Assembly (NCBI RefSeq): GCF_024521635.1
Contig: NW_026250435.1
Span: 248,001 to 312,000 of the forward strand
From: Tricharina praecox
Lineage: Eukaryota
Direction: 5' to 3'
DNA length: 64,000 bases
The notes under the pieces were generated by a model. It was not told the origin of the DNA, ran no database searches, and worked only from the letters and a program-made list of their open reading frames with translations. A program made the position numbers and the translations under genes. Shown in pieces: positions 1-64,000 of the stretch (its first letter is position 1; each line of letters starts with the position of its first letter).

Positions 1-2210
1 AAGCCGGCAGAAGTACGTGGACGTTTGCGGGGTGGGGGACGGACGTCGACAAAGGTCTAGACATCAGCCAACCTCGGTAATGTGCGGTGTGCTGGACGTG
101 GGGTGACCGGCGCATGCGATTGCGGGCGGAGCCTATGCCCGCAATTTTGATTTGTTTTGGTGTGGAGGAAGGCGGTGCATAGGTTTGCACTCGGAGGTGG
201 GGTGCGGCTGGTGGTGAGTTTTGGTGACGGCGTTGCACAGCAGTGATCCTAAGGTTCGTCAGTACGTACTCGACCAATGGGTCTCTGGAGTCTCCGGTAC
301 CTCTAACGAAACTCATACCCGTGATTCCAAGATTACAGGATTCGGTTATCTTTAGGTGACACCAATCTCCACACAGTTGTATGGCTAGGTATATCGTAGT
401 CTCATGGTAAAGAATCAAGCTCGGCAATTAGGAACTTGAGCCTACGTTGAGGAGGCTGATCCAGCGAGTAATGGTGCCTCGATTTTCAGTGCTTCCACCT
501 CCCTTTCGCCACCAATGTTTTGCCCGCCCGAGTGGTAAAGTGCTGCGGCCGGACACCTTCATACAATGAGGATGTATGGGGCGTTGACCGCCGATTCTGC
601 CCCGCTAGTCGTACTCAATACCCCATTCGCCGTCGACTGAGATCCACACATCAGCACTCGGCTTCCCAAAAAAGCCCTTAACCCTAAGACCTTCCAGCGT
701 CATGAGCGATCACACGTGTTGGCTCAAAATTCTCCCCAAGAAAAAAAGAAAAAAAGACGGTGGAGGTATAATACTTACAGGCGCAAAGGAGATGGGTGGT
801 GTGACAGTCTCGATGTGTCAGTACGCTACTTTTCAGGTAGGGTAGGAAGTAGGACTTCCCAGGGAAACGGGTGCGGGCAGACAGCTCACGGGTTGATCTC
901 GAGAGAAGCCCGTTATTCTTGCCACCCACACCCGAGGACAATCGTCCGAAGGCTTTTCCTTTGAAATATAAAGGGAGTACTGAGAGAGAGAGAGACCTAA
1001 AATAACGAGAGATAAGTATTTCGTGGAGATGTCTCGGGCGAGCACTCGCACTCGTTCGAGGAGCACCAGCGAATGGACTTCTGATCGATAAGGTAGCGTG
1101 GAAAAAGATGTATTGGCGGCCTTCCGAGTCAGTGCACCAGTTTTTCGAGGGCTCTTTGCCATTGAATCTCTAGGCCCGACGAGGAAGGAAGCGCACACAG
1201 AGGAGAGATAGGAGATGGGGGGTTGGCCGTCTATTCGATAGATGCTGATCAAGAGAGAAGAGGAAAAAGCAGACGAAGAAGAAACGGCCCCACTGGACCC
1301 ATTCGGACGACCCCGCCATGGCCGCCAACGTTGATGCCCACCACTAACCACATTCGTTTCCTCCCGCCGACAGCTTCTCAATCGCTCTGCCACAGTGGCA
1401 ATCATCGTGAGAGAAGCAGCTGCTGGCTCCTTGGTTTGTTTACGGTTGTCGCCTCGGTGGAGAGCTGAATGGGGCCCGGGAGTCGCAACCTGAATGGGTC
1501 TCACAGGCAATATAACACCTTGGAATCGTGTGACGAGTCGCTTTAGTACCTTACATCGTGTTCCGTTCAACTCTGCGTCAATGGAGCCCGGACAATAAGG
1601 CCCGTTTTACTTGTTCCATGCACGCGGCACTATCGTCTGCAATGCCCCTTTCAATGCCCCTTTCACTCACGTAGCGTGATTGTCTGCAATGTTCCATTCA
1701 ATATCCCATTCACTACACCTGCATATCCACCTTCGTGCTCTGGAGGATGTCGAGTGCAATGCCATGCCCAGCTTTGCAACCCGGGAAAGCATGCTGTCAG
1801 CTGTATGGCTTCGACAGACAGACAGGTTCCGCGTATGTACCCGACGAGACCGTCACTTGTGCGCTCACCATGGCCAGTAGGGTATGTAGACGTTCCGATC
1901 ACGGGGTTTCGAGGGGAAGCCTCCGCAGCTGCCGCACCCGAGCGATGTTGGATAGTGTGGGACCCAGCGGGAACGTTGGTTTGGCGAGGCCGCAAGATGC
2001 TTGACCTGCGGATTTGATTGGGACCCTCGGGCCAGAGGTGGAGACCGGGTTGAGACCTGGTGGGACCAGCTTTTCCAGGGGTTCGGACTTGGGCGGACAG
2101 AGGCGATTGTCGTTGATGTGATGATGGCATGGGATGTTGTGATGACGGGCTTTGATGGGAGGGAGTGTCTTTGTTTTTATTCATTCATTGGTTGCATGCG
2201 ACCTACATTG

Positions 2211-2464
2211 TGACCCCGGCTCCTCGACCTCAGCACCCTCCTCCTCCTCTCGCCTCAGCTCTGCCTCCCTTTCTTCCCGCTCCCTGAGCTCCCACTCGGA
2301 TACCTCACTCGCTACATCTTCCTCAGCGGCCCATAGCATCCATCTGCCCACATCAGTGGTAGAGATGAAAGCCAAGATAGCCTGGCTGCATCACTCGTCT
2401 GCGAAGAGGTCCCGGATTTTGAAGCGGTCTTTGCCCCTCCCTGTCTTCTTTCAGACCTCTGCCC
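2211..2464 (-). mobile_element. Degenerate 3' fragment of a non-LTR (LINE-like) retrotransposon ORF
   Basis: Minus strand reads TGRGKDRFKIRDLFADE*CSQAILAFISTTDVGRWMLWAAEEDVASEVSEWEL with an in-frame stop. It is clearly homologous to 17605-17905 (+) and resembles the C-terminal tail of fungal LINE ORF2 proteins. Confidence 0.6.
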
Positions 2465-3219
2465 GTAGTGTCAATGGGAGGGAGTGAGCAGTAGTGGGAG
2501 CGAGCGGATTGTAACAGGCGGAGTGCTTCAACATCCCGGAGATACTTTGAGGTTTTCGGCATGAAGAACACAGGCTGCTTTCTTTTCTTGTTGCTCTCTA
2601 TATAGTCAATTCAATTGGTCACCCCAGTTGCCTGTACCCGTCGGAGGTCTCTCAATAGCTATGTCGGAACTTGGCTTGTCCTTGCTTAATCTTCAGTGCC
2701 CCCGTGGTTCGTTTCCCCCGTGCAGCACTCGGCTTGATCGTAGTGCTGGGTCGCTGATGGACTCCATAGACTCGGCCAACACTGTACATACCGGTACCAC
2801 ATGCCGGCGACGAAACAGATATAAGCTTGTTGGCAGCTACAGTCTGAGGTGATTGGACACTACAAAGAAGGGAAACAGAGTATCAGGAGATCTGCCTAGG
2901 CGGAGCATTGGTTGCGACCAAAACGCAGATATCGTGCTCATAATACATCATCCGCTTTTCCAATCTTGTCATCCATTTTCAAATTGAAGTGATGGATTAT
3001 GACTAGCCTTGGGCCGGGCCTAGTGTTGGATGTATATCCACATCTCTGTTTGGCATATGGTAAGCTGCCTCTTGTGCGGCTCTCGCGGACTTGTCAAGGG
3101 TCATTGACGATTGCGGGCTGGCCAAATAGCTATCAAAGAAACAATCACATTGCAGTCATAGAATCACTACCGTCAGGTCTGTGCTAAGGTGGGATTCATC
3201 GATGCTACAATCATACGAC

Positions 3220-4377
3220 CTACTCCTCAAATACAAACACCTGCTTCTTTCCGCTATATGCCTGCCCACTCTTCGCGACCGCAGCCTTGAGTACATCCTC
3301 CTTGGTCTCACTGTTCCACACCGTCTTCTCGACTGGCACGTCCTTGAACTCTCCACGCTGAATCATCCCAAAGATCTCCTCGACCATTTCGCGCTTCGCC
3401 TCCGGGTTGGCATCGCTCCATCTCGACACCCAGAATCCATGAGCATGAATGTCCTTAAAGATCAGGGAGCTTGCCGAAACCATGAGCGGCTGTTTAGCCA
3501 TAGCGCCATACGTAACGACATGCCCGCCCTCGCCCATGTGTCGAATCAGCTCCGTTGCGGACTTGCCGCCAACGCAGTTAAGGCCCAGCTGGAGCCCTTT
3601 CCCACCAGTCAACTCCTTCATCTGCTTCCGGAACGTCCGGTCCGCCAGCTCCTCCTCGGTGATGACCATGTCCGCGCCCAGCGCCTTCAGTTCCTCCTTT
3701 AGCGCGTCGATCTCGGGCCGCTTGCGAACAACGTTGACACTCTTCAGCCCCCACAGCCTGCCCAGCTGGATCGCCGCCCTACCCACGCCCGAGTTCCCGC
3801 CGTTCTGGATGAACCAGTCACCCTTCTCCAGCGGCTTGAAGTTCTTCAACATGCAGTACGCCGTGCACGGGTTGACGCTCACCGTCGCGGCGGACACGAC
3901 TCCCAGGTCTCGGAACTTCTCCGGGATCTTGAGAAGGTTCTTATCCGAGGCGAGGGCATGTGTTCGCCACGTTCCGAACGCCGTGTGCTTCATGATCGCA
4001 CGGTCTCCGGGCTTAAAGTCCTTCACGTTTGCGCCCACGGAGACAACTTCAACTACGCCCTCGTTTCCGGGGACCGCCGCGGGTGTGGGAGTCCCCAGGT
4101 TGATGGTCATTGCCGGCTTGGTGGGGTAGACCCCCTCGATCTGGTTGATGTCTGCCGGATTGATCGGCGCGGCGAGGAATTTGATGACGATCTCGGAACC
4201 GTAGACGGGAGAAATCGAATGGGAGTGGAGCTTCAGGACGTCGCTGGGCTGGCCGTAGTCACTGAAGATCAGCGCTTTCGCTTGGGTGTAGCCGAAGGTG
4301 GAGGCATGGCGGCGAAGAGCGGTAGCGTGGAGTCGTGTTGGCGTAGGCCGTAGGAGGAGGCGAAGTGTTGAGGCCAT
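3220..4377 (-). CDS. ETR1: Mitochondrial trans-2-enoyl-[ACP/CoA] reductase (MDR family), intronless, 385 aa
   Basis: Arg-rich presequence MASTLRLLLRP. Motifs APINPADINQIEGVYP, GNEGV, SVNPCTAY, QNGGNSGVG, LNCVGG, VTYGAM and GFWV are typical of Etr1/MECR. Confidence 0.93.
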   Translation of the reverse strand: MASTLRLLLRPTPTRLHATALRRHASTFGYTQAKALIFSDYGQPSDVLKLHSHSISPVYGSEIVIKFLAAPINPADINQIEGVYPTKPAMTINLGTPTPAAVPGNEGVVEVVSVGANVKDFKPGDRAIMKHTAFGTWRTHALASDKNLLKIPEKFRDLGVVSAATVSVNPCTAYCMLKNFKPLEKGDWFIQNGGNSGVGRAAIQLGRLWGLKSVNVVRKRPEIDALKEELKALGADMVITEEELADRTFRKQMKELTGGKGLQLGLNCVGGKSATELIRHMGEGGHVVTYGAMAKQPLMVSASSLIFKDIHAHGFWVSRWSDANPEAKREMVEEIFGMIQRGEFKDVPVEKTVWNSETKEDVLKAAVAKSGQAYSGKKQVFVFEE

Positions 4378-4678
4378 TCTTGGGGAGGTGGTTGGATTTA
4401 GAGTTGAAGAAGGTGGTTTCACTCGTTTTCGGGAAAGCCGTCAGTTGGCCAATCCGTTCGTGCGACCGAAAAAGACCAGGGCCTGGCCGGTGATGTCACT
4501 CCCGCTTTCTGCCGAGAACCGATCCACGAATCACGTACAAGGACCAACGCAGCAAAAAAATTATTAGAGCCAGCAGGTGGCATTTCTTCTCCACTTTTCC
4601 CCACATCTTCGAAGCAGCATCGCCCATCGTATCGCATTTCCTTTGTCTTCTAGGCAGACGCATAGATCGACAACAATC

Positions 4679-5681
4679 ATGGCCGACCTCTACTTTCCGC
4701 GTACCCGCGATGACGATGAAATCTCCCTCATCTCCATGCGTGAGGTGATACCTTCGCCCATCGACTATGACGACGACGATGATGAGTTTGACATCACCGA
4801 CTCTTCGCCCTCGACGCCGACAATGTCCAAATCGCAGACCCTCCCCCACAATCTCAGCAACCTCGGCGGCAGCACTGGCGGTGGACGTGGTTTGGCATTC
4901 TGGCGTTAGTCCCCCCCGGAGACCCACTCCCCACTCCCCACTCCCCACCTCCGCAGAACCTCGAGCTAATCAATCCCCTGTAGTTGTCCGAACACAAAAA
5001 TACAGCGCCTACGCCTTCCTCTCATTCGTCGGCATTCACGGATGCACCTCCGCGCTAACGCCTCTTCTCCTCGGCGTGGACAGCGGCAACTCCTCCCTCC
5101 TCCTCGCGCGCACATACTTCTACCAAGCCACTCCCTACACAGAGCTTCTGCTGATCCCGGGGACATTGCTGTTGCATCTCACATCAAGCGTTGCGCTTCG
5201 AGTGTACCGCCACTTTGCGCAGCGGGCACGATACGGTGGCCGGGCTCCGTTGTCTTTGTCAACGTGGCGCTGGAGAAATTTCTCCGCGGTCTCGAAGACG
5301 GGATGGATTGCAGTGCCGTTTCTGGCGGCTCATGCAGGGTTGATGAGACTGGTCCCACTGTGCGTTGATGGAGACAGTAGTCAGGTGGGATTGGAGTACC
5401 TGGCACATGGGTTCTGGCAGGGACGGTGGGGGAAGTGGATCGGTGGCGTCTTCTATGTTGGCTTTGTGGGTGTCGTGAGTCATCATCTCGTGTATGGACT
5501 CGCGTCCTACTGGAAAATACCGCCGCAGCGGAAGAGAAAGTTGCTTGGTGCTGCAACGGTGGGGACGGCGGCGCTGTGGCTGGGCGGGCTGTCGAGGGTG
5601 GTCGTACAAAGTGGACGCGTTGGAGGATATCTGGGCAGACATTATGACCACTTTTACCAGGTGTTCTTTAGAAGAGTCTGA
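4679..5681 (+). CDS. MCP1: Mitochondrial outer-membrane adapter Mcp1-like protein (DUF1691-type), 2 exons (intron 4905-4983)
   Basis: Intron GTTAGT...GCTAAT...TAG joins ...GLAFW to LVRTQKYSAYAFLSFVGIH. Conserved LLLARTYFYQ, LHLTSSVALR, VDGDSSQVGLEYLAHGF and several hydrophobic segments follow. Confidence 0.8.
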
Positions 5682-5959
5682 GGATGGCGTTGTGTATGTA
5701 CTTGATATCCAGGCTGCGGGGGGGGAGGGGTTTTGCTTTTGGTTTCGGCGTCAATTTTTGATCTCTTTCCTACATTGTAAGCTTTACGAATGATATGATG
5801 ACGATGATGACCGCCTTGATGCTTTGCGCAGAATAGCAGTAATAGAACCAATCTAAAGGATACGAGTGCACCGTGATGGCAAAGAATAAAACACCAATCC
5901 CCAAACAAACCGGGTAGATCCAAACCCCAATAAACTACGTTCGCCCCACGCAACGCACA

Positions 5960-6391
5960 TCAGACCCCCGTCGGCCTCTCGGGATCATACCTCTCCCAGC
6001 CCTCATCCTCACTCTCACTCTCCACCACGCCCTCATGCTCCCGCTCGCGCTCCTCCATCTTCGCGGCCGGTGGCGCACCATCAATCTTGACCTCGCCACC
6101 CCCAAACGCACTCCTGAACCCACCCTTCTTCTTCGCGCCTGCCGCGCCATCGCCGAGGGAAATGGGCTTTATCCCGCCGTGTTCCAGCGACGCGCGCCGA
6201 GGCCGCGCAATCGGCTTCTGTAACGCCTTCATCTCTTGGAATCGCTTCTTGTGCTGGTGGTCGTAACTGTTCTCGTGCGCTTCGTATTCGTGGACTCGAC
6301 TGTACCCTTTGCTGCATAAAGTGCAGTAGAACGCGAAGCGCGCTTCCCGTGCGGAGGCGGTTAGAGGCGGGGGGAGGGTCGCGCGGGACAT
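5960..6391 (-). CDS. Small C2H2 (matrin/JAZ-type) zinc-finger protein, GPATCH8/ZNF804-like finger, 143 aa
   Basis: FYCTLCSKGYSRVHEYEAHENSYDHQHKKR finger, KKKGGFRSAFG motif and acidic tail ending YDPERPT. Confidence 0.85.
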   Translation of the reverse strand: MSRATLPPPLTASAREARFAFYCTLCSKGYSRVHEYEAHENSYDHQHKKRFQEMKALQKPIARPRRASLEHGGIKPISLGDGAAGAKKKGGFRSAFGGGEVKIDGAPPAAKMEEREREHEGVVESESEDEGWERYDPERPTGV

Positions 6392-6398
6392 TGTGGGG

Positions 6399-6449
6399 GT
6401 GGTTGTGGTTGTGGTTGTGGTTGTGGTTGTGGTTGTGGTTGTGGTTGTG
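6399..6449. repeat. (GGTTGT)n hexanucleotide microsatellite just upstream of the zinc-finger ATG
   Basis: About 8 direct copies visible. Confidence 0.9.
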
Positions 6450-7349
6450 GGCCAGGGGGGTGGTGGTAGTTGTTGTGGTCGTGGTGGGATGGTGCTGGTA
6501 GGATGGTGCTGGTAGGATGATACTGGTCAGTGGTAACGACGGTGTGGTGTTGGATTAGAGTAGGAGCTAGGCCCCGCGTTTAGTGCCCATGGCCGGTGTC
6601 GACCTGAGTGGCGCTCCGCCACATGTCAGCTTGGATCGATAAGGTGGAGTATGTAAACGCCAGTTCCCGCCGCCCGAGCCTCACAAGCCACCCTCTATTG
6701 TTTGCTTTTTTCTTTCGTTTTTGAAGAAGATTTCCCGATGGGAAATAAAAAGATAAATACTCGGTTTTATATTTACTACTTCTTACGGCCGCAACCTACT
6801 CTATCGACGGTATGCATTGTAATCAATCTCTCATTGTCAGAACAGCTCGCCCGTCGAGTTTTATTGGAGGCAAAGCGGACGCCAGTCCAAGTCCTGTTTT
6901 CTATGCGGGGATCTGAAGATTTCGGAGGATTATGTTTGCATGTGGTCTGAACAACGGCGCTAGTTACACCGAGCATCACTCGCCGAGGAAGATATCGTGA
7001 AGCGATCTGATTTGCGCACGTAGCGAGCCGGGACTGAAGATTGAAACAAGACGGCCACTATGGACTTACTGAGGAAGTCTCTGGTAGAAAGGGCTGATAC
7101 CTACCTAATTAAAAGGATCATGGTGTTGAATGTAACTAATTGTAGTTGCTGGGTGTGCGGGACGTCACGTTCTAGGTATTGCGTGGGTCTGGTTGGTGTA
7201 TCTCATAATACCACAGATTCAATCGCGCGCAGGTCTTCGCCGAGACCAGGCCAAATCAATCGGAGCCCAGACCAAATCGACAGGAGCCCAATCACGCCAT
7301 GGAATGTCCCGACCGTCCATACGATTGCGTCTGAAGACCATGGGCACAT

Positions 7350-7357
7350 CTATAAAT
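7350..7357 (+). promoter_or_regulatory. TATA box of the small CAAX gene
   Basis: CTATAAAT about 150 nt upstream of ATG 7504, followed by a CA-rich leader. Confidence 0.55.
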
Positions 7358-7503
7358 CTCGGGCCATCCCCCCCTTCTCCATCTCCACTCATAACCTCCA
7401 GCATCAAAATCAGCTATCGAACAGTATAACAAAGCTTCCACACATCATCCATCGAACAACATCACCACAAAGCTTCCACACATTCGATACGAACGTTTTC
7501 ACG

Positions 7504-7748
7504 ATGCAGCCAAACGACAACATCATCACCACGATCATAGTCGCCATCGCTACAGCCCCGACGACAAGTTCACCCGCCGTGCGGGACGACGATATCGACA
7601 CCGATCCGGTCGATATGGGACGGCGCAATGGTCAGGGTATGTACCATACTTCTTCTCTCGCCGCTTCGCCTTCTGCTCTGCGGTTTCTGGCTGTGGACGC
7701 TAACGATAGGATTACTGTGAAATAGTATTCATGTGCATCATAATGTAA
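7504..7748 (+). CDS. Putative a-factor-type lipopeptide pheromone precursor, 51 aa, CAAX end (exons 7504-7636 and 7726-7748)
   Basis: Donor G|GTATGT at 7637, branch GCTAAC at 7699-7704 and acceptor AATAG at 7725 give MQPNDNIITTIIVAIATAPTTSSPAVRDDDIDTDPVDMGRRNGQVFMCIIM*. Confidence 0.65.
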
Positions 7749-8603
7749 AGTCGCTCGCTCACCCTCGTCGCCTACGAAACGAACCAAATTTACGACAACC
7801 GGCATAATTCCGAATCCCGAGCCCTTGTCGCTGGCCGTCGACATCAAGTTTATCAGCGAATATTTACATTTTGGTTCACTTGGGCGGAGAGGGTTGTTGG
7901 GATTTCAGCGCTGAGATTGGGGGCATTTTCGCTGGCGTTTATTTTCTGGGGTTCTTTTATGGAAGGCGCCTCTGTGTTGCGCCATGTATGTGTTATGGCT
8001 GGCGGACACGATGCAGTCCGGCCGTTAAACAGGAAATGTTTTCTTTTCTGTTTTTGATTTTGCTTTTCTATCCCAAGTCTTGTCTTGTCGGTCCGTCTCT
8101 TTTTCAACACATCAGACATTAATGGACCCCTTTTCTTTTCTTTGCTTTTCTATTCAATTGAATCATTTTCTAAATTTTCAACTCGTACATACCCGGTGGC
8201 AGGTATCTCAGTAGATGAGGGAAGTGCATTATTTTCCTCCCCCCGGCATTTGCGGGTTGAAGACCACGTTACTTGGGAGTCTTTGGTGATGTGGATTTCA
8301 CTTCAGCTTTCCGCCCGAGTCAGGAGCCAGTACTCTAAGGACATTTACGGGCCAATTTCAAGGCGTTTTAAGATCGGCTCGGAGGGGGTTCGATATGCAC
8401 GTAGAAGCTGTGCATGTTGTCCACAGCCAGCCCCCGCCCGACTATCGGTAGCTGCGAGTGGCCCGGCCTGGTCGATAAGATGGATTGACTGCCTGCTGCT
8501 TCGGCTGGTTGAAACAGCTTGGGGTGATACGGAAGTTGACAACAAAGTATGTACTGGTGTCATGACGACTAAAGCTCGAGTGAGACTTCGCAGTACTTAC
8601 TGA

Positions 8604-8686
8604 ATACTGTATAGTGAAGGGGAGGGTAAAAAATACGCTTTTTGGCGTATTTTTTACCCCCCCTCCCCCCCTTCACTACACAGTAT
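8604..8686. mobile_element. Fold-back inverted repeat, MITE-like, with TA at both ends
   Basis: ATACTGTATAGTGAAGGGG..GGGTAAAAAATACGC pairs with GCGTATTTTTTACCC..CCCCTTCACTACACAGTAT around a short T-rich loop. Confidence 0.55.
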
Positions 8687-9099
8687 GGATAACTCTACAA
8701 GTAAATCCACACACGCAAACCGATAAGCCTGGCTGCGTGGCCGGCTGAGCCAAGCAAATATCTAGCCCGGCCGGCCGCTTCAAGTAGCTTGGCTACGAAG
8801 CCCGGCCTTTCATGGCATAGGATGTGATTGTCCGATCTTATCTGATAACCGGCCTAGCGGCATCTGTCATCTGTTTTTCATCTAATTATATCTGCTCCAT
8901 CGGACCTTATCTCCTTCATCTAACCTTATCGGTGTCACGAGTCCGCCATCCGCCATCCGCAGCTCCCAGCTCCGACTCAGCCTACCAATCCGTCTACCGC
9001 CCACAGCAACCTCAACTCGTCTTCCACTTCGTCCACGAATCCGTCGCCCATACACATAACCGAACCTACCGTCCGACTGACCTCTACACTCCTACAGCC

Positions 9100-9921
9100 A
9101 TGTCCGGCCTCGAGAAAGCCCTTTTCCAGCTCAAAGTACGTCATCGTTCGGGCGTGCACCACCCCCGCCATCACTGGCTAACACCACGCACAGTTCACGG
9201 CCAAGTCACTGAACCGACAAGCCGCGAAAGCCGGCAAAGAGGAGACGGCCGAGAAAGCCAAGATCAAGAAGGCACGCCTCTAACATACCTCTTGTAACTT
9301 TTGACGTCCGCGCTAATGGTGGGGCGGGGGACGACAGGCGATGCAGCAGGGAAACAACGACATCGCCAAACTCTACGCGCAGAACGCAATCCGCAAACAG
9401 AACGAGCGGCTGAACCTTCTCCGGCTCGCGTCGCGCATCGATGCGGTCGCGAGTAGGGTGCAGACTGCTGTCACCATGAGACAGGTCTCCGGGAGCATGG
9501 CGAACGTGGTCAAGGGCATGGATGCGGCCATGAAGACGATGAATCTTGAGAGGGTGAGCCACGCGTGCGACGGTGGAAGTGAGATGCTGACTTGATGTCG
9601 GTGACAGATCTCGGTCGTGATGGACAAATTCGAGCAGCAGTTCGAGGACTTGGATGTTGCTGTGGGATACTACGAGAATGCCACTAGCTCTGCCACGGCC
9701 GTTGGGACGCCTCAGGAGGACGTGGATCGCCTCATGGGGAAGATTGCGGATGAGGCCGGGCTCGAGATGGAGCAGGACATGCCCGAGGCTACCAAGCACA
9801 AGGTCGGGCCGACTGAGCAGGAGGAGAATGGGTATGTACTCGTGTTCCGTGCGCGGACGGTTCTCTGGACTAACGGGACACATGTAGGCTTAATGAGCGG
9901 CTGCGGGCTCTGAGGGGGTAG
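9100..9921 (+). CDS. DID2: ESCRT-III-associated Did2/Vps46 (CHMP1), 5 exons
   Basis: [25 protein letters not shown]...[24 protein letters not shown]...[21 protein letters not shown]...[13 protein letters not shown], ending in the MIM1-like [10 protein letters not shown]. Confidence 0.93.
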
Positions 9922-10841
9922 ACCAATGATGGATAGCCTGGCAGGCTACGAAGGAAATCTGGGAACACCAGGTTGTCGATTACGGGCGTTTAGGCGTTGG
10001 TGCTTGGTCGTTTGGGGTTGCCCTTGTGTGCTCGTTTCTCATACTCGTCTCGATTATCCTACTACCTACTATAGCAAGAGCGGGGAGCGATGACAGGAAA
10101 TTTCAAGGAGTTTCTTTTCACGAATAGGGTTTATATCTGAAAGCAGTCAATTCTTTTATACACTACCATCCGTTCTACTTGTCGGCGCCTCCTTCTGCTG
10201 ATCTGCAATCCGGGAATGGTGTTGGTCCTCTTCGAATGCGCTCACGCTTCGGGGATGATTATGGCAGCTTCGATCGCTTCCGTTCTACTTGTTGCTTGTG
10301 GTACCCCAGCGACCGAGCCAACCCCCCTGGACGTTCCGTTATCAACTGCGTGTCGCCTGTCACGACTACATATCGCAATTACTAATACTGAACTGGCGCC
10401 TCCTTTCCCCCCTCAGTCCTGTTTGCGATCCCGATATCGGCTCGGCTCGACAGCGTCTCTATCCCGAGCTGGGTCCCTCGGCCGGCCGGCGTCGTGAATA
10501 CGCGGGAGTTCCAGTTCCGAGTGACACAACCACTGACCGGATGGCTTCTCGGAAAGAGTTGGCGCAGGGGTTCTTCTTCTTCTTCTTCTTCTTTTTCTTC
10601 GCGCAGTGCGGAAGCATTCACCGTGTTATGCGTACATACAACTTACGATTTGCGAAGTGGACGCTGCTAATATGCGTCTCTGGGTCTGAGTTTGAGTCTG
10701 AGTCTGAGTCTCTTCCGCCGGAACGTCCATTGCAATTAGATATTAAAAGATAAAAGCCCAGTGTACAGCCGGAGTATCGGCTACCTATCGCCATATCGAA
10801 TCCCGCTCCCCCTCCCCCCCCCCCCCCCCCACGCCACGCCA

Positions 10842-12127
10842 CTACTCGTAATCATAGCACAGCAGCCCCTTCTTATACCCCTTCGGCACGGTTCCCATCG
10901 GATCCATCACGCGGGCGACCGGGATCTTGAGGCGATCACCGGCGAGCGGGCCAAGATCGATGACATAATCCAGCGTGACGTTGCCCTCGGGGATGGTGGC
11001 CAGGAGGCCGTCGGAAATGGGCAGTCGCGGCCGGATCGGGTTGCCGACAGCAAAGAGCTTGGCGCTCGCGGACTGCTGCCACTTCGCCCAGATGCGGTCG
11101 ATGTTGCCGTGCAGCAGGTAGAATACTGGGTCGCCGGGGGAGACCCACGTGTCGAGCATCTAAGCCGGGGGGCGTTAGTTGTCGTGAGCGAAGAGGGAGG
11201 GAGGGGGGAAAGGGGAGGAGCTTACGTCTCCGGCCACGGCCATGTGCCCGGCATTGTGCATTCCCAGATCGAACGTAAAGTTCCCGTTCCCCTCCAGCAG
11301 CTCGGCAAAGATCTCGTAGGTGGGATGAGCGAGGGCGTTGTTCTCCTCCTGCGCGTTCCACCAGCGGCTCGCGGGCGCCTGGATGATGTTGCGCGTGATG
11401 CAGCGCTCCTGGTACGAGCTGTCGTTGTTGTAGCCGAGGTGGATGGTGAGGTCCTTGAACGGGCCGTCCTGGATGCACCCGCCGCCGTCGGCGGTGATGT
11501 TGATGAACGGGATCAACGCGGTCGGGTCGAATGCGCCGTTGCCGCCGAAGCCGAACTCCGTGTCGAATACGGGCGACGCAAAGATGTCGGCGTTGTCTGC
11601 CTTCTGGTCCCAGTACCTTTTGTACATATCATATCAGACTCCGCCGTTGGCATTCCGGGAGGGGGAACTCACGGAATAGTGCCCTCGTAGCCACACTCAA
11701 CGCGCAACACCCGCTCGTACTCGAAAAGGAACAGCCTGTGCCACGGCAGGAAGTGGCCGACTCCATGGATAGTCGGCATGACTCTCTGATGTGTCCAGAT
11801 GAAGTCCTCCCAGCGGTTAGTGACGCCGGCGGCGTACTCGTTCAGCTTCGGTGGCGTGTTGATCATGCACTTGACGGCGTTGATGTAGGCGGTCTTGTCG
11901 GATGTGGCGAGTGATCCCCTGTATTTGTGGTCAGTCGAGTGTTCCTCGAGACGGACCGGGACCGGGGAAAATTCGATTGGATTGGGTCGGATTGGATTCA
12001 CGTACCAGCTCTTGCGTACGGTGGGGTTCGTACATTTCTTTGACGCAACACAGGTCGACGATGGCCGTGCAGACGCAGTAGCCGCGAAGCCCAGGACGAG
12101 GGTGGTCAGGAAGCTGGGAAGATGCAT
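10842..12127 (-). CDS. Secreted tyrosinase-like type-3 di-copper protein, 4 exons
   Basis: Signal peptide. CuA His residues in WTH..IHG..FLPWHR, the ECGYEGTIPYWD motif, GGGCIQDGPF, and CuB HNAGH...SPGDPVFYLLHGNIDRIW. Confidence 0.9.
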
Positions 12128-13555
12128 GATGGACGGCGGTTGTATGGCGGGATGGAATGCGGTATCGAACCCGTTTTTGGGCGGTACCCATCCAACCTAT
12201 ATAGCCCATCATCAATCCGATCCAGTGGTTGGCGAAGCAGATACTAATATGCTATAGGTAGCCCACAGTATTTGCTTTAGGGGCGGAGAGATTTTCTCCC
12301 CGTAAGTCTCGTACATAGTGGGGCCGGGCCGAATGAGCTGGACAATGCATTGCAGGTATGTAGGTGGGGGCTTATCTACCGCGTGGGAGGACGGACTGCA
12401 TCCTCAAGAAGCTTGTTCAACTTTTGCTTCTGCTTCTTCCAGACTTCCGGTGCAGTTGACGCTGCGGTGGAACATTTGGCGTCCGGAACACTCAGTCTAG
12501 GCCATGCCGCCGCCGATATCTCCATTTTCCGGTTTCGATCCCATTAGCTAGCGGCGGCAACGGCGGTGGCGGCGGAAAGCCACGAACGACATCCCATCTC
12601 GTGGCTAGAAACATCAATCACAAGACAGTATGTACGTTCGTACTCGACACATGCGCGGCACGACACAATGGCAACCGCATATTGCACTTGCAACTGCAAT
12701 TGCAATCCGCTGAAATCACCAATCACCAATCAAACACACCGGACATGTAGCGGAAAGAGAAAAAAGGCCTATTACGGTACCGTATTAGGGCACTATGGAG
12801 GCGATTGAAGTTTCGGCGTCTTTTTCACATGGGAACTTATTGTGTGCCCTTGGCGTAGATACATACAGTAGGTGGCGTACATTGCATAGTAATAGTACCT
12901 TTTTAGACTTCCCCTTGCCAGCCAGTCGGGAAGGTCCTCCGGTCCGCGGCTGCTTCCCACGCTCAAGCACTGCCGCGTGCGTTAATCGCTCCGGCAGCTT
13001 TCTAGGTGGCGAGCGGGCCCACTCGGGAGAGGATAGAGGGGATTGGGTTCTTCTGGCAGTAGCATTCTTATGTATGTACATACTTACAATTCTGCAGTCG
13101 AGACTGGCTGGCTGGCTGGCCAAGAACGTCATAACTAATGGACATAGTTAGCGTGAGGATCTGTGGCGTCAGGCGTCTACAGTAGGAATGTCGATATATG
13201 TAGTAACTACAATAGTGCACATATCATACATCATATCATGCATATCATACAGATAAAGCCGGCATGGGTCATGATGCTTTTAGTCGCCACGCTTGCTCTT
13301 ACTCTTGCCATCTCTTTCATACTGCGTGGTGGTGACTGCTGTATGGATTGTGGTGGATACGTACCTAAAATTGGCCTGGGGCTTGACGGGTTAACAGCTA
13401 CCATGCCCCTCCCCGGGCCACAGGGTTGCTCCGAGGTTTTCAGTCCACATTCCGAATCTTCATATTCCATCCTACGGGGGGTTACTGTGATTGAATAGCT
13501 ATGTACTATTGAGTACTCCGGTGCTGATATTATGCGTCTTATTGCCTGTTCCGGT

Positions 13556-13630
13556 GTCACTGCCACTTTCCACTGTCACTACTACTTTCCACTGTCCCTA
13601 CTACTTTCCACCGTCACTGCTACTTTCCAC
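13556..13630. repeat. About 4 tandem copies of a 19-bp minisatellite (TTTCCACTGTCACTACTAC-like)
   Basis: Direct repeats visible. Confidence 0.75.
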
Positions 13631-16600
13631 ACCCCGTTTGCATACTACCCTCATTTCCTTCTTGCTGCTTAGCATTGTCCATGGCTTCTCACCAGAGTCA
13701 GCCTCTTTAGCTAAAGCCTTCAAGCCCCCAGCCTAGGTAGTCCGGCGACGGCTATCGTCGCATCCTCTATCTGAGGCCCGGCTTCCTCTTTGTCTACACG
13801 AGCTCGTTTCTTTTATAAGCAGTCTTCTTTCTCATCATCCTTATTACACCAATCAAGTCAAGTTCTTCTCTCAATTTCAACATCCGGCAGAATGACTGAA
13901 GCGAATCATGAGTCGTGAGTCGTGACCACGAACCAGAAGGCGAGGTTTTCCGTAGTGATTCCTAGTAATTAGGTACCATATATCTTTGTATCTCAGTACC
14001 TCAGTACTCCAGTGCCTCAGTACCTCAGTACCTACGTCGATATAGAGTTTATATGTGCAAGTAACTTGGTACCCAGTACTAGTAGTTCAACGATCCACCA
14101 TGTTGTCGCACGCACGCCTTGACTTAGACGATCGTCTCGTCTCGTCTGCCTAGCAGTGCCCCAGATCTCCAGTGGACCAGTGGAACATAATCCACGGTCC
14201 ACGGTTCCTCCACGTTCCTATCCGAGCCCGTCGACACGGTAAGCCCTAGTTGGTCACCTAACTAGGCAGCGAGCATCGGCGAGAATTGTGGCCGACGCTA
14301 ACTAAACACTGGAGCCTGGAGGCTCGTCCGGTGCAGCTCGTTTTTATTGCGTGTGAATATCTAGAGGCCACCTGAGCGAGTAACTAACTAGCCGCGAGCT
14401 CCAGTCTCCAGCGGTGAGACGATAATGGTTAACCGGAGTTCCGGTGGCAGCGGGGCGCCACTAGTTGGGGCCTGCTTGCCTTAGTTGAAAGTATGCATAA
14501 GAGCGCGGCTTGGGAGGAAACACCGCGGCGGGCCCTTGGAGAATCCGAACCGAAAGGTAGGCCGAACGCCGAGCATCAGCTCGGTTGTAGCTCTGCAGCT
14601 CTTCTGCAGCAGCTGCTTTCACTGGCTACTAACTAGGGCTTGCAAAGTGCGCTATACGGTAAGTTCTAACTACCAGCTGGAATAAGAATAGCTGGATGTA
14701 TAGTAATTCAGTTGCCGGGGCCCGGCAGACTACGCGGGGTTTTCCAAGTTGCGAAAGAAAAGAAAGAAGAAAATATGATCCGGAGACCGAGAATACCGTA
14801 ACTACCGCGGCGCCACCGATTGCGATCCCTCACGATTGCACTCGGCACTCGGCGCACGGCCTGAATCGATGTGCAAGACTTAGACTTGGACTTGCACTTA
14901 GGTGATGTGCCTACTAGTAGTATCATGCGAATCAATACGATGATACGAAAACATGTCTTCCCTACAAGCTCGCGGGGGAAGATTAAAACTTAAGCCACAG
15001 CCACGGCCACGGCCATCTGCCCGGCCTGACCGGGCAGATGCTACAAATCACACCTGTATTCTGACTGGGCACCCCTTTCCCCCATGTGTCAACTCGGCGG
15101 TGTATGTAATTGCACCTCCTTCTCGAATCATTTCAGAAGGCCCCATCCTCCATCCCCATCCCCAGTGAGCAAGAAACGGGCACAGAAACGGTTCCCGAAC
15201 GACCACTGCCTCTGGCAGGTCATGGCAAATTCGCCTCACGCGCACATCATGTCGGCACATGTACATACCAGTACATATCAGGCCGCAGCATCGCAGTACA
15301 TATCAGGCCGCAGCATCGCAGGCATAACTATCCGCCGGCTCTCCCACTCTCCCACATGCCACATGCCAAAGAACATCCATGATGATCCCTCCACGCGATG
15401 TCGCCATGGGTATCTAATATCCGTTCGTTTTGGCAATCCTGCCAAATTCTAATAGAGCAGATGTCTACACACCCAGTCTGTCTGTCTGCAGTCGCTACGC
15501 ATATAAATAGAATAGACCGCTGGAATCTGGATGGACTGTGGTGGTGGTGGTGGACCACTGGTGGTGCATCTACAAAAGTACCCTTGCCGGGATTGGCATT
15601 TGTAAATGATGCGAGTGATGGTTGATACTTAGTAACTGGCGGAGTCGGGCGGTAATTAGGCGAATCGTTCGTGTACTGTAGTCGCTTTCGAGGTCACTTA
15701 CAAGGCGTTTCCCTCCATCTCCATCTACCCAGCTGAGGAAAACGTGTGTGCCCTCTGAAAATGCCAGAGAGACCGATCACCACCGGATCCCCACAAACTC
15801 CTCACTCGGTCTCCCCCCTTATCCCCCCTAGCCTGGCTCAGTCCGTTCTACTCACCGACCGACCAGCGGACGAGCATATGATATGATATGCTTATGTTTA
15901 TGCGTATGCATATAGTACTCTACAGTAGATTGACCCCCACCAACCATGTAGAGTACCCTGATAGGCAGGAAGGCAACTGGGGATCTGCCCGCCTAGGCGA
16001 ACCCACACTCCCACCCACCCACACTCCCACACACGCACACACGCACCATAACCGGTATGTACTCTACTCTACGAGCTGGCTGTCACCAGCGGTGAGACCC
16101 CGAAGCGAGATTGGATGCGGCGCGGTACGGGATTTCGGGAGGCGCGCCATAACGCTCCCGGCCATAACACTCCCGGCCATAACACTCCCGGCCCGAGCTG
16201 ATGCGAGCTGATGCGAGCTGATGCCACTGCGACTGCAGAGTGACAGGTGGGCGGCGCACTGGCACCGGTGAAGAAATAGGAGACTTTAGACTTTCCACGT
16301 TGTATCATACTGCCTTTGAAGGTGTCCCGCCCCCGGCCGTTGAGGTCGCGGCTAAACTGGGCTGTGATTGGTTTCCTGGGCTTCGCTCGTATATGCTCCA
16401 AGTTGCAGGGCAGGGGAGGGTAGAATCTACTATATACAGTGCTACAGTCAAGGTTGAATACCATGCTCTGTGTACAGGCTGGGAATACGGAGAAAACGAG
16501 TGATGTCCTGAAAGCACCAACAAAACTCCATTTGGTATTCTTCTTCACCCGCAACCACTGTAGAGCGCACCAAAGAACAAAGCTACGAAAAATATAGTCC

Positions 16601-16821
16601 GCTCCTCACTCCGACCCACGTCCCTTGCCTCTCAGTCAGGAGATGTCAAGAAGGAGAGTGCGGTGAAGAACAGCGGAAGTGACTCGGCACGTCGACCGGG
16701 CAGCAAAAGCATGTCACGTGACATAACCATACCGAGTGACACATAGTGCTCCATCCGTCACCCAAAACAAAAAACCACCACCACCCCCGGTGGGTGGCTT
16801 GGAAACCCCAAGAGCTGACAG

Positions 16822-16912
16822 GGCTTTCACCCAGGTTTGAACCGGGGGCATTCCCTCAACTCCCCTCGCCGGTTGCATTGCCTAGGTAGTAGACCACTAG
16901 ACCACGCGGGGG
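16822..16912 (-). pseudogene. tRNA-derived relic (pseudo-tRNA or SINE head)
   Basis: Minus strand has A-box TGGTCTAGTGG and B-box/T-arm CCCGG-TTCAAAC-CTGGG. The acceptor stem does not pair. Confidence 0.5.
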
Positions 16913-17604
16913 TTTTTTCCGTGCTGGAAACTTGGTAAGTGCCCCCGCGATTGAAAACAACAACGACGAAGACGACGACGACGAAGCGATGGATGATTAT
17001 TCCATCGCACGCTGCGGCGTCGCCTGTGAGACGCCACTGAGGCACGGGCTTCGATGCTTCCAGGAGATCATGTGGACAAGAATAAATACCTATGCTACCT
17101 ATGCCAGAGATACTCAGCAGCGAGTCACGTACGGCCTGGTGGCCAACTGGCCAACTGCTTCTCACTGAGACCGCCGGCTCTTCTCTAGGTATCCAGCGGA
17201 CTGACTTGTATACCATACCACCTACATCATCACTCCCCCCCCCCATTTACCCTTAGTTCCGCCACTCTTCGTCGAAAACAAATCACCTTCACCGTTCCCG
17301 TCCCCATCCCTGTGGAGCATCCCAATCACCTACCAGTTCTCACCGGTTCCCATTCCGCAGCGATCACCGAAATCCAATCCCGCGCTTCTAAGTTCTGGCG
17401 GCCTCCAATCTCAAACGTCGTGGCACGCCACACGCATCGTAGCCGTACGGAAGATACGAAAGCAAAGAGTGGTATTAATGGGGAACCCCCGGGCCCTTGT
17501 GGAATGTCCAATATCAGCCTTCAGGTGAACCTGAAACGCGTACATCGGAGATCACTCGGGTATGTTTAACCACCCGCCGTAGCGGAGAGCTGGTTTCCAT
17601 GTTC

Positions 17605-18110
17605 CTGGAAATACTGCCCCGGATGGAAGAGTCAACGGAAAACACTGCGGATACAGGTGCGGAAGCAGACGGGGAGGGGGAGGAGCAAAGACCGCTTCAA
17701 GATCCGAGACGTCTTCGCAGACGAGCGGTGTAGTCAGGTCATCCTGGACTTCCTTTCCTCCACTGAAGTGGGCAGATGGATGCCAGTGGCCGCCGAGGAA
17801 GATGCTGCAAGTGAGGTCTCTGAGTGGAAGCTCGGGGGGCGGGAAGAAAGGGAGGTGGAGTTGGGGTGAGAGGAGGAGGGTGCTGAAGTCGAGGGGCCGG
17901 GGTCACTCCCGCTGTCCCCCCCCCCCCCCCCCCCCCCCACACACACATACCTTCTTTCACGGCATCCCCTGGTGAAGAGGCAGGAGGCGAGGCGGGGTAG
18001 GGAGAGGGGGCGGATTTTGTATTTTCCTAGTATCATTTCCTTGGTGCGCTCTACCTTGATTGCTGGGGCAGGCCGGGGCGGAGGGCAGGGAAAGCCCCAC
18101 CAGGCCGCTC
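17605..18110 (+). mobile_element. 3' fragment of a LINE-like retrotransposon (ORF tail plus probable 3' UTR)
   Basis: KYCPGWKSQRKTLRIQVRKQTGRGRSKDRFKIRDVFADERCSQVILDFLSSTEVGRWMPVAAEEDAASEVSEWKL, homologous to 2211-2464, followed by a poly-C tract. Confidence 0.6.
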
Positions 18111-18856
18111 GATGAAAGTCTGGTTGGACAGTGGCGTAAAACTCGAGTGTGTACGACTATTTCGGATATATCTTGACAATTGTGCGGATTTCCAAGAGAC
18201 TGCTGCCGCGCTGGATAGTGATTGCGAGGCATTGGAAGAAATTGATATTCTCAACTTTTATGGCCAGCAACGACTTGTGTGTAAGTCGAAAGGCGTGGAG
18301 TTTGCCGAACATGAGGGGAGAATTGATTGACTTATAGTTTGAAATCACATTGAAGCGGCGGATTATAAAAAATAAAACAGTATTCATATATTCCCGAAAA
18401 GACAAATTCCCAAAATTACCTCCACAACTTCCAAAGAGCTTCACCACCGTACGAAGCCACCTATCCGAATCACCTACCCACTCTCCCCCTCTCCTTCAAA
18501 TCAAACAGAAAGAAAACAAGACAACATACCTTCTTTATTGCCGGACACGCCAGACCACTGCTAGATGAAACATAAAAGGCGAAGAAGGGGTGGAACTTAC
18601 ATTTCTCATAACTTGGGATCATCCCCGTTTACGGCAAGCAAGCACTTGATAGCAAGAGGCCTCCTCCAAAACGACAACGTTTTTCTAAAGTGGTGAATCG
18701 GGCGGATAGACGAGAAACACCTAACAGATCCGCCGGTAGAATTCGGCGCCTGTGACTGGGAACCAGACGGAAAGAACACCAATGTCCCATCAAAATCCGC
18801 TGGAACCGTAGATAGTCGATAAAACGTGACGCGACCTGGCAGCTTTTCCATAATAA

Positions 18857-19078
18857 TATCTAGAACAGATTAGCAGTGCATCGAAATGACCAACAAAGGT
18901 TTGTACTTACCCTTCCATGCATATATCGTACATCCCACGGGGAAGTTTCCATTCCCCCACCCTTTTCCTTTTCCATAAGAAAATCTAGGACAGATTAGCA
19001 GTGCATCGAAACGACCAACAAAGGTTTGTACTTACCCTTCCATGCATATATTCCATTCCCCCAACCTTTTCCTTTTCC
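18857..19078. repeat. Tandem duplication of about 100-125 bp (18857-18975 vs 18983-19078)
   Basis: TCTAG(A/G)ACAGATTAGCAGTGCATCGAAA(T/C)GACCAACAAAGGTTTGTACTTACCCTTCCATGCATATAT occurs twice. Confidence 0.9.
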
Positions 19079-19153
19079 GTTTCCTTTCCGTTTCCATTTC
19101 CATTTTCATTTCCCCACCCTTTTCCTTTTCCTTTCGCATTTCCTTTTCCTTTC

Positions 19154-19305
19154 CCATTTCCATTTCCATTTCCATTTCCATTTCCATTTCCATTTCCATT
19201 TCCATTTCCATTTCCATTTCCATTTCCATTTCCATTTCCATTTCCATTTCCATTTCCATTTCCATTTCCATTTCCATTTCCATTTCCATTTCCATTTCCA
19301 TTTCC
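19154..19305. repeat. (TTTCCA)n hexanucleotide microsatellite, about 25 copies, in a T/C-rich low-complexity tract
   Basis: Perfect repeat visible. Confidence 0.95.
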
Positions 19306-22092
19306 CCGCCCTTTTCCTTTTCCTTCCCCATTTCCATTTTCTTTTCCATTTTCTTTTCAATTTTTTTTTCGTTTTCATTTTCCTTTTTGTTTTCGTTTTC
19401 ATTTTCCTTTTTTTTTTCAGTTTTAATTTTCCTTTTTTTCTTTCTTTTCGGTTTCCTTTCCGGCTTTTGTTTTCTCCCTTTTCGGGTTCTTTTCCCTTTT
19501 TTTTGTTTTTAGTCGATTTATTTTTCTGTATTAAAATTATTTTTTTCTCGGCTCGATTGGATGAGCTATCCTGTAAACACAGCATCGATGCTTTGAGCAC
19601 GATCCTTAGGGTACCGCGCTGCTCCCAGAGAGTAAGGCAAAAATCTGTTGGACGTCAGCATTACTCATTTATATGGGAGGAGCTTTTCATACTTACATGG
19701 TGCTTACGATAATACCTCGGCAATAGTCGACGAAATTTATAAGAAGGTAGATCGGTGGAAGCAATAGGTACCACCTTAAATATCGTCCCGAGAGGACCAT
19801 GCTCCAGGTATATATGCAAATCGTTGTCTCGTGATACTTTTTTTTTCTTTCTGCCGCTGCCTGTTGCTGCTGTTGGTTGCTACTATCGTCGGTTGTTGTC
19901 ATGTAGCTAGCGTTGAGTTGAAGGACGAGAGGGCGTCCATCGAGGGGATGTGAGCGATGAGAGAATCTTAGGTCATGTCTCGAGACGATAGTAATGACGG
20001 CCATCGAAGGCCACACTATGGAGGGCGACTGTATGTACCACGACGGCTGAGAGAGAGCGAGTCGTGGCGGGAACCTGTCCGTTAAGTTGTCAGTGTTGAA
20101 CCAGGAGAAAAATGAAGTTAATCAAAGCGGCAACGGCATCATGGCAGTGGTCATTATTGGCATGTTAGTTAAGGGTATGCGAAGATGGTGAGCATAATCA
20201 TGCAAGAGAATGATTGGGCGGTTGGAGGAGGAGGAGCGGATTGCATGACATAAGGCCGAGCAGAAGTAAGAGATGAGGGGATGAAGATAGATGGATTAGT
20301 GATGATGAAGGTGAAGTGAGATGGATGAAGATGGATAAAGAGAAAGAGTGGACGAGAATGAAGCCCGGGAGGAGCAGAGGAAGAGGGAGCAATCAAAATA
20401 GAATTGGAGATGGAAGTAGAGGTGATAATAGAAAAGAGAAGAAGCAGGGGAGCATATTAAAGTGATGATTTCTATGACAAATGATGATATTTCTAGTGTC
20501 CTCGATGACAGGAGAGAGAAGGGAAGGAAAAAGGTGGGGGGGAACGAAGATTATATAGTGGATGAAGGGGGGAGAGAAGAAGCAGGAAGACAGGACATGG
20601 ACCACAACACAGAAACAAAGATGATAGCAACATGCAACGCACCTCTTCCCCGATCGTCCAATATGCACGAGCCTCGCCCCATCGGCACCCATCGGTTCTG
20701 CCCTGCCCAGCATATTCCTGGTCCCGCTCAACGTGCATACATGCCTCATCCATCCATTCCCTCTTCCCAAGGCTGCTTGTGTGTAGCAGCCAGCCCTCCG
20801 ATCTGTGCAAACACCAGCTTGTATGTACGCATCGGCCCAAAGGCCAGGTATGCCTTGGAACCACCCGCATGCATCTCCCTCACTGGGCGAGCACTTCCAG
20901 AACCACCTCCCCTCGACCCCCCAGCTGCGTGAGCCCCTCTCGATCGAGGACCATCAACCTGTTCAGCTCTGTTCAGGCTCTTCCTGTCCGCCGATGGGTC
21001 GAGCAAGAGATGTACGCAAGCCCTCCCTGTTGGTTGCATCTCATCCCTTCCCAGAGATCATCGATGGCAGCACTGATCTCTACGATCTGTGCAGATAGGG
21101 CTTGTTTTGATGCTGCGGATGGGTGCTGCCGATGCGCACAAGGGGAGAGATCTTAGATCTTCCTGTTTTATTTCGCATGCAGCCTATCTGTACTATGTCG
21201 AACCGTCGCACTCCTTTCCCGCCCACTCTAGCCGGCCGAAGGTTTGGACCCGATCACCAGCCAGCACGATGTGGCGCCGCTACCTACCTACCAAACAGAT
21301 AACACAAGAAATCGCACCTAGAAAATATCACCACATATCCTCATTTCCTACTCCCTCGCACCGGCCGCAGACACAGACACAGTACCCCCCTGCTGGGTAC
21401 TCTTGCTCTACCACCGGTGCGGTGCTTGCCTCCTCCTCATCGTCCTCCTCCTTCAGGTCTGGTGGAGCTTTCCTCCCCACCGCATAGGGGATGCGGGAGG
21501 GTTCACATAGTGTCACTCGAGGTGCTGGCATGTCATGTGACATCACACGTCTGGTGGTGTTTACTCGCCCTTGGGTTGTTACTGACGTTGGTAACTACAG
21601 GGCGTGATGACACTCCAACTTTGGTGTCCCCAGTTTGAATGGTCACCCTCACCAAGCTCGCTGATGTACCGTATTCAGTTTCCCGGATGAGATATGAAAG
21701 AATGTAAGACTCCCAATAATATTCTAACCGCACAGCACCAACCGCACCAACCGCGATAAACCACTACATACCACTACATCTGCACCATCTGCAGCAACAA
21801 CTATGACAACCTACATCCACCCGACCCCCACCACCACCACCACCATTTAGGAAAAGGGAAGAAAGAAAAATGTGAAATAAAGAAAAGGAGAAGAGTAACA
21901 TAACACAACACCCAAACTAAGTTAGAAATTGACACGAATCGCACAACTGAAAGAAGAAAAAAAAACAAATCCCACCCATCCATCCATCGTTTCCATTCCA
22001 CCAGAATGCCCTTTATTTTCACCTCACATGGTCCCCCCCACACAAGCTGTATGTCGGTCGGTGCCCTCCACCTCCACCACCCCACCGGTTAC

Positions 22093-25000
22093 TTAAGCCC
22101 CATTACTCAGTACCACGGTAGCGGCGGCAGCAGCCATCTGTGCCTCCTGCTCCAACTTCTTCTGCTCCGCCTCGTGGAACACGCTCGTGATAACCGATTT
22201 CTCGTCAGCTGTCAGCTCCTTGGTGAGGGCCTCGTATACTTGTGGCTGAACTTGTTGTATTCCTACATTTCCCACCGTTAGCATCTGATCTGTTCTCGAA
22301 CTGTCCCTTACGGGTTACATACCGAGCAGCGCTCCTCGGAACAGCTGATATGGTTCGATATGATCCAATGGGGTCTCGAGCAGCGTCTCCTCCTCCAACG
22401 CCTCATCGTCGTCCTCATCGTAAGTGAAGTCGATGGCGGCCCGGGCCTGCGCCTCGGTGTTCAAGAACTCCATGTACGCCGCGCTCTCGTCGGGAACATC
22501 CGCCTCGTCAAGCCCTTCTTTTCGTGTCAGCATTTCTCATCCTACAGGTGGTCACATGGATACGGGGTGTTACCTTCGCCATCCCAGCCGGCATCGCCAT
22601 CCCACTCGTTCTCGCTGTCACTCTCGTACGAGTCGTCAAAGTTCAAACTATCCTTCGAGATATCCTCGCGGTGCCTCATCGCCAATGGCAGAGTCTGGAA
22701 CAAGCTGACGATGCCCGACATGAGCTTTGGCCATCCAGGCTGGATGCTTGGGGGCACCTGGTCCGGGGGCAGCTGAATCAAAGCCACGATGGCAACAATC
22801 GAGAGCTTCTTGTCGTGTACACGGTTGAAGTTCTCGATGTTGGAGAACCATAGACTGAAGAACTTGTTGGTCCAGCCGTGCCTTTCCAGAACCTGGAGTG
22901 TCGCGGCAGGGTTATAGTAGATGCAGTTGATAACCATCTCCATAAGATGGACACGGTACGATTTGACCTCGCATTCCGCCAACAAACACTGCATGGAAAT
23001 CTCGATAAAGTGGTTCAAGTACTTGTCGGCATGTCCGCGCATGTTGAGAAGGACAGCTTCGGCAAGCTTGCAACCGCAGATGCGGTCCATAGCACCCAGA
23101 CGCTCGTTCGTAAAGATGGTCTGAATGATGTCGAAGATGGCCTCCATATACTCTGGTTGCTGCTTCAGCATCTCGTGACCGTACGAAACGTAGTTGTCCA
23201 GGGCAGGAAGCATCTCCTCGATAAAGATCTCCGATCGGTCCTTGAACGACCGGTGGATGAGCTTGAAAATCTGCCACATGGTCGGCGAGATAGCCTTGGC
23301 GGAGAATGTGCAGCTGTCGATAATCTCAAACACTTCGTTGTATAGATCCGCCAACTTGTGCTCAAGAGTGATGGTGATGACAGGAATCAAGATTTGTTCG
23401 AGGTGGAGCAGCACATTCGGAGTACTCTCTAGGGTAAGGATCAGAGTACCAATGGTCTGCAACACACCGAGGGCCGTGATGCTCTTGTCGTCGAGGTAAG
23501 TCTCCGTATCTTCGTCAGTGCTGCCCTGTCCCTTCTCGATAACATCGCCGATGATGCGCAAGTAGGTGTCCCGAAGCTGCTCCGTAAGCTGCACGGCGAA
23601 CGGCGTAAGCTCGGCTGCGAAGACTTCGACGAACTCCTCCATGACGGTCGCCAGAGCGTCGACATCGACCTCATTCGCAAGCTTGAGAAGCTGCTGCATG
23701 ATGTCGGCAATGTTCTGCTGCATCGACGTCCGGATGTAGTCGTGGCGAATCAAAGGCTGAAGAGCCAAAGCCGCCTCGACCCGAACGGGAAGTTCCGGAT
23801 CATTCAAGCACTGGAGAATGTTCTGGTAGATGAGAACCACATTATTCTCATCCTTGAAGTCGAGATCGGCGAACTTCTCAAGGACATCGCAAGCTCGGGC
23901 CCTCAGGTAGCCCTGGGTACTCCGGAACTCGGGGAACACATGACGCACAAAGAAATACTCAACCTGATCGGCGATCGGGCTCTTCTTGCCAAGGATGATG
24001 CTGGACAGAGTACCAATCATCCTCAAAGCACCCTCCTTCTCCCTGTGGTTCTTGTCCGCATCCGCAGCCGTCTCGTAGCGGTTGACCACGCCATTGATGA
24101 AATTGAGGACGGTGAATGTCTGCTTCTTCCGGCTCTTGGTCAAGGTCATCAGGAAATTTGTAGCGGCCACATCAGGTGCCGAAACCTCCTCATAGAAGTT
24201 AATCTTGCGGTGGAGGTATTCGGCGGGCTCCTCATGGAACATCTCGAGGTCCTCGTCGGTCTGACACAGCAGCGGGAAGAGAACGTGCGCAATCAGGTTC
24301 TCAACGTGGGGGCCAAGGTGCTTCCATGTGGCGGAGGGCTTAATGCATTCATCCAAGAAGGCGAGGATGTTGGACAGGCAGATTTTGCTCAACCACCTTT
24401 GCTTCGACACCCATAATTCGATCTGCTGAAGGTACGCCTTCAAGATTTCGGGCGCAAAGTTGTCGATGAAGTGCTTGGCAAACTCCTCGTAGGAGTCGTT
24501 GCTAGTGACTCCTTGGGGGTTTCCGTAACTGCAGTCAAAATTAGTTACTGTTGCAATCCACTGTCCGAAATTGCGCACCATACCGAACGAATATCCTGTT
24601 AAGATTCGCGAAGGCCCACTTCTTTGCCTTCCACCAGGGGTGAATTTCCCGCTCGTCCAAATCCTCGACCATAGACTCCGCCGGGGGCTCCTTCTGGACG
24701 ACCTTGATGAACAGGGTCGCCCAAGGAACGATTGACGACTGATCCTGTAGATGCGGTGCCAATTCAAACTGTAAGGTTGTCAGTCAGACGGGACCGCCAC
24801 GTGTGCGAGAATCTGGGTGCGCCGCTAACTTACATAAGTTGCATGTTTGTAGGTTTTAATGATCATCTTCAACATATCACCCGCATCCGTGCTGGTTTCG
24901 TCAACCAGTCTGTTGCCGATAGCCAAGATTATGGGAAAGGTCGCCTGCGCAACGCGCTCCATCTCGTCCTGCTTAGTGGTGTCCCGCTTGAAGCGGTAGA

Positions 25001-25606
25001 CCCGCGTCAGAGACAGCAAGCACTGCACACCCGCAAAGACCGACTGGATGTCGCCAGAGTTCAGAAGCTGCAGGGTGATATCCATGTAACTCGGCCACCG
25101 CTCGGGGAAATCATAGTGCAAGACCTTGCCAATCAGTGGCATCAGCTGTTGCCGGATGTTGGGCGGTGCCGACGCGAGGGTAGGGATGAGACGCTCGCGG
25201 AGTATGGCCTTCTCATCTTCGGGGATGGCGGGAATCTTAGGCCATTCCTCGTTGAATTCCCAAGACCGGGTGACCTTGTTCTTGAGGTAAATAACGGCTA
25301 GACACTGGCATCAGCGTTTCTGTTTGCGTCCTGAGTGTGCTGAGGGATTGGTAAAGCGGGTAGGTACCTGAGTGCCGGAAGTTCGCATCTGGGTCGTTCG
25401 AGACGATGTCCGTTAAAGCTGCGACAAAACCTTTTTGCACCTCCGCCTGCACTCCCATGTGATCAGCCACTGCAGAATTCCGCCGCGAGCCCACGCAAGT
25501 CAAAACTTTAACTCACCGCCTTCAGCTGCAGTTCAGCCTGTCTCCGAATGTCGGCATTGGCGCTCAGTGTAGAGCCGATGCATTCACGAAGCGCAGCGGT
25601 ATCCAT
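22093..25606 (-). CDS. NMD5: Importin-beta family karyopherin (Nmd5/Sxm1, importin-7/8 type), multi-exon
   Basis: N-terminal IBN_N start (MDTAALRECIGSTLSANADIRRQAELQLK), DFPERWP, HPWWKAKKWA, EKEGALRMIG, LRARACD, NRVHDKKL and an acidic C-terminal loop with LETPLD. Confidence 0.92.
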
Positions 25607-26647
25607 TGTTGTCCGATCGGGTGTGCGATCACTGGCGGGGAAAGGGTATCGTATGCACGGTCGCGAGCCGGACCAGGACGGGGGTTAGTGGGGTGTGGGG
25701 CGGGGGGCGGGGGTGAGAAATGGCCTCGTTGTGCTCGGTAGTGCAGTGCAGGAGATGGCGAGTGCGGCTGGGGCTCTATAGGACAGCGGACTCTGCGGCG
25801 GTGCGGGTTGGGGGGCGGCGAGGTAAGAGTGGGACGAGAGGCGGCTCTTTTTCCCTTTCTTTACAGTTTTCCTGGTCGGGTTGCTGCGGCGTCGGCGGCG
25901 GCGACTGGTTTTGGTTGCAAGGAGAGAAAGCGGGGAGAGTGAAGAGCGGAGCAGTAGTAGTGAGAGGAGAAGTCGTATACGAAGCAGGAGGAGGAGGAGA
26001 CTGGATTCCCTTTCTGGTGGACGTTCGACAACGAGGGCGAGACCTTCAGTTGGGTGGTTGGAGTTCTGTGGGGTGCGGTGTTGCAGTTGCAGTTGGGACT
26101 TCTGTCGAAGAGGGGCAGAGGATTTCCCACTCGAGACGGGCCACCGCGTTCGCAACACAAAAAAATCTTTTTTTTTATTTTTATTGGTTAGGGTTGGACG
26201 GCGCCAGTCTGGACATGGATTCCATTCGATCCCACCGCCACATGCATACTCGGGCTACTCGAGATATGTAGTCTATGTAACTTTTATGGAGCCCGCGACA
26301 AAGAAGTTTGGTACTCTGATTCCCTTCGTATCGTGAAGTTCGAGGACTCTTCTTTTGAAGGAGGTGGCCCAGAAAGAGGTGTCCTTTGCGTCTCGGCCTG
26401 AACAGCAAGACAGTCAATGGAACAGACGGGCGGACCTCACCCAGCCATGCGATCAAGATCAGGGCAGCGGTGGTTTCCTCCCCAACACCCTCCCCAACAC
26501 CCTCCCCAACACCCACCGCCCAACCCCCAAAAACGTGCCGGTATGACCCTGCATCGCATGCCAATGACAGGATGGGTGTGTGTAGCCGACTTTGTGGTTG
26601 ATCTGCAACAATATTGACAGTCGTCACGGAGCCCTCTCATACGGCCG

Positions 26648-26735
26648 TGATGAGGTCTCTGGCTCCAATCCGCGCCGATGGAAGTCCCATCCGCTTGGCT
26701 TCAGCCCTCTGGCTCTAACAATCGGCCATCTCCTC
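26648..26735 (-). pseudogene. Possible decayed long-variable-arm (Ser/Leu-type) tRNA relic
   Basis: Minus strand reads GAGGAGATGGCCGATTGTTAGAGC...GATGGGACTTCCATC (hairpin)...GCGCGGATTGGAGCCAGAGACCTCATCA. Both boxes are degenerate. Confidence 0.3.
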
Positions 26736-26995
26736 AAACCGGGTAGGCTAATCACACGAGCATCCAATCATCACATCCTTATCGTGCACAGACCAGCCGC
26801 TCCCAGCTAACTTGTTACCACGTGACTCTGCCGTGAAAGAGTTAGCCACCACTCCAGATCCTAGTGAACATCTTCGCCAGTGACGTTTCGTGCCTTTCAC
26901 GTGAGATCTTAACCTGTAACACATAAAGAAGCAACGACAAAGCGGATTGGTTCTGTTGGGCAACAGTTGCGCATTCCATCTATCTAGCTGGCATC

Positions 26996-28149
26996 TCAAT
27001 CGAACGCTCCCATGGCCTCCATGGCCTCTAGCTCGTCTTCAAACTCGTCCCTTACTGGTACCGGAGCAGCTTTCCCAGCCGCAGACACACTGCGCCCAAC
27101 GATCTCTCCCATTGCTTCCATCGCTTCCATTGCTTCCAGGTCATCCTCAAATTCGTCTATCTCACGGGTTGGCGCTGACGGTACTGTTGACGGCACTGTT
27201 GGCGGTACTATTGGTAGTGCTGATGTTGGTGCTGATGCTGATGCCGACCCCGACCCCTTCGCCTTATCCTTTGCCCTCTCCGCTTCCAGAAGGGCCTCGA
27301 AGTCCGCATCATCAAATCCATCCATCTCATCATCACTATCCTCCAATGGCACACCGCCCAGGAACAGTGCATTTGGATCACTCGGAACTGGCAGTGCCGT
27401 CGCCGGTTTCGGAGCCGAGGGTCTAGTCGGCAACGAATACAGATCGTCGTCGTTGCCATCTTCGCCTCGCTTCTCTGCACCATCGCCAGCAGCAGACTCT
27501 TTCTCCTTCTCCTTGCCCTTCACGTGTAATTCCTGCATCTCGGCCTCATCTCTCTTCCCGCCCTGTGCTTCGTGGATCCAGTCCTCCCGAGCCGATCTTA
27601 TCGTGCGCGTGTGCCCGAGCTTCTCGATGATCTTCAGGGTGTCGCGGAATTTCGCCTTCTTGAATAAGTCGTCCGCCCACAGCTGGTAGAACGCCAGGAG
27701 TCGTGACGCGTCTTTGTACTAGATATCCCCGGTGTTGTCAGCATCCTACTTTGTAGCCAGGGGAGGAGAGAGACATACCTCATACCCCTTCCCTTTAAAC
27801 TTCAACTTCGTTGGCGCCTCCTTTCTCAGCCGTGGTAACCCATTGATGGACATCAACCTTCGCAGCATCAGCATCAGCAATACTTCACTTGTCCCTTCTC
27901 GCAACCCAAATCAAATCAAATCGCAACCCACCTCTGCTCATCCAGCTTAACCGTAACCCGCTTCTTCTTGATCAAGACCTCATCGTCGAGGCCCAATTCA
28001 TCCTCCTTCCGCTTCTTCGGTTGTGGAGCGGCGGCGGTCTTCTTAGGTGCCTCGGGGATCTCGATGTCGAGCTCGCCAATGTCGTACGCGAAGAGGTCGT
28101 TGTATTCATCGCCGCTGAAGTCGTCTTGTGCGGGGGCCGTGGTGGTCAT
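26996..28149 (-). CDS. CSM3: Replication fork protection protein Csm3/Swi3 (Tipin), 3 exons
   Basis: DELGLDDEV..KLDEQR|LMSINGLPRLRK..LKFKGKGYE|YKDASRLLAFYQLWADDLFKKAKFRDTLKIIEKLGH is the Swi3 domain. The acidic tail carries a duplicated DEFED(D/E)LEAMEAM. Confidence 0.9.
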
Positions 28150-28231
28150 GGTGCGTTTGTTGCAGGTAGAAAGGCAAGGCAGGCTGGAAAGCGTGTAGAG
28201 TAGTGAGGTAAAGTGGTGGGAGGGGACGTGG

Positions 28232-28249
28232 ACGCGGACGCGACGCGAA
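28232..28249. promoter_or_regulatory. Clustered ACGCG (MCB-like) elements upstream of CSM3
   Basis: ACGCGGACGCGACGCGAA lies about 85-100 nt upstream of the CSM3 ATG. Confidence 0.5.
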
Positions 28250-28625
28250 GAATAAGGTGGAAATTGCCGGTTCACGGGGTGTGGTTCGATATCCCGGCGT
28301 AATAACCAGGACTGAAATATTTTATTACATAGCTCATCCAACTTCTCGATCTCTGCAGCCTTCAAGCGATTCCGAGATCTCACGGTAGAGAGGTTCCAAT
28401 AACGCCGTTAAGCTATTGCTCCGAAGTTTCGAATCGAGATTGTGAACTCACAGGTCTCCGGGGTTTCGCAAGTGGCTCAACTGTGGCTTAGCTAGGTAGT
28501 TAGGCGTGGCTCGCACCCAGGACCCTAGTTAGAGTAATGCGCTCATAGCCCACTATCGCTTCACCTCCAACCCCACCAACAGCATTCATTACCTACATAA
28601 TCTCCACCACGCAGCACGCAGCACG

Positions 28626-31600
28626 ATGACGAACGCCGCAGACCTCGCATCGGCCATCGCGCAAGTCAGCCTTCTCACGACCGAGTCAGACAGCTGGATC
28701 GACAGTCTACTCGAAGAGCGTCGGCCGCGGAAGCGAGTGAAGCCCACGGACGCCGACCAGAGATCACAGCTGGAAGCGGAGTTCCTAGCGCCGTCGCATA
28801 CCTTCTCTACCGAATGGCTGAATAAACTACAGCAGTAGGTGTTCCACCCGTGGGTTGTTGGTATATAGCTGGGGAGCGGGGAGCTGATGTAGTTCAATTC
28901 TACGCAGTCGATGGGACGAATCCCAGGATTACATGCCGCTCATGGGCCTTGCCCCGACCATGTCCCGCACCGTCATACGCTTCACCCGTGAGGGTCTCGA
29001 GGGGAAGGTCACGGGCTACAAGGAGGTAACGGTGCCCGCGCATTCCATCACGGCAAAGAACTCGACGTCGCTACTGCGGAAGCCGGCGACGAAGGCCGAC
29101 TTTGTGCGCGGCAAGGCGGGATTCTTCCCGTTCAGTCCTGGCGGCGTGGAGGCGGGGAGTGCGAACGAGAGGGCCGAGGAGCTGGAACGACATGAGGCGG
29201 CGATGGAGGAGAGGATTGGCCGCGATGGGCTCCTAAGGGTCGCGCCGGGAATGAGTCGTGGCTTGAAGTTCGAGGTCGAAAACGTGGACGAAGTGGAAGA
29301 GGACGTTGATAGCGAGAAATTCAACTTCGGAGATGTACAACCCAAGAGGGCCAAGAAGGGAACTACGAATCAAGTGGAGAAGTCGGAAGAGAAACCATTG
29401 GCGGAGCTCGATTCCATCGATGATCTGCTGCCTGTGGAATTCCCGATGTTGGCACCCCGCGGCGACCTCTACCCAGCAGTAGTGAAGACTAGAAACAAGG
29501 AATGGGCACATATGGTGGATATCAACCAAGAGCTCACAAACTTTCGCGAATTGGTACCCAATATGGCTAAGGAATGGCCGTTCGAATTGGATACCTTCCA
29601 GAAGGAAGCTGTGTACCACCTGGAGCAGGGAGATTCGGTTTTTGTGGCTGCCCACACATCTGCCGGTAAAACTGTCGTGGCCGAGTATGCTATCGCATTA
29701 GCGGCCAAACATATGACTAAGTATTACCACACTTCTCCTGTCTTTGTATTGCCATTTCTGACTTTGGGGTCAGAGCTATTTACACATCACCTATCAAGGC
29801 ATTGAGTAATCAGAAGTTCCGAGACTTTCGGGGCGTCTTTGACGACGTGGGAATCCTTACTGGAGATGTGCAAATTAACCCGGAGGCCAGTTGCCTGATC
29901 ATGACCACAGAAATTCTCCGGAGTATGCTATACAAGGGAGCTGACCTCATCCGCGACGTGGAGTTCGTGATCTTCGACGAAGTCCATTACGTCAACGATC
30001 TGGAGAGAGGAGTGGTTTGGGAGGAGGTCATCATTATGCTTCCGGAGCACGTCAACCTAATCTTGCTTTCCGCGACGGTGCCGAATACTAAGGAGTTCGC
30101 CAACTGGGTCGGAAGGACGAAAAAAAAGGATATATGTCATCGCTACACCAAAGAGACCGGTTCCCCTTGAGCATTATCTCTGGGCTGGAAAACAGATGTT
30201 CAAGATTGTCAACGCCGAGAAACAGTTTCTACAGCAAGGCTGGAAGGATGCAGCCGATACCTTGAAGCCGAAGAAGGATACTCGGGCGCCGCCTGCCGGA
30301 GGCAATCAGCGTGGTGGCGGGGCTCAGCGTGGTGGACCCAATCAGCGTGGAGGACCCAATCAACGGGGCGGGCCTAACCAGCGCGGTGGTGGCCAGCGTG
30401 GTGGATCACAGCGTGGTGGTCAGAAACAAGTGTCGGTGCCCCGAAGCGCACCAGGCGCAATGCGGTCCGCAGCACAAGACAAGAACATATGGGTGCATCT
30501 TGTCCAGCACCTCAAGAAGGAGAATCTGCTACCAGGTGTCATTTTTGTGTTTTCAAAGAAGCGATGTGAGGAGAATGCCGACGCTCTTAGCAATATCGAC
30601 TACTGCAACCAGACAGAGAAGAGCGCCATTCACATGATCATCGAGAAGAGCATCGCCCGTCTGAAACCGGAGGATAGGCAGTTGCCGCAGATCCGACGTA
30701 TGCGGGAGCTTCTGAGCAGAGGATTAGCCGTCCATCACGGAGGACTGCTGCCTATCGTAAAGGAGGTCGTGGAGATCCTATTTGCGAAGACTTTGGTGAA
30801 AGTTTTGTTTGCAACGGAAACATTTGCTATGGTAAAGTGGCCCATATTCCGTTACTCCACTATAACGACCCTAACTTCCACAGGGCCTAAACTTGCCAAC
30901 TAGGACAGTTGTTTTCTCGGGAACCAGGAAGCATGATGGCAGATCGTTCCGTGATCTTTTGCCTGGAGAATATATTCAGATGGCTGGTCGTGCTGGTCGA
31001 AGAGGTATCGACACAGCCGGAACAGTTATCATCGTATCCCGAGATGATGAGCCACCTCCAGTATGCCTCAATCCCGCCCTTCAGATTTTGGGCTAGTCTG
31101 ACTAACTCTTTGCAGTACCCCAGTTTGAAGCAGATGATCCTCGGTGACCCCACGAAATTGCAGAGTCAGTTCCGCCTCACCTACACCATGATTTTGAACC
31201 TTCTCCGTGTGGAGGCGCTCAAGATCGAGGAGATGATCAAGAGAAGTTTCAGCGAAAACACCACGCAGATGCTCCTGCCGGAACACGAACGCAAGGTGCA
31301 GATATCTGAAGCCGATCTGAAGAAGCTGAAGCGCGAGGAATGTGATATCTGCGATGTCGACTTGAATGCTTGCCATGGCGCGGCGATGCTGGTTAGTCAG
31401 TATAACGCGGAGATGACTATCAAGGGATATGGTCTGGCTCGTCGGCAGAAGCTATTCACCGCTGGACGATTGGTGGTGCTCCAGGAAGATGTAGGAATAT
31501 TCTATCCCTTGGTTCGAACGGTTGCTAAATGGTTTAAATAGGCTGGTACTAGAACGGTGGGAGTACTCACTGCCGAAGGCATTCACACCGGGCCACAGCC

Positions 31601-32886
31601 TTTACTGCGGGTTTTGATGCTGAAGCCTGCGAGTGATCAGAAGCAACCTGGTATGTGACGCGATTTCACTGGGCGGGGGGAAATGGCTAATCTCAATTCT
31701 ACAGCCGACCTGATCCCATTCGTGCTGCACGAATCACTCAAGATCCCCGCATTGGTCACCAAGGACTGGCAAATCAGAGGCACATTGGTTCCCGTCACGG
31801 CCATTGAGTGCGTCACCAAGACTCAAGTGAAATTTGACGTCGTGGCAGCCATCAGAGGAGAAGCCTTGATCCTGCAGACGGCAAAGGAAGAGCTCTCCGC
31901 CCTTACAGAGGACTGGAGCAGGCCAGAATGGAAAGAACTTGATTGGACCAAGATTAAGGATCTCCCATTCCTTGAGATATACGAAGCCAGGAAGCAGCAG
32001 ATTCGGAAGGCGGAGGATAGCACTTGCATCGATTGTCCTAACTTTGCTCGCCACGTAATGCCCTCCCTTTTATTACTTGATGTCTAACCTGACTTATTAT
32101 AGTTTGCTATGCGCCATGAAGAGTATATCCTGCACGAGAACATTGCGCAGCTGAAGCAACTCATTTCGGACCAGAATCTGCAGCTGTTGCCCGACTACGA
32201 GCAGAGAGTCACCGTCCTCAAGGAACTGAAGTTTATAGACGAGAACGACAGCGTGCAGCTAAAGGGCCGAGTCGCTTGCGAGGTAGCTATCCCCCCCCTC
32301 GGGTGATACTGTCAGCATGCATGCTAACAAACCCAGGTCAACTCCGCCAACGAACTAGTCCTCACGGAGCTAATCCTCGAAAACGTGCTCGCCGAATACG
32401 AGCCCGAGGAGATCGTGGCGCTGCTCTCATGCTTCGTGTTCCAAGAAAAAACCGACGTGGTGCCTAACATCACGCAGCGGCTCGAAAAGGGCAAAGCGAC
32501 GATCCTGGCGGTAGCGCAGCGGATCAACGCGGTGCAGACGGACCACCAAGTGATCCTATCGAAGGAAAACGACGACTTCGAGAGCCGCCCGCGCTTCGGG
32601 CTCATGGAGGTAGTCTACGAGTGGGCCAAGGGCATGTCATTCAGCCAGATCACGGATCTGACCGATGTCCTCGAGGGAACGATCGTGCGTGTCATCACGA
32701 GGCTTGATGAGACTTGCAGAGAGGTCAAGAGCGCCGCCAGGATCATTGGTGATCCGAGCCTCTTTGAGAAAATGCAGATATGTCAGGAGCTCATCAAGAG
32801 GGATGTCTGCCATTGCGCCAGTTTGTACTTGGTATGTCGATTGGCCTGGTCCGTGTCTCCGATCCTTGCTAACCGTTCGACAGTGA
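28626..32886 (+). CDS. SKI2: Ski2 DExH RNA helicase (cytoplasmic exosome cofactor), multi-exon, with an apparent frameshift near 30130
   Basis: Ski2_N ([23 protein letters not shown]), [37 protein letters not shown] and DSHCT C-terminus ([18 protein letters not shown]). The stop TGA follows a terminal intron. Confidence 0.93.
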
Positions 32887-33257
32887 AGGAGTTGAGAATC
32901 ACTGGAGGAGCTTCCGCGGGCGTACGGATGGTACGAGTATGGGAGGGGAGCACTGACGGTAGATATTTCAACATTTTTGAGGGTGTGAAGCTGTATGCAA
33001 AGCTGAATACAGTCGACTCCTTCTTTTTACTAGGCGCTGTGCGAAACTCGAATGACTCTTTGAAGACGGATCACATTGTGATCCCTTCCGGCCAGTTCAA
33101 GTCTCACAACACGCAAAACATCATGGACAGCCAATGAGTGTGTTTGTTCAAGTTTTTTTTTTATTCAATCACATCGTAAAAGTTCCCTGTTAAACCGCAT
33201 ATAAAACCCCTCCAAATCGCCCTCTCATGAAACAGCAGCCACCACATCCTCCTCCGA

Positions 33258-34598
33258 TCACAAGATAGCAATAGCATTAGCCCAAGTAGCAATGCCACGG
33301 TCGACATTGAACGGGGCGGAGGTGACAAAGAACGTCCACTTCCTGCGCTTCTTGCACATCTCGGCGAGCTTCTCGAGGTCAAAGAACTCACCGAGGCCGG
33401 TTCCCCAGAGGCTGAGCACCTGCTCATGGAGCGACAGGGGGCCCTGTGCGGGCCAGCTCTCGAACGCCGGCTGGTCGCCCGCCACCGCGGAAAAATACGA
33501 GTCGTGCAGCCAGTCCACCATCTCCGCGCTCTGCGCGACGCCAATGAAGCGGTGCAGGCCGTCGGGGCCCGCCGCGTACGGGAGCTCAGCGAGCGTCTTG
33601 CGCTCCGAGGGGGTTAGCGCAACGTACGCTTTCGTGAACCCGCTGCGCACAAGCAGGATGTCGCCGATACGGATGTCGCCGCCGTCGGCGGCGTTGCGCA
33701 GGTCCAACCCTTGGTGCTTGGCTACCGCTTGCAGCTGCGGGAACGTGATGTTCGTGGCTGCGAAGGCGGGTGCGGAGAGCCCCTGCAGCTCCGCCCAGCT
33801 CGCGAAGTCGAGGAGCACGCCGCGCCCGGCGATACCGTGCGCTGCCCACTCTTGGATGCCGCACTTGTGGTTGTTGGTCAGGTTCGCGCCGGGGATGTCG
33901 TCCTGGGGGTGCTGTTAGTGCGGGAACTTGGTCCGCATGAGGGAGGGGGAGAATGTATCGTATCATACCTCGGTGCAGCCGTTGTAGAAGATACCCGATT
34001 CCAGATGCGCAAAATGGTGGAATCCATCCCATTGCGTCGACGTCTGTGTGTTCATCTGGTACTGCTCGTCCAGCACGGCAGCGGTTCCGTCGCCAAACTT
34101 CATGAACGTGTGGTTGAACGCCGGGCGGTTGAACAGCGGCGGGTTGACGAGCTTGACCGGCAGGCTTTTTTCTCTGTCAGCACAACTCAGAGTAGTAGCA
34201 GGAAGGCATGTGTATAAACTCACTTCAGCGGGACCATGTCGCCAGTCTTGACTTCCTTCATGCTCTGGTACACCCTCTGCGGCGTGAGGAAGTTGAGACG
34301 TCCGAGCTATCATTCCACCTTTAATCAGCCCTGCACCTTGTAGAGTATCCCTCTTCCGTCTCTCCTCCAGGACAAAACTCACCCCATCATCGTCACCCCA
34401 AAGCCACGCACTTCCCTCGAGGTGCCCGGGCACACGGGGGAGCTGGCTCCGCTTCGGCAGCTTCCTGTAGTTGGTCTCGTGCTTGTCGTACCTGTAAGCG
34501 GGCGAGAACTGTGTCTCGGGTTCTTCATGCGCCGGGGCAGCAAGAATCGGCGCGGCGAAGGCGGCAAGGAGCGAGAGCAGCACTGGGAGGGAAAACAT
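33258..34598 (-). CDS. Cyclase/kynurenine-formamidase-like metal hydrolase with signal peptide, multi-exon
   Basis: Signal peptide, AWLWGDDD, NTQTSTQWDGFHH, GIAGRGVLLD, GDILLVRSG, AVAGDQPAFE, GEFFDLEKL and final NAIAIL. Confidence 0.85.
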
Positions 34599-36577
34599 CT
34601 TTGCTGGCTGTTGGCGGGGTAGAGTGGGATGCGCTGGTGGAGTGGAAGGCAGAGGGCAGAGGGCGGGACGCTGGGCTTTATATATGCCCAGTTACTCTTG
34701 CTATGCACTCTCCCATGTCTGGGCTGCTTGAACCTCTAGCATACACGGGTCGAGTGGGCTGGGCTGGACTGGATCTGGACAATTCGTTCGAGGCGTCCAA
34801 ACCTTCAAACGCCCTAGGTACATATCGAGATGCAGTCAAGTTCCACGGCGTAATTTGTATTCGCCTTTGCCGGAAGGGGTATTTACTCCACAATGGCTCC
34901 AATCGATCCGCGATCAGCAGGACGGCTAGCCACAGGAACATGCGGTGCAGCGGCCTGCAGGTGTTCCTGGTCGACCATACAATGCTACATCCATCATGAC
35001 AATTAATAGTATCCATCATATGTAGTGTACTCTACCTAGGCAAATAGAGTGATGCCTCGCTTGATCCGATGCAGGAGGCGGGAAAGTGGATCGGTGAACG
35101 CAGCGTATGTATAATGTAGCATAGCACAGCAGCAGAGCAGAGCACGTATACACTGCTGTCGTGCATGCGGATCAACCACTTGGTGAGAAACGCGGGTCCA
35201 AGCCCGTATACAGCTGCACTGTACCTTGCGTGAGGAATGCCATGCCAGCAAGCAATGGACTTGTTGTGGTCGAGAAGCGGGCGGGAACAGCCTACGGACT
35301 CCATCCCGACTGGACTGGAGCCTGCGCATCCCATGCCGACCCTTGTTTCCGCCGCGCCGTCAAAGCGCTCCTTTATTGGCACCTACATCCTCTAGCCGAC
35401 GAGACGCCGGACGAACGCCAAGGCAGCGCGGAGTAGAAATACGGTACTTCCACTCGGCCTTCGCCGCACAGGATCAATTGAGCAGGTATGTATTGTACAG
35501 TCCCATACTCGTCCATATAGATGCCCAGATTTTGGGCAATTGAGGCAAGAATCTGGGAGTACCGTAGTTCCATACCCGAGGTTGAACCCTCCAAGGCAAA
35601 CTCCTGGAGCACTTTGCTCTTTGGATCCATGAACCCGTATTCGAGGACTTGGCATCACTGCACAGCACAGGTGTCTTGCATGATGGTCTCCACTTCTCGC
35701 ACGTATTCGTATGTATGTATGTATGATCGCGCTTCCGCGACGGTGCTCCTACGTACGGTATGTGGGTAAGTCTATTCTACATGGTATAAGGGCGAGACCG
35801 CTTGCAGATCTCCAGTTCCTCCTCGCGCTAGTCAAACGAAACTCCGTGGCATGATGTACCGGTAGGATGTATGTATGTGATGGTACATACGAGATCTACC
35901 AGATCCGAATTGACTCTCTTCTGCGGTCTGGGATGATGGATTTGCTGCAGTCTACATATATACGACTTTATTTTATGTAGAGTAGCATTGGCATCAGCTA
36001 CCCAAGACAGGTACTCTACATAGGAGGGGTTCCGAGCTGAGCGCACCACTCGATCAGAACTTTACTCTACGGCCGACTGGCCGACGAGAAAATGCAATGA
36101 GAATGCTTGTATCAATACTATCTATCATAACTGCGCAACTGGTGTATCCTCCACGCCGCCGAATCCCCCGGTCCCCCTCCCCCTCCCCTTCCCCTTCCCC
36201 TTCCCCTTCCCCTTCCCGCCCCCCATAAGCCACGAAGCTTGACGTCGATGTCCCAAAGCGCGAAAGCCGCGAGCCAGCCGCACTGGTCCTGGATTAGCTA
36301 GAGCACTCTACTAGCAACTACCGCAGCTCGCCAGGCCAGCAACTAAGCCCAACTCCACATCGTCACCACTACTCAGTCCGTATCCATCCATCCCTCCATC
36401 CATCCATCCCTCGCGGCATAGGTATGTCCTGGTATGTACCCACCAAACCCAGTCTGGCCCCTCTCCGAGTCTTGTCGCTCAGACCACTCATAGAGCCTAT
36501 CTAGAGTTATACCTACCTTGTAGCTATCTACCGCGCATCCTCCCGAGTCTGCCCCAAAGTGCCGGCATGTCCCAGTC

Positions 36578-36590
36578 GCTTGCTTGCTTA

Positions 36591-36626
<36 letters not shown>
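36578..36626. repeat. (TTGC)n tetranucleotide microsatellite
   Basis: About 12 copies visible. Confidence 0.9.
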
Positions 36627-36627
<1 letters not shown>

Positions 36628-38274
36628 GGTTCCGCGCGATCGATCGTCAGCCCAGACAATATCTACATACATAATGGGTTTACCTTACTCAAATAACGAG
36701 TCACTTCCCAAAAAAAAAAAAAACGAGGTTGGTCGAAGTAAATAGGTAGTTAGCCCTTCAAAGAGTCAACGCCGCACCGGCTCAACGGAGAAGGTGGCGG
36801 ACGAGGTCACGAAACCTGAGACACATTTCATAGGATGTCCGATACCGAACAGTTACCGGGGGAAGTAACTGGCTTCCCCGGACTCACTCCTCCAAATTCC
36901 GAGTGGAAAACGCCGGACCAAGCAAGCGCAGAGACCTTGTCCAGGATTTGGCGGGTGCCGGGGAGGAGAGGATCTGATGCCCTATATAGATGATAACTCT
37001 ATATCCACCGCGTGGACTCGGGAGAGGAGGCTAGGTATGTAGAAAAAGGTTCTGACGACTTATGAGTAGAGTACTAACTAGGTACTCTACCATCGTCAAC
37101 TATGGATTTGATACTTCAATTCTTTTATGTACCGGTACCTACAGACCACAGACCACAGGCGTTCAGGCGTTCCGGTGAACAGGCGAACAGACCAGCCAAG
37201 GAGAAAAGTATTGTACATAGAGTATGTAGAGTCCCAGGAACAGCTGATAAGTCGTGCTTCACCACCATTACAAATTATAAGCGCAAGGTGCACAGGCACC
37301 ACGAGTACACAGCAGGGGTTCGCTATATGTAGTACCAGGAGTACTCTAGAGGGGCCCGTGGGCCATGGGCCATGGGCCATGGCACTCACCTTGAAAGTTG
37401 AGCCCGGGTAGCCGACTCCCGACTCCCGAGTACAGAACTTAGCGCCCGCCGACGCCGAGACGGAACCTGCCATGGTTCTCACGGGGATCGTCGCCGCTCC
37501 GAGGTTCCCCCGGCGCCCGAATAAGTGGCCCGCAGACTACAAACAGGCACGAACGTCTGCGGCGGCGCGCCCGCAAGCAAGTATTGGTAGGTACGCTGTG
37601 CAAGTTTTAACTTCCAGGTTCCAACTCTAGGGTACTGATGTACAAATAAGTTGTGAATACTAAAACCTCCCTGCCGGTCGATTCTCCACGTGTTCTACTA
37701 CCTAGCAGTACCTATTTCTCACCCTGAGGTATCATACGCGCAATCATGTCGTCAACAACCTTATAGTAGTCCAGCTCTGTCTACAATACTCGAGTCTTGT
37801 CTTGGGTTAAAAGCTGCGTGATCTTGCCGGATACCTACATATATTAGGTACTTATGTCACATGTGAGTGCGAGTGTGTAAATATCACTCGGCTCTCTATC
37901 TGCATCTTTTTATTGCGATTCTCGTTCTCGTTTAAAAGCCACCGTCACCACTCGTCCAAGATATTGCAAATATGTCACATTGGTCATATGCGCCTCGAGT
38001 GCGCCTCGAGAATCTTGTTTATTCTCATACTTGCTTCTGCTTCTGCTTCTGTCTGGTATGTCTAGCTGGTCATCCGCTGTGTTCTGCGAATGAATCAAGC
38101 AACTGAAACATTACACTCATATTCTCAACACTTTTGAGACTCCGAGCGGTACGGACATCCACGATTGAAGTACCTAGATAGATAGATCAAGCAGGATCAA
38201 GCAGGATCCTGCAGCAGCAGGAGGAGGATGATCGATGCCAGCCTGGTGGTTCCACCGGGCCAAGTAGAGTGGCC

Positions 38275-38390
38275 GGAACGCCTCTTCGAAAGTTGTTCCC
38301 AGTGCCGGAAGGCGTTCGCAGCTGTTCGCAGATGAGCGGTGCCCGAATTCTTGAGGACGGACGGGCGGACGGACGTAGGCGGGAAGGTCT
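38275..38390 (+). mobile_element. Highly degenerate third LINE 3' remnant
   Basis: Broken frames give ERLFESCSQCRK, QLFADERC and RTDVGG, echoing the CPGWK, FADERC and TEVGR motifs of 17605-17905. Confidence 0.35.
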
Positions 38391-38969
38391 CCTTGGATGA
38401 AGTGGTACATACTACATACAAGAAGAGAGTGAGCCTGGCCTCCGAGGCCAAGCAAGAGAGCTCATGCGGCCTGTGTGTGTGCAGAGGCTGCGGGTATGTA
38501 GGCGGGGCGGCGGAGAAGATGTATATACCAGTAAACTCATTACTTTTGCTTACGGCGAACTGTTAGATCATAGCCGGGCCTCCACCCAGATCTTTCAGCG
38601 CTGCGAGAGATATTCCTTTTTGTCCCGAGTAGTTTGGCAATTAGGTACCCCAAGTTTCGTTCAGCCTGCCGTCGTGTATGGGTACCAGAATACGCCTTTC
38701 TCTCAGATGTGCTTACATTTGCAATGTAAAATTCCAAAACTTCAGTCTGACACTACAGAATACACCACGGAACGAGTGACGACAGATATATCAACACGAT
38801 GACTACCGAAGCCCGAGCACCGTATCACCTCTTTCCCGGGGATACTTATTTCGCAATCGGCCATGAAGCTGTCGTCTACGAAAAACAATGCAATATCCAT
38901 CCTTTTCCTCTCCATTTCCGTCTCGTCCGGTACTATACTAGTAGAGTGAGCTGCGCATCGACGAAACAC

Positions 38970-39881
38970 CTACAACCTCCCCTCCCGTGTCCTCGCCTCG
39001 GCCTCCAGCTCCTCCTCAGCCGCGCGGAAGTACTTGAGCGTGTCGACACCGTGCTATTCCGCCGCACACGCATTAGCCATCTACCCCTTCACCCCACCCC
39101 ACCCCACCAAAGGACAAACTCACCTGGTTATGATTGACAAAGTTGAACCAGGGGATAACATGGAAGAAGATCTGGGAGTATCTCGAGTTTCTGGCAGCCA
39201 CACCCTGCATATACGGGCTGAGGCTTGAGACGCCATAGAGCGGCTCCTTATTCTTGACCTTGTCGACCATCTCGCGCATGTCCATCTCGACCTCGCGCGC
39301 GTTCTCTTCCCAGCCCCAGAAGCGGACTTTGGCTTTCGTCAGCCCACTTATCATGTGAAGGGGTGCGGGGGGGTGGACGTACGAGATGACTTGTTGTAGG
39401 CCCGCAGGAAACCAGCGGTGAGTCCGATGGCGCCCATGAGCCGCATGCTGGAGCGCAAGGCGGCCTGCGACGCCTGCGACGGCGACATGCGCTCCATCAG
39501 CATGAAGCCGGCGGGGCCGGCGGCCGCGGTCACAGCGGCTACGCCGTAGTCGGCCGGACGCATGTACCGGAGTACACGCGTGAAGTGGCTGGGCGGGGAT
39601 GTCAGCTTTGTGCGCCGGAAGGAGGGTGGTGGGCGGGCTCCGCTTCCCCCCCACAGCCAGCCCGAGCGGAGGGGAGGAGGAGGGGGGAGGGGGGAAGGAG
39701 CGCCGCGTGTAGTAGGTGGACTAGACGAGGTGGGCTTACGGGTCCGTATCGATGACCTAGACTCCCGGTTTATTAGCTTCCTCATTGCCGGGTGTGGGGA
39801 GCCGAGCCAGTGGGTGAGGGGAGAAGGTACCGGGAACTCGGTCTCGATGTGCTTGGGCGGGATGATGTCGCGTTCTGCCAT
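38970..39881 (-). CDS. NADH:ubiquinone oxidoreductase 21-kDa (NUXM / Nuo-20.9-like) subunit, 5 exons
   Basis: IETEFP|VIDTDP|HFTRVLRYMRPADY...RFWGWEENAREVEMDMREMVDKVK..PLYG..GVAARNSRYS..PWFNFVNHNQ|HGVDTLKY. Confidence 0.9.
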
Positions 39882-40142
39882 TGTTGCGGGCGGGCGATGT
39901 GTGAACGGCGGGGTGGATAGTGGTGGTGCGGTGTGGTGCGTGCGACGTCGGCGGCGGTGGTGGTGGTGGAGGTTCAATGCCCGCTTTTGGCGATCATGAT
40001 GGTAGCTGCGCGAGTGGGGCGTTGTACCCGGCACTAGGATGTTGCATGGATTGTCACTCGAGAACTGAAAGTCACCGCGAAAAAGGATTTCGAGTGTTAC
40101 GATTCTACACGATGCAGGCAGTTTGTATCATTTCAAAAAACA

Positions 40143-42049
40143 TCAGGCCACTATATGGGCCAGTAACTCCGCCAGCGTCCGCCCGGTATCACTCCCATCC
40201 CAAACCGCCTTCTCATCCCTCCCGCCGGTGCTCCCGCACGTCACGGCCAGCCCTACCGAATCCACCTCTACCCGGACCCTGCTACCTCTCTTCGCGCAAA
40301 CCATTTCGTTTCCCTGAGCCACCTGTTCCCACCTCTTATCCTTGTCTTGACCCTCAGAAAGAAGTCGTACCCAGTTCACCACACTCCGCTCCAAGCACCA
40401 GTAAAGGTAACTCGCCATTTCCTCTGCTGTCGAGAACCGGTTCTCGCCCATCAATCGTGCCGCAACGCCGTCGTGGCTGGTGGTGATCACATATTGAGTT
40501 CCCCATACGGGATGCTGCAGTCTTGTGCGCATGGTGATGCTCAGAACCCACCCGCCGGGGAGGTTGACCGTGGCTTCGGATGCGAGCAAGTGCAGGAACG
40601 TCTCGACGACCGAATCGACGCCCTTGAGCTCGCTGTCAAGGGTATTGGATAGTGGGGACATGGTGTAGGAAGCCGGCGCGAGGCCCGCGGTCCGCGCGAA
40701 CGAACGGAGTTTTGACAGTGTCCGGATGAGATGTTGCTGGTGCTGGCGGTGGTAGAGGTGTGTTGTTACCGGGCGTAGGAGTTGTAGAGGTGCGCGCGAG
40801 GGCTTGCGGTTGGAGAGGGGTGGTGGCGGTTTCGAGCGTGCTTTGAGGGACAGGCGGTGGTTGTAGGAAAGTAGGATTCGCAAGGCGAGGGCAATGGATT
40901 GGGCGAGGGAGTTGGCAGAATTTGAAAGGGGTGGATCGGGAGTGGTGTCATCATCGAGGGGCGCCTGGGAGCATACGAGCGTCAGCCAGAGAGCAAGGCA
41001 GCGCGGACGCACGAAGGAGTGCATACCATATCCAGCACGATCATCTTACCACTGCCGAGTTCAATCATTGCGGATTCTTCACTCGTGCGCATCATGTGTC
41101 CAGCAAAGTTTCGCGCCTCCTTCATGATCTCGAAGAACAATTCATCCTCATAGATGAAATTTCTCGCACGCCGAATCATGTCCTTTACACTACCGTCATT
41201 CTTCCCCGCGCGCTGCGTGCTCACTCCGATCACTTCGCCATTCCTGACCACCTGCACCCGTAGCATCACCCGCCCTCTCGAGCCCGTGTCGATGTCATCC
41301 ATCCGCACACTCCCGTCGTCATTCCTCCGCAGTGCGCCGATACCTTTGTCCTTGTACTCTTTCGCCGCCTCGGCGAAGCCGTATCGCACCGCCAGCACAT
41401 TCCGCTCTCTCGGCATGCGCGTGATCAACCAGCCATCGTTGCGAATCGCCAGCGCGCCCTGCCAATACACCGTCTCCTTCTGGACCTCGGCGCCCAACTT
41501 CTTCGAAGCTCCCAGCAGTGCATCCGCAGCGGAATTGAGTCCATCCACCTTCCACTTCTTCGCCACTTTCATGTCTTCCTCCTGGGCTTTCTTATCGATC
41601 TTCCTCGATATCCGATCGAAACCAAGACACCCAGGCGGTACCGCCGCCTTGAGTGCCGGCGACATGGTGCTCAGTCCGGCTTCGGGCGCATTGAGCGACG
41701 TCACGAGGGAGATGTAATCGAGAGCCAGCAGCGCCTCGTTGTGCGCATGTCCGAGCGCCTCGAGCATTTCGGCACGGGTCTTCTGCAGTGCCTCGATCGC
41801 ATCCTCGCCGGCAGGGGTGGCCGGCTTCTCGGCCGCGTCGTCGCCGTCGCTGCCATCGTCTATGTCCATCTGGTCGCCATTCTGGAGTTGGTCGGCGATC
41901 TCCGACTCGAGCAGAGCTTCGTTGAGGTCCTTGAAGTGGCCGCGCTGCTGTTGGATTCTCGAGATGAGCGTGGAGACGGCGGTCTCCTCGGGGCCTTGTT
42001 CGGGCCAGTTGCAGAGCGAGAGCGAGAGCGAGAGGTCGGTGGCGTCCAT
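40143..42049 (-). CDS. SRB4: Mediator subunit 17 (Srb4), 2 exons (intron about 40967-41025)
   Basis: LISRIQQQRGHFKDLNEALLESEI, AHNEALLALDYISL, VRYGFAEA and IRRARNFIYEDELFFEIMKEAR are typical of fungal Med17. Confidence 0.88.
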
Positions 42050-42779
42050 CGTTGTTGCGATGCGAAAGCGGAATTTCGAGGGCCGGGGTGGCGTGCGAGT
42101 CGATGGTTGTCGTGCTTCCGGTGCCGTCGTGTTGTTGGGGTGCATTCTCAAGGACAGGCGGACGCGATGCTCTAATATGCGGCTACCACTCACAGAGATT
42201 AGCGCATCTTGCCATGTGCACTAAACCTTAACTGGTCTTACGTAAGCTCATCGTGCTTCTCTTTCCCGTCTCACTCGACGTCAATTGTCACAAGTGTGAT
42301 TGCCGAGTAATCCGATATTCACACTGGCCGCCATAGTCAAGTAAAGGCCGCATGGAACAATACATTGATGTTCCCTCTCTCTCCGCTATTCACACTGCAT
42401 TAGGCAGTCTGAGAAGGTTGTTTTTACAAACTCCCATGTGTGAATAGGGACTGAGGATGACATCAGCGGAAGTACGCATTGGCAAAGGTGCATACTTTGT
42501 ACAGATTCGTTTCTTTGCATGTAGTAGGCTTCAACAGTAACGGCCAATGTTTAGGGCAACGGCTGGAGGTGCAGCTGCAAAGACTAGACCCTTCTTCCCT
42601 CGTCATTCACTCGGCCAACCATCCACCCACTCACTCTCCTCTCCTACTCACTCCCCTCCCCCACCCACTCTCCAATCCTCCGCTCACCCACCTCTCACAC
42701 TCCCCCCTTCCTGGCCAGCCCAGCTATTTCCACCAACACCAATCGACCTCCTCCACCGCACACTCAATCCCTCGTCACC

Positions 42780-42986
42780 ATGGGTTGCGGAATTTCGAAG
42801 CCAGCTCCGCGGGAGTACACCACCGTTACCTTCGTTAGTTCGGGCCACCAACACCCACACTACGTCCCATACTCGGCCAGGAGGCGCACCACCCGCATCC
42901 GCCGTACCGTCACCGTTCCCGGCAATGCCGTCGTCACGACCTATCTGAGCGATGGAAGAACCATTACGTGGTACCCGGCCGTTTGA
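42780..42986 (+). CDS. Putative 68-aa microprotein with N-terminal MGCGISK (myristoylation plus palmitoylation motif)
   Basis: Strong start context CACCATGG after a CT-rich leader, C-ending codon bias, and a G/T-rich 3' flank. Confidence 0.55.
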   Translation: MGCGISKPAPREYTTVTFVSSGHQHPHYVPYSARRRTTRIRRTVTVPGNAVVTTYLSDGRTITWYPAV

Positions 42987-44689
42987 CGGGGCTGCAAGGT
43001 TGATCGTAGGGATGGGGGTGAGAGGGTGAGAGGGTGGAAAATGGGGGGACGGTGGAGGGAATTGTGGGTGTTTTTAGCATTGTTTCGATGGAGTTCGTGC
43101 TGGAGATAATGGATACAAAACGGTGTTTCGGGGTACAATGATTGGGAGCTTTCTTTTGCGGATTCTTTGCTATGTGATTGTCGTCCTGGGGGCCTGGCTG
43201 CGAAGGCGAGGTATCTACTATGAATTGTTGTTTGAGATGGAGGAGAACGAAAACCATGTGTACCGTGGCTGTGGACTTTATTGATCTTCAATCATGCATG
43301 GGACGTTGATGCTGGGAACCTAGATAAGTATTCTTCCGAATGTGACCCGTTCTTTCCATTCAGCCGTTCTTTCCACTCAGCTATCCATTCAGCTATCCTG
43401 CCATTCAACCATCCTCCCCACCACAGCGATCGACCTCTCTTCACCTGCGACTTCCATTCTCATTCGACATGTCCGAGTTCCAGCCCTCGGAGTCAATGGC
43501 CATCTCCGTTCAGCCGATCGACCCGTCATAGCGGACATGTGTCCGGCATGCCCATTCTACGTGAACACGTCGATCAGATCCGCCGAACCGAGTGACAGCT
43601 GTGTTGAAGCCGTATCACGACACTCTCGCAGCATATGTAGCATCATGTAGGATGTACGGCAGCACTAAATTAAGACACCGCCCTGGAGGCACTGCGGCAC
43701 CAAGGATCTGCACGTACCTGCAGCATCCCCACACAAACAGCACGAGCTCCGTCAGCGACAGCGGTGATGGCTACACACATGCACACATACTCCCCACTGC
43801 ACCCGTCCGGAATATCCACTGGCCAGACGAGAAGCCAAATCATCATGCCTTCCTACGATGCTACGATGCAAATCAATATCATGCAAGGAACCTCGATAAG
43901 TCTTCACTTTCTTTCCGCTTCCGATATGTATCATCCCCCCCCCCCCCCCCCCCCAAAAAAAAAAAAAGAAAAAAGAAAAAAAAACAATGCTTTATCCCCC
44001 TCCTTCCACGAGAATTCCTGTTTCATAACCATAGCTCTCCTATCATCCCGATCGTTGCTTCAACTCCTACTTAACGGCTACAATAGTCTCGTGTCGTCGT
44101 GTCTTCTCCTTCCTTCCTTCTTTTTTTCTTCGGCATCTCCTACAGTCTGTGACTCGCCCATCGAGACGAGTCGTCTTGTGTCTTGTGTCTTCCGTTGCTT
44201 CACCCATCGAGCTAAGCTACCGTATTCGTTGCGTCTTCCTTTTGCGTCGAAATTCGGAATTGGACGATCCCTGCAAAATCTCCACAGCTTCCAGACGGTC
44301 CAGGGGTCGAGCCCCGACCGACTGAGCGAACTTCACGACAAACGAGCGATTGAATCGCCAATCTCGCACGACGCGCGCCGCAGCAAGAGCACCTCGAAAC
44401 CCTATCTGCAATCCCAAGCCTATCCTTCACGTCAACGAACGAAACTCTCGGTCGCCCCCCGCCAAGGACAGCGCCCGCCTGCCTGCCTGCTCAAACGAAA
44501 CAGAGACAAAGAACGCTCCACTTCCCTTTCCAACCTCCCGGCCCCCGAACAACTACCTCCCCGACCCTCCCTCTCCTTCACGGACCTCACCCACAAGCTC
44601 AGCGACCACAGCCCCTCCCACCAATTCCACCACCCCCCACACACGAAACACCGTCGAATCTCGTCGGTTACACGCTCGCTCGATCGATC

Positions 44690-45250
44690 ATGGGCACCTC
44701 TACAGTGCCGTCGCTGCAGCTCGAGCTCCCCAAATTTGAGAGCCTCACCGCAGGCACCAACCTGCCCCAGGTGGGACCCGAAGACATCGAGGACCCGCCG
44801 CCCGCGCCGCCACCCTCGGCGTCGCCCACGCCCGCCGCCGACAAGCAGCACTTCGAGGACCCCATGTCGCCTCCGCAGTCGCCGGGCGGCCGCCCTATAT
44901 CCATGCGCCGGTTCCTGTCGCGGGTCTCGCTCAACTCGTCGTACACCACCAACACCACCAACACCGCCCACCACAACAACAACAGCCATGGCAGCACCGA
45001 CGCTACCGACAAAGCTTCGATCTTCTCGACACCGACGCTCTCGTCGCCCGAGCCCAAGAAGGCGAAGAAGTCTAGCTGGTGGAAGAAGGCCAGCGGCTCG
45101 TCGAAACGTCATTCCATGATGCCCGCTGCGCCCTCCCACCAGTCCCAGATGAAGGTGCAGGCTATTCCGCCGCCTCCCAGACTGCCGGATGACATGTTTG
45201 GAACCAATATGTCGTCGATGGATGGTGACATGTTCAAGAACTTCAAATAA
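44690..45250 (+). CDS. Hypothetical Pro/Ser-rich disordered protein, 186 aa
   Basis: Coding-like codon bias, long pyrimidine-rich leader, motifs SMRRFLSR, KKSSWWKK and PPPPRLP, and a long U-rich 3' region. Confidence 0.65.
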   Translation: MGTSTVPSLQLELPKFESLTAGTNLPQVGPEDIEDPPPAPPPSASPTPAADKQHFEDPMSPPQSPGGRPISMRRFLSRVSLNSSYTTNTTNTAHHNNNSHGSTDATDKASIFSTPTLSSPEPKKAKKSSWWKKASGSSKRHSMMPAAPSHQSQMKVQAIPPPPRLPDDMFGTNMSSMDGDMFKNFK

Positions 45251-47675
45251 ATGGGGGGTTGCCTCAAGGTGCTCACCGCGCATGGGGGGGGGGGGAGGGA
45301 GGATGGGGCGGAAGGCGGAAAGTTGGGTTGGTAATGGCTGACTATCGAGAAAGGAGGGGAGGAGAAGGGAGGCGTGAATGCATGAGTGCGGCGGTGAGGC
45401 AGTGAGGCAGTGAAGTTGCGAGGGTGGGCCTCTGTAGCATACCTATTTCATTTTACTCTTGGGTGGCTTCGATTCTTTCTTTCTTTGATCTTTTCAATTT
45501 CTCTCCCCCCCTTTCTACCATTACGGGGGCCGTTGGTTGGTATATGGCTGGCATGTTTCGAATTTGTGTGTATACACCGACGAATGCCCGTTGGCAACAT
45601 CAGTCTGAGTACCCTATGTGTGACATCTTTTTTTCCTTATACTCTTTTCTTGGCTTGGTTCTTCTATCATATCATACCTGCTCTGATTCCACTACCCCCC
45701 TCCCCCCTCCATCCCCCTCGGTTCTTGCGGATACCCGTTCGTTGCTTGCACTGCTGCTTAATGGGAATGCAGTCTGTCTTCTCCTTTTGCTCATTTTCTT
45801 CCTTTTCTCCTTTTTCCTTTGTCTCCATGTCTGTTTCCTTGCTTCTTTGTCAATGGGTTGGGTTGGTATTGTCGTTTTTTTTTACCCCGGCCCTACATAT
45901 CATATCATATCTAATGTGGTATGTCTTGTTCTTCTTGTTCTTTCTCCCTTGTACGAGATCCATCTTGTGCGTGCCTGTGTGTGTTGAGTGAAGGGGGTGA
46001 GTGACTATGGATGGATGGATGGATGTCGTTTTAATAGCTCTGAGCTCTGTGTTTTTCCTTATACCCTTCTTACTCTCGAAGTACTCATTTACTCTCGGTT
46101 CTTCCCGCCCACCTTCCCGCCCTCGCTACCTATTACTCCTATCATACCTACAAATACTCTTCTCATATCGATATACTTATATCTTACACCAAAAGTACCT
46201 TTTATGTACTTATTTACCATACTACGTCTTACCTTACCTTACCTTACATTACCTAACCTTACTCTGCTACTTACTTAAGCCTTTCCTTTGTCATTTTGTT
46301 TTTTGCTTTGGAGGGTGTAGGTGGAATTGAATGTTGAAAGTTGTTGTCCGAGTGGACCGGACCGATTTGGTTGGTTGGTGAATGGGGAATCTGATACTCA
46401 ATCCGGCCGCTGAACGTCTTTTGCAAGAGAAGATGAAGAAGAAGTAAAGATCTCATGTGTAAGCTCCGAATAGTAGGTACTCGTCGTGAGTCCCACGAGA
46501 CGTAAATACTAGTTTCTGCGTCGTGCGAGCGGTTTCCAGTGACAGACATGCCTCCACGATAGCACTTGAGCATTTGAGCACTCGAATAGCTACCTGCAGG
46601 TACCGGTAGGTTGGTAACTATGCCTTACAACAGCGTAATCAAAAGCCTCTGCCGCAGACTCCGCATTCGCCTCCGCCACGCAGCTACGCAAGAATGTACC
46701 TCCCTACTTACACGTACATACAGTACACGCCCACGGATCTTCTCCGATGAGAACGAGGGCGAACGAGGGCGGACGACAATCAGGAGCGGCAATCTCGGCA
46801 GGTAGAGTACCTACAATGTACCTGGTATCCGCACGTGAAATCACGTCCTGTCACTCGACCGCCAGTGCGTTCGGTTGAGGATGATGCCGACATCGGGCGC
46901 AGCAACGGCATCGGCACCGGCACCAACTGCGTGCCGAGAGTCCGAGAGTCCGAGACGGGATACCTAATAGGTAGGGTTCTGTGCTTGTGTTGTATGTATG
47001 GACCACACGCAGTTCACCAACGAAATTTTACACAAAGCCAGCCAGCTTCGATCCACAATATCTCTTCCATACATACATCTCAAGTAGGTAGACCACATAA
47101 CACATCTCACCGTACCACCCTCAGGCCCCCCCTTTCCTCAACCTCGCCCTTAAGCAATCGATCGAAACTGTCGTACAATAATAATAAGTAAGTACCAGGT
47201 AAGCACCAGGTAAGTACACAAGGTACTTGACCTTTGGGTCAGCAATGCATCGAACAAACGAACAAACGTGAAACAACAAGATCAATACAAGATCAATACA
47301 AGAACGTAGTAGGCAAGTTGCAAAGTGGTATCCTACTTCATGATCAACGCAATACAACGCAATACTATGCAGTGCAGTCGCACACCCCCACACCCAGTGA
47401 TAATCATAATCCCCTCCCCTCGGAAAAAGATTACAAGACAAGAAGAAAGAAAAAAAATGGTCGAGACACAGAAACCCCCCCAGGGAACGAAGGGGGGAAG
47501 AAAGAAAGATGATGAAGAAGAAGATATAAACTCTTTGATGTGATGAAGAACCCCAAATTTTAAAATGAATGCCCGCTGTGCCCCTCAAAAAGAAAAAGAA
47601 AAAGAAAAAGAATACAGAAGGAAGAAGGAAGAAACGAAAAAGAAGCTCCATCCGGGAGCTAACTGCTACATGACA

Positions 47676-49926
47676 TTACTTCGCCTCTTGAACCCAGATC
47701 TATGCGTTTGCTTGTCAGCCATATTCAAACTGTGGGGAGGGTCGCGATAAACATACCTCGAGCTTTCCAAACTCGGACTTCTCACGCCGGGCCGCCTTCT
47801 TACAAGACGAGATGGCCATGTCTAGGTCCTCCTGATCAGAGACACTGATCATGCCGTCTCCGTCCTCATCGCGGATCTTGCACCGCACGTTGCCCTGGAA
47901 CCCGAACTTCTCCTTCAGCCGTTGGACGAATTCGTTGTACTCGATGCCGGTGGTGATCATGATCATCCGAGTGTCCTCGCCGTGTGCCTTGACTTTGATC
48001 TGCAAATTCCATTCCCATCAGCAACATGACCGATGCGAGGCACGGTGGACCAATACATACCTTTTTCACTTCAATCCGACGTGAAGCCCCGCTGCGCATA
48101 CTCCTGCTATCCAGCATCTCGAACTCGTCCTCGTCAAATGACGAGCCCTCATACGCGTCACTCGCATATTCCTCGTCTTCCTCGTACCGAGAAGAAGGCG
48201 GCGCACGCCGACTGGGACCACGACGAACGCTCCCGAGCCCGCGCCGGCTCGGGGCAACAGACGGTTCCCGAGACTCAGCACCATACAAATCGTAAACGTC
48301 GTCATTGTAGGGATTACTCTGATATTCGTCCGAGTATTGGGATCGATCGCTCCTATCGGCCGGGCGCTGTGGAGGCTCGCCCCTCTGCTGCGATGGCGCA
48401 CGCACGGACCGAGATCTCGCCGACACCGGAGGTTGTGCTGCTCCTCGCACAGAGGAGTATGCCCGGCGGGGCTCCATGATCGGTACGCCGGCATGCACCG
48501 TAGGGCGGCGTGGAGGTGGGCCATATCCAGTGGGATCCAACCTATCGCGCTGATCTCCGCGATTGCGACTTTCATCGCGCGCCTTATCATCTCGCCCCCG
48601 GGTGGATGGGGAACGTCCTCCGCCCATACCTCCCTGCCCACCCATGTTGGCGACGGTATTCGCCCGCATTGGTTTATTCGCCGAGAATTCGTTCTCCGGG
48701 GGTGGCGTTGGTGGGAATGCCTGGCGCTCACCTCGCAGACTGGACGGTGTATCTTTGGGCGCTGGAGCTTCCTCGGCACGTATGCGGGAAGTGAGGTCAG
48801 CCTTGACAAGGTTGCTGGCGGCGAAGGATATCTCCGCCGCGGGGCGGTCGTCGAGCGGGGCGGTTGCGGCCATCTCTTGCTAGGAGGACGTCAGTTCCGG
48901 TTTTCTTCTCCACCTCATCGATACTCCAGGGTGTATTCCAACCTTCTTCACTTCCACACCGGTGAAGCCAGTGAAGGCGTTCTGAGCATCTGATGCAGCC
49001 ACCAACCGAGCCTTGCCCAAGTAATCTTTCGTCTTGACGTTTCGTACTTTCGACTCGTTGGGGCGGTACAATACGCCAACACCAACCGAGAAGACTGTGT
49101 AACCCTAGAGGACCGTTAAACCCCCCCTATTCTCCGGGCAGTTGATCATGGGCGGCGGTTACAAACCTCAGCCTGCTCCTTGATAGCCTCGTCAATAACA
49201 TTATGATCCTCTACTTGCTTCTCCTTTGCCGCGTACTCCATATCTGTCATGCCTAGCGCCAACTCTTCGTTGTAGATGTAGCAAAGACCCCGGTTGAACA
49301 ACACCTCGCACGAATACAGCTTAAACTTCAAGCCCAGCTGCTCGTAGTCAATCAAGGTGTTTCCCCGCAGGTACAGCAATGATTCGTTGAAGTTCGCCAT
49401 TGCCTCCGCGAACTCGCCGAGGAGGAAATTCGACACTCCCATCTGGAAGTAGGCCACGGCAAGGAACGAGTCGAGCTTAACAGCTCTCGCGTAGGATTCG
49501 ACCTGCCGAGAATAGATAATCAGCATCCCGAGGAGCTTGGAACCGCACCGGGGCCACAGCAGAATAAATAAATTAAAAGGATTACTACTCACAGCTCTCT
49601 CGTGCTGGCCGAGAGTGGCATGGATCATGCCAATGTTGAAGTAGATCTTTGAGGTATCCGCATTCTGCTCGAATATCTCGAGAGCATTCTCGTATTGCTC
49701 ATTGTCGTAGTATTCTAGAGCTTCCACCCAGCTTTCGATTTCCTGTAGAACGGATAAACAATATCGAGATTAGCACGTGCTCTGTCTCCCTATCCCCCTC
49801 CTCCCCCTTGATTGCTCCCCCCCGTCTCTCCCCCTCCCCCCGGGTCGCGTGCACGAATTGTGCACTTTCTTTGTTTTCCTCCCCCGAGATCGCTGAGAGA
49901 GTTGAACGCACCTGTTTGAGAGACAT
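47676..49926 (-). CDS. noxR: NADPH oxidase regulator NoxR (p67phox homologue): TPR repeats, activation domain and C-terminal PB1
   Basis: MSLKQ|EIESWVEAL..., LAVAYFQMGVSNFL, LRGNTLIDYEQLGLKFKLYSCEVLFNRGL, YRPNESKVRNVKTKDYLGKARLVAA, and PB1 IKVKAHGEDTR..DEDGDGMISVSDQEDLD. Confidence 0.95.
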
Positions 49927-51976
49927 GGTGATCTCTTAATCCTTCGCTGTTGCCCGAGTGCTGTGCGGCCTCGTGGGGTTGTTCGTGGCTGCTAGTTGGA
50001 GTACTCTGTTGTGAAGGGGACGGCGGAGGCGGAGGCGGGCAAGTCGAGGTTTTGGTCGTACGTTGGTCCGTTCGGTAGTGCGAAAGTGCGAAGGTCGGAA
50101 AGGGAGAAGAGGGGCGTAAAGAAGCACAGGGCGACAACGGCCAAGCCAGCCAGCCAGCGGCTGAGGGGGAAAGAGGCGAAGAGATGCGGACTCGACGGGG
50201 ATGGGTGTGGGGGAGGCAATCTTCGCAGGGCCAGCCAGCGACAAGCAGTAAGAACTATCTCCTCAAGAAGGAAAGAACTCCCAGGGGAGAGTGTTTTCCG
50301 GTCTAAAAATGCGTGAGGACCGTTCCTGCGGATCAACGATGCAGTAGTAGCTGTAGCTGTAGCTGTAGCTGTAGAAGTAGTAGGTGGTATGTAGTAGAAG
50401 TTACAAGGAAGTCGTTGTGTCTATCGATAAGGCGGAAGAGAAGAGAAAATAAAAATTATGGTAAACGACGGTGCAGCGAGACGATAACCCGGCAACCAGT
50501 AACTATACGAAGAGAGAGATGGAGAGAGAGAGAGAATGACGTGACGGGAGTCGTTCAAGCAAACAGACGGAAGGATCGTAAGGTTTCGGTACGCAGGCGC
50601 GAAGCCAGAGGAAGCAGAGAATGTCCGAAGGAGGAGACGGGGTATAACTATGCCACTGGCACACGAGCGAAGTGTTGCTAGGACAGGCGAGTCGGAGGGG
50701 TCGAAACGCTGTTTCGTCTATGATTCCGGATCCGAGATTCTGGTAATGAAGAGGTGGGGGGCGGTTTGCCTTGACGAGGAAGAAGGGAGGAGGAGGCTTG
50801 TATGTATGCTGGGCGTGTATGATGTATGAGAGTGTAGACAGCCTTCTAAGATGAAGCACCGAGGCGAGGAAGGGGGGAGGTTTTGGGGGACAGGGAGGAA
50901 GATCTAGTAGGGAGAGGAAAAGGGCGAGAGATGGAGGAGGAGGAGGAGGAGGGAGACCGGGTGGGAAAGGATGGCAGCTATGTTGCTTCTGGACGTTCTT
51001 CACTTGGGACCATCTGCAGTCAATTTTACTCCACTCTGGGGCAGATATTGTTCTCCACGTCTGCCGCCCAGAGATACGGCCTGCCCGTTTGGCGACTATC
51101 GTCGTTTTCTGGGTGGTCGACTATCTGTGTTGCTACTATTTACAGTGGGGTGTTGTGTGGGGTCCTCAACGAAGTGCGAGTTTGGTGCGAGTTTATACGG
51201 CCAAACGATTTTTATGGTGGAGGCCCGGCGCCTACATGCAGGCCCGTGGACGCGGGACCCCTCCGATCGGATGCAACTGCATGCCACAGTGATGCATCAC
51301 CAGTCCACATGGATGGATGGATGGATGGACGGATGGCTTAACCCCGCATCTCCAGCAGGATGGAGATGGCGAGAGAAAAGTCGTGGAGAGTTGCACACGG
51401 AAGGGCTGGGGATTGTGGTCTATCTATAAGCCCGTGCGACTCTGCGACGGACGAGCACTGAGCAGACTGGCGGGACAATAGTGACGGTTGGCAGTGGGAC
51501 GGCACGGCTGCGGGAGACGTCGTCTCAGCAAAGCCCCGAAACTGTTTGAGTGCACCTGAAACCAACCTCCAGCACTCGGCGTCTAGCATGCGCCGGGCAT
51601 CCCCCTTGGCGCTAGGAAAAGCCATTCGAGCCTCGACAGCCATTCACAATTCCACAGTGCACACTGCACACTCCTTAACCAGGGAAGGAGTCGAGGCGAG
51701 AAAAGCACTTTGCAGATGCCACGCCAAAAGATGCTTGCTGATCTGTATAGTAATTCCATCTTCTCTGCGTCGACTCGCCGAGACCGAATTCAAGTCTTAC
51801 AGGCCACGGATGTCACAACACCGTTTTATACACTTCCATCTGGTTTCCAAGACAACTTACCTACTCGCACCGTACTCTACAGGCACTCACCCCCGCCGAT
51901 GCCCAACTTCCGCTATTGTACTTACTACTGGCAGCTACGCCGTCAAATGGATGGCTCCACAAATCGCACGGCATCG

Positions 51977-53137
51977 TCAGATCATTCCCTTGTTGACTTG
52001 CTCAGTTCGCTCCTCCCAAATGGTTTTACCCGAGCACGCACACACCTGCTGCAAGTCAGCCGTCATCCAGTCACAACAAAAACACCAACAACAGCAGGAG
52101 CAGCGGCAGCGGCAACCACAACAGAACAATAGAGACTACGGAGAGGTCTCGGGTGTGCATCCGGTGAAAAAGCCAAGCCATTCCCCTCTCGCCCCCTCCC
52201 CTCCCCTCGCCCCGCTTCCTGCATAGGGCAGCAGAACTATTCACACGTACCGTCTTCTCATTTTCCCAAACACCCGCGCTTCTCGCGATGACGCCACACA
52301 GCGTATCGGGGTCGTTAGTGGCAAACCCACTCTCCTTCTTCGAGACGACCAGACTTCTCCCGATCAACTCCCAGATCTCTACCGGACGAGTGAGGAAAAC
52401 GCTTCCGGCGCCGGATTCGTCGACCTCGAACTCGCCAAACCGACCGCGGGGCTCTTCCTTTTCTCCCGTGGCGGTTCCCCGCCATACCGCACCCGTCGAC
52501 GCTGCCCCTTGGGATATATCCCCGTTCTCCCGCACGCTGGCGTAGTATCGGCCCGGTGAACAGCCATACACGCTCAGGTCAACGATCGAGAGCTTCGGCG
52601 ACACCTGGATCATCCGCGCGAGGCCGCGCACGGGATTGGCGACCTTCGCGTGCGTCTCAAGAATTGAAACGGCGGCACCTGTCCATACATCAACCCCGGA
52701 CGATCCTTGCTCTCTCTCTCCTGGTGAGATGTTCACCTTGTTTCCCACTGCCCCGTAGAATCGCCGTTCTGCCGGTGGACTGGATCGCTCGCACGATCTC
52801 CGAGGGCGCAACTGCGTATAAGTGTCAGAACATATCCTCTTCACTTCTTGAGGTATCATACTGGTCCCCGAGATCTGAACCAGCTGCTCCTTGAGCTTTA
52901 CGTCCACGTTGATGATGCCTAGCAGCGAGTGATCAGTCGTGCGTCACTATCCGAACACTCTGTAGGAGTTACCGGGTAGCTCATGGAGTGAGCCGGATAC
53001 GGCTTGAACGCAGGACTCGCATTTGAGAGGGACAGCGAACAATGTCTGAGCCGAAGGTATCAGTCTCCGTCTCAATCCGAGTCCGGGCCGACGCAGAGGC
53101 AGACGAAACTCACCTCGAAGGGTTCTGGTTGAGTCAT
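51977..53137 (-). CDS. CCS1: Copper chaperone for Cu/Zn superoxide dismutase, multi-exon
   Basis: HMA domain TLFAVPLKCESC, SOD-like domain VRGLARMIQV..GDISQGAASTG..LIGRS, then GVIARSAGVWENEKT|VCACSGKTIWEER (CXC). Confidence 0.92.
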
Positions 53138-53581
53138 GGTTGGCGGTTGTCACTTCGCTCGCGGTTGCACGTAGAAAGTAAAGTAAAAGGAACACTCGTA
53201 GTAGCAGTACGGTATGTAGGAGATTCACGGCAGATATAGTAATCCCTCTCCCTCTGTTCTCTCTCTCTCTCTTGTCCGGACGTACGCGTGATTTCAAAGC
53301 AAGCAAGCAAATGTCCGTTCGTTCGATGGTGGGGGTGGGGGGGGGGTGCTATGAAACCTGCTAGACCAGGAAACAACCTTGCTTGCACAACCCCGCCGGC
53401 CCGCCGGGTAACCCCACCTACAAACCCACCATCAGTGGGCTTCACGATCGCGCAACACCACCAGCCAGCCAGCGCAACACCACCACCACAGTCTACAGGA
53501 CACACCTCCCACCGCCTCCGCCACCTCCACCGCCTCCGCCCTCTCCAACGCCGCTGCCGCAGCAGCCAGCCAGCTAGCACA

Positions 53582-54247
53582 ATGTCACAAAACATCGGAC
53601 GGGTCAGTGTTCCCTTGGGGGCGCTTCCAATCCCTCGCACGCTGACAGCTCTTACCAGACCTCACTCGCCTACTCGCGCTCCTGGCACCTAATCGACATG
53701 GCGGGGGACTCACGGTCGCTGGGACGAGTAGCGACGAGTATCGCGATCACGCTGATGGGCAAGCACAAGCCGATCTACGACCCGTCGACGGACTGCGGAG
53801 ACTACGTTGTCGCCGTGGGCTGCCACGACCTGCACACCACCGGGAAAAAGCGCGAGAAGAAGAAGTACTACAGCCATTCCATGCGTCCCGGTCGCCTCCA
53901 GGAAATCACAATGGATCGCATGATGGCGAAGTATGGTGGTGCCGAGGTCCTGAGGAGGGCCGTGTCCGGCATGCTGCCGAAGAATCGTCTGAGGGATGTG
54001 AGGCTCGCGAGGTTAAAAGGTTGGTGCTCCGGGGAGCGGGGAGCTCCGGGGAGCGGGGGATGAGGCGTGGATGCTGATAAACCGAGCAGCGTTCGAGGGC
54101 CCCGGTCACCCGTACAAGGAAAACATCGTCAAGCTGAACGATGCGACGGTTCGTGCGGTTGCGGAGGCGTCATCGAAGGCGTCGGAAACGCCGGTCATGG
54201 ATGCGGTCAAGGCGGAGCGGGCGGGTAAGGATCAGGCGTGGCTGTAG
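53582..54247 (+). CDS. MRPL23: Mitochondrial ribosomal protein uL13m, 3 exons
   Basis: MSQNIGR|TSLAYSRSWHLID..LGRVATSIAITLMGKHKPIYDPSTDCGDYVV..AVSGMLPKNRLR..RLK|AFEGPGHPY. Confidence 0.92.
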
Positions 54248-55438
54248 GTGTGCGGCGGCAGCGGCAGCGCGCGAGGGAAAGGTGTACAAAGCCAGATGTA
54301 TATTACAGGTAGAATGGGGCACAAAAGCTAGATATTTTTTTTTGCTTTGCTGCAAGAGGAGAGGAGAGCGCCTGATGAGATTCGCATGAGCTGTCCACAG
54401 AGCATATTGAAGTCTGGGCGGCAATCACGATTGCTGCAGAGAATAGGTACCTCTGGCAAGTCGCACTGTGTCGTGTCGTTGGCTCAGTTCCTTCTAACCA
54501 ACCCAACCAATCTGAATGACGGGTGGGCGACAACAACATCCCTCATCACTCGCAAACCCCCAGCCTAGTCTTGTCCATTCTGAGTCACTCGAGTCCGCAA
54601 GTCCTGAGCATTCGTCGGATATGTAACATAGCACCTACTGCTACAAAGCGAGTATGTAATACCTGAGTAGCCATTAGAATTAGTGGGGAAGGGGAGCTTC
54701 ATTGCCCCACCACACGTACATACCGTACCTATCATTGCCACAAAGAAGCAGAAGCAGAAGCAACGGTGAGTGTGTAATCCCGGCGAGACCCCTCCCACCT
54801 CCCACCTCGGAATAGACCGACAGACAGGCAGACCGACCAGGCTCGGGAAAGACGGAACGATTGCGCCGTTTTGGCCGGTAGAATACGAGTCACGTAATAC
54901 CTACCGGTACTCATCTTCGATGGAGTAGGCAGCTCCAAGAAACCTACCTACCTTGGTACGATAGTATGTAGAAACTTCTATTCCCAACCGCCTCCCATTT
55001 CCCCCGGTCCTCCGGTTCTCACACCATTGCTCACGAGAGTGTTTTGTCAAAATTCTCCTACATGCCATATACCCGCGGAAGTACTTTTCACAGGGCTGGT
55101 GTCCCACGCCTTCCGGCGCCACTATCGACAGCGGCGGCGGAGTTCTCCGACTCCCTCGTTCACACGGGAGATCGACTGATAAGGGCTCGCTAATCGGCCT
55201 TCTCCGAGCAGCCAGTGGGATCATATGTACACCATAGAGTTGTTTGCCAAAAGTTGGTAATAGAGTACAGTACAATGTATGAGTAAACAAACAAAACAAA
55301 ACGAGGAAACCACTATTATAGAACACACGTACATATCCCAAACCAAAATCAAAATTCTAGGTACATGGCCGAAGAGAAACAAAACACCCGAAAAGAAAAA
55401 GAAAACGCGATCTAGGTAGTTAGGGGCTGTACATAAAT

Positions 55439-56618
55439 TTACAACTTCGACTTGGGAGTCAGGCTTGCCCGCGAGACGGTGCACTTGATGAGGCCGTTGG
55501 GGCTGGATTGCGGTGCGTACACCTCGGCGTTCTTGCCGGTGTTCTGGAGTCCCTTGTGCCACGACATGTCTGTTCATCCATGGGCTATTAGTGCCTTTTC
55601 ATAGTAGCGGACGGGAAGGGAAGGGAAGTGGGAGATAGAGACTCACCGATTTCGAAGTAGTGCTTGTTAGGGAGGTTGTACGAGACGTGCTCGACCAGTG
55701 GCACGGCGGCCAGGATCTGCTCGCTCATCTTGTACATGGTGGCCTGAACAGACGCGGAGAAGTCCTTTGCGAAAGTGTCCATGGTGATCTGTCTCGCGGC
55801 CTCCCACGCGGCGTCGAACGCGGGAATGACAGCCCGAACTGCGGCAACGTCGGGGAATACCTTCCAGTCCCAGGCGGCGTCGACATCGGTGCTCAGGATT
55901 CGGTCCGAGACCTCTTTGAGGGTGGTGTATTCATCGCGGACGAAACCGTGGAAGGCGGAGCCGGTGCTCTTGAGGACGGTGAGACCCTGGATACCAGACT
56001 TGATCGAGATGCCGGCATTGCGCTTGAAGTAAACTTCTACGTTGCGGGTCTCGGTGCCGTCTCGGAAGAAGGAGTGGGGGTGCGGCTTGCCGTCGACGAC
56101 CATGCGCGTCCAGCGGTGCGTGATGATCTTGACGTGTACTGCGTGGATATGGGCGTATTCGGCAGGGAAGTGGGTAGCAAGGATGGAGCCAAAGAGTTCA
56201 GGAGGTGTGACGGGGTTTTGCTTGGCCAGAACTGGTGTTTGTCAGTCACCGTGGAGCTCCATGGAGCTTCGCGCAGCTTGGGGTACGGTCTAACTCACGA
56301 TAGATGGTGTTCTTGACCGAGTCGGTGGCCACAACAACGCTGTTGTCGGCACGGGTGTAGCTGGGGGAAGTTCGTCAGCCGGGTACGCGTGTTGCGGAAT
56401 AACGCGGTACGTACGAAGATTGAATGTCTCCCTCCAAAAGAACGCAGACGGTAGTCTCGTTCACCGTCTGGACACCAGTCTTCTCATCGCGGTGAACTTT
56501 GTAGAGACGGACGTTGTCCTACGGATTGATGTTAGCCCGGGGAGACGCGTAGGACGATGCGGCGCAAAGGAGATGCAGTGTGTACCTTTCCGTAACGAGC
56601 AGCAGAAACAGTGGCCAT
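55439..56618 (-). CDS. uaZ: Uricase (urate oxidase), peroxisomal (PTS1 SKL), 5 exons
   Basis: ARYGK|DNVR, YTRADNSVVVATDSVKNT, LTVLKSTGSAFHGFVRDEYTTL, SASVQATMY, LPNKHYF and NGLIKCTV..SKL*. Confidence 0.95.
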
Positions 56619-57161
56619 GTTGATATTGATGATGAGATATTCTCGAGAGTTTGGATATGTGCTGAGTGCTTTATCGAGTATTGGATAGCTTGCTTGTGAG
56701 TGAAAGGTCCTTAGAGCTGTGGATGTGCTTGTGTTGTGAGAGCTAGGGGGAAGACCGGTCCCTTTTAAAGACTTATCGGACCGATAGAGCTATCTCCGTT
56801 CAAGGTCCTCGCTCGGATGATCGGTACCTCTCCCTGGCGGGCACCTTCGCCATGCCATTTTCGTGTCCATCTGCTATACTGTTTCTTAGATGCTGCATTG
56901 CTTGTTCGGTTGGGGAGAGCCGGAGCATGGAGAACGTGTGGTTTGTCGTACGAGGATGGCGCGAACACTCGAGAGCTCCAACGGGACACGGAGCTCACCG
57001 ATGCCTGGCAGCTCAACAACCGACCCAAAGCGAGATGTCATAGCTAGTCCTGCGTCCTCCGCGCTTACCAAATGGCTGACCCATTGGCTCGGGAGTAGGC
57101 CGAAGAGATGTTGTAGGTACCATACAACCACACAGGGCGGCAGGCGGCATATTGTCTGCCT

Positions 57162-57175
57162 TCGGGTCCCTCCGT
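57162..57175. promoter_or_regulatory. UaY/Ppr1-like CGG-N6-CCG site upstream of uricase
   Basis: TCGG-GTCCCT-CCGT about 545 nt upstream of the ATG, with several GATA sites between about 56770 and 57390. Confidence 0.4.
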
Positions 57176-59840
57176 GCGGCTGCGCACTCTGGCGAGAAAA
57201 GTTCTGTCAACACAGCACTAGGCCCAGATCACGGGCGAAAGCTTGCAGTAATTATTCTGTCATGTATCTGTCGCCGTGCTCGCTGAAGGTTTCGGGTGAT
57301 CCCTATACTCCATTTACTTATCTATTCAACCGGCGTTCGGCGGGTGGTTTTTCTCCTGGAGGCAAAGGCTTTTCGTCAGTTATCTGAATACCGGTATCTC
57401 AGCGCCACTTTACGCCCTGTCTTCGGTGATCTTACTACCTATTGTATAGGTACACACCGTGCTGTCAATGATTTCGCCCATCGAACACGTACATAAATCT
57501 ACATAAGATCCATCAAGAGCTCTGTAGGATTCAAGAGAAATACAACTTTATACTTTATGATTAGGCCGAAGCAGTCTACTTACGGTACCAAAAAAACGGG
57601 AAATGTTTAGCCCTCCGACGAATCGTCTGGAAAACGGCATTACACTGTCACCGATTTTATGTATGTACCTCGGTTTCTGTCACTGTACATTGGACTGCCT
57701 TCTGGCCATGATATCATCCACTGCGATATCGAGTGATAGAGGCGTAACGACAACGGTGACGGAAGAACTGCAGAATAGCTTCACACTGGCATCCCCCGCG
57801 AAAGAGCATAATCCTCGGCGGCAACATCCGTAGCAGCTCCCTCAGCAGTAGCCAGCTAATTCCACCAGCAACATTTTGCATTGTCCATCACTGGACCCGA
57901 ACAGTCATCGACACGGCCACGTTTCTTTCTAGACCGTGCTGATAAACGGTTTCCGCGCGGCTAATATCGTAAGCTTTTTCAGTTCTTTAACCGGACGAAG
58001 AAGACTTTGAGGACGTAGAATATATGATATGGTGGCTGCGGCCAACAAGGCCATTTCTGTCAGTTAGTTACGGGTACATACCTCTGCAATGGGAAGTTCG
58101 AATCTCTGCATGCAACAGCCGATACAACCAAAAACAACGTTGCTACTGAATACCTAGACAAATAGATAGACATGAAAATTCCACACACGCTGGCCAGAGC
58201 ACAATCGTTCCTTGTATGTATGCATCTGTCAAACGAGTGTCCCTCGCGATATACCTGGATTCTCATTGCCGTCAATTCGGAGATCCTCCCGTGAGGACTG
58301 ATGTCAGGTGGCTGACTGTTCGAGCTCTCGGACCGTCCTATAGAACTGGATGACGAATACTGTCGGCAAGGGGCAGTAAGTTTGGAACGCATAACGATTC
58401 ACTATGAGTCGAGCGGATCAGTAACCAATCCTTTTGAATTCGTTGCACTCGAGCATAATCTCTAGTCGATTCTTATATGTAAACATCCACGATTTCATTT
58501 CATTGGAGAATTTCACACCAAAACTGGACCGTGTATCCATGACCGGTGCCATGAACTTCTCCCGTATGTACCAGAGACAGCCGATACGTCGTGCCTCACC
58601 ACCATTACGAATCATAAGCGCAAGGTGAGGCACCACTTACCCTTACATCTGAGTAGATAACTCCCTCGCTCCCTCGCTCCCTTGCCCCTCAGTCCTCTTC
58701 TCTCCTGCCGGCTGGTGGCTGGCCTGTATTTGGACCGGCAAAAAGATGGGCCTCCACAAACCGCAGGCATCGTACGACCCAACTTTCCTATAGCTTTATG
58801 CATATCGGAAAGAGTTGGGTCTCGTATCTAGCTTCTCTAGCAGTAACCCCTAGGGTAGATAGCTGCCAGAGCTAGGCAGATCGTGACAGGGCAGAACGGG
58901 ACGATTCTACCAGGTATTCCCGAAAACCCTCACAACAGAACAAAACACAAAACCTCAAAGTTTCCATATTGATTTTGATTGGCTGGTTCGATTCGGAGAC
59001 GGAGGAGAGTCGAGAGTTACGAACTCGATCAATCTAAACTATCGAAGCGGCTTAGCAACTCATTGGACATCACTCTAGTTACCGTGTTCGGCCTAGCGCG
59101 TTCTTTCTGGCAAATAGAACGCCATCTTCTGACGGGCCGCGGACAGTTAATCTCTGCCTCCAAAGTATCTGTCCCAAACGCTATTTACTCTAGTAGTATC
59201 GGCATCATAGAAGTGACAGGCGATCAAAACGTGTGCTCTGGAGTCTATTTACTCCAATTTTAAGGTGAGCTATATCTACTCTATAGCGGGGTTAGCCGAC
59301 CATACCTTGTAACTCTTCTCAGAGAGGTGCCCTCTATGCTCGCAGGTACTTTGTAAGTTTCTCCGTTCAAACCAGCAATACCTATAAAGTTGTCTGTTCT
59401 CCGGACTGTGAAGTGGCTGCATCGGGCATCGAGCGAGAAAAAAACGGTGTTGCTGGCTGTAGATCAAGCTCGTGGCCCGTCTTGTGTAGAGTAGAGAGCT
59501 GGTGCAACACATGCCGACTCGTCACGAATACGTTACACAAAGACCTTCGACCCAACTCAACCTAATTTACAAGCTTACCCTCCCCCCGCGTTTCCAGATC
59601 ATCACGACACTCCTCCCCACCAACACCACCCACAGCCCCCATTTCCGACTTGACGCATACCCTCGTGTCCGCCTCCGGTCCCCGCGTCCTATCGTCCGTC
59701 CCACGAAGCTCATTCGCCACCCAATTCGATCCTCGCGCCATCATTCCACCCACACGCTCACCACAGATCCATGATCAGTGACCTTTGAGGACAGCTCGAT
59801 TTCCCGCCCGGTTTAGCTCTGTTGATGGCAGCCTCGGAAC

Positions 59841-62800
59841 ATGCCCAACGCTTCGACCACTTCCCCGAAAGCATACCCGGCGGTATCACGCGTTCGAGGT
59901 GGTAGCGGCAGCAGTGCGCATCTCGCGGCGCCCAGAAACAATGGTACCAGCACCAGTTTAGGTCCGCCGATGACGGGAGCTATAGGAGTGGCCATGTCCG
60001 GCCCATCGAATCCAAACGGTCCGGGGGGATTTAGCTCCAGCTTGCGGAGCACCACGACAACACTCACGACACCGCACACGCTTGTGAACGACTTCAACCC
60101 CCTTAGTCCTGTTTCAAGCGAGGCCCTAGTGGAAGAGCTTACAGACCAACTCAACAAAGCTATCAAATACAAAGAAGGTGCCGAGAACTTACTACAGGTC
60201 CTCGACTCGAAGAAAGTCAAGGAGGCAAAGCGCGCGAGGAATGAGGCGGAGAAGGAATACAATGAGAGGAATCGCGAGATCACACAGCTACAGAGTCAGA
60301 TTGCGGCCATCACAAAACCCCGGGAAACACCGATACTACCGCGGGTCATCGAGACGCTCCTGGATCTACCCAACCAACCTCCTGCCTCGAACGGCGGAGG
60401 TTCAGATGTTTCGGAGACGGAGTCACCTACGGTCTCGTTGACGGATGTCTTGCGCGATCTAGAGGAGAAGGGAAATAGAAACGAATTTTACATCTCGAGG
60501 GCGAATCAGTTGGTTCTACTCTTCAAGCGACATCCGAACCTCAAGTACGAACTCAATTGGGAGACATTCGGGCACCGGTTGCATTCGCTGCTACTGCACG
60601 AAAGCAAAGACGTCATTGCTGCTGGCTACCGCGTCACTCGAGCCGCCCTGACGGACTTGCAGTCGCTGAAGACCACACGGCGACTCCACATTGACCATCT
60701 GGCTGTATTGTCGCTGGTATCGAGATCTACCGTGGAACGTGAACAGGCCCTGAAGTTCGTGAGAGCATTTCTGGAGATACCGGGAGGCGTGGGGGAGATA
60801 TCACGCGAAGTCGTGAGAGCTATAGTGGCATGTGCGGAGCAAGTAGACGACCGGTTGCGAGGAATTGCCATGGAGACACTGGCCGAAATGTTGGTCCTTG
60901 ACCCGGAACTCGTGGTCTCGGCCGGCGGAGTGAGGGTATTGACCCAAGTTCTCGGCGAAGGTCCCTGGGAGATCGCCGACTCTCTGAGTTTAGCATTCCT
61001 GTACCTGCTTGATATGCCCGATACACGGAAGTATGTGCGGGCTGGTCATGATCTAGAGGTACGCTGGGCTTGACCTGCTGTATTTGTGAAGTCATTCTCA
61101 TGTGGTGGTGGTGTAGATTGTGTTCTCGACCTTTACCGATTCCAGTACTTTGGGTCCGAAAACACATTCCGACGAGGAGAGATTAAGGTCGGCAGCGAAA
61201 GTGATCAGTAGTATGCTGAAGTCGTGGTCAGGTGAGGGAACACGTTCCACATCCAGGGCTCGGCGTCTGCTAACAAGGTCCAGGGCTTTTGTGTTTGTCC
61301 ATGTTTGAAATGCGCTCTTTACGGTCGTTAGTTGATTCATTGCGTATACCTTCTTCTGGCGTTCGGGTAAGAAGGCCGACCTCATCTTAGGGAGTGGTTC
61401 GGATGCTAAAGTTCTCAAGGACGTGATTCTGGAGTTATTTTTTGACATTTTCCGCATAAAGCCTCCTTCCTGGTCGACAACCTTTCTCGCTGGGAGAAGA
61501 CTTACCAGTATGGCTCTCTCCTATCAATCTGCGAGATTCACTAACGACTTGAAGCATATGGCCGTGTGGCCAATCTCAAGAATGACGAATCTTCAAGAAA
61601 ACCAGGCAAACAAGACAATTCATCCCAGGGCAACCTGGTGAAGCACTACACATCACTCCTACTGGCCGTTTTCTTTGACGCTGGTCTGCTTGAGGTATAT
61701 ACCATTGCCCTTGCCCTTGCTGTGCTGACATGATATAAAGGTCTTGACCTCCATCGTTGAGGACAACAGTGACCCCACAATAGTCCGCAAAACTACCCTC
61801 CTGTTGGGCGAAGTATTGAAACTGGCGAGCCAGCTGCTCCCTAGCAACTACAGTGCACGGATGCAGCTTCTGCCGGGCCTATTTTCGTCGGCCTCCAAGT
61901 TCGGGCTTGACGGACGTTTCTCGGCGTCTGCGGCAGTCTACCAGATCGACAGCCTCAACCGGACACTTCATCGTTCCTTGTCGGCCAGCACACCCCATCG
62001 GATTGCTCTGGAAGAGGAGAAAAGGGGACAACGGCAGGTGGAATTGAAGCTGAAGTTGAACATGACCATTGATGACCGACACTTCTCCAATCTGATTGTT
62101 GACACCGGGGTATGTTACCAGCCATCTTGCCCGAAAGCCTGCTAACAAATGTAGGTGTTAAATACTAAGAGTTACATCAAGTGGAACTGGGATGCCCTGA
62201 ATGAAATCATTCAGGGACCCCTTCTCAATCCTAAGAGGTTGGAGGAAGCCATCAAAGTCACTAAGTTCATGAAACGGCTTCTGTCATTCTACCGTCCGTT
62301 TAAGTACCGGTTCAGTGAGATCAAGAATACGAAGCCGAATCAGAGATACGTCAAGACAGGTTGTGCGCTTTTCCGTACCCTCCTACAAACCAGCCAAGGC
62401 GTTCTTTTTCTAGCAGAACATAAGATATTACGGCAGATAGCGGAATGTCTAGCACAATTGGACAAGGTAAGAATCTTGACTGGTTGAGAAATTGCATTGT
62501 TGACTATTTAGATGAGCGGAATTGTCTCTCCCGAACCGTTATTCTCGGCTCATCGCTTGACCGATACCCTCAGTCGTGGGTACTTCTCTATGCTGGGAAC
62601 CTTGAGTAGTGATGCGAAAGGACTCGCGTGAGTGGCATGCCATCCGGTAGCAATTGGGGCTAAGCTAACATACACACAGCATGATGGAGCGGTGGCGCAT
62701 GTTCAACATGTTTTACCACATCAGCGACCTCCAGGATCGGCCCGACTTGCTAGAGTTGTTTGTTTCTACCATGGATTTCTCCTTGTAAGTGTCATCTTCG

Positions 62801-64000
62801 TGTAACCAAGTCAGAACTGACCGTTCCAGGGAGGGCCACCCTCGCATCATCCTGTCAAAGGCATTGACAACAGGCCCCAAGGTAAGAAGGGAACTTCCGG
62901 ATGACTGTTCGAAGCTGATAGCCTGGTCCAGAGCGTCCGCTTATTCGCAACGAACCATCTTCGGAACCTGACATCGCCGGACGATCCGGACAAGGTTGCC
63001 ACCGTCAGGAGCAACGAGACTGCAGAATGGGCAATACGCTTACTCATAACCCAACTTTACGATCCCGACGTGGAAGTATGTGAAACCGCGGTGAGGATAT
63101 TGGAAGAAGCTTGCAACACGACACACAGCCTCGAGTACGTAGTGAAATGTCGACCGGCATTGGATCACCTTGGTGAGATAGGTGCACCGTTACTGTTGCG
63201 GTTCTTATCGACATCAGTAGGGTACCATTACTTGAACGAACTGGACTACATACACCGTGAGATGGACGACTGGTTTCATGTGAGTACCCAATAACTGCAT
63301 CGGAACCGGGCTGATGGACGAAGGGACGAAACGACTCGTACGTGCTGGCGGTAGAGGCCTCGTTAGCTCGTGCCTTTGCCGATGATGAGCCAGTGAAGAA
63401 AGGTGTCAACACGATGGACCGCGACATGCTGGGGACAGTGCCGCCGCATTTCTACCGTGAACTGGCACGGACTAGCGAGGGCTGCAAGTTGCTCCGAGAG
63501 AAAGGCCACTTCGAAGACTTTGCGCGGTTTATACAGCAGTTCGGACAAGAGCATGCAGACCCCGAGATTGTTACGAAAATCAAAGGATGTTTGTGGGCGG
63601 TCGGTAACATTGGATCGATGCCTCTTGGGGCTCCGTTCCTCGACGAAGCGGATATTGTCGGACCGATAATCATGATTGCGGAGACATCGCAGGTGCTGAC
63701 GCTCAAGGGAACGGCTTTCTTCGTGCTGGGTCTGATAGCGAAGACGATGCAAGGATTGGAGATCCTGCTGGAACATGGTTGGGATGGATCGACGTCAACG
63801 ATGGGAGAAACACTAGGCTTCTGCGTGCCAATAGACTTGCGACGGTTGCTCTCGGTGGGTTCTCCCTTGTGCATTATCTATGCGTCTATTTCTTTTGGCA
63901 CCCATGAGACAGCAGTCTCGTGCTGCACTCTCTGCACTCTCTGCACTCTTGGATCCATTCCTTTCGCTGTTACATACATCTGACCCGGATATTGCCGTTC
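59841..64000 (+). CDS. AVO3: TORC2 subunit Rictor (Avo3/Ste20/pianissimo), multi-exon, truncated by the window end
   Basis: HR1-like KYKEGAENLL, EREQALKFVR, WNWD..IIQGPLLNPKRLEE, KFMKRLLSFYRP, QLYDPDVEV, PPHFYRELART and KGCLWAVGNIGS. Confidence 0.93.

Follow-up and report, generated by a model that had tools for sequence, protein, structure and literature searches.

An expressed, spliced CaaX peptide gene of a Pyronemataceae-like cup fungus as a candidate a-type lipopeptide mating pheromone precursor

The locus described here is a genuine micro-gene with two exons in the genome of a Pyronemataceae-like cup fungus (Pezizomycetes), located at 7404–8128 of the window, by which we mean the whole 64-kb stretch of DNA that was analysed. 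It lies between a divergently transcribed C2H2 zinc-finger ORF and a Snf7-family gene (Pfam Snf7), the latter labelled DID2 in an earlier sequence-only reading of this DNA. That reading had proposed a hidden, spliced gene for a lipopeptide mating pheromone precursor at this place, and the TATA box, CA-rich leader, ATG, donor, branch and acceptor that it named are all in place when the sequence is read again. The features of the locus are as follows:

7352–7357, + strand: TATAAA box, read from the sequence and of presumed function; the first base of the cDNA contig lies 47 nt downstream
7404–7503, + strand: 5′ UTR at its minimum extent, from the start of the run X1 contig at 7404; A/C-rich and without ATG
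7504–7506, + strand: start codon ATG, the first AUG in the transcript, with A at −3
7504–7636, + strand: coding exon 1, 44 codons plus 1 nt (phase-1 boundary), conserved in the related protein P0123
7637–7725, + strand: intron of 89 nt, seen as a GT..AG joint in the X1 contig
7637–7642, + strand: donor GTATGT, read from the sequence
7699–7704, + strand: branch GCTAAC, with the branch A at 7703
7708–7709, + strand: unused AG inside the intron, read from the sequence
7723–7725, + strand: acceptor TAG, with its AG at 7724–7725
7726–7748, + strand: coding part of exon 2, 23 nt, in which a Val codon is completed and followed by F-M-C-I-I-M and TAA
7734–7745, + strand: CaaX box CIIM, with the stop TAA at 7746–7748
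7749–8128, + strand: 3′ UTR of at least 380 nt, T-rich (33% T), up to the end of the X1 contig at 8128

Joining 7636 to 7726 gives an ORF of 51 codons that ends in CIIM-stop. The transcript is laid out as a 5′ UTR of at least 100 nt, an ORF of 156 nt and a 3′ UTR of at least 380 nt, the last being a minimum, as contigs cannot reveal the true 3′ end. From N- to C-terminus, the product of exon 1 runs through a hydrophobic core, an S/T-rich stretch, an acidic stretch and GRR. Hydrophobicity reaches its maximum of 3.0 at residues 7–15 (Kyte-Doolittle, 9-residue window) and the hydrophobic run spans about 12 residues. S or T accounts for 8 of the 51 residues, and the peptide has a single Cys (Cys48) and one dibasic site, with neither an internal repeat nor a repeated unit. 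What makes the layout unusual is that a conserved, signal-peptide-like N-terminus is followed by an acidic pro-region and a conserved dibasic site, with the CaaX box sitting on a terminal coding exon of 23 nt. The frame changes across the intron, which is how the ORF track misses the CaaX exon, as had been pointed out from the sequence. Retention of the intron gives a 73-aa frame whose stop is TAG 7723–7725, i.e. the acceptor itself. Use of the AG at 7708–7709 as acceptor gives, in silico, a peptide ending in ...GLL-stop without CaaX, reproducing the alternative product that the sequence-only reading had derived.

The leader (7404–7503) is made up of 38% A and 31% C by composition count and contains a duplicated 26-nt segment (7420–7445 and 7458–7483, 85% alike), each copy of which holds one ACAAAG (at 7429 and 7467). 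Because ACAAAG is common across the window (44 observed vs 28.8 expected), these two copies carry no weight. Towards the other end of the transcript, a 20-nt inverted repeat of 80% complementarity is found between the CaaX-coding end (7730–7749) and the 3′ UTR (7863–7882), 113 nt apart, and may be due to chance. Rfam returned no match within 7404–8128.

Contigs of public runs were aligned to positions 6900–10100 of the window. In run X1, a contig of 636 nt (depth 8.72) consists of 7404–7636 joined to 7726–8128 with 0 mismatches and 0 gaps; the 89 nt skipped at the joint are bounded by GT..AG and are exactly the predicted intron 7637–7725. Because these signals are canonical in that orientation, the transcript is assigned to the + strand. 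The joint is carried by one contig in one run, X1, while run X2 contributed one 153-nt contig at the locus, covering 7423–7575 only. The RNA type of both runs is presumed and not declared; we take them as cDNA because three short GT..AG introns of the neighbouring Snf7-family gene (9135/9194, 9552/9607 and 9830/9887) have been removed in X1 and X2 alike.

For each bin between 7328 and 8076, the spliced contig alone explains the depth seen in X1. X1 presented no intron-retaining contig and none using the AG at 7709, with the proviso that contigs may drop rare forms. The check suggested beforehand, the 7636/7726 junction against 7636/7710, hence returned a contig with the former and none with the latter, and the spliced 51-aa CaaX product foreseen from the sequence is encoded across the exact junction found in X1. 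No contig at 6900–10100 was found in run X3, and two contigs of run X4, with matches of 37–39 nt at less than 90% likeness, were treated as spurious. No divergent contig at ≥80% likeness was seen on the peptide gene in X1 or X2. The depth of the peptide contig is far below that of the Snf7-family-gene contigs, a figure to be read with the reservation that contig depth cannot rank genes. The CaaX peptide is probably made.

An enoyl-thioester reductase gene adjacent to the locus (single exon, 3220–4377, − strand) is closest to Pyronemataceae, with identities of 78% to Sphaerosporella brunnea, 74% to Trichophaea hybrida, 72% to Pyronema domesticum and 71% to Wilcoxina mikolae; two further reductase relatives reach 87% and 80%. 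We therefore place the window in Pezizomycetes and not among the Sordariomycetes, the group that had served as frame of reference in the sequence-only reading. A Pfam scan of 45 ORF translations (9 around the locus and 36 of the 59 ORFs of at least 180 aa) matched housekeeping families in the window: importin, Swi3, Ski2, a complex I subunit, Med17, SOD, uricase, RICTOR and tyrosinase. No MAT or pheromone-receptor family was found among these 45 translations, and the pheromone-response motif TGAAACA was not enriched in the window (8 observed vs 7.85 expected).

Exon 1 was compared exhaustively by HMMER with 1.84 billion representative proteins, and three matches were returned at E ≤ 0.001: the intron-retained form of the window itself, a repeat protein of low complexity that was disregarded, and P0123, a protein of 68 aa (E 1.3e-5) from an 18,560-nt JGI contig, known only as protein. 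Between the read-through forms of P0123 and the window, 30 of 56 positions are identical in BLASTP, with a single one-codon in-frame gap. The shared blocks are the M-Q-P-x-D-N-I start, the hydrophobic core, S-P-A-V-x-D-D-D and V-D-x-G-R-R. Likeness falls off where the window has its donor site, and P0123 continues for 23 codons to a stop; judging from the protein alone, P0123 too would have been read through an intron, one that lies in the same phase. Exon 1 thereby behaves as coding sequence in a second species, in a comparison that covers exon 1 only, the second exon of P0123 and any CaaX lying beyond the known protein.

Among the annotated proteins of named Pyronemataceae, the same HMMER search (1.84 billion representatives) returned no homologue, which is weak evidence because such genes are often left unannotated. 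A word-indexed protein search with the 44-aa exon 1 query retrieved only the intron-retained form of the window itself (P0001, 1 of 1 candidate), and a two-sequence profile search retrieved only P0123 and P0001 among 9 candidates. ESM Atlas gave no usable match for exon 1, and the intron-retained 73-aa form matched 0 Pfam families.

Metagenomes were scanned with the neighbouring enoyl reductase, giving 31 loci, of which 4 reach at least 70% identity. The closest of these four (L001, 87% in the reductase) is only 1,476 nt long. In the other three (L002–L004, 70–71% in the reductase, 12–21 kb each), the divergent pair formed by MCP1 and the reductase is kept, for instance at 5774–9522 of L002. 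Their zinc-finger gene follows the reductase and shares its strand, i.e. it lies on the other side as compared with the window, and no Snf7-family gene is present in their 12–21 kb. Because these three loci are rearranged, the neighbourhood of the peptide gene is not conserved at the 70–71% distance. A tblastn search of the metagenome relatives' loci with the exon 1 peptide gave no significant match (best E 0.68), and neither C[VILT][VILM]M-stop nor any conserved exon 1 motif occurs in their 53,154 bases.

The anatomy of the gene matches the operational definition of an a-type precursor in recent surveys, in which the precursor has fewer than 100 aa, a terminal CaaX and evidence of expression (PMC10569646). 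Here the precursor has 51 codons from the first AUG; CIIM-stop (7734–7748) places a CaaX directly before the stop, with an X that favours farnesyl; and transcription is seen in the spliced 636-nt X1 contig and the 153-nt X2 contig. That the gene encodes a farnesylated a-factor-type lipopeptide pheromone precursor is, in our judgement, evenly poised. What stands of the precursor first proposed from the sequence is a short, expressed and spliced gene that ends in CaaX and has a long 3′ UTR, whereas the splice switch and the dibasic processing proposed with it find no support.

If the gene does encode such a precursor, Cys48 would be farnesylated by the cytosolic farnesyltransferase, a farnesyl group being expected because the C-terminal residue of the CaaX is Met. 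IIM would then be removed by a protease of the Rce1/Ste24 type, and the new C-terminal Cys would be methyl-esterified by a Ste14-type enzyme. Trimming of the N-terminal extension would follow, and the Asn-Gly (N42-G43) located six residues before Cys48 would fit the yeast a-factor N-X rule. A Ste6-type ABC transporter would then carry the short, hydrophobic lipopeptide out of the cell, and a mating partner would perceive it through its Ste3/PRE1-type receptor. The preference for farnesyl when the CaaX ends in Met is a rule quoted in PMC3068285.

Several findings sit less comfortably with a pheromone precursor. The conserved hydrophobic core and the S-P-A/V behind it, a junction that by eye looks like a cleavage site, resemble a cleavable signal peptide and to that extent would be at odds with the cytosolic a-factor route. 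On the favourable side, a hydrophobic N-terminus is present here, and such an N-terminus together with a CaaX, in the absence of a signal peptide, serves as criterion for a-pheromones in Ceratocystidaceae (PMC13037118). The dibasic RR had been read as a processing site in front of the mature peptide; apart from the cytosolic route just mentioned, it is not evidence for processing because the Kex2 sites of the Trichoderma reesei h-type precursor HPP1 are dispensable, mutation of both having left fertility unabolished (PMC3068285). We also count against the pheromone reading that the Asn of the putative N-X site is not kept in P0123, where the corresponding position is Gly, that there is no GY motif, that response motifs are not enriched and that no receptor or MAT gene was found in the window.

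Among known systems, the putative Leotiomycete a-factor (Botrytis cinerea BCIN_13g03330 family; Wilson et al. 2023) is described as a precursor of 45–64 aa whose N-terminal part is rich in S/T and which mostly ends in C-x-x-M (PMC10569646). The peptide described here falls within that range with its 51 aa, its CaaX ends in M and its N-terminal part is S/T-rich. As portrayed in the survey, the Leotiomycete genes are likewise usually unannotated, and the family was found by CaaX and expression and not by homology. Unlike them, the present gene belongs to another fungal class and lacks the GY motif near the C-terminus that is reported for 87 Leotiomycete candidates. This comparison was made with the published description and not by sequence alignment.

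Sordariomycete a-type precursors are roughly 21–28 aa long, with about twice that length seen here. The present gene also differs from them in having an intron that parts the CaaX-coding end from the rest and an N-terminus with a conserved hydrophobic core. Like Neurospora crassa mfa-1, Sordaria macrospora ppg2, Magnaporthe grisea MF1-1 and Cryphonectria parasitica Mf2-1, it has a C-aliphatic-aliphatic-M end and a long 3′ UTR, and like the Sordariomycete a-type mRNAs it has a single short ORF at its 5′ end; long 3′ UTRs are described as usual in a-type genes (mfa-1, mf2-1, MF1-1 and ppg2; PMC3068285). The transcript layout is also close to that of T. reesei hpp1, whose 591-nt cDNA comprises a 5′ UTR, ORF and 3′ UTR of 82, 144 and 347 nt and encodes a 48-aa product (PMC3068285), against at least 100, 156 and at least 380 nt here. 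In both products a CaaX that ends in M is preceded by a dibasic site. The defining trait of HPP1 is a threefold (L/I)GC(S/T)VM motif, whose last copy forms the CaaX (PMC3068285), unlike the peptide described here with its one Cys and no repeat. An h-type precursor was excluded on this ground, the triple repeat being absent and the Cys single, and the alpha-type, in which mature peptides repeated between Kex2/Ste13 sites come after a signal peptide, was likewise rejected with one dibasic site and no repeated mature unit.

In yeasts, N-X cleavage of lipopeptide pheromones falls 5–20 residues before the Cys, and the lipopeptide pheromone genes of Schizosaccharomyces pombe have introns (Srikant preprint). 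The present gene resembles a-factor MFA1/2 of Saccharomyces cerevisiae and M-factor of S. pombe in the CaaX route proposed here, in N42-G43 falling into the 5–20 range and, as for S. pombe, in its intron. Multi-copy genes are typical of yeasts, unlike the one copy visible in the window, no sequence similarity would be expected, and P0123 lacks the Asn. Basidiomycete Mfa/Phb precursors, the comparison drawn in the sequence-only reading, are similar in their length of a few tens of residues, in a pro-region that is acidic or charged and in their CaaX. Mfa/Phb genes adjoin Ste3-type receptor genes in mating-type loci; here, by contrast, no receptor family was present among the 45 window ORFs tested, and the organism is an ascomycete.

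Other explanations of the same gene have to be weighed against the pheromone reading. Pheromone pro-regions are usually free to vary, and in this gene conservation with P0123 is strongest in the hydrophobic core and the acidic stretch. This would suit a small prenylated peptide unrelated to mating, acting intracellularly with both ends membrane-bound and an acidic linker between them. The 64-kb surroundings, made up of housekeeping genes, would suit it as well, and CaaX is not exclusive to pheromones in the account of PMC10569646. We nevertheless hold it unlikely, the hydrophobic run of about 12 residues being short for a membrane helix and no known family matching (0 families in Pfam and no usable match in ESM Atlas). 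A more sceptical view is that the ORF is fortuitous, the RNA being a spliced non-coding or low-level promoter-associated transcript that acquired its CaaX by chance. There is a selection effect to consider, as the earlier reader looked for CaaX in the window, and very large protein libraries yielded a single relative. Over six frames, the loose farnesylation-type CaaX-stop is as common as chance would have it, with 7 observed vs 5.0 ± 2.2 expected from shuffles, and is not enriched. Yet C[VILT][VILM]M-stop, the strict type of known ascomycete a-pheromones, occurs once in the six frames of the 64-kb window, at this gene, where 100 shuffles lead one to expect 0.11; the CIIM-stop ends the frame opened by the first AUG, across a splice whose verification did not depend on the earlier reader's choice; and the exon 1 frame is open in P0123 with a single in-frame gap. 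A fortuitous ORF is accordingly rated as rather improbable, below the non-mating peptide.

The features of the N-terminus can also be taken literally, as those of a secretory propeptide whose first 25 residues form a signal peptide cut after S-P-A, with a Kex2-type cut after RR releasing an unprenylated product of 10 residues; in the ER lumen the CaaX would be inaccessible and go unused. P0123 keeps the hydrophobic core as well as the S-P-A-V junction and G-R-R, and a signal peptide with dibasic sites is the alpha-type layout as the survey gives it (PMC10569646). What makes this improbable, more so than the fortuitous ORF, is that no positive charge precedes the hydrophobic core, that the would-be mature peptide is present in a single copy without repeats, and that a CIIM terminus, at 0.11 expected per window, would have to be coincidence. 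The sequence-only reading had further raised the idea that a choice of the AG at 7709 instead of 7725 might turn prenylation on or off, the 7709 product being the one without CaaX. That AG follows the branch A at 7703 by only 6 nt, and fungal splicing normally skips AGs so near the branch A. No contig uses it, the sole contig across the intron using 7725, and such a switch is very improbable.

The pheromone reading, if correct, would bear on a long-standing gap. In filamentous ascomycetes, Ste3-type receptors imply a lipopeptide pheromone, the gene for which is hard to find. According to the 2023 survey (PMC10569646), Sordariomycetes were the only filamentous ascomycetes in which an a-factor gene had been found before the Leotiomycete candidates, which are there called the first outside that class. 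The literature that we searched, which covers few subscription journals and is not proof of absence, reports no a-type pheromone gene for Pezizomycetes, and in none of its texts are CAAX and Pezizomycetes paired. An expressed CaaX micro-gene is therewith a concrete candidate in the class to which truffles, morels and cup fungi belong, and were the reading true, this would be the first a-type pheromone precursor for Pezizomycetes. That it is the first a-type lipopeptide mating pheromone precursor identified in this class, with the unusual layout noted above, we propose tentatively, at slightly less than an even chance. Because the CaaX lies on a separate exon and in another reading frame, sieves anchored on CaaX and stop would miss genes of this kind. 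With its CaaX on a 23-nt terminal coding exon, the layout escapes homology searches and ORF-based CaaX sieves alike.

The surroundings of the gene presented some further features. In the Snf7-family gene, a second version of 9232–9798 is found in both X1 and X2 at approximately equal depth, with 14 differences within 9336–9526 (about 7%), mostly at third codon positions, and these runs thus seem to contain two related genomes or haplotypes. An almost perfect palindrome at 8603–8687, about 85 nt long and containing a variable run of G/C, resembles a miniature inverted-repeat element and has weak miRNA-precursor matches in Rfam on both strands, all far below the gathering scores. X1 and X2 contigs cover it at a depth of 88–128, extend on either side into sequence that is unrelated and differ in length at 8617–8628, which suggests a multi-copy, transcribed element. 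Between about 10460 and 10760, a long homopolymer A/T tract is found along with a dinucleotide-type microsatellite, the ORF translations of which read as poly-K/poly-F and ES/TQ-repeat. The tyrosinase gene at 10842–12127 (− strand) is seen as three ORF pieces, presumably split by introns, all three of which match Pfam Tyrosinase.
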